Virus genome (UHGV): UHGV-0122804
Length of the DNA: 17,535 bases
DNA from: a virus
Strand: one strand, 5' to 3'
Shown here: piece after piece, positions 1 through 17,535 of the stretch
Position numbering within the stretch: the stretch's first letter is position 1
Layout of the letters: every line of letters starts with the position of its first letter
Translations under genes and position numbers: made by a program
The notes under the pieces: model-generated
What the model was told of the DNA's origin: nothing
The model's input: only the letters and a program-made list of their open reading frames with translations
Databases searched by the model: none

Positions 1-2
1 AA

Positions 3-533
3 CGGCGCGATGAGGTTCATCGTAAGTTGGCAGAGTTGGGAGCCACGAAGGGGATTGGTAGTTTGTGGGTTGTTGAGCGTCCGTCAGGAAGTATGTCACC
101 GGCAGATCTGGACCGTATGCTTAACAGCATGAAAGCCAATGGCATGGTGCCTGATATGGTTGTTGTCGACTACGCAGATTTGATGCGTGCCAGTTATGAC
201 CTTCGTGATGATCGCGCTAACATTCGTAGTATCTACACCGATTTACGTGCTCTTTATGACAAGCATAACGTTGCTGGGATCACGGCATCGCAGACAAACC
301 GTGAAGGTGGCGCGTCAGAAGTTGCCACAATGATGCACGCCGCCGACAACATCGAAAAAGTACGTATTGCTGACCTGGTAATAACGATCAACAAAACCGA
401 AGAAGAAGAAGCGAAAGGAGAGGCTCGTCTCTACTTTGCTGGTTCTCGTAACCAGCAGGGAGGGATCAGCATTCGCGTTAAACAAAACCTCGAACAAATG
501 CGCTTCATTGAGCGAATCTTAGACGTTACCTAA
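3..533 (+). CDS. DnaB-family replicative DNA helicase, C-terminal part (5' end cut by window edge; T4 gp41-like)
   Basis: Frame is open from nt 3 with no stop to the window start. Contains VVVDYADLM (Walker B/H2-like), ITASQTNREG (H3-like) and FAGSRNQQGG (H4-like) DnaB motifs. Stop at 531-533. Confidence 0.8.
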   Translation, partial: RRDEVHRKLAELGATKGIGSLWVVERPSGSMSPADLDRMLNSMKANGMVPDMVVVDYADLMRASYDLRDDRANIRSIYTDLRALYDKHNVAGITASQTNREGGASEVATMMHAADNIEKVRIADLVITINKTEEEEAKGEARLYFAGSRNQQGGISIRVKQNLEQMRFIERILDVT

Positions 534-538
534 AAAAT

Positions 539-563
539 AAGCGTGGAGAACACCTCCACGCTT
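539..563 (+). other. 10-bp stem / 5-nt loop hairpin between helicase stop and primase start
   Basis: aagcgtggag (539-548) pairs perfectly with ctccacgctt (554-563), loop aacac. No T-run follows on + strand. Confidence 0.5.
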
Positions 564-680
564 GATTCATTGGTGAAACAACTTTTCTTTTGCCAAACCA
601 CAAAAGAAAAACACATGAACCTTTATATTATATCAACATTTAGGTTGGTCACAATATTGCCTATTAAAAGTGGAATTATC

Positions 681-1796
681 GTGAGCGAGCTGAAAGAGCT
701 AATTACCGAATTAGATTTTGAACAATGGTTGGACACTGAAGGTATCGTTTATCGACGTGGAGGCGTGAGTGCTCGCGGTCGTGAAGTGAATATCAAGGAG
801 TGTCCGGTATGTGGCAGCTCCAACTGGAAGGTATATTTCAATCTGACCAGTGGCGTCGGCAAATGCTTTGCTGGTGATCATCCCGAAGAGATTCAGTTCA
901 ATAAGCTGGTCTTCCTCAAGCACTACAGCGGTAAATCACGACGACAGTTCGAGGAATATGTGCAGAACGCGCTGATCTCACAAGGATGGGCGCCGAAGAA
1001 GGAAGAGGTCGTGCTGGCCAGCAAGGTTGAACTCGAAGGGCCAGTAGCTCTCCCTCGACATTACGAACTCCCCATTGACGGTCGTCTTCCTGATTATCTG
1101 GTGGAGCGCCATATCTCCCCGGATCTGGCCAAATACTTTGATCTGCGTTACTGCGTCGAAGGCAAGCACGCATACGTCGATCCGTACACAGACCAGGTCA
1201 AAGGGCAGGTGTTTGATATGCGCATCCTGATACCGGTTTACGATCTGGATGGCGTGATGAAGACCTTCCAGGGGCGTGACATTACCGGTGCAGCAGAACG
1301 CCGTTATCTCTTCCCTATGCAGCTGCCGGCGTCGGGTAAGTTTCTCTACAACGGCCACAACGCAGTCGGGAAACAAACAGTCGTTGTGTGTGAAGGGGCA
1401 TTTGACGTAATGGGCGTGAAGCGAGCCATCTTCGACGAAAAGACGCTGAGGGATTATGTAGAGCCAATTGGCACGTTCGGGATGCACTTGTCCGGAAATA
1501 TGAATGAGGACGCTGAAGATCAGTTGGGCGCGTTCCTGACGCTCAAGGCGCGTGGGTTACGTAATGTGATCATGATGTGGGATAGTGAAAAGCAAGCTAT
1601 ACGCAACACTATGGCCGCAGCCAGGCGACTGACCAGTATTGGTCTTAATGTCAAAGTGGCGTGTTTGGGTGAGGAAGGACTCGACCCGGGCGGTGCAACG
1701 CCAGAACAAATTATCAAAGCCTATTATCGGGCAAAACCGTATACCAAACAGTTGGAGTTGCAAAGCAAGGTTTTGGGCATTAAGGCTCTATCATAA
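681..1796 (+). CDS. DNA primase, T4 gp61-like (zinc ribbon + TOPRIM); start uncertain (GTG 681 preferred, ATG 615 or GTG 543 possible)
   Basis: CPVCGSS...GKCFAGDH zinc-binding region about 40 aa from the proposed start. ILIPVYDLDGVMKTFQGR matches my recollection of the T4 gp61 segment (LVIPIYN..G...FQGR). VVVCEGAFDVMGV is a TOPRIM E-G-x-x-D motif. Nt 600-680 is AT-rich and looks non-coding. Confidence 0.8.
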   Translation: MSELKELITELDFEQWLDTEGIVYRRGGVSARGREVNIKECPVCGSSNWKVYFNLTSGVGKCFAGDHPEEIQFNKLVFLKHYSGKSRRQFEEYVQNALISQGWAPKKEEVVLASKVELEGPVALPRHYELPIDGRLPDYLVERHISPDLAKYFDLRYCVEGKHAYVDPYTDQVKGQVFDMRILIPVYDLDGVMKTFQGRDITGAAERRYLFPMQLPASGKFLYNGHNAVGKQTVVVCEGAFDVMGVKRAIFDEKTLRDYVEPIGTFGMHLSGNMNEDAEDQLGAFLTLKARGLRNVIMMWDSEKQAIRNTMAAARRLTSIGLNVKVACLGEEGLDPGGATPEQIIKAYYRAKPYTKQLELQSKVLGIKALS

Positions 1797-1810
1797 CAAT
1801 CACCTTTAAA

Positions 1811-1850
1811 ATAAGTAGATGATTACTTATCTTTCTGTGAGAATACTTTC
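1811..1850 (+). promoter_or_regulatory. Motif A copy 1: inverted repeat ATAAGTA-N6-TACTTAT then CTTTCTGTG and ACTTTCA, 22 nt upstream of the ATG at 1872
   Basis: ataagta (1811-1817) and tacttat (1824-1830) are exact reverse complements. Same composite motif recurs at 5163-5200 and 8026-8078. Confidence 0.5.
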
Positions 1851-1871
1851 ATCTGTTAGCTAGGAGTTGGT

Positions 1872-2648
1872 ATGAAAGACGAAATTCAGAAATTAGCCTG
1901 CGACATCATTGATAAAACTGGTTTAGAAATCAGCGAGAGCAATCGGCTAGACATCATTGAAAAAGCCGTAAAAACAGCAATGGATCATATCGCCACTCGT
2001 TTGGTCGAGATCCCGCTACCGGGGCTACCTTATCTGAAGGTTAAGTTGTGCGTATGGGGCGAACCTGCACATGCACGACGTTCTGCATTAGTTGTTTTTA
2101 TTAGCAAAGAAAACCCGCTCAGTCTTAAAGTGCAGGTTGGAGCATGGCTTGATGGCAGAGTGATCTACACAAATACCGTTTTTTGTCTTTCAAACGACGA
2201 AACTATTGAAGCGGCCATTCAAGAAGCAGTTCAAGCAATGCGCAGCAGCGGTTTGATGAAGAATAACTACGAAGAGTACTTGCGTTCGATAAGTGGTGAA
2301 AAGACATTATCTCTGAAAGCAGATTTCGTTACCCCGAAAAATCTGTTGGAAGTCTTGCTTAATAAAGGGGCTAATGATGCCGTAAATGTAATCAGAGAGA
2401 GTGAGTATGCGTCTCTTTGCGACATGTGCAAAAGCCAGTTGGATCTGGTGCATATCGTTATTGATGCTGGGAAGGCATGTGATGGCGTAATGGCGGAATT
2501 TGCTTGGAAGGTGGTCAGGATTGCTAACGAATTACCGATGATAGAGCAACAGGCTAAATCATACGCCACCAATCATGTCACAGAGCTTCTTGTCCCCTAT
2601 CGCTTAGAAAGCGATCAGCGCAAGATGATTAGCTGGGGAAGTTGGTAA
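1872..2648 (+). CDS. hypothetical protein (258 aa)
   Basis: Intact ORF with SD-like aggag 6 nt upstream of the ATG. No motif I can assign. Confidence 0.6.
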   Translation: MKDEIQKLACDIIDKTGLEISESNRLDIIEKAVKTAMDHIATRLVEIPLPGLPYLKVKLCVWGEPAHARRSALVVFISKENPLSLKVQVGAWLDGRVIYTNTVFCLSNDETIEAAIQEAVQAMRSSGLMKNNYEEYLRSISGEKTLSLKADFVTPKNLLEVLLNKGANDAVNVIRESEYASLCDMCKSQLDLVHIVIDAGKACDGVMAEFAWKVVRIANELPMIEQQAKSYATNHVTELLVPYRLESDQRKMISWGSW

Positions 2649-2703
2649 GCTCTCAGTGTGTCGTTTTTTACGCAAATAATGATAGGTAAGCACAAGATTA
2701 TTT

Positions 2704-3186
2704 TTGGCGGTAATTGTGAAAGCTGATTTGTCAAAAATTCCCTCTATTTCAGGAAATAATGGTTATTCACTTCGTTGTGAGGAAGTAAAGATAAACGGTG
2801 AGTCGGCATATTGCAGCTACTCCGTTTGCCAGCACACCATTCTTGCCTTCAAAGAAAACCGTCTTCCTCGAACTTCATTCCAGTCGTGCGCAACCGCTAT
2901 CAAAGCAGGCAAATGCAAGGCGTTAAAAATGATGGTTGAAGAGATTCGTAAAGGAGAATCTCTGTATTTCGAAGATATGACCGCGCTCATTAAGGAGGTT
3001 GAAGAACGGAATAAACAAGTCAGAACTATAAAACGAAAACGTGACAGTGTAACGATTAATAGCATGGTTAAGAAGAGCACCACATCACAAACAGCGATCA
3101 CTGACGTGTATGCGGCGTTGCTTGAAGAAACAACAAAAGAAACACATGAGCAAATCGATCAACATATGGAGGTAAAACAACAATGA
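2704..3186 (+). CDS. hypothetical Cys-containing protein (160 aa); start uncertain (TTG 2704 or GTG 2716)
   Basis: ORF whose stop overlaps the ligase start (ATGA at 3183-3186). Several Cys/His (CSYSVCQH, C..C) but no confident zinc-finger assignment. Confidence 0.45.
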   Translation: MAVIVKADLSKIPSISGNNGYSLRCEEVKINGESAYCSYSVCQHTILAFKENRLPRTSFQSCATAIKAGKCKALKMMVEEIRKGESLYFEDMTALIKEVEERNKQVRTIKRKRDSVTINSMVKKSTTSQTAITDVYAALLEETTKETHEQIDQHMEVKQQ

Positions 3187-4505
3187 AAAAGTTGATCGCA
3201 CTTAAGCATAAGCTGGACGAAATGAAAGCTATGGGAACCAATGCAAAAAAAGAGGCATTGGCCAACATGGATGACTTTGAACAAAGCATGGTTTCATTGA
3301 TGCTCAACCCTTTCATCCGTTTTGGGGTAAAAAAATACAAAGTGGCAGAGCCGCTTAGTGAGTCCGTCCCAAGTGACGAAAAAGCCATTGATGTACTGAA
3401 TCAGCTGGCCTCTCGCGAGCTGACGGGGAACGCAGCAATAGCTGCTGTTGAGTCTATCGTGGCGTCAATGTGCGCTGATGGGCAGGACGTCTTCCGTCGT
3501 TTCCTCTTAAAAGATCCGAAAGCTGGCGTTGGGATTAGCCTATGTAACAAGGTTTTTGAAAATCCCATTCCGAAATTCGAGGTGCAGCTGGCGTCACCGT
3601 ATAAAGAAAAAGGCGACAAATACCCCTTCAAGCCAAATCCTAAAGCCAAATGGCCGATGATTGGCAGCCTTAAGCTCGATGGTTTGCGAGTAATTTGTGA
3701 GGTTATTGTTGACGAGGAAGAGGTTAACTTCCTTTCTCGTACTGGTAATCCAATCACGTCTCTCGATCACCTAAAGCCAGCCATGCTCGAATTAGGCAAA
3801 CTTTCAGGCCACAAACACATCTTCTTCGATGGTGAAGGAACAGCCGGTTCATTTAACCAGTCCGTATCTGCATTGCGCAAAAAGAACGTGCAGGCAATTG
3901 GCGCTATTTATCATGTTTTCGACTTCTTCCTACCGGAATGGCGAGCACAGGCTAAATCCAAAGAGTATGCAAAGACAGGTATGAAGCTGAAAGAGCGCCT
4001 GGCTATGCTGGTGGCGTTGTTCAAAAACGATCGCAGTGAAGGCTACACACAAGACATTCACCTGCATCCGTTCTATATCATCCATAGCCACGAAGACTTC
4101 ATCGAACGCTTCATGAAACGCCTGGACGATAACGAAGAAGGGGAGATGGGCAAAGATCCGAACTCTGTTTACGAGTTTAAACGTACCCGCAGCTGGTGGA
4201 AGTTAAAAGACGAAGATTCAGAAGATGGTGAAATTATCGACTTTGAGCCGGGCGACCCGGACTCTGGTTTTGCCAACACACTTGGAAAAATTGTTATTCG
4301 TCTTGAAAACGGCGTCATCGTTCGTGCGAGCGGCATTAAGCATAAATATCTGGACGAGATCTGGAACAACAAAGAGAAGTACCGTGGTCGTATTGTCGAG
4401 GTTCATTGTCACGAGAAAACACCGGACGGCAGCTTACGCCACCCACGACTGAAATGGCCGCGTTGCTTACGCGATACCGAAGATCGAATCGGAGATAAAG
4501 AATGA
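3183..4505 (+). CDS. ATP-dependent DNA ligase
   Basis: Motif I KLDGLR (adenylation lysine), FFDGEG (motif III-like), EGEMGK (motif IV-like), WWKLK (motif V). SD ggagg upstream. About 440 aa, consistent with phage ligases. Confidence 0.85.
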   Translation: MKKLIALKHKLDEMKAMGTNAKKEALANMDDFEQSMVSLMLNPFIRFGVKKYKVAEPLSESVPSDEKAIDVLNQLASRELTGNAAIAAVESIVASMCADGQDVFRRFLLKDPKAGVGISLCNKVFENPIPKFEVQLASPYKEKGDKYPFKPNPKAKWPMIGSLKLDGLRVICEVIVDEEEVNFLSRTGNPITSLDHLKPAMLELGKLSGHKHIFFDGEGTAGSFNQSVSALRKKNVQAIGAIYHVFDFFLPEWRAQAKSKEYAKTGMKLKERLAMLVALFKNDRSEGYTQDIHLHPFYIIHSHEDFIERFMKRLDDNEEGEMGKDPNSVYEFKRTRSWWKLKDEDSEDGEIIDFEPGDPDSGFANTLGKIVIRLENGVIVRASGIKHKYLDEIWNNKEKYRGRIVEVHCHEKTPDGSLRHPRLKWPRCLRDTEDRIGDKE

Positions 4506-4717
4506 TCGTATTAAGTAAACGGGAGAAAGAAACGCTTCATGAAATAAGTAAGTGGCCGGAGTTCCCTGAGTACTGGAAGCCTAAAACGCGAGCTAAGTTA
4601 GAGCGTTTAGGGTTGGTTGCAAACGTTTCTGAAACGTGGTGTTCGGCCAACTACCAGTTAACTGATAAAGGGAAAGTATTGCTACAGCAATTAGTAGAAT
4701 CAGGAGTGTTAATATGA
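4502..4717 (+). CDS. hypothetical small protein (71 aa)
   Basis: ATGA overlap with the ligase stop and with the next ORF start, suggesting translational coupling. Confidence 0.5.
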   Translation: MIVLSKREKETLHEISKWPEFPEYWKPKTRAKLERLGLVANVSETWCSANYQLTDKGKVLLQQLVESGVLI

Positions 4718-4736
4718 TTCCATACATCTCATTAGC
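4709..4736 (+). repeat. Motif B copy 1 (TTAATATGATTCCATACATCTCATTAGC), overlapping the start codon of the 4714 ORF
   Basis: Core ATGATTCCATACATCTCAT is identical (19/19) to the reverse complement of 15839-15858 and matches 5710-5728 at 18/19. Confidence 0.7.
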
Positions 4737-4866
4737 TTTTATGGGTGGCTTCCTTATCGGCTTCGGCATCTGTCGTGATTTAATTAAGCAGGAACTTAAA
4801 ACCAAAACACTGTGCATCGGAAAGCGTGTGTATCGGGTAGTTCATGAAACAAAGGTGAAAAAATGA
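4714..4866 (+). CDS. small predicted membrane protein (50 aa), absent from the supplied ORF track
   Basis: ATG preceded by aggag (4701-4705). Hydrophobic N-terminus ISLAFMGGFLIGFGIC. Stop TGA overlaps the ATG of the next ORF (4863). Confidence 0.45.
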   Translation: MIPYISLAFMGGFLIGFGICRDLIKQELKTKTLCIGKRVYRVVHETKVKK

Positions 4867-5153
4867 GCGATTTAACTTCTTGGGAATGGTGGTTGGCCAC
4901 CTATTTCTTAGCGGCCGGAGTCGCATTCGCCTTTTACGTAGGTCAGTTAGTCGTAAAACTGTTGCTGATTAAATTTGCTAGTCATAAACGTATCGATGAT
5001 GGTCTGTGGCGTCTTGGCACCCTGGTGGAAACTCGCTACGGGCAACTTAAGGAGAACGAAACCATTACTATCCAAGCGAAACGATTCACTGCCACCATCA
5101 CAAGAACACCTAGTCGTAGAGTGGCCTTGATCAAAAAAGTCACAACCGAATAA
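4863..5153 (+). CDS. hypothetical protein with N-terminal transmembrane helix (96 aa)
   Basis: Hydrophobic segment WEWWLATYFLAAGVAFAFYVGQLVV. Coupled to the upstream small ORF. Confidence 0.5.
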   Translation: MSDLTSWEWWLATYFLAAGVAFAFYVGQLVVKLLLIKFASHKRIDDGLWRLGTLVETRYGQLKENETITIQAKRFTATITRTPSRRVALIKKVTTE

Positions 5154-5162
5154 AAATACAAT

Positions 5163-5200
5163 GATAAGTATTTACTTACTTATCTTTTGTGTATAAGATG
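5163..5200 (+). promoter_or_regulatory. Motif A copy 2: GATAAGTA-N6-TACTTATC then TTTTGTG and TATAAG, at the head of the 760-bp non-coding region
   Basis: gataagta (5163-5170) and tacttatc (5177-5184) are exact reverse complements. -10-like TATAAG at 5192-5197. Confidence 0.5.
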
Positions 5201-5548
5201 ACTTTGTTTTCGTTGAGACGCGACTGTTTGAACTTAAATACAAGTGCAAACGAAGAAGTCTATCTGGCAGTAGCCTAATAAGCCAAACACCAGCGAGGTC
5301 AGTTTCCAGCCTCGTTACCGAAATGGGACACACTGAGCGAGTGTGATTGCAAAACGCAGGTAGGGCATCTGGTTAACCAGTGCCCTTACCAATGAGGTAA
5401 CAGAATGGGCGGTTGGGTTTTATGTCCAACACATCCCGGCTCCCAAAGGCCCGACCGTCTATCCTGTTACGTCATTTCTGTTACTTATGTCGTTTAGTTT
5501 TGGGTTAAAAATGGCGACGTAACCCGGCTGGTTAGGTGAGCCAGCACG

Positions 5549-5641
5549 CAACGTTGAGACCACTGGTTTTTGCATCACAGGGGCAGAACCGGCAGACATG
5601 TAGGGCCAAGTACATTAATCCGTTCAGTGGTCTCAACGTTG
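5549..5641 (+). other. Perfect 17-bp inverted repeat enclosing a 59-nt loop
   Basis: caacgttgagaccactg (5549-5565) is the exact reverse complement of cagtggtctcaacgttg (5625-5641). Confidence 0.6.
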
Positions 5642-5705
5642 TGGTCACGGATTCATTATCCTTCTGGTTATAGCCATTGTTGTCACTGCCCCGTGGCCAC
5701 AACGA

Positions 5706-5733
5706 TTAAATGATTCCATACATCTAATTAGAT
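5706..5733 (+). repeat. Motif B copy 2 (TTAAATGATTCCATACATCTAATTAGAT) in non-coding DNA
   Basis: Shares about 26 nt with copy 1. Followed by the perfect palindrome atctaattagat (5722-5733). Would encode only MIPYI-stop. Confidence 0.7.
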
Positions 5734-5913
5734 CTGAATGAAAACTCTCCTCAACTCTCGGAGAATATTTGAAGATCTTGGCTTGTAAGCGTTTGGTGAA
5801 CACGTAAAGCACAAGTGGCAGGAAACGGTAGGACTGCTGCGAACGACACCGGTGAATCGGCGATACAGCCCCACAAGTCCGTGAATCGACAGAGGCTGAC
5901 GGTGTCAACCTTA

Positions 5914-5988
5914 GATGGTGTAGCTCAGTGGTAGAGCGGTTGACTGTTAATCAACTGGTCGGTGGTTCGAATCCACCCACCATCGCCA
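5914..5988 (+). tRNA. tRNA-Asn (anticodon GUU), 3' CCA encoded
   Basis: Hand-folded cloverleaf: acceptor GATGGTG/CACCATC, D stem GCTC/GAGC, anticodon stem GTTGA/TCAAC with loop CTGTTAA, T stem GGTGG/CCACC with loop TTCGAAT, discriminator G then CCA. Differs from E. coli tRNA-Asn as I recall it. Confidence 0.93.
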
Positions 5989-5989
5989 A

Positions 5990-6072
5990 CACAGCGCTGA
6001 ACGGTTTGGAGTTCGCCACCACCATCCGAACGGAAAGACTCCGCAAATGTCGCCAGACCGTTCAGCGCTGTG
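5990..6072 (+). ncRNA. Candidate structured RNA element directly 3' of the tRNA (20-bp stem with one G-U pair)
   Basis: 5990-6009 pairs with 6053-6072: 19 Watson-Crick pairs plus one T-G that is a wobble only in the + strand transcript. Loop contains an inner gttcg/cgaac hairpin. Confidence 0.4.
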
Positions 6073-6136
6073 ATAGACACGTTCTTAACCATTGCTTCTT
6101 AGCATCGTAGCAACACTTTTTTCAGCGCAAATAATT

Positions 6137-6160
6137 AAAGGGGCTTCGGCCCCTTTTGTA
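6137..6160. terminator. Bidirectional rho-independent terminator
   Basis: GGGGC-TTCG-GCCCC stem-loop, with TTTT downstream on + and an A-run upstream that gives TTTAATTATT on the - strand. Sits between the tRNA unit (+) and the 3' end of the - strand gene. Confidence 0.8.
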
Positions 6161-6272
6161 AGATTAGCAAAAAAGAACAATATTACTTGAAAAAAAAGAC
6201 AAAGTTAGTCAATTTCATTTAATAACACCAATGTCATAATCGAGGACCTTGCTCCTCTGCTTAATTAAACCA

Positions 6273-14176: not shown

Positions 14177-15412
14177 ATGACGACTACTGCACTGCAAAAT
14201 GAAAAAAATCCTTCTGATTACCTTGTTTGCAAGTGGTGCGGCAAATCATTTCACTATTTTAAGTCCCATGTAGCCAATGGTAATTGCGAGGGCATTCCTG
14301 AGTCAGTAAAAGATGCCGATCCTGACACCGTACTGAAAATGTACACAACGCAGTTTCCAGATGAACCAACGCTATCGAAAAAGGCACTTGATGCAATTCA
14401 AGCTAAACGTGCCGAGCAAAAAAGCGAAATGGCCAAATCTTCTGGCTTGACCAGTAGCCCTGGCTACACAGGCACAGTTGAGTACAAGACAGATCTGGTC
14501 GCAGCTCACGAACTGCTAAACGTAACGGTGGAAGAACTCGGAACAAAACGTGGGACGCCGCTCATGGTTAGCGTCAACGTCAATACGCCGTATCCAGAGT
14601 TCGTTCCCGAAGTGAAGAAAGGCTACGTATATGGCGACTTCGAACTGATCAAAGATATTTTCATGATGCTTGAACTTGGCATACCTGGCTATTTGTGGGG
14701 TCATGCAGGAACAGGCAAATCGTCATTGCCTACACAGCTATGTGCTTTGCTCAATCGTCCGTTGATCCGTGCCCAACATACAGCATCAATGGAAGAGGCA
14801 CATGTTACGGGGCAAATTCTGGCGCGTGATGGCTCTACGTATTTCGAACCTGGCTTGCTTGCGCTCGCAATGAAGCATGGCTGGGTTTACCTCGCGGATG
14901 AATACGACTTTGCGTTTCCACAAATTCTTGGCGTGTATCAGCCAGTGCTGGAAGGTGAAGCGTTGGTCATCAAAGAGGCAACTCCAGAATGGCGTCGCAT
15001 TACTCCGCATGAACGGTTTGCTTTCATTGGCACTGGCAACACGAACGGATCTGGTGATGAAACCGGCTTGTACCAGGGTACAAACATCCAGAACGCCGCG
15101 AACTTTTCGCGTTTTGGCATCGTTTCGAATGTGAAATACATGAGCAAAGACGCAGAGATCAACATGCTGACAAATGCAGGCATCGTGGATGAATACGCTG
15201 AAAAGATGGTTAAGTTTGCCGGTATCGTTCGCGATGGATACGAAGAACACCTCATTAGTCAGCCAATTGGCCCTCGTGAACTTTTGTTGTCGGCCAAGAT
15301 TGGAATGATGCGAGGCGACTTTGTGACAGGTATTGAGCGTTCTTTCATTAACAAACTCCCTTCAGCTTCTGCACAAGCGGCTCGTGAAGTTGTTCAAAAA
15401 ATATTTGGTTAA
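14177..15412 (+). CDS. cobS: CobS/MoxR-like AAA+ ATPase with an N-terminal Cys/His cluster
   Basis: Walker A GHAGTGKSS, Walker B VYLADEYD. N-terminal CKWCGKSFHYFKSHVANGNC looks like a zinc-binding knuckle. Confidence 0.8.
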   Translation: MTTTALQNEKNPSDYLVCKWCGKSFHYFKSHVANGNCEGIPESVKDADPDTVLKMYTTQFPDEPTLSKKALDAIQAKRAEQKSEMAKSSGLTSSPGYTGTVEYKTDLVAAHELLNVTVEELGTKRGTPLMVSVNVNTPYPEFVPEVKKGYVYGDFELIKDIFMMLELGIPGYLWGHAGTGKSSLPTQLCALLNRPLIRAQHTASMEEAHVTGQILARDGSTYFEPGLLALAMKHGWVYLADEYDFAFPQILGVYQPVLEGEALVIKEATPEWRRITPHERFAFIGTGNTNGSGDETGLYQGTNIQNAANFSRFGIVSNVKYMSKDAEINMLTNAGIVDEYAEKMVKFAGIVRDGYEEHLISQPIGPRELLLSAKIGMMRGDFVTGIERSFINKLPSASAQAAREVVQKIFG

Positions 15413-15414
15413 TC

Positions 15415-15618
15415 GTGCGTAAAGGATGTTTCGGCTCTCTTATCGCTGCTTCTGAAACTGGTAAGGCTTGTCTGGTGTGTCCAGACAAGCCCGATTGTCA
15501 CCAATCAGCAAAAGAAGTTGCGATTTCGATGCATGGGAAGTTCGTAGGCTTCCCCAATGACAAAATCAAAAAAACCAGAAAGGTAAAAACACATGAAGGC
15601 ACTGATGGTTCGAACTGA
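15415..15618 (+). CDS. hypothetical small Cys-rich protein (67 aa), GTG start; overlaps the dnaE start by 26 nt
   Basis: CLVCPDKPDCH cluster. Doubtful as a real gene because of the overlap with dnaE and the non-ATG start. Confidence 0.3.
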   Translation: MRKGCFGSLIAASETGKACLVCPDKPDCHQSAKEVAISMHGKFVGFPNDKIKKTRKVKTHEGTDGSN

Positions 15619-17535
15619 CTTCTCACTTGGGGAGTCGGCTCTAAAAGCAGAAAACGCGGTGAAGATTGCCAGAGAAGCTGGCTACACCGCTGTAATTTCA
15701 GCAGATAGCATGAATATTGCGAGCGTTATTCCACTACAACGTGCCGCTGGTGACGACATGGCGGTTATTTGTGGTGTGAAACTAAACATTGTTGATGATC
15801 CCACATACGAGCACCGGGCTAAACTTGCTAAAGAATCTATGAGATGTATGGAATCATTAGAGCGAGGACGTAACTACTCGTTTACCGCTCTAATTAAAAA
15901 TGAGAAAGGATATCGCGACATCTGCGAACTAATGACGGCGGCCAACACACGAGAACAGTTCTACTTTGTACCGCGTCTCTCGCTCGAACAGTTGGTTTCT
16001 ACATATGCCAAAGGCAACATCATCCTGCTTACTTCCGACATCGGTAGCGTGTTCCAACGCAACGATTTTGCAAAAATCATAAGCACACTGATTACAGCGG
16101 GTGGAAAAGACAACTTCTATAGTGTGGTTTATCCGCACCCTACCCCATTCTACGACCAGATTAACGTCCGGGCGATGAAAGTCGCCAGCGCATTGAAAAT
16201 AGAGCCAGTGGCGTTCTATCCCGCTTATTACGAATCGATCGACGATGCAGACATTAAAGACATTGCGCACATGGTTACGAACAACATCAAAATCGACCAG
16301 CCGCATCGTCTGCGTATCCCCCACCAGCGAGATAACGCCGTCAATGGTCGCCGCCATCTCCTTGAGGCGCTTAAAGCCTTCTCCGTTCGCATGGATGTGC
16401 CGGTAACAGCTGCAATGGCCTCAACAACGCAGGATACCATTATCGATGCCTGCACATGGCGCTGGCATGAATTGCCGCCAGCACTGCCAAAGATGGCAGA
16501 CGACGAGCCTGCAACGCTGATGAAACTGGCTGTTGCAGGGCTGCGTAAACGTCTTACCACAAAAGAGTTTGGCTACACACCACCTGCTTCTGAGAACAGG
16601 GTTTATGTTGAGCGGCTAAAGTACGAAATGGACACGCTGACTCGCCTGGGATTCTGTGGTTACTTCCTGATGGTGCGCGATCTGATGAATCATAGTCGTG
16701 AAACTGGCATTCCCGTTGGGCCTGGTCGTGGTTCCTCTGCCGGTTCTCTGGTGGCGTGGTGCATAGGCATAACCAACGTCGACCCAATCCGTCACGGTCT
16801 TCTGTTTGAGCGTTTCATCAACCCTGAGCGTCTCGACTTGCCGGATGCGGACTTGGACTTCAGCCAGGCACGTCGCCATGAGGTGATCGAGTATCTGAAT
16901 GAACGCTACGGCGAAGATTACGTTGCAGGCATTCCGAACTTCACCTACCTGGGCGCAGCCTCTGCACTACGTGATACCGCTCGTATTTATGGTGTGGAGT
17001 CCGCAGATATGGCGGTATCAAAAGAGCTGAAGAACGTCGAGGATGATAGCCTTCCATTGGAGGAGCTGCGCGAACAACTGGCAAGTCTCGACAAATACGC
17101 AACAAAATATCCTGATGCATTCAATGCAGCCTGCAAGTTACAAAGCCTTATGCGTGGCTTTGGTAGACATGCGGCAGGGATGATCGTAGCAGGTGTTCCT
17201 CTGACAGAACGTACACCGGTTGAACGCCGTGGTGACGCGCGTTGTATCGCATTTGACAAGCGTTACTGCGAGGCTATGGGCCTAATTAAGCTGGACGTAC
17301 TCGGTCTGGCAACTCTCGATTTGCTCGATAGTGCAAAACGCTACATAAAAGAGAACACAGGTGAAGATATCAATCTTGATGCCATTTCTCTTGAAGATCG
17401 CAAGGTGCTGGATGGTTTTGCTGCTGGGTACACTCAAGGTGTTTTCCAGCTTGAATCAGGCCCAATGCGCAAGCTGCTTAAAGATTTAGGTGGTGGAATT
17501 GAGCCAATGAGCTTTAAAACGGTTGTTGCTACGAC
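15593..17535 (+). CDS. dnaE: DNA polymerase III alpha subunit (DnaE-type), N-terminal about 647 aa; 3' end cut by window edge
   Basis: Frame stays open to the window end. GPGRGSSAGSLVAWCIGIT, LLFERFINPER, PDADLDF, GRHAAGMIVA, GVFQLES match E. coli DnaE catalytic-core blocks as I recall them. N-terminal PHP-like region lacks the usual His residues. SD aaagg before the ATG. Confidence 0.9.
   Translation, partial: MKALMVRTDFSLGESALKAENAVKIAREAGYTAVISADSMNIASVIPLQRAAGDDMAVICGVKLNIVDDPTYEHRAKLAKESMRCMESLERGRNYSFTALIKNEKGYRDICELMTAANTREQFYFVPRLSLEQLVSTYAKGNIILLTSDIGSVFQRNDFAKIISTLITAGGKDNFYSVVYPHPTPFYDQINVRAMKVASALKIEPVAFYPAYYESIDDADIKDIAHMVTNNIKIDQPHRLRIPHQRDNAVNGRRHLLEALKAFSVRMDVPVTAAMASTTQDTIIDACTWRWHELPPALPKMADDEPATLMKLAVAGLRKRLTTKEFGYTPPASENRVYVERLKYEMDTLTRLGFCGYFLMVRDLMNHSRETGIPVGPGRGSSAGSLVAWCIGITNVDPIRHGLLFERFINPERLDLPDADLDFSQARRHEVIEYLNERYGEDYVAGIPNFTYLGAASALRDTARIYGVESADMAVSKELKNVEDDSLPLEELREQLASLDKYATKYPDAFNAACKLQSLMRGFGRHAAGMIVAGVPLTERTPVERRGDARCIAFDKRYCEAMGLIKLDVLGLATLDLLDSAKRYIKENTGEDINLDAISLEDRKVLDGFAAGYTQGVFQLESGPMRKLLKDLGGGIEPMSFKTVVAT
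15839..15858 (-). repeat. Motif B copy 4, inverted, inside the dnaE coding sequence
   Basis: atgagatgtatggaatcatt is the reverse complement of AATGATTCCATACATCTCAT; it encodes MRCMES in DnaE. Confidence 0.7.

Follow-up and report, generated by a model that had tools for sequence, protein, structure and literature searches.

Isolated copies of a recombinase core-site arm around a putative lox-like site in an SSU5-like phage-plasmid, possible single-arm binding sites for its own recombinase

The window analysed here, the whole 17,535-nt stretch of the virus genome UHGV-0122804, is SSU5-like phage-plasmid DNA. It contains orf50 (4714-4866, plus strand), which encodes a hydrophobic 50-aa protein of the conserved phage protein family phrog_6302, a tmRNA-like structured RNA gene (approximate ends 5205 and 5705, plus strand), a tRNA-Asn gene, the tyrosine recombinase gene int (9927-11030, plus strand) and dnaE, which starts at 15605. 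The first-pass annotation had described two near-identical direct copies of a 26-nt repeat flanking a 1-kb segment. The repeat itself is confirmed, with ATGATTCCATACATC on the plus strand at 4714-4728 (site A) and 5710-5724 (site B), but the stretch common to both copies is exactly 16 nt long (ATGATTCCATACATCT, 4714-4729 and 5710-5725). That such repeats are not due to chance is borne out by five motif matches in the window at up to three mismatches where 0.16 are expected, a number reached by none of 200 shuffles of the window. Further copies absent from that annotation are a 13-7-13 palindrome at 9796-9828 (site C) and a minus-strand copy, AATGATTCCATACATC, at 15843-15858 (site D), which lies inside dnaE and covers codons 80-85 (R-C-M-E-S-L). 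Inside int there is also a degenerate minus-strand copy at 10533-10543 (site E, codons VWNQ), in which TGATTCCAAAC is followed by CCC and not ATC; the intact form, CTTGATTCCATACATC, is found at the same position in lineages with 85-86% and 56% Int identity. Measured from C, E lies at 0.7 kb, B at 1.2-5.7 kb and D at 6.0-6.3 kb. When the 13-mer was searched through the complete 108-kb genome of a close relative, Escherichia phage Cyrano, with up to two mismatches allowed, it was recovered at the places of the five motif matches of the window and at no others. A literature search with the motif sequence returned unrelated primer matches only, and in the SSU5, phage-plasmid and tmRNA literature that we searched neither the site, the recombinase nor the RNA is described.

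Site A forms codons 1-5 of orf50 (MIPYI) and so overlaps its start codon, as had been noted from the sequence, and copy B does open a second MIPYI frame that ends at once (ATG ATT CCA TAC ATC TAA). No Shine-Dalgarno sequence precedes this short frame, and relatives do not conserve it: it is MIPYIQ-stop in some, much longer in phage Cyrano and GTG-initiated elsewhere. The perfect palindrome reported beside the second copy is real (ATCTAATTAGAT, 5722-5733); it is lineage-specific, with ATCCAATAAGAT or ATCACATTGTAT at this place in relatives, and is therefore probably incidental. The segment between the two copies, whose presence or absence in relatives had been proposed as a check, is always present, and in 49 loci A and B are 986-1025 nt apart. 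Between A and B lies the tmRNA-like gene, with a tag-like frame at 5246-5281. Its likeness to E. coli ssrA is confined to the tag region (compared with an approximate ssrA sequence), and it was not recognised by ARAGORN at default settings or by the Rfam tmRNA models; at gathering and E-value thresholds Rfam yielded only the tRNA-Asn, besides a weak partial tmRNA match. Site B is non-coding. About 8 nt separate it from a conserved hairpin (UUGUGR...YCACAA) 5' of it, on the 3' side of this gene, and about 190 nt from the tRNA-Asn downstream; its counterpart in the distant locus L074 follows a tRNA-Gln at a distance of 14 nt. A pairing of B with an upstream -10 box proposed by RNAalifold was judged spurious. 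Nor is B a mosaic boundary, the cargo that is 96% identical to that of locus L057 beginning at the tRNA. A different repeat family (ATAAGTA..TACTTAT..TATAAGAT) is found at intergenic promoter positions.

Site C reads AATGATTCCATAC-CTACTAT-GTATGGAATCATT and lies 98 nt upstream of int. Its two 13-bp arms (9796-9808 and 9816-9828), perfect inverted repeats of each other, enclose an asymmetric 7-bp spacer (9809-9815), and the repeat motif is identical to both arms. C thus has the anatomy of a simple core site of the lox/dif/FRT type, which A and B, with one arm each, do not have. Of 71 IMG/VR loci, 70 have a site C ahead of int, with a spacer that is specific to the lineage, and in the contexts of distant homologues, all those fetched, there is an 11-7-11 palindrome 20-120 nt upstream of int. 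The two arms change together and follow the divergence of Int, reading TGATTCCATAC at Int identities of at least 56% and TGACTCCAGAC at 43-46%, with arms intermediate between these types in L087; C is therefore inherited with its recombinase and co-varies with it. The association extends to non-phage replicons of 106-723 kb (L084, L085, L086 and L118), which have Int and the palindrome without the XRE repressor or phage genes. The right flank of C is constant and is joined to many unrelated left flanks (21 classes), homology among relatives begins or breaks exactly at the left arm, and C marks the edge of the main cargo hot spot. From these sequence comparisons we infer that C is the cognate lox-like recombination site of Int. 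Putative strand exchange at C would fit the reassorted flanks and the breaks of homology at the left arm, which are indirect evidence of it.

The Int protein (367 aa) matches PF00589 with 39.5 bits, above the curated threshold of 27.1, and phrog_1 integrase with E = 1e-46. Its catalytic residues are R185, K211, R284, H307 and Y316; among 34 homologues R185, R284 and Y316 are invariant and K211 and H307 are at least 90% conserved, while in the HxxR box the first His is replaced by Arg281. Int is probably active. An AlphaFold model (pLDDT 85.2) has the two-domain fold of a core-binding and a catalytic domain, and its best structural matches are lambda Int bound to core DNA (E = 3e-7), Tn1549 Int, XerA and XerH; the SroF structure is also matched, weakly. 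A search of the PDB with the Int sequence gave no match. The int gene is present in 252 of 5,426 complete E. coli genomes and is plasmid-borne only, none of its 255 places in E. coli being chromosomal. Because the element lives as a plasmid, a role in multimer resolution is the most likely one for C, which would most likely also serve exchange between co-resident elements. The GC skew of the whole Cyrano genome is positive almost everywhere and gives no origin or terminus signal at C.

Sites A, B and D each consist of one core-site arm of Int followed by ATC, and no degenerate second arm was found beside any of them by inspection. In 70 related loci there are 185 isolated copies, of which 177 have ATC directly after the arm. 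Their polarity is uniform: without exception, the 107 copies left of C occupy the plus strand and the 78 right of it the minus strand, a count that amounts to only about six independent placements because the loci are phylogenetically related. The isolated sites are also strongly conserved. In an 860-nt alignment of nine lineages, in which 38% of the columns are invariant, site A is the sole invariant run of at least 8 nt. In the first 900 nt of dnaE from ten lineages, where 56 of 300 third codon positions are invariant, the 16-nt run at site D is the longest invariant one and the next is 11 nt. These 15-16-mers are invariant across lineages that are 60-80% identical, and this includes synonymous positions and non-coding DNA. 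D sits in an otherwise variable loop of DnaE, which is wholly different and without the motif in L074, L082 and L083, and D and E encode different peptides in different reading frames. In their respective regions no invariant run is longer than A or D, which shows that selection acts on the DNA and not on the protein. Locus L081 keeps A although its ORF starts three codons upstream and the motif begins with GTG. Lineages without Int were sought as a natural experiment, and SSU5 was the only one found; it has lost int and C and retains A, D and, with one change (A to G), B. This loss is a recent deletion, unique among 822 related plasmids, and so says little either way. The GTDB species-representative genomes added only four loci, which agree with the rest.

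A second clade of phage-plasmids (L082, L083, L116 and L117) also has isolated sites. Here TGACTCCCGATCAT occurs on the plus strand just after a helicase gene and on the minus strand in the linker of cobT, where it is the sole identical run of at least 10 nt in a stretch that is 52% identical. The polarity is inward as in the first clade, and the positions are non-homologous to those of the first clade. These copies carry both clade-specific changes of the arm (C at position 4, G at position 9); compared with their own arms they show changes at 2 of 11 positions, whereas isolated sites of the first clade equal the arm exactly. Isolated sites were found in phage-plasmids only, ordinary plasmids with Int and C having none. 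In each of the two phage-plasmid clades the arrangement seems to have originated at positions of its own.

One proposal of the first-pass annotation was that the repeats are half-sites for the recombinase, resembling the sites of shufflons. The identity of the repeat with the arms of C, and the way it tracks these arms across recombinase lineages, uphold the first part. On balance we favour, with moderate confidence, the reading that each of the repeats is a lone single-arm site bound by the Int of the phage-plasmid itself. A monomer of Int could bind at A, B and D, and in other lineages at E, and strand exchange could not occur there because a second arm is missing; the isolated sites would thus most likely be non-recombining. 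Selection on the DNA maintains them, and their arrangement around C is convergent, plus strand to the left and minus strand to the right. We infer that their role is architectural or regulatory and that they are not crossover points. Relative to each other, a left and a right site are oriented exactly as the two core-site arms are, and one of each could therefore mimic a split partner site that synapses with C. Such a split partner, unable to recombine, might loop out or insulate the lysogeny and cargo region, or might keep Int inactive. Alternatively, the isolated sites could act as polar barriers around the lysogeny region, met by forks or translocases that converge on the resolution site. 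More tentatively, we speculate that Int may serve two purposes, recombining at C and also binding polar single-arm sites kilobases away inside lytic replication genes. Given the origin in two clades and the absence of isolated sites from ordinary plasmids with the same recombinase, this would be a control layer specific to phage-plasmids, which would link plasmid maintenance to lytic replication. Points against this reading are that the ATC extension is not part of the arms of C, that the copies of the second clade deviate from their own arms, that isolated sites are confined to phage-plasmids, and that Int has Arg for the first His of HxxR.

If A, B and D were instead true crossover sites, like those of a shufflon (sfx) or pseudo-lox sites, Int would invert the 10-11-kb segment from A or B to D, switching off orf50 and dnaE, or delete the 1-kb segment between A and B. 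A and D are indeed inverted and are identical over 20 nt, including ATCTCAT, in the window and in Cyrano, and the sfx sites recognised by Rci in the R64 shufflon are likewise asymmetric, with a single conserved arm. In most lineages, however, the 7 nt after the arm differ between the partners (ATCCTAT at A and ATCCTCC at D in SSU5; ATCTCAT and ATCCCAT in L007), and A, B and D have no second arm. The analogy with shufflons also lacks support in that only ATC is conserved after the arm, not a 7-bp spacer, and that neither alternative arrangements nor recombinant junctions were seen. A single arrangement is present in 70 of 70 loci (185 isolated copies), and the A-B segment is never missing among relatives. 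Searches of IMG/VR for A x D (predicted junction GGAGYGTTANAATGATTCCATACATCYCATAGA), B x D and A x B gave no match, while the native junction was found in 28 contigs. An inversion would also cut short an essential lytic polymerase, and we regard crossover at these sites as very unlikely. Still less probable is that the copies have no function, being either pseudo-att scars of past Int insertions or a duplicated gene start kept by chance or coding constraint. In two lineages, it is true, B is preceded by a tRNA-like end, where integrases classically have their attachment sites, and B opens a dead MIPYI frame. Against this reading are the invariance of the 15-16-mers, even at synonymous and non-coding positions, among lineages of 60-80% identity, the lack of constraint, in other clades, on the protein loop that holds D, and the different positions but same polarity in the two clades. 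The suggestion of a scar from a duplicated gene start is likewise not supported, given that the 15-mer is the only invariant run of at least 8 nt in the 860 nt around A (nine lineages) and that the motif is present in dnaE and int in other frames. Two other proposals, a centromere or iteron and a promoter family, are not supported. The five copies in the 108 kb of Cyrano are spread over 9 kb with none near repA (60.6 kb), parA (29.3 kb) or parB (105 kb), and they are not clustered, regular repeats beside rep or par genes. In a scan of 4400-6300 no promoter-like site was found, and A, D and E lie within ORFs, which speaks against a family of sigma-70 promoters.

It is rather unlikely, though less so than the explanations above, that the isolated copies are operators of another DNA-binding protein that merely resemble an Int arm. 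Since isolated sites are limited to phage-plasmids, a phage-plasmid-specific protein could be the binder; candidates are the XRE repressor, whose gene is convergent with int in all phage-plasmids with such copies, and a 71-aa winged-helix-like protein encoded upstream of A. The homologue of the XRE repressor in Cyrano is listed as a putative master repressor and is expressed in lysogens (PMC9928086). Asymmetric 15-mers are, however, untypical for dimeric HTH repressors. Against the XRE repressor as the binder, its own promoter region has no copy of the motif and carries a different palindrome (GGTAAGTGCTTACC); against the 71-aa protein, L081 lacks it and yet retains all of A, B and D. The identity and co-variation with the Int arms would moreover have to be a coincidence or secondary co-evolution. 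Improbable, too, but somewhat less so than crossover, is action at the RNA level, in which plus-strand RNAs with A (at the translation start of orf50) or B (in a precursor of the tmRNA-like RNA and tRNA) would form duplexes of 16-20 nt with site D of the dnaE mRNA and site E of the int mRNA and control their translation or decay. Transcripts of one strand carry A and B in sense and D and E in antisense, with perfect complementarity over 16 nt; the start codon of orf50 is covered by A, the linker that holds B is single-stranded and flanked by conserved hairpins of the structured RNA, and the A to G change of copy B in SSU5 would still permit a G-U pair. Pairing between RNAs leaves unexplained why the motif equals the core-site arms and why the copies of the second clade follow the changes of these arms. 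Those copies are on quite different transcripts (after a helicase gene and in cobT) with the polarity around C unchanged, and C also occurs on plasmids without these genes.

SSU5-like phage-plasmids are common in Enterobacterales, the region having matched 822 PLSDB plasmids, and their maintenance and control have barely been studied. Our analysis pinpoints their probable multimer-resolution site and its recombinase. The conserved, inward-pointing sites in dnaE, orf50, int or cobT suggest that the recombinase is also an architectural or regulatory sequence-specific protein, a hypothesis that can be tested directly in a culturable lysogen, E. coli LF82 with phage Cyrano.

The arrangement can be compared with several known systems. 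Cre/loxP of P1, like Flp/FRT and XerCD/dif-cer, resembles C in that a recombinase is encoded beside 13-bp inverted arms around a short asymmetric spacer in a plasmid element. This likeness, and the role in multimer resolution expected from it, apply to C and not to A and B. The spacer of loxP is 8 bp and that of C 7 bp, and Int has no detectable sequence similarity to any solved structure, its fold being nearest to lambda Int. We know of no conserved isolated loxP half-sites inside P1 genes. The Rci/sfx system of IncI plasmids has, as here, asymmetric sites with one conserved arm, several copies in both orientations and a tyrosine recombinase gene nearby. In that system, however, the 7-bp spacer is conserved too, the sites enclose short invertible parts of a single gene, and many arrangements occur; in the phage-plasmids, conservation after the arm stops at ATC, distances of 1-11 kb separate copies that lie in unrelated genes, and rearrangements were not seen. 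Extra recombinase motifs that lie outside the core and are not exchanged are known from TnpI/IRS of Tn4430, the third FRT repeat and the arms of lambda attP. Those accessory motifs are about 100-250 bp from the core, on one side or in a compact array, while the isolated sites here do not lie within a few hundred bp of the core and are kilobases off, on both sides, inside coding sequence and in mirror polarity. Asymmetric sites with mirror polarity about a resolution site are also seen in the Tus/Ter fork trap and in KOPS/dif. Here the likeness is one of geometry alone: there is no sequence similarity and no GC-skew terminus, and there are one or two sites per side. In the terminus of Bacillus subtilis, XerD, a catalytically competent tyrosine recombinase, binds isolated XDS half-sites near its recombination site for a task other than recombination, though that system is chromosomal and tied to the unloading of SMC. 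A precedent comes from the temperate SPbeta-like phages, where MrpR (YopR), a protein folded like tyrosine recombinases, recognises an element of about 15 bp that is dispersed in the genome (PMC10516654), and SroF, of the same fold, likewise binds a dispersed 15-bp element, SPBRE (bioRxiv 10.1101/2025.11.27.690993). MrpR differs in being a master repressor that has lost the catalytic residues and binds intergenic sites. Int, by contrast, retains its catalytic residues and is encoded beside a genuine core site; most of the isolated sites fall within ORFs, and the XRE repressor is a distinct protein. Int thus does not fit the MrpR/SroF type of repressor, and the analogy is one of mode of action only. 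If Int does bind the isolated sites, it would provide a case beyond XerD/XDS and MrpR/SroF, in a protein that is seemingly still catalytically competent.

The window is part of an SSU5-like phage-plasmid, and the Escherichia phage Cyrano (pLF82) is about 94% identical to it over this stretch. Its genes run from helicase, primase, ligase and small ORFs through a 760-nt non-coding stretch, tRNA-Asn and variable cargo to the tyrosine recombinase gene int (9927-11030), a convergent XRE repressor, cobT, cobS and dnaE. The two repeat copies described in the first-pass annotation are present where it had placed them, with an exact common stretch, ATGATTCCATACATCT, at 4714-4729 and 5710-5725. At up to three mismatches the window holds five matches, against 0.16 expected by chance; the other three are the two arms of a palindrome at 9796-9828 (site C) and a minus-strand copy at 15843-15858. 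A whole-genome search for the 13-mer in the complete 108-kb Cyrano genome (up to two mismatches) gave matches at the same five places only. Sites A (4714-4728, plus strand), B (5710-5724, plus strand) and D (15843-15858, minus strand) each consist of one arm plus ATC, with nothing similar to a second arm found after any of them, and A and B, the two copies noted at first, are isolated single arms. A fourth site, E (10533-10543, inside int), is degenerate in the window and intact in other lineages. The overlap of A with the start codon of a 50-aa ORF, described earlier, covers the ORF's first five codons, and the ORF is conserved. The MIPYI-stop reading at B and the palindrome ATCTAATTAGAT 3' of it are also there, although neither the frame nor the palindrome is conserved in relatives.

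Site C is a perfect palindrome, AATGATTCCATAC-CTACTAT-GTATGGAATCATT, 98 nt upstream of int, and its 13-bp inverted arms and asymmetric 7-bp spacer have the anatomy of a simple tyrosine-recombinase core. Int scores above the Pfam threshold, keeps R185, K211, R284, H307 and Y316, although its HxxR box begins with Arg, and has a predicted model similar to lambda Int, Tn1549 Int and Xer. C lies at the same place in 70 of the 71 IMG/VR loci recovered with Int, with invariant arms and lineage-specific spacers (CTACTAT, CTATTAA, TTGTAAG and others). Every context fetched for more distant Int homologues (44-61% identity to the window Int by BLASTP) has the same type of palindrome, 11-7-11, at 20-120 nt ahead of int. 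The arms of C are TGATTCCATAC at Int identities of 56% or more to that of the window, both are TGACTCCAGAC at 43-46% (alignment A3), and one Photorhabdus element has intermediate arms. Four distant contexts are large, ordinary replicons (106-723 kb) with many metabolic genes and without phage genes or the XRE repressor; because C and Int are found together there too, C goes with Int, and these comparisons indicate that the palindrome is the recombinase's own site. Among 5,426 complete E. coli genomes int occurs 255 times, 255/255 on plasmids and never on a chromosome. We therefore infer that multimer resolution or another plasmid function is more likely for C and Int than integration.

The flank of C on the int side is conserved within lineages, the flank away from int (about 9770-9795) is hypervariable, with 21 unrelated classes, and the left arm of C is the exact start of homology between relatives. 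Judged from these alignments, C is the edge marker of a cargo hot spot. The element CAGA[AT]T, followed by an A-rich tract, stands exactly at -24/-25 from the core in 10 of the 21 left-flank classes, against 0.35 expected, and probably serves the recombination site as an accessory element; the functional site therefore probably reaches about 30 nt on that side. The window's own left flank has a weaker variant, TAAAATTCAAAAAAC, and a TATAAGAAT box lies between C and int at 9860-9868. The cargo block from tRNA-Asn to glutaredoxin (5914-9697) is 96% identical to 4893-8682 of L057, a phage-plasmid whose backbone on either side of the shared cargo is only 72-76% identical to the window, and its left boundary is the first base of the tRNA. 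The block contains a 529-aa ORF of unknown function on the minus strand and PhoH-like, crAss001_48-like and gp49-like genes.

A tmRNA-like gene (5205-5705) with a promoter-like element of its own lies between A and B, where orf96 and tRNA-Asn flank a 'non-coding' gap. The RNA is conserved and highly structured, and many of its helices show compensatory changes, for example a 17-bp stem (5549-5565/5625-5641). Its tag frame (5246-5281), which has no start codon, reads GCA AAC GAA GAA GTC TAT CTG GCA GTA GCC TAA TAA, that is, ANEEVYLAVA and two stops; the E. coli SsrA tag is ANDENYALAA. The character of the tag is preserved across lineages (ANEDTYLAVA, ANDNQYLAVA, ANEDAYLAVA, ANDSQYLAVA), and the GCA codon is the exact point from which the reading frame is conserved; immediately 5' of that codon an indel of 1-2 nt shifts the preceding frame. 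Neither ARAGORN (default settings) nor Rfam called the gene or found a tRNA-like domain in it; the gene is unannotated in RefSeq plasmids, and a literature search found no paper on it. A second repeat family, in which a palindromic ATAAGTA-N-TACTTAT is joined by TATAAGAT about 10 nt further on, occurs at 1811-1834, 2680-2705, 5164-5200, 8025-8055 and 14095-14114 (minus strand); the TATAAGAAT box is related to it. Its copies are intergenic, ahead of plus-strand genes including the tmRNA-like gene; it looks like a promoter and operator family, possibly belonging to the XRE repressor.

In a set of 70 loci, every isolated copy to the left of C is on the plus strand (107/107) and every one to its right on the minus strand (78/78), with ATC directly following in 177 of the 185; the loci are related by descent, so these polarity counts do not represent independent events. 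The spacing in this set is 986-1025 nt for A-B, 6.0-6.3 kb for C-D and, owing to the variable cargo, 1.2-5.7 kb for B-C; the 1-kb A-B segment is present in relatives wherever the region was found. The first-pass annotation had considered recombinase half-sites among its explanations of the repeat. As crossover sites the copies have no support in these comparisons: the 4 nt after ATC are unlike between partner copies in most lineages, a single arrangement is common to all loci, and exact-pattern scans of IMG/VR gave no junctions for A x D or B x D inversion or A x B deletion, the native A junction being found in 28 contigs by the same scan. Two Buttiauxella loci (L065 and L080), probably a defective phage-plasmid lineage, have one deletion that takes the ligase-to-orf50 region including A and another that takes about 2.6 kb of dnaE including D. 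The breakpoints are away from the motif, B and C are kept, and the C spacer is flipped (TTAATAG instead of CTATTAA).

Conservation patterns indicate that the isolated copies are selected as DNA. In an 860-nt alignment of nine lineages around A, 38% of columns are invariant and the A 15-mer is the sole invariant run of at least 8 nt. Across ten lineages, no other invariant run within the first 900 nt of dnaE is as long as the D 16-mer; the second longest has 11 nt, and of 300 third codon positions only 56 do not vary. In three clades further away, the protein loop holding D is completely different; CMESL, the D peptide, is therefore not required. D and E have identical nucleotides read in different frames, and in the related locus L081 the ORF at A begins three codons upstream, with the motif still kept. 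Directly beside D, one relative (L006 6953-6990, corresponding to window 15839-15847) has a 9-nt tandem duplication, ATGAGATGT, which adds Met-Arg-Cys.

The strongest evidence for a functional tie between the isolated sites and the Int/C system comes from a second clade (clade 2), four phage-plasmids with TGACTCCAGAC arms: L082 (Providencia), L083 and L116 (Xenorhabdus) and L117. None has a copy of the first motif; they have TGACTCCCGATCAT instead (L082 6584, 13122; L083 481, 13076; L116 13006; L117 3193, 13129). The plus-strand copy is just 3' of the helicase stop codon in three loci, the fourth ending before that region, and in 4/4 the minus-strand copy lies within cobT, in its hypervariable acidic linker; between L082 and L083 this linker is 52% identical, with GATCGGGAGTCA as the sole identical run of at least 10 nt. 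These sites carry both distinguishing arm changes (C at position 4, G at position 9), differ from the clade's own arm at two other positions, and are at positions non-homologous to A, B and D, yet are again oriented towards C. By sequence, this clade is an independent repeat of the pattern. The four non-phage replicons that carry Int and C, for which 6-10 kb were fetched to either side, had no isolated copies in that span, which suggests a role specific to phage-plasmids. The L083 cobS homologue (14481-16802, 773 aa) has a LAGLIDADG_3 match within its AAA_5 ATPase, suggestive of an intein or homing-endonuclease insertion.

Other binders were also considered. The XRE repressor's own promoter region is without the motif and has a different palindrome, GGTAAGTGCTTACC, which, with more GGTAAG/CTTACC half-copies between the repressor and a divergent 70-aa ORF (11440-11458, 11562-11570, 11625-11637), forms candidate immunity-switch operators unrelated to the studied motif. 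The 71-aa protein encoded upstream of A is missing from L081, where A, B and D persist. Salmonella phage SSU5 (L002) keeps A, B (with one change) and D without int, C or the XRE repressor, everything from tRNA-Asn to cobT (cargo, core site, int, XRE repressor and 70-aa ORF) being gone at 13501-13663. Since 0 of 822 related PLSDB plasmids share this junction and SSU5 is 99% identical to its closest relatives, the deletion is a recent event and uninformative; the type phage looks like a deletion mutant without its lysogeny module. It is formally possible that the repeats act by RNA pairing, A and B being complementary to D and E on transcripts of the same strand, but this leaves unexplained both the identity with the Int arms and the clade-2 sites, which are in quite different transcripts. 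GC skew gave no origin or terminus signal here.

The repeats are thus most likely non-recombining, single-arm Int-binding sites, arrayed convergently around a lox-like core. A left isolated site and a right one are oriented to each other as the two arms of a core site are. For the mechanism beyond binding we infer that such a pair could together make a split partner site able to synapse with C; alternatively, the isolated sites may be polar barriers around the lysogeny region. Recombinase-fold proteins at dispersed sites have a precedent in XerD with its XDS sites. Another is MrpR/SroF with the SPBRE element (PMC10516654; bioRxiv 10.1101/2025.11.27.690993).

Follow-up and report, generated by a model that had tools for sequence, protein, structure and literature searches.

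A dispersed palindrome of SSU5/pHCM2-type phage-plasmids as a probable operator for a phage-encoded repressor

The locus at 5163-5200 carries a palindrome followed by a -10-like box, and the question is whether this palindrome is part of a promoter or a site at which a regulator acts on promoters. In the initial annotation it was one of several similar motifs, each an inverted repeat with a 6-nt spacer followed by CTTTyTGTG and a -10-like box. The window, meaning the whole stretch of 17,535 nt that was analysed, belongs to an E. coli phage-plasmid of the SSU5/pHCM2 type. Such phage-plasmids are very common in clinical Enterobacteriaceae, and carriage of antibiotic resistance genes has been reported for the family. 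The window is matched by 848 PLSDB records, Yersinia pestis and Salmonella plasmids among them. For comparison we used Cyrano and SSU5 (about 80% identical to each other) together with Kluyvera, Klebsiella and Salmonella relatives; a genome-contig search with the ligase protein yielded two Kluyvera loci only. No Rfam family matched 5200-5913, and a description of the motif was not found in full-text literature searches.

Copies of the palindrome in the window

When GATAAGTA-N6-TACTTATC was searched with at most three mismatches, the window gave three matches against 0.05 expected, and 0 of 200 dinucleotide shuffles reached three. The clear copies, A to C below, are thus real. They are listed with the two degenerate copies and with a sixth that the initial annotation had missed.

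1810-1831, unstranded: palindrome copy A, AATAAGTA-GATGAT-TACTTATC, one mismatch, between the primase gene (stop at 1796) and the ORF at 1872-2648
5163-5184, unstranded: palindrome copy B, GATAAGTA-TTTACT-TACTTATC, perfect match; 18-mer core at 5165-5182, 16/18 against the family consensus
8026-8047, unstranded: palindrome copy C, GATAGGTA-GATACA-TACTTATC, one mismatch, upstream of phoH (start at 8103)
14098-14119, unstranded: degenerate copy D, between the cobT-like and cobS-like genes; 18-mer at 14100-14117, TAAGTAACCACTTACGAT, 14/18
2681-2702, unstranded: degenerate copy E; 18-mer at 2683-2700, TAGGTAAGCACAAGATTA, 14/18, left half intact
11441-11458, unstranded: sixth copy, CTGGTAAGTGCTTACCGA, 15/18; core at 11443-11456, GGTAAGTGCTTACC

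The inverted repeat with a 6-nt spacer was correctly described, but the true unit is a longer, full palindrome, and the family consensus is an 18-26 bp palindrome, (atga)TARGTAAGnnCTTACYTA(tcat). Symmetry extends past the core into ATGA/TCAT and then into A/T-rich flanks, and in the E. coli-type sites the two halves deviate independently of each other. Downstream of the clear copies, the + strand does carry a T-rich run, TGTG and then GAGAAT/GAATAC, TATAAG(AT) or TATAGT. CTTTyTGTG itself is present at the clear copies but is in part this symmetric T-rich flank and not a family-wide feature. At 14/18 or better against the family consensus, the window holds eight matches compared with 0.65 expected, or seven places when overlapping 4-nt shifts are counted once. 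One 14/18 match, at 4781-4798, falls within a coding gene and probably arose by chance.

Both degenerate copies proved to be family members, since each matches at 14/18 and their positions are kept in Cyrano and SSU5. At copy D, ATAAGTAAyCACTTAC and ATATATTTATATAAGA are kept in SSU5; the end of copy E is 3 nt from the start codon (2704), and its orthologous SSU5 site is at 39088. Copy A is kept in Cyrano, Kluyvera (locus L004) and SSU5, a palindrome lies at the same place at phoH in Kluyvera and three Klebsiella relatives, and the core of the copy at 11441-11458 is also the core of the best SSU5 site.

Placement on predicted promoters and across genomes

At copy B, the block TAAGTnTTTACTTA is invariant across seven related genomes. 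The palindrome there overlaps elements of a predicted promoter, which are given below with those of the other copies.

5171-5176, + strand: predicted -35 TTTACT of promoter B, which doubles as the palindrome's 6-nt "spacer" and is separated from TAAGAT by 17 bp
5192-5199, + strand: predicted -10 box TATAAGAT of promoter B, hexamer TAAGAT at 5194-5199
1836-1844, + strand: extended -10-like box of promoter A, TGTGAGAAT, which reads TGTAAGAAT in relatives
8066-8071, + strand: predicted -10 TATAGT of the phoH promoter, conserved with the 5' leader, TATGGT in one genome
14135-14142: TATAAGAA box downstream of copy D

TTTACT at copy B is invariant in the E. coli, Salmonella, Kluyvera and Klebsiella relatives, and the -10 box is kept as TATAAGAT or, in Klebsiella, TATGAT, while 5-7 nt on each side vary. 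From TTTGTTTTCGTTGAGACG on, some 6-8 nt past TAAGAT, the sequence is strongly conserved again, and the predicted start at about 5205-5207 coincides with the onset of a strongly conserved non-coding block. Site B appears to be a promoter-overlapping copy. The earlier statement that these motifs do not fit a sigma70 spacing finds no support at 5163, where TTTACT-17 bp-TAAGAT fits and is kept in seven genomes.

The other copies are likewise accompanied by conserved -10-like boxes. In promoter A, GAGAAT (1839-1844) is directly preceded by TGT, and TTTCTGTAAGAATA is kept in Cyrano, Kluyvera and SSU5, with both flanks diverging. TATAAGA at site D, TATAGT at C and TGTAAGAAT at A are kept while adjacent bases vary, and the hexamers TAAGAT, GAGAAT and TATAGT, all with A2 and T6, are conserved in relatives. 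The -35 hexamers of the window are poorer (TTTACT 4/6, TAGATG 3/6 and TTATCT 3/6 against consensus), and a simple promoter scan called none. The gap between the palindrome and the conserved -10 is 8-11, 17, 20 or 21 nt; two promoters have the site on the other side, downstream of the -10. At phoH, the gap is 20 nt in three Klebsiella genomes despite sequence change and 11 nt in Kluyvera. In Cyrano, the box T[AG]TAAGA[AT] is intergenic in seven of its eight copies, four with the palindrome and three without it (parA, int and one more). The palindrome is a promoter add-on and not a required promoter part.

Genome-wide, 27 sites were found in Cyrano and 28 in SSU5, at orthologous positions; at 15/18 or better there are 22 in Cyrano (0.55 expected) and 25 in SSU5 (0.3 expected). 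Intergenic DNA makes up 13% of the Cyrano genome and holds 24 of its 27 sites, a non-random placement. That all copies head transcription units is not supported. About ten sites lie 2-18 nt before a start codon, a kind of gap in which many members of the family are found, and others lie between a stop codon and a terminator-like hairpin. For these short-gap and hairpin-side copies, a role as roadblock or operator seems likelier than one as promoter. At some copies upstream of such a hairpin or against a start codon, no promoter fits.

The family reaches very distant relatives. In viral contigs of 57-65% G+C, whose proteins are 25-55% identical to those of Cyrano and syntenic with them, TAAGTAAGnnCTTACTTA occurs in 3-7 copies per ~13 kb. 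Across 119 unique sites (238 orientations) of this high-GC set, the half-sites TAAGTAAG/CTTACTTA are 84-100% conserved per position, with the central 2 nt free. Considering that the 18-bp palindrome is invariant at 60% G+C, sequence-specific selection is needed to maintain it. Around these sites the sole TTG peak is at offset -7 and the sole TAnnnT peak at -2 (107/238 orientations), and 21 sites have the form cTTGnnn-N1-[16 nt palindrome]-TAnnnT, which is an optimal 17-bp promoter. The palindrome exactly fills the 17-bp spacer between cTTGnnn and TAnnnT, which again speaks against the lack of a sigma70 fit.

Promoters for a modified RNA polymerase, also suggested initially, find no support, since the annotations of Cyrano and SSU5 include neither an RNA polymerase nor a sigma factor, and the same -10 occurs at parA and int without the palindrome. 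A T4-late-like promoter (-10 only, TATAAATA-like) or one for a phage RNA polymerase is made less likely by the same lack of an annotated sigma factor or polymerase, and by the canonical -35 and -10 elements on either side of the site in relatives. That the sites form a family, where they lie and how they are conserved is shown computationally, and the earlier proposal of a co-regulated, promoter-linked set for a dimeric regulator is supported by the enrichment, the intergenic placement, the orthologous conservation in very distant relatives and the placement in complete promoters.

A candidate regulator and competing explanations

We consider it probable that the palindrome is an operator for a dimeric phage-encoded repressor, one of about 27 copies over a phage-plasmid of about 108 kb. 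The copies would coincide with the core of sigma70-type promoters that drive lytic-cycle genes. Copies A and B would straddle the -35 with a predicted centre near -31, and copies C and D and the holin site would be one helical turn further upstream, near -41. In distant relatives the -35/-10 spacer would be filled, and at the XRE and parB-like promoters the site would cover +1. Where a copy lies in a very short intergenic gap, the protein on it could be a roadblock. As long as the phage-plasmid is in its plasmid-prophage state, the regulator would occupy the sites and keep the replication, nucleotide-metabolism, structural and lysis units silent while limiting its own synthesis, and its loss would free all units at once. 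From these sequence patterns we infer protein binding, the sign of the regulation, the identity of the binder and all transcription starts. Repression is suggested by the high-GC sites, which lie within the spacer of promoters already near consensus. The parB-like promoter has TATAAT and the palindrome over its predicted +1, and coverage of +1 at the XRE and parB-like promoters, both good ones, is what one would expect of a repressor.

The regulator is most likely the 128-aa XRE protein encoded in the window, judging from the following features and their conservation.

11025-11411, - strand: XRE-family helix-turn-helix protein, 128 aa, leading candidate binder; Pfam HTH_19 is matched weakly (E 7.8e-4), short of the curated cutoff
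11458-11485, - strand: predicted XRE promoter, -35 TTTACA (+ strand 11480-11485), 16-bp spacer, -10 TAATAT (11458-11463)

The copy at 11441-11458 lies over the predicted start of this - strand promoter, and CTTTACAACCCT...TGTAATATC(G/A)GTAAG(C/T)ACTTACCAGAGA is kept in all enterobacterial homologue loci examined. XRE homologues that are 56-100% identical also have a site upstream, and in the high-GC relatives the XRE gene is flanked by sites. The gene occurs in 865 PLSDB plasmids, whose hosts are distributed like those of the DNA family, and only the lytic isolate SSU5 lacks it. In the Cyrano lysogen, the protein is expressed and has been described as a putative master repressor (PMC9928086). 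Among the 15 lysogen-expressed or plasmid-maintenance genes (gene list from PMC9928086), the XRE gene is the only one with a site.

The recognition helix points in the same direction. In five lineages it begins with G-[YF]-[KE]-N-x-N and accompanies TAAG-type sites. An Acinetobacter relative has G-F-K-R-P-N together with TCAGTCAGnnCTGACTGA sites (19 matches compared with 2.1 in shuffles), several of them near the XRE gene, and the Asn-to-Arg change in the helix thus seems to accompany a TAAG-to-TCAG change in the operator. In the usual readout, Asn contacts adenine and Arg contacts guanine. The exchange of Asn for Arg along with A:T for C:G matches this readout and supports XRE as the binder; the co-variation is a single evolutionary event, statistically weak, in a lineage in which other proteins have diverged as well. 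SSU5 lacks XRE, yet its 28 sites match at least as well as those of Cyrano, so either a recent deletion or another binder is needed to account for it.

Other binders were considered and rejected. In unrelated low-GC viral contigs, regulators are encoded next to the same 18-mer (e.g., in the CI-like/Cro-like gap of contig L043), and these have no similarity to the XRE protein of the window. An FljA-like protein is encoded by Cyrano; none was detected in the distant loci, and the protein is more probably a host-flagellin moron. To our knowledge, none of the host-factor sites (Fur, NarL heptamers TACYYMT, TyrR, IHF, DnaA) agrees both in sequence and in layout, and the persistence of the palindrome in hosts of 41-65% G+C favours a phage factor over a host factor.

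The sites could instead bind an activator, a phage dimer on the palindrome that recruits the host RNA polymerase to promoters with a poor -35 and so switches the lytic units on together, as P1 Lpa does at a -22 box, T4 MotA at -30 and class II activators at -41.5. The -35 hexamers of the window are indeed weak, which is also typical of activator-dependent promoters and counts against a repressor. The centres near -31 and -41 are one helical turn apart, and the 20-nt gap at phoH is conserved when its sequence is not; with a further predicted centre near -19.5 included, the centres remain about one turn apart, a phasing more typical of activators. In P1, which is also a phage-plasmid, a 9-bp inverted repeat with a -10 is found at 11 late promoters (PMC10695390). 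However, the position of the site relative to the promoter elements is not fixed (spacer, -31, -41, +1), the high-GC sites fill the spacer of promoters that already have a good -35 and -10 at 17 bp, and the same -10 type occurs at parA and int without a palindrome. SSU5 grows lytically without XRE, so XRE, at least, is not a required activator. Activation seems rather unlikely to us.

It is improbable that the palindromes are centromere-like or KorB-type loading sites of the two proteins with ParB N-terminal domains encoded upstream of the terminase genes, silencing or organising the genome. The sites of ParB and KorB are also palindromes, of 13-16 bp, and those of KorB are dispersed, 12 in number. 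The two adjacent ParB_N proteins are recognizable (Pfam E 3e-13 and 1e-8; PHROGs 723 and 930), and the palindrome directly upstream of their operon is kept in E. coli, Salmonella and the high-GC relatives. But their similarity to Spo0J/ParB/Noc is confined to the N-terminal domain, the region aligned with the Spo0J HTH has no conserved motif, and GERR is changed to GEHR. A separate small ParA has its own partner elsewhere, and the operator change in Acinetobacter tracks the recognition helix of XRE.

An action in RNA, as a terminating, processing or stabilising hairpin or as the target of an FljA-like translational repressor, has still to explain an A/U-rich stem with two G-C pairs in eight, and we regard it as quite improbable. 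The gaps that hold copies are indeed transcribed, and a copy often begins at the upstream stop codon or precedes a start codon by 2-18 nt; those in the window are followed by a T-run, and Cyrano encodes a Flag1_repress (FljA-family) protein (E 1e-80). Copies B and C also fold better than shuffles (z -4.5 and -2.6), but the energies are weak (-4.3, -10.3 and -8.0 kcal/mol), copy A folds no better than shuffles, and a terminator scan flagged no copy. Positions 3 and 16 co-vary (odds ratio 5.2, among sites that are phylogenetically non-independent), which could mean a hairpin or two operator subtypes. Against pairing, no more than 14 of 95 unique sites have Watson-Crick matches throughout the seven outer pairs, and G-U is not favoured on the transcribed strand (36, compared with 45 A-C and 62 other mismatches). 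The centre of the consensus is itself palindromic and leaves a 2-nt "loop", and in the high-GC relatives there is no T-run and the element lies upstream of the predicted start, as at sites A and B. An intrinsic terminator was rejected on the same grounds of weak energies, uncompensated mismatches, absent G-U strand bias and the missing T-run in distant relatives.

Finally, remnants of a mobile terminator-promoter cassette (like the T4-type promoter-early stem-loop), spread by recombination and with no dedicated binder, would account for the recurring arrangement in which a stop codon is followed by the palindrome, a GC hairpin and the next gene, and for the extended identical flanks (AGCTTGCAAG...CAAT) at several high-GC loci, but are very improbable, since orthologous positions across 25-55% protein identity (e.g., the gap between large terminase and portal genes, or upstream of the parB-like gene) speak for ancient fixed sites.

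Returning to the repressor, a more elaborate version is a tentative possibility that we would not expect to hold in full. Each lytic unit of these phage-plasmids of roughly 100 kb would be insulated by a compact cassette in which operator-promoter and upstream terminator overlap, and all cassettes would be locked by one small XRE repressor that serves as operator-bound protein and roadblock. Transcripts would begin within the terminator hairpin of the upstream unit and so escape termination. The Asn/Arg contact, reading A or C, would set immunity groups from Enterobacteria to Acinetobacter and high-GC proteobacteria.

If the repressor reading is true, it would provide a promoter and operator map of the whole phage-plasmid, and it would name a candidate for the master repressor and predict the 18-bp site that this protein reads. 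The specificity rule, Asn with TAAG and Arg with TCAG, would be simple to test, and induction, superinfection immunity between family members and engineered control would become directly testable. The lytic behaviour of SSU5 would then be explained by its missing repressor gene.

Comparison with known dispersed operators

The stoperators read by gp71 of mycobacteriophage L5 and by gp69 of Bxb1 are similar in that tens of dispersed copies occupy short intergenic gaps and some lie on promoters, and the 27-28 sites found here share this abundance. L5/Bxb1 sites also lie between genes of long operons, and all are read by a single immunity repressor. In contrast, those sites are 13 bp, asymmetric and orientation-dependent, whereas the present site is no one-way 13-mer but an 18-26 bp palindrome with symmetric flanks, and the repressor families are unrelated. 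Here, elongation blocking is a proposal.

P1 offers two parallels. As proposed here, the lytic units under C1 each have their own operator, which overlaps -35, -10 or start variously, and the repressor is autoregulated (P1 record). However, C1 operators are asymmetric 17-mers (ATTGCTCTAATAAATTT type), C1 is not of XRE type, and late genes are also under Lpa. The approximately 11 Lpa late promoters resemble the present ones in having an AAGT/ACTT inverted repeat near the -10 in place of a good -35. There the repeat is 9 bp, fixed at -22 and 4-5 bp from the -10, in contrast to the variable geometry, the 18 bp or more and the early-type genes found here. An Lpa-type late promoter was accordingly rejected, as the -22 boxes (AAGTGACTT) share AAGT/ACTT but the geometry differs and no Lpa homologue was detected by tblastn in Cyrano, SSU5 or the window (best E 0.29), a result that also speaks against the activator.

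KorA/KorB of the IncP plasmid RK2 and SPbeta MrpR with its repeated elements resemble the present case in that one or two repressors of the element itself act on 7-12 or more palindromic operators over a large replicon, with joint silencing (see PMC2665229, PMC10516654). The protein families and site sequences differ from those here, and a ParB-like role is unsupported by the Spo0J alignment. The operators of lambdoid XRE-family repressors (P22 c2, 18 bp; 434, 14 bp) are likewise dyad-symmetric sites for an HTH dimer, and one lies at the promoter of the repressor gene itself, in a region from which a small ORF diverges. The lambdoid phages have six operators in two clusters, compared with about 27 single sites here, and the candidate protein is without a peptidase (S24) domain. 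Several marks of XRE/Cro-CI operators are found in this family, namely a dyad in the 14-20 bp range with conserved half-sites, predicted overlap with the core promoter, a copy at the regulator's own predicted promoter and, from a single event, helix-linked specificity.

The palindrome family in the window and in related genomes

Judged from its sequence, the 17.5-kb window is part of an SSU5/pHCM2-type E. coli phage-plasmid, with 96-97% identity to Escherichia phages Cyrano and CMS-2020a and ~81% to Salmonella phage SSU5, and it is matched by 848 PLSDB plasmids from Klebsiella, Escherichia, Enterobacter, Yersinia and Salmonella.

Features of the window, in order
First block: DnaB-like helicase (end only), primase, two unknown genes, DNA ligase, three small ORFs
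5200-5913: non-coding stretch of ~700 nt between promoter B and tRNA-Asn
5914-5988: tRNA-Asn
6273-7862 (-): A+T-rich 529-aa ORF in the slot between tRNA-Asn and phoH
Following genes: phoH, gp49/66-family gene, glutaredoxin, integrase
11025-11411 (-): XRE-family regulator, after the integrase gene
Last block: CobT-like, CobS-like, DNA polymerase III alpha (start only)

The 529-aa ORF had no match in Pfam and is missing from Cyrano and SSU5; different genes fill its place in other relatives, and the slot looks like one for variable cargo or defence.

The initial annotation described a family of promoter/operator-like palindromes at the head of several transcription units. When the window was searched with GATAAGTA-N6-TACTTATC at three mismatches or fewer, matches were found only at 1810, 5163 and 8026 (sites A, B and C), against 0.05 expected, and no shuffle reached three, so the family is real. 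The flanks of these clear copies agree with the earlier description, and the two degenerate copies at 2683-2700 (site E) and 14100-14117 (site D) are family members, each with an intact left half and 14/18 agreement with the family consensus. All the copies listed earlier stood, but the list was incomplete, as a further copy lies at 11441-11458 (15/18) and others are found genome-wide. The element is the full palindrome TARGTAAGTRCTTACYTA, with symmetric flanks of ATGA/TCAT and A/T-rich sequence.

A genome-wide motif search, as the initial annotation had suggested, was carried out over the whole Cyrano and SSU5 genomes with cut-offs of 15/18 and 14/18. At 15/18 or better, Cyrano holds 22 sites (0.55 expected) and SSU5 25 (0.3 expected); at 14/18 or better with overlaps removed, the counts are 27 and 28, and the sites of the two phages occupy orthologous positions. 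Copies are non-random with respect to genes, 24 of the 27 Cyrano sites being intergenic in a genome with a 13% intergenic share. The motif contains stop codons in two of three frames per strand, which alone disfavours coding positions, but this predicts ~30% intergenic sites compared with the about 90% seen. The sites are spread over the entire genome. Some lie in the gap between the large terminase and portal genes, 3' of the major capsid gene, and 5' of the genes for major tail, tail fibre and holin. Others lie in regions for replication, recombination and nucleotide metabolism, or separate the UvsW operon from the divergent parB-like one.

Scanning IMG/VR with the exact pattern gave at least 120 stretches. 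About half of them resemble SSU5 in their DNA, and many others are contigs of 57-65% G+C without DNA similarity to SSU5, in which TAAGTAAGnnCTTACTTA occurs in 3-7 copies per ~13 kb. Proteins of these contigs (TerS, TerL, portal, capsid, tail, DnaB, primase, ligase, CobS/T, PolIII alpha, UvsW and ParB-like) are syntenic with those of Cyrano at 25-55% identity, and the palindrome keeps the same places, such as the TerL-portal gap and 5' of the parB-like gene. Considering that an A+T-rich 18-mer is invariant at 60% G+C in the same places, strong sequence-specific selection is indicated. By our reading of the sequences, the palindrome is real and functional.

The perfect 18-mer TAAGTAAGTACTTACTTA is also present, singly or paired, in unrelated low-GC viral contigs (L043:4460-4477; L036:2894-2958; L038:11625-11697). 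One copy lies between a Cro-like gene and a CI-like gene encoding a helix-turn-helix and an S24 peptidase-looking C-terminal part; these regulators have no sequence similarity to the window XRE protein.

Predicted promoter elements around the palindrome

Footprints were obtained by aligning the window with Cyrano, SSU5, Kluyvera and three Klebsiella relatives. At site B, an invariant block TAAGTnTTTACTTA is followed by 5-7 variable bases, TATAAGAT (TATGAT in Klebsiella), 4 variable bases and a long invariant block starting TTTGTTTTCGTTGAGACG. The best reading of this site is the following predicted promoter, which would drive the non-coding region and tRNA-Asn.

Predicted elements of promoter B
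5171-5176: predicted -35, TTTACT, which is the palindrome 'spacer', 17 bp from the -10
5194-5199: predicted -10, TAAGAT, with a predicted start near 5205

In the E. coli/Klebsiella comparison of site B (window 5163-5184), the alignment reads GA-TAAG-TATTTA-CTTA-CTTA-TC vs TAGG-TAAG-TATTTA-CTTA-TTAT; the palindrome of the Klebsiella relatives (L130-L132) is offset by 4 nt with the -35 TTTACT unmoved. The palindrome behaves like tandem TAAG/CTTA units, which can be gained or lost on either side. Downstream, strong conservation of the non-coding stretch sets in with its very first bases (TTTGTTTTCGTTGAGACGCGACTGTTTGAAC) among the E. coli, Salmonella, Kluyvera and Klebsiella relatives. An Rfam search of 5200-5913 returned no family at gathering score and only chance-level matches (E up to 1); the stretch probably represents either a long leader of the tRNA or a non-coding RNA that has yet to be described.

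At site A, TTTCTGTAAGAATA is kept while both flanks diverge, and its box is a predicted extended -10. Site C conserves TATAGT and the phoH leader, with a gap to the palindrome of 20 nt in three Klebsiella genomes despite varying sequence and of 11 nt in Kluyvera, and ATATATTTATATAAGA is conserved at site D. Based on these footprints, the -10-like boxes proposed earlier are real conserved elements. The accompanying claim that they do not fit canonical sigma70 spacing is not supported; the predicted promoters probably follow sigma70 geometry, with weak -35 hexamers.

In high-GC relatives, enrichment of TTG is confined to offset -7 relative to the palindrome, and that of TAnnnT to offset -2 (107 of 238 orientations). 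Twenty-one sites there read cTTG(CAA/ACT/AAA)-N1-(16 nt of palindrome)-TA(CAAT/TAAT/TGAT) and have the clear appearance of near-consensus promoters whose 17-bp spacer is the palindrome. The predicted palindrome centre is at -19.5 in this spacer class, near -31 at A and B, and near -41 at C, D and the holin site. At two good promoters the palindrome lies over the predicted +1, namely those of the parB-like operon (TATAAT then palindrome) and the XRE gene (TTTACA-16-TAATAT then palindrome, an arrangement kept across homologues that are 65-100% identical).

Of the 8 Cyrano copies of the box T[AG]TAAGA[AT], 7 are intergenic, and the box lies 36-74 nt 5' of genes, the non-coding-RNA copy excepted. 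Four promoters combine it with the palindrome, and three lack the palindrome (parA, int and one more), so the palindrome is an addition to these promoters and not one of their essential parts. The palindrome-free box, TATAAGAAT/TATAAGAAA, is found at window 9860-9868 upstream of the integrase gene, and at parA and one more gene (L001:29252, L001:41023 and L002:44307 on stretches of Cyrano).

DNA site, RNA hairpin and mode of regulation

Intrinsic terminators were rejected as a class after their defining features were tested and found lacking, and a terminator scan of the window left the palindromes uncalled. RNA folding of the window copies is weak (-4.3, -10.3 and -8.0 kcal/mol), that of copy A being no better than shuffles. 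Full Watson-Crick pairing across the seven outer positions is seen at only 14 of the 95 unique E. coli-type sites counted in orientation, and the transcribed strand shows no G-U preference (36 G-U vs 45 A-C pairs, with 62 further mismatches). In the high-GC group both 8-bp halves are invariant, the central two bases alone are free and no T-run follows. The uncompensated mismatches and the invariant halves with a free centre do not fit an RNA structure maintained by compensation; they agree with a protein dimer that reads a pair of half-sites in double-stranded DNA. Positions 3 and 16 (A/G and T/C) co-vary with an odds ratio of 5.2, counted over sites that lack phylogenetic independence; the existence of two operator subtypes would yield the same signal.

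For such a site, repression seems considerably more probable than activation. It is favoured by site positions that vary relative to promoter elements, +1 included, by the intrinsically near-consensus promoters of distant relatives, and by the T[AG]TAAGA[AT] promoters that do without the palindrome. When the genes listed as expressed in the Cyrano lysogen (PMC9928086) are pooled with repA and parA, 1 of the 15 (XRE only) has a site, compared with 25 of 110 other genes; this rarity is suggestive of repression, not significant. Activation, with the palindrome as an activator site, would suit two features, the weakness of the window's -35 hexamers and the phasing of the predicted centres by roughly one turn, and we hold it to be a distinctly less probable reading.

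Some copies do not look like promoters. About ten sites end 2-18 nt 5' of a start codon (e.g. copy E, 2683-2700), and several palindromes have a stop codon on one side and a GC-rich hairpin on the other (Cyrano 5444, 9019, 15530, 22449 and 67884). In such gaps the palindrome may act as a roadblock, like L5 repressor sites. A second possibility is a -10 that overlaps the end of the palindrome and sets the start within the hairpin 5' arm; transcripts arriving from upstream would then terminate, whereas new ones would escape. The conserved hairpin follows within 4-10 nt of the palindrome (L001:5444-5500, 9019-9075, 15530-15590 and 22449-22500; L002:17884-17945), with a T-run in some cases and compensatory changes between Cyrano and SSU5 in one; this layout also occurs in high-GC relatives.

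A candidate binding protein and known systems

If any protein binds the palindrome, we lean towards the XRE protein, a putative master repressor expressed in the Cyrano lysogen (PMC9928086). Its promoter has the core GGTAAGTGCTTACC, which is the core of the best SSU5 site, and its gene adjoins the integrase gene in 865 PLSDB plasmids, whose hosts are distributed as for the DNA family. High-GC relatives encode a homologue of 36% identity flanked by sites. Two ParB_N-domain proteins are also conserved, with a palindrome 5' of their operon, but their likeness to Spo0J, ParB and Noc does not extend past the N-terminal domain, they show no evident helix-turn-helix segment, and GEHR replaces the GERR motif. 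The XRE protein is the better candidate.

The recognition helix starts G-[YF]-[KE]-N-x-N in five lineages, all with TAAG-type sites (E. coli group, 65-70% identity group, Klebsiella pY9645, Klebsiella pFF979, two high-GC contigs); pY9645 has 7 sites (0.23 expected) and pFF979 12 (0.33 expected). The XRE protein of the Acinetobacter baumannii relative is closer overall (48% identity) but has the helix G-F-K-R-P-N, and its element carries a recurrent intergenic palindrome TCAGTCAGnnCTGACTGA (19 matches vs 2.1 in shuffles), several copies being around the XRE gene. Asn-adenine and Arg-guanine are common contacts, and the change of Asn to Arg with A:T to C:G agrees with them. This co-variation is the strongest argument for the XRE protein; as one evolutionary event, it is suggestive rather than proof. 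Absence of the XRE gene from the lytic isolate SSU5 also speaks for the protein, yet the 28 well-matching sites that SSU5 retains are awkward; they call for a recent loss of the gene, which would suit the lytic behaviour of SSU5, or else for selection that acts on the promoters as such.

The Acinetobacter relative (plasmid NZ_CP156934.1, 64483-104758; 107 kb) also has an Hfq-annotated protein beside DnaB. In the window, the gap between the XRE gene and a divergent 70-aa ORF (11412-11661) holds several further repeats.

Repeats in the gap
11414/11477: inverted repeats TTACAACC/GGTTGTAA
On both sides of the XRE operator: inverted repeats AACCTTTG/CAAAGGTT
11501-11519: second degenerate palindrome copy
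11562, 11628: extra half-sites GGTAAG/CTTACC
11584-11625: two 21-nt direct repeats

Elsewhere, a full-length homologue of FljA, the phase-1 flagellin repressor, (Pfam Flag1_repress, E 1e-80) is encoded in Cyrano (L003:780-1301 (-)) and SSU5 (96897-97343), which suggests control of host flagellin by the element. Upstream of the gp32-like SSB gene of Cyrano (L002:2680-2765), a long near-invariant leader, CTCGAAAGAGCCACGAAT...GCCCAACGCGCATAGCGCCA, stands between palindrome and gene and may be a translational operator as in T4 gene 32. The words CTACAGTGGATA and ACAATTTGTT each have 8 intergenic copies and none in genes; copies of the first (CAGTGGATA) are near repA (Cyrano L002:10500-12400) and are probably iterons.

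Taken together, the main idea of the initial annotation, a co-regulated promoter set, holds, with the sigma70 fit, the length of the palindrome and the size of the family corrected. For a phage-plasmid family that is clinically widespread, the analysis yields a regulon that can be tested, a candidate for the master repressor and a rule for specificity. No description of the palindrome turned up in full-text literature searches. The P1 Lpa late-promoter class was rejected, its defining features having been tested and found lacking, and a search for an Lpa homologue found none. In its working, the system comes closest to the sets of operators scattered over temperate phages and large plasmids, among them those of KorA/KorB of RK2 and MrpR of SPbeta. 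It shares many intergenic copies with the L5/Bxb1 stoperators, whose sites are however asymmetric, and with the C1 operators of P1 it shares the phage-plasmid setting and one operator per lytic unit, although C1 sites are asymmetric and read by another protein.

Follow-up and report, generated by a model that had tools for sequence, protein, structure and literature searches.

An unannotated phage RNA module with a tmRNA-like tag template and predicted complementarity to host tmRNA, located upstream of tRNA-Asn in an SSU5-like phage-plasmid

Introduction

Trans-translation is the main bacterial pathway of ribosome rescue and protein quality control as well as a drug target, and some phages depend on it. 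Prophage-encoded anti-sRNAs that pair with core-genome sRNAs, such as AgvB and AsxR of EHEC, are a known class. In tmRNA, the nucleotide A86 is essential for frame setting and the exchange U85C is tolerated; its pseudoknots and the content of its tag are replaceable (PMC2481249). tmRNAs made of two pieces exist (PMC11915505). A partial tmRNA of mycobacteriophage DS6A was proposed to interfere with host trans-translation, and the same exhaustive survey of 2014 found no ssrA in enterobacterial phages (PMC4131195).

The present study, computational throughout, deals with a gap between genes in a window of 17,535 nucleotides (the whole stretch analysed, UHGV virus genome UHGV-0122804), the source of which is an SSU5/pHCM2-like phage-plasmid; all parts of the RNA described below are on the plus strand. 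What lies there is the gene of a highly structured, non-coding RNA, read toward a tRNA. Judged by sequence comparison, 5205-5358 is a conserved module, and the first ~150 nt of the RNA belong to an unannotated RNA family. The module is best explained as a phage-borne "mRNA-like domain without a tRNA-like domain" (MLD), by which phages may block or re-code the ribosome-rescue tag of their host. A full-text literature search found no description of the element in the libraries covered.

Results

Locus, transcription unit and overall fold

The open reading frames within the gap (5154-5913) are all of 87 aa or less and none of them matches Pfam, in agreement with the preliminary description, which saw no credible ORF there. 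In relatives the gap displays many indels with lengths that are not multiples of three, and in the homologous region of pJN2-26 a single depositor annotated a 46-aa minus-strand "hypothetical protein". The minimum free energy of the RNA 5205-5913 is -249 kcal/mol compared with -206 +/- 6 for dinucleotide shuffles (z = -6.9), so the region is indeed as highly structured as was first supposed.

A putative -10-like promoter element, TATAAGAT, is located at 5192-5199, from which a transcript start at about 5204-5207 is predicted. The TAnnnT element keeps a constant distance to GUUUUCG in the SSU5-like subgroups and in Felix O1-like phages, and in the latter it is preceded by TTGACA-17 nt. A simple sigma-70 consensus scan gave no promoter above its thresholds, the TATAAGAT element included. 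The conserved RNA begins at (A/U)GUUUUCG, immediately 3' of the -10-like element or of a hairpin. Downstream, tRNA-Asn(GTT) at 5914-5988 was identified by ARAGORN and Rfam (77.5 bits); its CCA is encoded, its third acceptor pair is U-A and not G-U, and it is an ordinary tRNA. Across the SSU5 family it always lies 583-772 nt past the tag start, mostly 634-698. A single transcription unit would lead from a promoter near 5195 through a structured RNA of ~700 nt into tRNA-Asn, and RNase P cleavage at the tRNA would define or release the 3' end of the upstream RNA.

The greater part of the RNA is a structured domain specific to the SSU5 family (about 5350-5797), closed by the helix 5350-5356/5790-5795. 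In alignment A3 its 81 pairs are 99.3% paired, against 33-53% with the partner slid, and both partners are exchanged in 15 pairs, for example from G-C to A-U in the closing helix. Its hairpins comprise "Helix X" with a TTAA-centred loop (5359-5390; compensatory changes in 5 of 10 pairs), a 25-bp helix with a variable tip (5392-5417/5450-5476; 99.4% paired, with G-C/G-U/A-U exchanges), and two hairpins that are 100% paired, at 5485-5494/5513-5522 and, with one compensatory pair, at 5527-5532/5540-5545. Two small hairpins with compensatory changes stand at 5796-5798/5810-5812 and 5818-5821/5837-5840. Helix X is the TTAA-loop palindrome of the preliminary description, which was right about its existence and placed its ends too close together; it is deleted in one copy (L121), and the same hairpin (GGUARGRGCA...UGCYCUUWCC) occurs in lambdoid prophages as well.

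The perfect 17-nt inverted repeat (arms 5549-5565 and 5625-5641 with 59 nt in between) was found exactly where it had been reported. As an RNA hairpin (5549-5641) it carries compensatory changes in three pairs, one of which is A-U in 10 and G-C in 9 sequences; L098 lacks it and L010 has lost half of it, so it is dispensable. The invariant 15-mer AUGAUUCCAUACAUC (5710-5724) is predicted to be single-stranded and is near-identical across all SSU5 subgroups, single substitutions being rare. Relatives were checked for loss of conserved structure, and since the homologous regions retain it through compensatory changes, the candidate non-coding RNA passes the test proposed with it and stands as a structured RNA gene directed at the tRNA.

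Tag template, upstream box and pseudoknots

The module contains, behind a small hairpin (UUUG-AACU-UAAA, 5227-5238), an upstream box UACAAGU (5239-5245) followed directly by a tmRNA-type tag frame at 5246-5281 (GCA AAC GAA GAA GUC UAU CUG GCA GUA GCC UAA UAA; ANEEVYLAVA). Like the frames of tmRNA, it runs from an alanine resume codon to a stop with no start codon of its own, and its 10 codons and double stop equal the host tag ANDENYALAA in length. Counted from the resume codon, A5242 is at -4 and C5241 at -5. All upstream octamers tabulated and all variants printed have A at -4 without exception, and either U or C at -5. These positions correspond to A86 and U85 of tmRNA, so that the nucleotides that set the frame in tmRNA have their counterparts here.

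The tag consensus across copies is AN(D/E)xx(Y/F)LAVA with GCA or GCT as resume codon, and the frame is open in all copies found but one. Variation is mostly at third positions, with synonymous changes at nt 3, 6, 18, 24, 27 and 30, and the stop codon is interchangeable (TAA/TAG/TGA). In 107 of the 136 contexts no in-frame start codon lies between the tag and the stop that precedes it most closely, and the spacers before GCA differ by lengths that are not multiples of three. The +2 frame (AUG/GUG/CUG CAA ACG ... UGG CAG UAG) was considered and rejected, because it lacks a conserved start and undergoes radical changes (Q/P/L) where those of the tag frame are synonymous. The phage MLD matches a bacterial ssrA variant, with AAAGAUA..GCAAACGACAAUCAGUA in common. 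By this likeness the source of the MLD is evidently a bacterial ssrA, and the upstream box and first codons are homologous to some bacterial ssrA genes.

Downstream of the frame, the linker GCCAAACACCAG (5282-5293) is nearly invariant in alignments A1 and A2 and takes the position of tmRNA helix 5. It leads into the pseudoknot PKa, with S1 at 5294-5298/5310-5314 (CGAGG/CCUCG) and S2 at 5304-5308/5324-5328 (UUCCA/UGGGA), the SSU5-type stems having been read by eye. In 41 distinct non-SSU5 sequences both PKa stems are 100% paired and 5 pairs are changed on both sides. Of the sequence sample of the study as a whole, a part was gathered with patterns that fix some positions. The second element, PKb (5329-5357), opens with the hairpin S1 at 5329-5333/5341-5345 (CACAC/GUGUG), whose pairing is 100%, 2 of its pairs differing on both sides. 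In the SSU5 family the long-range helix probably takes up the 3' strand of PKb S2 (CGC, 5355-5357), and other families have longer complementary stems in place of S2. A brute-force scan for covarying column pairs was swamped by the split into two major clades. Downstream of the frame there are two pseudoknots that show covariation; upstream there is a hairpin and an antisense domain, not PK1.

Complementarity to host tmRNA

The 5' end of the module (5205-5230) is recognized as an antisense domain against host tmRNA by complementarity and conservation. Its two blocks, GUUUUCGUUG (5206-5215) and GCGACUGUUU (5220-5229), are predicted to pair with host tmRNA nt 86-104, which hold A86, the -1 triplet and the resume codon, the point where tag translation starts. 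RNAduplex of the SSU5-type domain with E. coli tmRNA nt 81-105 gave -26.3 kcal/mol (10 bp, a 4x3 loop and 10 bp), a value equalled by 2 of 500 dinucleotide shuffles (p about 0.004), and identical helices were predicted in the RNAcofold dimer. The blocks are conserved and target tmRNA A86-C91 and C95-C104 in all 115 of 115 variants.

When seven representatives of non-SSU5 types were aligned locally to the reverse complement of ssrA nt 68-108, z ranged from 4 to 10, and no more than 2 of 300 shuffles reached the same level. The SSU5-type domain of the window stayed at chance level in local alignment to the ssrA reverse complement (z 0.8-0.9); its complementarity of two 10-bp helices is weaker than that of the prophage types, whose duplex with tmRNA spans about 35-40 nt. 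Sense-orientation alignment of the 5' domain to ssrA was at chance level. The local target region and alignment statistics were adopted because RNAduplex, run over the whole tmRNA and with long loops permitted, scored shuffles equally well. Other than the domain itself, the complementarity of 5154-5990 to tmRNA was at chance level, with the exception of a marginal match of the invariant 15-mer to nt 317-329 (13 bp with one bulge, -14.9 kcal/mol; 4 of 300 shuffles equal), which may be taken as a weak lead only.

Block 2 is Watson-Crick complementary to the host at 81-100% per position. Its substitutions give G-U wobbles in 12 sequences and mismatches in 20, mostly the Felix-type U opposite U88; the Felix-type and Erwinia-type versions of block 2 have one or two mismatches. 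The target site is identical across enteric host ssrA, a set made up of Raoultella, Enterobacter and 120 copies at prophage borders. Scans for phage variants adapted to divergent host ssrA (Aeromonas-type, Yersinia-type) yielded none, returning chance matches or host ssrA at prophage borders. The blocks remain constant while codons 3-5 of the phage's own tag vary, and are therefore not pairing with the phage's own template; pairing with the own tag or with PKa loop 3 was rejected for want of covariation. Taken as sequence evidence, conserved and extended complementarity beyond chance, by which a trans-acting antisense RNA may be recognized, is present.

Distribution of the module

The module is carried, unannotated, by hundreds of phage records in INPHARED, among them Felix O1-like phages, Ackermannviridae, Erwinia phiEa21-4-like and lambdoid/P22-like phages, and often adjoins tRNAs. 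About 7% of complete E. coli genomes carry it, again unannotated, on SSU5-like plasmids or in prophages, as do many phage-plasmids of Klebsiella, Salmonella and Enterobacter. Its conservation amounts to about 75% identity with invariant blocks over at least 5 unrelated phage groups. It is set in late operons, tRNA arrays and plasmids whose replication and packaging systems are unrelated. The adjoining tRNAs vary (Asn, Arg, Ser, Met) and are all ordinary, and many copies lie more than 2 kb from any tRNA.

Searches for known RNAs

ARAGORN at default settings called no tmRNA in the window, and the module had no match in Rfam at gathering thresholds. The best sub-threshold models, RF04321 (22.2 bits, threshold 47) and RF01850 (17.3 bits, threshold 84), covered the tag only. 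The GOLLD and ROOL models failed to match 5050-6250 even at E <= 10, and at gathering thresholds they matched neither the window nor any of six related loci. Pas sRNAs of lambdoid prophages were checked and are unrelated. A standard or permuted tmRNA gene was rejected, as the relaxed ARAGORN calls borrow the T-arm of the neighbouring tRNA or choose nonsense tags. The window has no T-arm apart from that of tRNA-Asn, and most prophage copies lack one within -450..+800 nt. tRNA-Asn itself was rejected as the tRNA-like domain, being an ordinary tRNA in place of which other families have different tRNAs or none.

Discussion

The reading that we tentatively favour, at slightly less than an even chance, is that the phage RNA base-pairs with host tmRNA, covers the host template and offers one of its own, so that a swapped tag would result. 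The 5' blocks would anneal over A86, the -1 triplet, the resume codon and codons 2-5, as complementarity and conservation suggest, and in other phage families the pairing would extend over the 3' half of PK1. Such a duplex would hide the host's frame-setting nucleotide and tag template, and the tethered phage's single-stranded upstream box and GCA could, from the presumed geometry, come free at the side of the duplex nearest PK1. Translation would then resume on the phage template once Ala-tmRNA-SmpB is at the stalled ribosome, and stalled proteins would receive (A)AN..(Y/F)LAVA instead of (A)ANDENYALAA. Tagging from the phage template is proposed because the frame bears signs of selection at the peptide level with no other visible route to the ribosome. 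The downstream pseudoknots would stabilise the RNA as in tmRNA, with the SSU5-specific 430-nt domain as an accessory structured domain. Counted against pairing are the folding of native tmRNA nt 49-78 in PK1 and the possible occupation of the host MLD by S1 or SmpB. To our knowledge, a trans-supplied template has never been shown to work in trans-translation, and the duplex could simply block tmRNA.

This last thought leads to the main rival, less probable in our judgement and yet a serious one, namely a pure antisense inhibitor that pairs at A86 and the resume codon and blocks tagging and rescue or triggers cleavage by RNase III/E, its tag segment remaining untranslated. The same complementarity and conservation would serve it equally, the prophage anti-sRNAs against core-genome sRNAs offer a known class for it, and the 35-40 nt duplex of the prophage types could be a substrate of RNase III. 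What it leaves unexplained is the tag segment: the codon-periodic, largely synonymous variation, the fixed length of 10 codons, the interchange of stops and the invariant A at -4 before GCA. Moreover, a decoy acting as RNA should reproduce the host tag sequence, but codons 3-10 differ.

Rather unlikely is the coding piece of a two-piece phage tmRNA, in which a phage acceptor piece, tRNA or tRNA-like module would supply the tRNA-like domain and host tmRNA would not be needed. Two-piece tmRNAs have been described (PMC11915505), the module usually adjoins tRNAs or tRNA-like scaffolds, and relaxed ARAGORN reports a "permuted tmRNA" that uses the T-arm of the next tRNA. Against this, many copies have neither a T-arm within -450..+800 nt nor a tRNA within 2 kb, and the tRNAs that do adjoin differ from family to family and are ordinary. 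The acceptor piece by which a coding piece would be known was not found upstream of the module, and copies with a promoter of their own show no 5' acceptor strand ahead of GUUUUCG. The antisense 5' domain against host ssrA would also be left unexplained.

That the RNA is a structured tRNA leader, a processed spacer or a decaying captured fragment of ssrA, with no function in trans, is considered very improbable. Its position upstream of a tRNA, single hairpins that can be deleted and an MLD evidently from bacterial ssrA would all suit such an origin; the ~75% identity with invariant blocks over hundreds of phage records and at least 5 unrelated groups, the structure maintained by compensatory changes and a frame open in all copies found but one speak otherwise. 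The "long tRNA leader" offered earlier is unsupported as well, because many copies are without a nearby tRNA. A DNA-level cis element (replication origin, pac or partition site), suggested by the inverted repeats and the lack of coding and proposed in the preliminary description for replication or packaging, is barely credible, because the genomic contexts are unrelated in replication and packaging, the substitutions are codon-periodic, and the covariation is strand-specific with G-U intermediates that fit RNA.

The first interpretation of the locus was thus supported in part, as a structured RNA, and had overlooked the tmRNA-like tag, the complementarity of the 5' end to host tmRNA and the occurrence of the family in unrelated phages. 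If the favoured reading is true, trans-translation would have its first natural example of a template supplied in trans, and a virus would for the first time be seen to re-code a host quality-control tag. Be it inhibitor or template swapper, a phage RNA that pairs at the frame-setting nucleotide of tmRNA would add a new layer to virus-host conflict, and a natural tool for re-coding degradation tags would be gained. The module merits its own Rfam family.

Comparison with known systems

The module resembles E. coli-type tmRNA (SsrA; RF00023) in its GCA-opened frame of 10 codons and a double stop without a start codon, in UA/CA at -5/-4, in the AN(D/E) N-terminus of the tag and in the pseudoknots 3' of the frame. 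It differs in that the phage RNA has no acceptor stem, G3:U70, T-arm or CCA, and in place of a sense-orientation PK1 has a 5' domain antisense to tmRNA; the tag ends in (Y/F)LAVA as compared with YALAA of the host. With the two-piece tmRNAs of Alpha- and Betaproteobacteria and cyanobacteria (RF01849-51, RF04321), whose models are those that the module weakly matched in Rfam, it would share a template on a separate base-paired piece. In the known cases, however, both pieces stem from one gene and the coding piece has the 5' acceptor strand, whereas the presumed partner here is a complete host tmRNA, paired at its template region.

Stable RNAs of the T4 tRNA cluster, GOLLD and ROOL are similarly structured, lie beside phage tRNA genes and are probably freed by tRNA-processing enzymes. 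The comparison with the T4 RNAs, drawn at the outset, fits the genomic setting because the Felix O1-like module lies within a tRNA array, and it is a likeness of location alone. AgvB/AsxR-type anti-sRNAs are likewise RNAs of mobile elements complementary to a conserved core-genome small RNA; the module differs in having tmRNA as its presumed target and in adding a translatable-looking template and pseudoknots. Finally, the "TLD-only" RNA of DS6A and the full-length phage tmRNAs (Bxz1-like, Bacillus phage G) are phage-encoded tmRNA derivatives as the module appears to be, and where DS6A retains the tRNA-like half, the module family retains the opposite half.

A structured RNA gene between a small ORF and tRNA-Asn

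The window showed 94–96% identity to Klebsiella phage-plasmids of the SSU5/pHCM2 family (e.g. pJN2-26, vB_KpnS_p4727) and ~87% to Salmonella phage SSU5. In all these relatives the gap between a small hypothetical gene (4863–5153) and tRNA-Asn bears no annotation, or at most a single doubtful 46-aa call. For homologues of the small gene, SSU5 and several plasmid records give the name 'C-type natriuretic protein', which is implausible and appears to have been copied from record to record. The preliminary description of the gap (5154–5913) as gene-free and highly structured was borne out: its ORFs (≤87 aa) were without Pfam match, and the RNA 5205–5913 gave an MFE of −249 kcal/mol versus −206 ± 6 for shuffles (z = −6.9). 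Likewise recovered were the perfect 17-nt inverted repeat (5549–5565/5625–5641), the palindromic hairpin at 5359–5390 (helix X) and the downstream tRNA, a tRNA-Asn(GTT) at 5914–5988. The covariation search suggested there revealed compensatory changes in homologous regions, both in a conserved module (5205–5358) and in the helices of the domain downstream of it. The Rfam scan, run permissively, returned only sub-threshold matches to permuted tmRNA models, all within 5148–5329, and no Rfam model for the element was found on scanning the window and related loci. Computation firmly shows that the gap encodes a structured RNA gene.

The upstream hairpin of the module, both stems of pseudoknot PKa and stem 1 of pseudoknot PKb were tested on 41 distinct sequences outside the SSU5 type, with an overall pairing of 95.4% versus 33–53% for slid partners. 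PKa stem 1 (window 5294–5298/5310–5314), PKa stem 2 (5304–5308/5324–5328) and PKb stem 1 (5329–5333/5341–5345) were each 100% paired, seven pairs being changed on both sides and none broken. Some lineages carry longer complementary stems, misaligned by MAFFT, instead of PKb stem 2.

The gap can be aligned along its full length in all four SSU5-like subgroups, tRNA-Asn always following the tag start by 583–772 nt (mostly 634–698). RNAalifold with explicit pair counting supported eight helices between 5350 and 5840, whose 81 pairs were 99.3% paired versus 33–53% in slid controls, 15 of them changing on both sides. Among these are helix X (deleted in locus L121), a 25-bp helix (5392–5417/5450–5476), the 17-bp inverted repeat, in which one pair is A-U in 10 and G-C in 9 sequences and which is deleted in locus L098 and by half in L010, and a long-range helix closing the domain (5350–5356/5790–5795). 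Complementarity of the downstream domain to tmRNA was not above chance, excepting the 15-mer AUGAUUCCAUACAUC (5710–5724), which is constant across the SSU5 subgroups apart from rare single substitutions, and is predicted to be unpaired; its match of 13 bp with one bulge to tmRNA nt 317–329, beside the T-arm, is marginal, being equalled by 4 of 300 shuffles.

Directly 3' of tRNA-Asn, a 20-nt inverted repeat (95%) with a 43-nt loop was observed at 5990–6072; the loop holds GGAGTTCGCCACCACCATCCGAA, resembling the T-arm and 3' acceptor end of tRNA-Asn, and candidate identities for the repeat are a piece of a tRNA, a remnant of att-like type or a further small RNA. Farther on, at 6137–6156, is a strong hairpin with a T-run. 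In pSTM_Phi (L006), an extra mini tRNA-like element of ~60 nt (GGGAGTT...GTGAGGTTCGATTCCTCAGCTCCC), with an acceptor-like stem of 7 bp and a T-arm of canonical form, and lacking an anticodon arm, is inserted just before tRNA-Asn, ~100 nt upstream of it.

A tmRNA-like tag template without a tRNA-like domain

The module contains the frame GCA AAC GAA GAA GUC UAU CUG GCA GUA GCC UAA UAA (5246–5281), encoding ANEEVYLAVA, which equals the enterobacterial tag ANDENYALAA in length and double stop. Every fetched homologue carries this frame, in the form AN(D/E)(E/N/D)x(Y/F)LAVA, and an IMG/VR pattern scan yielded 120 further loci with it. As that pattern fixed many positions, a second scan was anchored on the downstream pseudoknot; it added the variants GCT AAT GAT AAC ACG TTC CTG GCA GTA GCT TAA and GCA AAT GAT GCT CAA TTT CTG GCA GTG GCG TAA TAG, a TGA stop, and rare V-to-A and N-to-K replacements. 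Family-wide, with two of the sequence sets derived from patterns in which some positions were fixed, tag nt 3, 6, 9, 18, 24, 27 and 30 and the stop codon vary, mostly at synonymous third positions, and the fifth codon is hypervariable. In 107 of 136 distinct contexts, the stretch from the closest in-frame stop on the 5' side to GCA contains no ATG, GTG or TTG, and the spacer 5' of GCA differs among copies by non-multiples of three. Position −4 is A and position −5 is U or C in all variants; frame setting on E. coli tmRNA requires A86 at −4, U85C is tolerated, and pseudoknots and tag content are replaceable (PMC2481249). On these grounds the sequence has the look of a functional trans-translation template whose peptide is under selection. 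Computation firmly shows that a tmRNA-type template, with its encoded peptide under selection, is a feature of the family. An overlapping +2 frame was ruled out by its non-conserved start and radical changes.

One copy alone, on the K. pneumoniae AR_0152 plasmid (L011, 1284–1316), has an in-frame TAG at codon 5 (ANDN*YLAVA); this locus also lacks tRNA-Asn and may be a decaying copy or encode a shortened tag. Among the ssrA copies bordering prophages (loci L452 onward) is a minority host variant with the sequence AAAAAGAUAGUC GCA AAC GAC AAU CAG UAC GAA GCA CUA GCA GCU UAA. The phage tag type ANDNQYLAVA has the same upstream box and agrees with it over the first five and a half codons, an indication that the phage template was captured from a bacterial ssrA of that minority kind.

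No tmRNA was called by ARAGORN, relaxed thresholds only borrowing the T-arm of the next tRNA; the window has no T-arm except that of tRNA-Asn, which lacks G3:U70. Most prophage copies showed no T-arm from −450 to +800 nt and no tRNA within 2 kb. In SSU5-like and Felix O1-like phages, where the element comes with a −10-like signal of its own, the conserved RNA starts directly at (A/U)GUUUUCG, leaving no room for a 5' acceptor strand. The tRNA-like domain is, as computation firmly shows, missing from the family.

Complementarity to the host tmRNA

Three conserved blocks lie 5' of the template: AGUUUUCGU, GCGAC(U) and, last, UUUGCGGGUUUUUA or CUAUUUU/CUGUUU. They run colinear with E. coli ssrA nt 68–106 read as its reverse complement (GUAGUUUUCGUCGUUUGCGACUAUUUUUUGCGGCUUUUUAC). 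Local alignment to the antisense strand gave z = 4–10, with at most 2 of 300 shuffles equal, in the prophage, Felix O1, 157-kb and Erwinia types, the match invariably falling at ssrA nt 68–108; for the three SSU5-type sequences, including that of the window, it was at chance (z 0.8–0.9), as was sense-strand alignment. For window 5205–5230 and tmRNA 81–105, a duplex of 10 bp, a 4 × 3 loop and 10 bp was predicted at −26.3 kcal/mol, equalled by 2 of 500 dinucleotide shuffles, and the same helices appeared in RNAcofold dimers of the window, one prophage copy and Sf13. Among 115 unique variants, A86–C91 lie within the optimal duplex in 86–100% and A97–C104 in >90%; it is here that A86, which sets the frame, the −1 triplet, the resume codon and codons 3–5 are located. 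Block 2 (5220–5229) is 81–100% Watson-Crick to the host per position, its substitutions being 12 G-U wobbles and 20 mismatches, chiefly a Felix-type U opposite U88. Pairing of the blocks with the phage's own template was ruled out, since they stay constant while its codons 3–5 change.

The target is identical in the recovered ssrA of Escherichia, Enterobacter, Raoultella, Kosakonia and other enterics, and 112 of the 120 ssrA copies recovered at prophage borders have it too; the Raoultella, Enterobacter and prophage-border copies stood in for Klebsiella and Salmonella ssrA. Scans for antisense variants adapted to Aeromonas-type or Yersinia-type ssrA found none. Complementarity of the 5' end to the template start of host tmRNA is firmly shown by computation.

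Spread of the family

BLAST of the gap matched its first ~110–150 nt at ~76% identity in 317 phage records. The module lies inside the tRNA array in Felix O1-like Ounavirinae, between pR'/qut and the late terminator in HK620 and other P22-like/lambdoid phages, and upstream of tRNA-Ser in Klebsiella siphovirus Carvaje. Variant modules as queries added 288 records (221 full-length), the best being ~157-kb Kuttervirus-type phages such as SFP10, which we take to be Ackermannviridae, and also matched 36 Erwinia phiEa21-4-like phages. The window-type region is present in 775 PLSDB plasmids, and among 5426 complete E. coli genomes 258 hold the window-type module and 137 more the prophage type. Essentially all matches listed carry 'none' in the feature column. 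That the 5' module is part of a large phage RNA family so far unrecognised is firmly shown by computation; no description of the element was found in the literature searched. An exhaustive survey of 2014 recorded phage ssrA in mycobacteriophages and Bacillus phage G only (PMC4131195), and a 2025 update, demanding an intact tRNA-like domain, lists 79 phage sequences (PMC11915505).

Between Q/pR' and the holin gene, lambdoid/P22-like prophages have a leader made up of successive RNA modules without annotation, seen in HK620 (L003, 2300–2900) and around the module in L015, L019, L025 and L047. It comprises covarying helix X hairpins (CACAAC-A-GGUAAGRGCA...UGCUCUUUCC-GUUGUG), next tRNA-like scaffolds (acceptor stem GUUGUGG/CCACAAC) and, after these, genuine tRNAs; in L047, one scaffold carries a D- and a T-arm, with a ~57-nt insert replacing the anticodon arm. 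None of these leader modules had an Rfam match. In a Y. pestis pG8786/pMT1-type plasmid (L009, 1201–1720), homology ends after ~415 nt, ~100 nt before caf1R, the F1 capsule (caf) locus standing in place of the 3' domain and tRNA-Asn; because of this replacement and of the differing target site in Yersinia ssrA, this copy is probably non-functional.

Interpretation

The reading that best joins these data, which we hold tentatively and with slightly less than even confidence, is that the RNA rides on host tmRNA, masks its template and supplies a phage tag; all support for the readings is in silico. Annealing of the phage RNA would mask host A86 and the template and would set the phage upstream box and resume codon beside PK1, the phage tag then being added by rescued ribosomes. 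The distance from the duplex end to the phage resume codon is 16–22 nt, versus 11 nt from tmRNA PK1 to G90, and PK1 is reported to be replaceable (PMC2481249).

A pure antisense inhibitor of tmRNA would be simpler, but it leaves the coding signature unexplained and seems doubtful. Rather improbable is a phage two-piece tmRNA, with a separate, putative acceptor piece beside the template-bearing RNA. The RNA is unlikely to be a leader or a relic, and the region unlikely to be a cis element acting as DNA, of the sort raised in the preliminary description, given the covarying stems and the conserved tag frame.

If the RNA does ride on host tmRNA, its (Y/F)LAVA tag may still be a degron, with altered adaptor or protease preference, since E. 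coli still degrades ssrA-tag variants that have LVA at the end.

Follow-up and report, generated by a model that had tools for sequence, protein, structure and literature searches.

Immediately downstream of the only tRNA gene in a 17,535-nt stretch of a viral genome (UHGV-0122804; the whole stretch is here called the window) lies a long inverted repeat. An earlier note, made from the letters and a list of open reading frames, had proposed that this repeat is selected as RNA and might be a tRNA-linked small RNA, a precursor-processing platform or a regulatory element. The questions raised by this locus are whether the repeat is maintained as RNA or as DNA, whether it belongs to a wider group of elements, and what such a hairpin would do between a tRNA and the terminator of its operon.

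Structure and surroundings of the hairpin in the window

The two arms were shown to pair at all 20 positions, by 19 Watson-Crick pairs and one T6006·G6056 wobble, with 43 nt between them, and because a single base (A5989) parts the stem from the CCA end of the tRNA, the stem starts at the second nucleotide after CCA (Table 1). The earlier description of the site was accurate in these respects; it was also right about the inner GTTCG/CGAAC hairpin of the loop, which was recovered in the + strand MFE fold at 6011-6015/6027-6031, and about the terminator, which was placed at about 65 nt and was found 64 nt 3' of the stem. The + strand RNA of the hairpin was predicted to fold with an MFE of -43.8 kcal/mol (z = -7.2), and none of 200 shuffles was as stable. 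Exactly one inverted repeat of this kind (20 nt, at most one non-Watson-Crick pair, loop of 3-120 nt) was present in the 17.5-kb window, and none of 60 first-order shuffles of the window held any comparable 20-nt inverted repeat.

The wobble is a G·U pair in the + strand RNA and an A·C pair in the - strand RNA, from which selection on the + strand RNA had been argued. Since the - strand RNA of the hairpin folds even more stably overall (-46.6 kcal/mol), the lone wobble is by itself weak evidence for a strand. The proposed + strand selection itself found support in the comparative data given below, and it is on these alignments that the strand argument would rest.

Table 1. Features in and around the hairpin locus of the window.
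Feature	Position	Strand	Basis
Short-loop hairpin GGTAGGGCATCTGG-TTAA-CCAGTGCCCTTACC with family-like stem	5359-5390	+	Inverted repeat; weak match
Second family member, CGCAACGTTGAGACCACTGG / TCAGTGGTCTCAACGTTGTG, 270 nt upstream of the tRNA	5547-5643	+	Inverted repeat, model R1, fold
Tail helix of the upstream module, CGTTGTGGTCACGG / CCGTGGCCACAACG	5637-5704	+	Inverted-repeat search
tRNA-Asn (anticodon GTT), encoded CCA at 5986-5988	5914-5988	+	ARAGORN; Rfam tRNA, 77.5 bits
Single unpaired A between CCA and stem	5989	+	Sequence, tRNA call
5' arm of the 20-bp stem (20 nt), CACAGCGCTGAACGGTTTGG, with U6006 of the wobble	5990-6009	+	Repeat, fold, model R1 end to end
Variable 5' half of the loop with inner hairpin GTTCG/CGAAC	6010-6034	+	Alignment, MFE folds
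Loop motif AAGACTCCGC, invariant in 22 of 22 distinct variants	6035-6044	+	Alignment
3' arm of the stem (20 nt), CCAGACCGTTCAGCGCTGTG, with G6056 of the wobble	6053-6072	+	Repeat, comparative pairing
3' trailer, conserved in sequence	6073-6136	+	Alignment of relatives
Intrinsic terminator AAAGGGGC-TTCG-GCCCCTTT and T-run	6137-6160	+	Sequence, conserved in relatives

The hairpin is contained in a tRNA-to-terminator unit set by the orientation of the tRNA and by the downstream intrinsic terminator, and it is situated between the CCA of the last tRNA and the operon terminator, which is the location of a 3'ETS-type RNA. ARAGORN and Rfam identified tRNA-Asn as the sole tRNA of the array in the window, and a sigma-70 promoter scan of 5100-6400 found no promoter. 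The terminator has a GGGGC-TTCG-GCCCC core and T-run at 6140-6157, with a tail of 4 U in the window and 5-6 T in relatives. A terminator scan reported the - strand reading of the same element, which is probably bidirectional because a 529-aa ORF (6273-7862) converges on it; this ORF gave no matches in Pfam and PADLOC searches. The trailer of the window was found to be without 7 nt (ACGGCAG) that are present in its closest relatives. An 8-nt segment of the 3' arm (6061-6068, TTCAGCGC) recurs in the trailer at 6121-6128.

Rfam searches at gathering and permissive thresholds left the hairpin uncovered in the window, in P1, in Sasha and in six SSU5-like loci, and a search over 5600-6300 at E-values up to 10 detected no STnc100, no ribozyme and nothing on the trailer. 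The segment from the CCA to the end of the terminator (5986-6160) had no RNA feature annotated over it in RefSeq records or complete E. coli genomes.

Occurrence in phage-plasmids

This region of the window was shown to match Klebsiella phage-plasmids of the SSU5-like type, among them a K. pneumoniae plasmid with 96% identity to the window (NZ_CP047636); phage SSU5, Salmonella Typhi pHCM2 and Escherichia phage Cyrano are more distant matches. Segment 5986-6160 was found in 634 PLSDB plasmids from Klebsiella, Escherichia, Enterobacter, Salmonella, Citrobacter, and Cronobacter, always at a single place per record, and 442 of these matches spanned at least 80% of the segment. Among 5,426 complete E. 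coli genomes, 245 contained the segment, all on plasmids and in single copy, and none had it on the chromosome. With one copy per plasmid and none on E. coli chromosomes, the segment is therefore no dispersed repeat.

Comparative analysis of the type T hairpin

The hairpin of the window defines a comparative class, here called type T, for which 120 loci representing 22 distinct variants were collected from annotated records and from a scan of IMG/VR. Because that scan used the loop motif and the upper part of the 3' arm as its pattern, it imposed nothing on the 5' arm or the lower stem. The hairpin was located 1-2 nt past the CCA of the final tRNA (Asn, Ser, or His) in 88 of the 99 arrays listed, with a spacer of 1 nt after Asn and His and of 1 or 2 nt after Ser. 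The remaining 11 consisted of nine arrays with a type-A hairpin and tail in between, in which the type-T hairpin stands 159 nt past tRNA-Asn, one array with a 5'-truncated tRNA (L118) and one at a contig end (L068). The make-up of the arrays was very variable (Asn; Asn-Ser; Asn-Thr-Ser; Asn-Tyr-Thr-Ser), and the 'His' tRNA proved to be the Asn gene with a GTT-to-GTG anticodon change. The type-T hairpin was found to be the final structured element before the terminator.

Within the stem, 14 pairs were constant across the 22 variants. Double compensatory changes were detected at pair 8 (C-G in 8 variants, U-A in 11) and at pair 12 (A-U in 12, G-C in 10), pair 3 was either C-G or U·G, and the wobble at pair 17 was U·G in 20 variants and U-A in two, on two different backgrounds, and never A·C. 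In total 98.6% of the stem cells were paired, with a covariation score above those of all 500 shuffles and all slid controls. These changes represent few evolutionary events but real compensations. Compensatory changes in homologous loci, the check that the earlier note had suggested, were seen at pairs 8 and 12, the wobble became U-A twice, and the alignments support the view that selection acts on the + strand RNA and not on a palindrome in the DNA. A common variant (the L008 group) has a C·A at pair 8, which is a wobble only on the - strand.

Divergence of the two arms without compensation, which had been named as evidence against selection on the RNA, was observed in a single lineage of Citrobacter/Cronobacter type (L011, L014, and L024), and only where the hairpin is not next to a tRNA. 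In this lineage the tRNA-Ser normally preceding the hairpin is deleted, which leaves the hairpin off any CCA, and the stem carries 2-3 uncompensated mismatches, all in its basal half; these three loci account for all but one of the six unpaired stem cells in the type-T data set. The apical half and the loop motif are intact where the basal stem decays. This stem decay on loss of tRNA contact is a natural experiment, albeit only a suggestive one because it concerns a single clade. In phage SSU5, the 3' arm, the loop motif and the trailer are all lost, and the element is therefore dispensable for lytic growth.

The 5' half of the loop was found to be swapped among four unrelated sequences (that of the window and three others), while the 10-nt motif AAGACUCCGC (6035-6044) was unchanged in all 22 variants. 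Most MFE folds of type-T variants contained a small loop hairpin ending at or in this invariant motif, and two variants (L009 and L079) had no clear one. The trailer of about 65 nt is conserved across the phage-plasmids of Klebsiella, Escherichia, Enterobacter, Salmonella, Citrobacter, and Cronobacter up to the terminator, by sequence and not by covariation. Coding on the - strand was considered and rejected, as the hairpin lengths of 74, 78, 79, 80, 81, and 83 nt differ by non-multiples of three and the loop is replaced wholesale.

A wider family of CACAAC…GUUGUG hairpins

Long spacers in the same tRNA arrays (Asn-Ser, 147 nt; Thr-Ser, 195-493 nt) were found to contain one to three modules, each composed of a 79-95-nt hairpin of the same design and a multi-hairpin tail of 55-125 nt. 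These hairpins start -2 to +1 nt from the CCA of the preceding internal tRNA, and tRNAs lying 2-8 nt from the next tRNA have no hairpin in between. The spacer hairpins open with CA(C/U)A(A/G)(C/U), close with (A/G)(U/C)UGUG and have about 20 pairs, and most of them contain a U·G pair in an AUUGG/CCAGU context four pairs below the loop, at the same relative site as T6006·G6056. The empty Thr-Ser site of Cyrano reads CCA-ACACAA-TT-GGAG, which is the product expected if the CACAAC repeats that bound a module had recombined.

Further modules were detected by BLAST with the spacer in phage P1, Sashavirus phages, rV5-like phages and a P22-like phage. In P1, they follow tRNA-Thr in the C1-controlled ban operon, and the record annotates the - strand ORFs plp and upl over them. 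A pattern scan of IMG/VR yielded at least 120 stretches, mostly on contigs of 30-55 kb, with at least 77 distinct hairpins. Among the matches listed, 8 of 110 occurrences follow a tRNA, 54 a T-run and 48 other sequence, and nearly all of them are then followed by a tail starting with GTGAAT…; the hairpin has the same orientation as the flanking ORFs in 83 of 108 listed cases and the opposite one in 13. In one E. coli prophage, the hairpin was located immediately 3' of a terminator T-run, in the interval that separates the genes for the Q antiterminator and the holin.

Pairwise comparison of the arms of 34 diverse members, none of them of type T, showed 94.6% of the cells to be paired and 10 of 19 pairs to have changes on both sides (59 cells); none of 500 shuffles reached this covariation and no slid control came close. 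The signature pair was U·G in 21 members, U-A in 8 and C-G in 5, and never A·C. The family stems are also irregular, with a conserved mismatch at position 10 (T·T) and a bulged A at position 7. The 120 distinct family stems had a median of 20 pairs (range 17-23). They contained 241 G·U against 69 A·C combinations, 39 of the latter at the conserved position 7, counts which are not independent as the stems are related in sequence. One alignment (A3) mixes reads of both strands of the same hairpins, and its pair counts were left out of the strand arguments. A canonical tRNA T-arm was found in the loop of 8 of the 120 members, for example GGGTTCGAATCCC in P1. An origin of the hairpins from tRNAs was nevertheless rejected, since only these eight loops carry a T-arm, the window member has none and the feature is no general property.

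The tails link the family to known prophage sRNAs. Modules like STnc100 (RF02076) and PasD were found to be the immediate downstream neighbours of family hairpins in the SSU5-like and P1 arrays, and the tails in lambdoid late leaders open with the same GTGAAT… motif. Compared with the Rfam STnc100 model, which has a threshold of 47 bits, the array tails scored 41.3 bits (L015, E 2.6e-6) and 33.4 bits (P1). The model excludes the hairpin itself except for a poorly aligned 5' edge, and the trailer of the window did not match it. Because hairpin and sRNA are neighbours in these arrays, a family hairpin and an STnc100/PasD-type sRNA seem to form one recurring module. STnc100 and PasD are both prophage sRNAs, PasD having been detected near Q by Hfq RIL-seq and northern blot (bioRxiv 10.64898/2026.05.13.724894). 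The family lies at junctions between RNA units, being placed after a tRNA 3' end or a tR' terminator and before STnc100/PasD-like sRNA modules.

A description of the family was not found in the literature, including searches with sequence strings, nor in Rfam 15 or RefSeq annotation, and a literature search for transcript data on SSU5 and pHCM2 found nothing relevant. The family, which is common to SSU5-like, P1-like and lambdoid elements, therefore appears to be undescribed.

Family members in the window

A covariance model (R1) was built from the 34 hairpins of P1, lambdoid and SSU5 spacers, and thus contained no type-T sequence; it was run with filters off, which was needed as a search with default filters misses type-T hairpins. 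The hairpin at 5990-6072 scored 35.6 bits on the + strand (E about 2e-7) over model positions 1-85 of 85 and 28.3 bits on the - strand, and U6006·G6056 aligned to columns 18-94 of the model, that is, to the U·G pair that is the signature of the family. From this match the hairpin of the window is best classified as a member of the CACAAC…GUUGUG family. Its stem is uninterrupted and is without the bulged A7 and the T·T mismatch at position 10; these features are frequent and not universal in the family, because type A members are also without the bulge.

The upstream hairpin at 5547-5643 scored somewhat higher (38.8 bits on the + strand, E about 4e-8; 35.8 bits on the - strand), and the next best match in the window reached 15 bits. 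It has a perfect core of 17 of 17 pairs according to the inverted-repeat search, and counterparts of it were found in SSU5, pHCM2, Cyrano, and P1. Its tail helix (14 bp, 5637-5650/5691-5704) shares 7 nt with the hairpin's 3' arm. For the short-loop hairpin at 5359-5390, membership is not established, as R1 gives it only 7 bits.

Proposed function as a processing hairpin

The stem length is conserved while the loop is replaced, and the asymmetries in orientation follow the direction of transcription. We tentatively favor, at somewhat less than even probability, the reading that the hairpin is a cis-acting RNA element for punctuation or processing at the joint between the tRNA and the terminal trailer. 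It would be co-transcribed with tRNA-Asn on the + strand and form its 20-bp duplex one base after CCA, and the stem would be cut by a double-strand-specific endonuclease, for which host RNase III is the candidate because the roughly two turns of dsRNA that it requires equal the stem length that the family has retained. For the E. coli enzyme this requirement is about 20-22 bp, approximately two helical turns, and the stem of the window, with 20 pairs and -43.8 kcal/mol in a transcribed region, is of this size. RNase III is also known to process polycistronic phage RNAs, including the T7 early mRNAs, lambda sib, DicF and the T4 tRNA cluster. The hairpin is a candidate substrate of the RNase III type, and free replacement of the loop is as expected if the duplex is the part that is read. 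After such a cut, tRNA-Asn would keep a short 3' extension to be trimmed by exonucleases, and the best-conserved part of the hairpin, namely the apical 10 bp and the loop with AAGACUCCGC, would be set free, as would a trailer-plus-terminator RNA of about 85 nt. Alternatively within the same reading, cleavage might take place in the 0-2-nt spacer, and the hairpin would then shield the downstream RNA against RNase E attack at its 5' end; a 5'-terminal stem with few unpaired nucleotides at most protects RNA from this enzyme.

Formation of tRNA 3' ends is not the general purpose of the family, since 102 of the 110 members listed do not adjoin a tRNA. The invariant 10-nt motif and the conserved sequence of the trailer exceed what a cleavage site needs and point to an added, possibly trans-acting, function. 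The precursor-processing platform and the tRNA-linked small RNA of the earlier note are both viable and not mutually exclusive. Some observations run against the processing reading, namely the missing A7 bulge and T·T mismatch in the window hairpin, the C·A pair of the L008 group and the loss in SSU5.

Several known systems were compared with the hairpin. The RNase III hairpins of phages (T7 R1.1, lambda sib, the DicF precursor, and the T4 tRNA cluster) resemble it in having a duplex of about two turns between RNA units and a free loop sequence, and several family members share their internal stem irregularity. There is, however, no sequence relation to these sites, cleavage here is predicted only, and neither the CACAAC/GUUGUG termini, the fixed U·G pair nor the type-T loop motif is a known RNase III determinant. 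The homologue in P1 lies in the ban operon, the annotation of which also lists a dicF-like region. The 3'ETS-leuZ of the E. coli glyW-cysT-leuZ operon is likewise a non-tRNA RNA between the last CCA and the terminator that is conserved beyond the needs of termination, and the hairpin and trailer of the window are candidates for a similar release by processing. Unlike them, 3'ETS-leuZ is short and chromosomal, has no 20-bp hairpin and has demonstrated sponge targets, and it shares no sequence similarity or Rfam match with them. Species 1 and 2 of the T4 tRNA cluster are stable non-tRNA RNAs with tRNA-like 3' ends. They are similar as structured RNAs co-transcribed with phage tRNAs and cut from the same precursor, whereas the hairpin has no tRNA-like 3' end; this comparison was made by description only. 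YrlA, a bacterial Y RNA-like molecule made of a long stem and a tRNA-like domain, is comparable to the family in its long terminal stem and variable cap domain, a domain that contains a T-arm in the eight family members mentioned above, but the window member has no T-arm and no Ro-binding bulged helix, and no rsr gene was seen. Membership in the YrlA/Y-RNA group was rejected, as the model misses the hairpins and its only match was over real P1 tRNAs.

Alternative explanations

Alternatively, the hairpin by itself, or a unit of about 170 nt that also includes the trailer and terminator, could be a stable RNA acting in trans, as a 3'ETS-type sRNA, a sponge or a protein-binding RNA. Its interacting surface would then be the AAGACUCCGC loop or the trailer, and the stem would be a scaffold only. 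We consider this possible, if on the unlikely side. The loop motif that stays invariant in 22 variants while other loop sequence is swapped, the trailer kept by sequence and not by covariation, and the persistence of the apical half and motif where the basal stem decays all argue for it. So do the U-rich stretch and GC-rich terminator, which are like an Hfq-type 3' module, and the sister modules of the same arrays, which come near the threshold of STnc100, a prophage sRNA like the Hfq-linked PasD. On the other hand, a target search of the window with the motif and two conserved trailer segments found only the segments themselves and no complementary site, the trailer has no match to STnc100 or another Rfam family at E-values up to 10, the terminator tail of the window is only 4 U long, and a scaffold role leaves the fixed distance of 1-2 nt from CCA unexplained. 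The processing and trans-acting readings can both be true together. A related reading, which we judge improbable, combines the fixed length of about 20 bp, the conserved ends, the U·G pair and the bulged A into a protein-recognized RNA scaffold that displays exchangeable apical cargo, such as the mimics of tRNA T-arms in some members and the invariant AAGACUCCGC in the window hairpin. The family would in that case provide temperate phages with a modular system of decoy or effector RNAs carried in tRNA and late-leader transcripts, directed for example against host RNA-targeting defences or tuning translation, and processing of the basal stem might set off refolding of the adjacent sRNA.

An element acting as DNA, whether a MITE, a site (attC-like or other) at which tRNA/sRNA cassettes are shuffled by recombination, or a hairpin for ssDNA replication, is very unlikely. 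The CACA…TGTG termini and the 20-bp terminal inverted repeats are MITE-like, but the single copy in each of 634 plasmids and its absence from the chromosomes of 5,426 E. coli genomes are not those of a MITE. Similarly, the AAC…GTT ends, the irregularity after the first 6 bp and the variable apex recall integron attC sites, and a tyrosine recombinase gene is located 4 kb away (9927-11030); type T, however, has CACAGC…GCTGTG ends with neither AAC/GTT triplets nor an extrahelical base, and the recombinase matches generic phage-integrase models only, with no match to an integron-integrase model. The gain and loss of modules in the tRNA arrays, where CACAAC flanks a module on either side and the empty Cyrano site has one ACACAA, is also explained by recombination between short direct repeats. 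Moreover, the arms co-vary instead of holding a protein-binding sequence, and neither the asymmetry of G·U against A·C nor the co-orientation with transcription is expected for duplex DNA. A signal in the nascent RNA, that is, a pause, a modulator of termination efficiency or a put-like antitermination element working with the downstream terminator, seems highly doubtful; it might operate through an alternative helix between the 5' arm and the trailer copy of TTCAGCGC. Family members stand directly after tR' in Q-dependent late leaders, a terminator follows in the window, and the family repeatedly shows three-strand arrangements that give one arm a choice of two partners. Yet the alternative helix has 8 bp against the 20 bp of the stem and shows no covariation, the downstream copy being constant while the stem changes, and internal family members have no terminator behind them. 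HDV-like theta ribozymes adjoin phage tRNAs and begin at the tRNA 3' end (PMC10879173), and a self-cleaving ribozyme freeing the 3' end of the tRNA would fit the site, 1 nt past that end. Such a ribozyme is extremely unlikely here, as the hairpin is a plain 20-bp helix with a variable loop and no nested double-pseudoknot architecture, its sole conserved unpaired segment is 10 nt long, and no ribozyme family matched at E-values up to 10.

Significance and annotation of the region

Phages encode tRNAs as tools of counter-defence and codon supply, and to our knowledge the cutting of phage tRNA arrays into working molecules is largely unstudied outside T4. The family offers a concrete candidate for a punctuation signal of such arrays that is open to test. 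It is carried by three temperate enterobacterial groups, SSU5-like phage-plasmids including S. Typhi pHCM2, P1, and lambdoid or Stx-type prophages, and it adjoins the abundant prophage sRNAs STnc100 and PasD. If it is a processing site, it would explain the ends of these sRNAs and of the last tRNA. As a sort of element, a structured hairpin that serves to process or insulate RNAs of a phage operon, and that may give rise to a 3'ETS-type RNA, is familiar; as a family, it appears to be undescribed and is surprisingly widespread.

These results also correct the annotation of such regions, in that opposite-strand ORFs have been called (P1) or are callable (the window) across structured RNAs. Positions 5154-6160 of the window form a tract of about 1 kb in which structured non-coding RNA genes surround tRNA-Asn. 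The only ORF listed in this interval (5645-5908, - strand) is probably spurious because it overlaps the RNA structures, and the ORFs annotated over the homologous regions, CYRAN_40 of Cyrano and plp and upl of P1, were likewise found to overlap tRNAs or hairpins.

Possible Alternative Pairing and Variants in SSU5-Like Relatives

The main hairpin is the 20-bp stem following tRNA-Asn. The sequence TTCAGCGC of its 3′ arm (6061–6068) recurs just 5′ of the terminator, at 6121–6128, so that the 5′ arm could pair with either copy. The copy at 6121–6128 is unchanged while the stem co-varies, with compatibility kept via G·U pairs. An analogous three-strand arrangement was found in other members of the hairpin family, through CACAAC repeats. 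The trailer of the window is 7 nt shorter at 6078/6079, just 3′ of the main hairpin, where its closest relatives (e.g., L005, 96% identical) have an additional ACGGCAG.

Phage SSU5, the type phage, retains nothing of the main hairpin beyond its 5′ arm and a portion of its loop (L001, 1577–1620); in place of the 3′ arm, the invariant 10-nt loop motif, the trailer and the terminator, unrelated sequence precedes gene SSU5_049. The “tRNA-His(GTG)” of an SSU5-like IMG/VR contig (L105, 1525–1599) is the tRNA-Asn gene with its anticodon altered at one position, from GTT to GTG: a phage-plasmid tRNA whose anticodon was switched by a point mutation.

Members in Phage P1 and a Lambdoid Prophage

In P1 (L121, NC_005856; 1101–1670), three family hairpins with tails resembling the prophage sRNA STnc100 lie beneath the annotated minus-strand ORFs plp and upl, in the same orientation as the tRNAs and the ban operon, and the two ORFs are possibly artefacts of annotation. 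A canonical T-arm, GGGTTCGAATCCC, is present in the loop of the first P1 hairpin. In a lambdoid prophage of E. coli S10 (L237, 3450–4045), the leader between the Q antiterminator and holin genes is filled by a family hairpin, which begins directly after a terminator T-run, and an STnc100-like tail; the RefSeq annotation shows no feature in this interval.

Regions Flanking the tRNA Unit

The approximately 760 nt located 5′ of tRNA-Asn (5154–5913) contain no credible ORF and are crowded with long hairpins, the most downstream of which is similar to the loop of one spacer hairpin type found in relatives. An 87-aa ORF on the minus strand (5645–5908) overlaps with the hairpins and is probably not a real gene.

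The 13-mer AATGATTCCATAC is present in five copies in the window against 0.49 expected, a number reached in 0 of 200 shuffles. All copies apparently lie outside the longer ORFs, as judged by comparing positions by eye with the ORF list only. One copy is located 190 nt 5′ of tRNA-Asn; two others form a palindromic pair immediately 5′ of the tyrosine recombinase gene. The copies resemble repressor operators, comparable to the C1 operator that precedes the ban/tRNA operon of P1.

Long hairpins upstream of tRNA-Asn and copies of the repeated 13-mer in the window
Feature	Position	Strand
Long hairpin	5359–5390	
Long hairpin	about 5400–5468	
Long hairpin	5547–5643	
Long hairpin	5637–5704	
Long hairpin	5844–5906	
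13-mer	4713	
13-mer	5709	
13-mer	9796	
13-mer	9816	−
13-mer	15846	−

On the other side of the unit, a 529-aa ORF (6273–7862, minus strand), without a match in Pfam or PADLOC, converges on the terminator in a segment of low GC content (0.36–0.39). Other genes occupy this position in relatives, encoding an AbiH-family protein, a DNA invertase and other hypothetical proteins, and the site appears to be a hotspot of variable accessory or defence genes adjoining the tRNA unit.

What the first reader, a model, noticed from the sequence alone, without database searches (positions are those of the whole stretch)
15839..15858. Inverted copy of motif B embedded in the dnaE coding sequence
The 19-mer ATGATTCCATACATCTCAT is present in reverse complement inside dnaE, where it encodes MRCMES. 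An exact 19-mer shared between a coding region and two intergenic sites 10-11 kb away has a chance expectation of about 0.002 in this window. It implies either a DNA-level function tolerated within the gene (protein-binding site, recombination pseudo-site, antisense promoter) or a past recombination or mosaic junction.
Basis: seen in the sequence. Interest (0 to 1): 0.5.

Follow-up and report, generated by a model that had tools for sequence, protein, structure and literature searches.

The report
Recombinase half-site conserved inside dnaE
The motif inside dnaE is real and is kept at the DNA level across a whole family of phage-plasmids; it matches one arm of a lox-like site that sits in front of the element's own tyrosine recombinase gene, so it is most likely a binding site for that enzyme and shows no sign of being a recombination scar or a promoter.

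Summary
The window is an SSU5/pHCM2/pMT1-type phage-plasmid. The core AATGATTCCATAC occurs five times, all within 11 kb:
- 4713 (+), on the start codon of a 50-aa ORF
- 5709 (+)
- 9796 (+) and 9816 (-), which form a perfect 13-7-13 palindrome about 100 bp upstream of a tyrosine recombinase gene (9927-11030)
- 15846 (-), inside dnaE

Two complete relatives carry the motif nowhere else.

In 46 distinct dnaE sequences (at least 76.6% identical), the longest invariant run in the first 900 nt is the 14 nt of the motif. It is flanked by hypervariable codons (P about 1e-4).

Across 62 recombinase homologues from other species, every one has the same palindrome geometry upstream. The arm sequence switches with the recombinase clade, to TGTGACTCCAGAC, even where no phage genes or repressor are present.

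I found no promoter consensus, no homology break and no inversion or deletion junction in about 800 plasmids.

Best reading: the dnaE copy is an isolated recombinase half-site held by selection, used for binding and not for crossover. Its purpose is unknown, and an RNA-pairing rival remains open.

The exact 19-mer is lineage-specific. The conserved unit is 14-16 nt.

The parts
15843..15858 (-). dnaE-embedded single copy, read on the - strand as AATGATTCCATAC+ATC. On the + strand it is GA TGT ATG GAA TCA TT, dnaE codons 84-89. Positions 15845-15858 are invariant in the clade.
4713..4728 (+). Single copy 'site 1', (T)ATGATTCCATACATC. It overlaps the start codon and first four codons (MIPYI) of the 50-aa ORF 4714-4866.
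5709..5724 (+). Single copy 'site 2', AATGATTCCATACATC. It lies at the 3' edge of a conserved structured non-coding region and about 190 bp upstream of tRNA-Asn.
9796..9828 (.). Full site: 13-bp arm AATGATTCCATAC, 7-bp spacer CTACTAT, 13-bp inverted arm. It is the inferred crossover (lox-like) site of the recombinase and the right-hand boundary of the variable cargo region.
9927..11030 (+). Tyrosine recombinase ('integrase') gene, 367 aa. The protein has core-binding and catalytic domains and no recognised arm-binding domain.
10533..10543 (-). Degenerate int-internal copy (TGATTCCAAAC) at Int codons V-W-N-Q. The same position is intact (cTTGATTCCATACATC) in pMT1, Klebsiella, L076, L143 and L144.
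5735..9795 (.). Variable cargo region between site 2 and the palindrome. It holds tRNA-Asn, a 529-aa ORF, phoH, a gp49/66-family gene and glutaredoxin. Other relatives carry different genes here.
15593..17535 (+). 5' part of dnaE, which runs off the window. The motif sits in a variable loop between the conserved EHR and YSF residues.

Best explanation
The dnaE copy is an isolated half-site of the site recognised by the phage-plasmid's own tyrosine recombinase (Int, 9927-11030).

The full site is the 13-7-13 palindrome at 9796-9828, directly upstream of int. It is present once per plasmid and most likely serves plasmid multimer resolution, as loxP does for P1.

In the SSU5/pHCM2/pMT1 clade, extra single arms extended by ATC are kept by purifying selection on both sides of that site. 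The left copies (4713, 5709) are on the + strand. The right copies (inside int in some lineages, inside dnaE in this one) are on the - strand. All of them face the palindrome.

The dnaE copy occupies a permissive loop of the polymerase. There the DNA requirement fixes the codons TGT ATG GAA TCA TT and constrains the preceding codon to xGA.

I infer that one Int protomer binds there without strand exchange, and that the single copies act as accessory or regulatory binding sites for the core site or for int expression. What that achieves is not known.

Shown here: the copies, their clustering, their conservation beyond coding need, and the co-variation of palindrome arms with the Int clade.

Inferred: Int binding, the resolution role, and the accessory role.
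For: 1. Five copies of the 13-mer in the window against 0.49 expected. Exactly five in the whole 109-kb relative NZ_CP031136.1, all within 10 kb of int. In whole pMT1 the exact 11-mer occurs five times, plus one 1-mismatch cobT match, all within about 13 kb of int.
2. The same layout is found in Cyrano, pMT1, a Klebsiella plasmid and about 70 IMG/VR loci.
3. In the dnaE alignment of 46 distinct sequences (minimum identity 76.6%), the longest invariant run is the 14-nt motif. Third codon positions are invariant in only 16% of codons. P(all 14 invariant) = 1.2e-4. The flanking codons are hypervariable at the amino-acid level.
4. A relative with 56% Int identity has an unrelated sequence in this dnaE loop, so the protein does not need CMES.
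5. All 62 Int homologues from species-level genomes carry a 13-7-13 palindrome about 100 bp upstream. Arms are TGTGACTCCAGAC in the 45-52% clade and AATGATTCCATAC in this clade, and both arms change together.
6. More than 50 of those loci lack the HTH repressor, cobT, dnaE and ligase. Int is therefore the only protein that always travels with the site.
7. The Int model resembles the lambda Int core bound to its COC' site, which has a 7-bp overlap.
8. All 214 E. coli genomes that carry the site have it on a plasmid, once, and never in a chromosome.
9. Lineages that lack the dnaE copy keep an intact int-internal (-) copy, and the reverse also holds.
Against: - There is no binding or recombination data.
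- The single copies share TGATTCCATAC+ATC, but the ATC extension is absent from the palindrome, and the first AA of the arms is not required in the single copies. Single copies and arms may therefore be read differently, or by different molecules.
- Clade-B phage-plasmids (Xenorhabdus, Morganella) have the palindrome but no single copies. The single copies are therefore dispensable for the lifestyle.
- A lone half-site 6 kb from the core has no established role in any tyrosine recombinase system I know of.
- The orientation pattern is explained equally well by RNA-RNA pairing (see rivals).
- The multimer-resolution role rests only on site anatomy and plasmid-only distribution.
Confidence: 0.55

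Rival explanations
1. RNA-level antisense network. All genes here are transcribed rightwards. The left copies therefore appear in RNA as UGAUUCCAUACAUC: in the translation start of the 50-aa ORF and in the 3' tail of the structured non-coding RNA at 5230-5730. The right copies appear in int and dnaE mRNAs as the perfect complement GAUGUAUGGAAUCA. A regulatory RNA could pair with the dnaE and int mRNAs.
For: - There are 14-16 nt of perfect complementarity between every left and every right single copy.
- The ATC extension is shared by single copies on both sides but not by the palindrome.
- Site 2 lies in the unpaired 3' tail of a strongly structured region (z = -5.9) that is highly conserved.
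- The orientation rule (left +, right -) follows automatically from co-directional transcription.
Against: - It does not explain why the element equals the arm of a palindrome that co-varies with the recombinase across 62 species.
- Where one partner varies (ACC for ATC in L030, L040, L063), the other does not follow.
- Pairing beyond 16 nt is not conserved among close relatives.
- No transcript data are available.
Confidence: 0.15
2. Binding site of another DNA-binding protein, with the palindrome as a double site. Candidates are the neighbouring HTH repressor (11025-11411, -), the 71-aa protein encoded just upstream of site 1, and a host factor. This would resemble the scattered asymmetric C1 operators of P1.
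For: - The single copies have a small dyad of their own (GAT-N7-ATC) and differ from the arms at both edges.
- The repressor is encoded next to int in all phage-plasmid relatives.
- P1 C1 uses single and paired asymmetric operators (from memory).
Against: - The palindrome is kept with Int in more than 50 loci that have no homologue of the repressor or of any phage gene.
- No motif copy lies in the repressor/cro-like intergenic region 11412-11661.
- None of the copies overlaps a promoter-like site.
- Invariance over 13-16 bp fits a recombinase clamp better than an HTH half-site (inference).
Confidence: 0.15
3. Recombination pseudo-site or old mosaic junction. On this reading the dnaE copy is an attL/attR-like hybrid left by a past Int-mediated event, or a site still used for inversion with the 4714 copy.
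For: - The window's 4714 and dnaE copies share arm plus 7 nt (ATCTCAT) in inverted orientation.
- One relative (L008) has a 9-bp tandem duplication exactly at the site.
- The region left of the palindrome is a hotspot of gene turnover.
Against: - Homology with all relatives is continuous through 15839-15858.
- None of about 800 plasmid records has the inversion junction or the site1-site2 deletion junction.
- The 7-nt extension differs between copies in most lineages and never matches the palindrome spacer.
- dnaE is an uninterrupted orthologue in relatives that lack the motif.
- A scar would not stay invariant at synonymous sites.
Confidence: 0.07
4. Coincidence of descent. The motif arose by chance in the CMES-encoding codons and is shared only because the sequences are related.
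For: The dnaE copy is absent from the more distant relatives L076 and L143. A run of at least 14 invariant columns somewhere in 900 nt has P = 0.03 under a codon-position model, which is not vanishing.
Against: - The location was fixed in advance, which gives P = 1.2e-4.
- It is retained in Nissabacter-type elements with only 60% Int identity.
- Adjacent codons change amino acid repeatedly while keeping xGA.
- Three other single copies in unrelated contexts show the same island of conservation.
Confidence: 0.05
5. Antisense promoter inside dnaE.
For: None beyond the conserved non-coding-like signal on the minus strand.
Against: No sigma-70-type match on either strand in 15300-16300, and none at the other copies. 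The same element also occurs in the sense orientation within an operon (4713).
Confidence: 0.03

Closest known systems
Cre/loxP of phage-plasmid P1 (and Dre/rox of D6)
   Same: The host is a phage that lives as a plasmid. There is one site per genome next to the recombinase gene, with 13-bp perfect inverted arms around a short asymmetric spacer. The presumed role is resolving plasmid multimers.
   Different: - The spacer is 7 bp, not 8.
- The protein shows no sequence match to Cre, and its fold is closer to the lambda Int core than to Cre.
- Extra conserved single arms lie kilobases away, some inside genes.
- No experiment has been done.
Lambda Int core site (C-O-C', 7-bp overlap) and P4/CP4-57-type integrases
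   Same: It is the best structural match, and the overlap is 7 bp. There is weak profile similarity to the P4-type integrase core.
   Different: - It has no recognisable arm-binding N-terminal domain.
- There are no distinct arm-type sites.
- The site is always found intact on plasmids, never as attL/attR in 5,426 E. coli genomes.
TnpI/IRS of Tn4430 and Tn5401; integron attI DR1/DR2 (from memory)
   Same: The recombinase motif is used twice as an inverted pair (the crossover core) and again as extra single copies that bind the enzyme without crossover. In Tn5401, copies also sit far from the core, in the transposon ends.
   Different: In those systems most accessory copies lie within about 100 bp of the core and have a demonstrated role in selectivity or in regulating transposition. 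Here they lie 0.7-6.7 kb away at variable distances, inside coding sequence, and carry an ATC extension that the core arms lack.
XerD-binding half-dif sites (XDS) of Bacillus subtilis (from memory)
   Same: These are isolated half-sites of a tyrosine recombinase site that bind one recombinase and serve a non-recombination function.
   Different: The context is chromosomal, tied to SMC unloading. There is no evidence of any such partner here.

Membership tests
Simple tyrosine-recombinase crossover site (lox/FRT/dif type) | Two inverted recombinase-binding arms of about 11-14 bp | tested here: not met
   The dnaE copy has one arm only. The sequence beyond the 7 nt (AGATTCTTTAGCA) does not resemble the arm. 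The feature is met by the palindrome 9796-9828, not by the finding itself.
Simple tyrosine-recombinase crossover site (lox/FRT/dif type) | A 6-8 bp asymmetric spacer shared by recombining partners | tested here: not met
   The 7 nt next to the dnaE arm (ATCTCAT) differ from the palindrome spacer CTACTAT. They also vary between lineages and between copies.
Binding half-site of the element's tyrosine recombinase | Sequence identical to an arm of the cognate full site | tested here: met
   13 of 13 identical to both arms of 9796-9828. This holds in all relatives of the clade.
Binding half-site of the element's tyrosine recombinase | The full site is specifically associated with, and co-varies with, the recombinase | tested here: met
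   All 62 homologues have the palindrome upstream. The arms differ by clade and change symmetrically, and the association persists where no other shared gene is present.
Binding half-site of the element's tyrosine recombinase | The single copy co-varies with the arms of its own element | tested here: inconclusive
   L143 has G before TGATTCC in both its arms and its site 2. L076 has T in the arms and G in the single copy. Too few independent lineages are available.
Binding half-site of the element's tyrosine recombinase | Physical binding by the recombinase | not testable with these tools
   Needs EMSA, footprinting or ChIP.
Cre/loxP family | Cre-like protein and 13-8-13 site | tested here: not met
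   phmmer finds no PDB hit at E <= 1. Foldseek gives E about 0.09 for Cre against 5e-7 for lambda Int. The spacer is 7 bp.
Accessory recombinase sites of the TnpI/IRS or attI type | Extra copies of the core motif immediately adjacent to the core (within about 150 bp) | tested here: not met
   The single copies lie 0.7 to 6.7 kb from the palindrome, and the distance varies with cargo.
attL/attR hybrid site or mosaic junction | Break of homology between relatives at the site | tested here: not met
   BLAST segments run uninterrupted from about 13.1 kb to 17.5 kb in all relatives.
Sigma-70 antisense promoter | -35 and -10 hexamers with 16-18 bp spacing | tested here: not met
   No match on either strand in 15300-16300.
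Antisense RNA target site | Complementarity to a co-encoded RNA | tested here: met
   16 nt are complementary to the sense strand at 4713 and 5709.
Antisense RNA target site | Compensatory change between the partners, and existence of the regulatory transcript | tested here: inconclusive
   The few variants (ACC for ATC) are not matched in the partner. Transcripts cannot be tested here.

The most novel reading that the evidence does not exclude
The inward-facing single copies are a functional unit. They comprise the start of a small ORF, the tail of a conserved non-coding RNA, the recombinase gene itself and dnaE. Together they would couple the plasmid's lox-like site, or a regulatory RNA, to expression of the recombinase and of the phage replicative polymerase. 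This would be a control circuit written into coding sequence, and it has no described counterpart among tyrosine recombinase systems.
Probability: 0.15. Interest if true: 0.75.

Novelty: new variant of a known kind. Interest (0 to 1): 0.55.

Why it matters
SSU5/pHCM2/pMT1-type phage-plasmids are common in clinical Enterobacterales. They were found in 214 of 5,426 complete E. coli genomes and include the Yersinia pestis pMT1 plasmid. They carry virulence, resistance and anti-defence cargo in the region that ends at this palindrome.

A defined recombinase and site pair would explain how these low-copy elements resolve multimers. It would also give a new 13-7-13 recombination tool with natural spacer variants.

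The conserved half-sites inside dnaE and int are a clear case of a DNA signal overriding codon choice and shaping a protein loop. If they regulate the polymerase or the recombinase, they link plasmid maintenance to the lytic programme.

Tried and rejected
- **Promoter and terminator scans** at all copies found nothing.
- **Rfam** on the window and on 5100-6250 gave only tRNA-Asn and sub-threshold noise.
- **Hypothetical junctions.** The inversion junction (site 1 x dnaE) and the deletion junction (site 1 x site 2) were searched in PLSDB. None of about 800 and about 1,270 matching records covers either junction.
- **Chromosomally integrated forms in E. coli.** None were found.
- **Other genomes lacking int.** No plasmid record shares SSU5's deletion junction. 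The natural experiment of losing Int therefore has n = 1: SSU5, whose site 2 carries the only core mutation seen at that site.
- **attL/attR reading of the single copies.** The spacer orientation and the continuity of dnaE rule it out.
- **Decayed second arm next to the single copies.** At best 6 of 13 positions match in one lineage, so this was not pursued (read from the sequences).
- **Longer left-right complementarity within lineages.** It shows a slight excess over shuffled pairs (1.64 against 1.18 nt). The test ignores relatedness, and close relatives break the pattern.
- **An int-internal copy co-varying with the arms in the distant clade.** The apparent match reduces to the conserved W-x-Q codons.
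- **Literature search by sequence words.** It returned only unrelated primers.
- **Papers on SSU5-like elements.** They mention tyrosine recombinases as persistent genes but name no site.
Full report
**What the window is.** Megablast places the window in the SSU5/pHCM2/pMT1/pLF82 (Cyrano) group of phage-plasmids. Gene order, with names from annotated relatives, is helicase, primase, ligase, small ORFs, tRNA-Asn, variable genes, glutaredoxin, integrase, HTH repressor (convergent), CobT-like, AAA ATPase, dnaE.

**The observation.**
- The 13-nt core AATGATTCCATAC has two more copies, 9796-9808 (+) and 9816-9828 (-). They form a perfect inverted repeat around the 7-bp spacer CTACTAT, about 100 bp upstream of the ORF 9927-11030.
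- The 4714 copy is not intergenic. It is the start codon and first codons of a conserved 50-aa ORF.
- The ORF 9927-11030 is a tyrosine recombinase. It matches Pfam Phage_integrase, and its model (pLDDT 84) is closest to the lambda Int core on its COC' site, then to Tn1549 Int, IntI and the Xer proteins. Cre is far weaker, and no arm-binding domain was recognised.

**Clustering.** In the complete 109-kb relative NZ_CP031136.1 the 13-mer occurs exactly five times, all within 10 kb around int. In complete pMT1 the exact 11-mer occurs five times: site 1, the two palindrome arms, an int-internal copy and the dnaE copy. There is also one 1-mismatch match in cobT. All of these lie within about 13 kb around int. 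The arrangement is the same everywhere: single copies left of the palindrome are on the + strand, single copies right of it are on the - strand, and all face the palindrome.

**Is the dnaE copy constrained beyond coding?** I aligned the first 900 nt of dnaE from 46 distinct sequences (minimum pairwise identity 76.6%).
- The longest run of invariant columns is TGTATGGAATCATT at 15845-15858. The next longest run is 11 nt.
- Third codon positions are invariant in only 16% of codons. Only 32 of 213 degenerate codons with a conserved amino acid are invariant. Yet TGT, GAA and TCA are all fixed.
- Given codon-position rates, the chance that these 14 pre-specified columns are all invariant is 1.2e-4.
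- The two codons upstream take six and two amino acids but nearly always end in GA, which preserves the ATC extension. The codons downstream also vary.
- In relatives with 56-59% Int identity (L076, L143) this loop, between the conserved EHR and YSF residues, has an unrelated sequence of the same length. DnaE therefore does not need CMES.
- The copy is still present in a Nissabacter-type element with 60% Int identity.
- Sites 1 and 2 show the same island of conservation in diverged flanks.

**What recognises it?** A scan of one genome per species with an Int alignment returned 62 loci.
- In every one, a 13-7-13 inverted repeat lies about 100 bp upstream of the recombinase gene.
- In the 45-52% identity clade (Rahnella, Pantoea, Erwinia, Ewingella, Xenorhabdus and others) the arms are TGTGACTCCAGAC instead of AATGATTCCATAC. 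The changes are mirrored in both arms. The spacer is usually TTAATAG, in either orientation.
- More than 50 of these loci contain no homologue of the HTH repressor, CobT, DnaE or ligase. The recombinase is therefore the only gene that always accompanies the palindrome.

This is strong comparative evidence that the palindrome is Int's site. By identity of sequence, the single copies are then arms of that site. Within the clade the arms are invariant while the spacer differs between lineages: CTACTAT, CTATTAA, TTGTAAG, TCCTTAG, TTGGTAG. This is the behaviour expected of a lox-type site.

**What the site is probably for.** The palindrome region is present in 214 of 5,426 complete E. coli genomes. 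It is always on a plasmid, always single, and never chromosomal. It is always found as an intact full site, never as hybrid halves. That fits a resident multimer-resolution site better than an attP. This step is inference.

Homology between the window and every relative resumes at 9791-9797, the left edge of the palindrome. The stretch between about 5.6-5.7 kb and 9795 is a cargo hotspot, holding phoH here, tRNAs in Cyrano, the caf1 capsule operon in pMT1, and toxin-antitoxin and anti-defence genes in others.

**What the dnaE copy is not.**
- There is no promoter-like or terminator-like match at any copy.
- Homology runs through the dnaE site in all relatives.
- No record among about 800 family plasmids has the predicted inversion junction between site 1 and dnaE, and none has the site1-site2 deletion.
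- The 7 nt beside the arm never match the palindrome spacer and differ between copies in most lineages. Even close E. coli relatives read ATCCCAT or ATCCCTT. The exact 19-mer is therefore a lineage-specific extension of a conserved 14-16-mer.

**Features that remain unexplained.**
- The single copies share TGATTCCATAC+ATC, which has a small GAT...ATC dyad. The palindrome arms share AATGATTCCATAC and have no ATC.
- A further (-) copy sits inside int at codons D-V-W-N-Q. It is intact in pMT1, Klebsiella, L076, L143 and L144, with identical synonymous choices. It has decayed in the window's lineage and in L142, both of which have the dnaE copy. Lineages without the dnaE copy keep the int copy. 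At least one single copy on each side therefore seems to be retained, though only about four independent lineages support this.
- Clade-B phage-plasmids have no single copies.
- Because everything is transcribed rightwards, the left copies in RNA are the exact complement of the right copies in int and dnaE mRNAs. Site 2 lies in the unpaired 3' tail of a highly structured, highly conserved non-coding region. An RNA-pairing function cannot be excluded. It would account for the ATC extension, but not for the identity with the recombinase's palindrome arms.

**Verdict.** The dnaE copy is best read as a conserved half-site of the element's own tyrosine recombinase, tolerated in a permissive loop of DnaE and used for binding, not for crossover (confidence about 0.55). 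Its purpose is open. It is not a mosaic junction, an active inversion site or a promoter.

The recombinase and palindrome pair works like Cre/loxP but is not a member of that family. The isolated half-sites resemble the accessory copies of the TnpI and attI systems and XerD half-sites, but they differ in distance, in lying within coding sequence, and in sequence extension. I found no description of this site in the searchable literature, which is limited to open-access papers.

Noticed in passing
window 5230-5700 (+): A non-coding region of about 470 nt that is strongly structured (RNA fold z = -5.9). It is 96-100% identical to a Klebsiella plasmid whose flanking genes are only 60-80% identical. 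It contains a tmRNA-tag-like frame, GCA AAC GAA GAA GTC TAT CTG GCA GTA GCC TAA TAA (ANEEVYLAVA**), at about 5247-5282. ARAGORN calls no tmRNA, and Rfam gives only a sub-threshold beta_tmRNA hit. Positions 5236-5348 match, at 74% identity, a non-coding stretch between the Q antiterminator and holin genes of a lambdoid prophage.
   Followed up: partly
window 9809-9815 and the same spacer in L008-L140: The 7-bp spacer of the palindrome differs between lineages whose recombinases are 98-100% identical. It also occurs in both orientations relative to int (for example L067 against L059, and many clade-B loci). Possible causes are loop inversion by template switching or a way of making related plasmids recombinationally incompatible.
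   Followed up: partly
L008 about 6950-6980 (the dnaE site of an IMG/VR relative): A 9-bp in-frame tandem duplication (ACATCTCAT twice) lies exactly at the spacer-side edge of the dnaE motif.
   Followed up: no
window 10533-10543 (-); L003 14658-14670; L004 14740-14752; L076/L143/L144 about 10604-10617: The recombinase gene contains a copy of its own site arm at codons D-V-W-N-Q. The copy is intact, with identical synonymous codons, in lineages only about 60% identical in protein. It has decayed in the window's lineage.
   Followed up: partly
window 5735-9795 and the equivalent region in L003, L004, L143, L144: This is a cargo hotspot bounded on the right by the palindrome. It carries phoH and a 529-aa ORF with no Pfam match here, the caf1 F1-capsule operon in pMT1, and ParE/Phd, Acb2/Tad1-like, Tad2-like and sequestin-like anti-defence genes in other relatives.
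   Followed up: partly
about 15-30 bp left of the palindrome (window about 9770-9790; many loci): An A/T-rich element, CAGA(A/T)TT(T/C)AAA(A/T)(A/T), recurs just left of the palindrome even where the rest of the left flank is unrelated. It may be an accessory-factor site or part of the conserved unit.
   Followed up: no
window 1811-1834, 5162-5192, 8025-8055, 14095-14114: A repeated hairpin-plus-T-run element (TGATAAGTAnnnTACTTATCTTTT) follows several genes. It looks like a shared family of intrinsic terminators.
   Followed up: no
L002 (phage SSU5) 7618-7630 and 7870-8035: SSU5 lacks the whole int-repressor module. No plasmid record shares that deletion. SSU5's site 2 carries the only core substitution (A to G) seen at that site among 29 distinct contexts.
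   Followed up: partly
L006 (NZ_CP031136.1) 44345-45079 and 49223 onward: In a close relative, dnaE is not annotated as one gene, and an HNH endonuclease gene lies within its span. The downstream recombinase gene carries a LAGLIDADG endonuclease. Introns or inteins may be present, beyond the end of the window.
   Followed up: no
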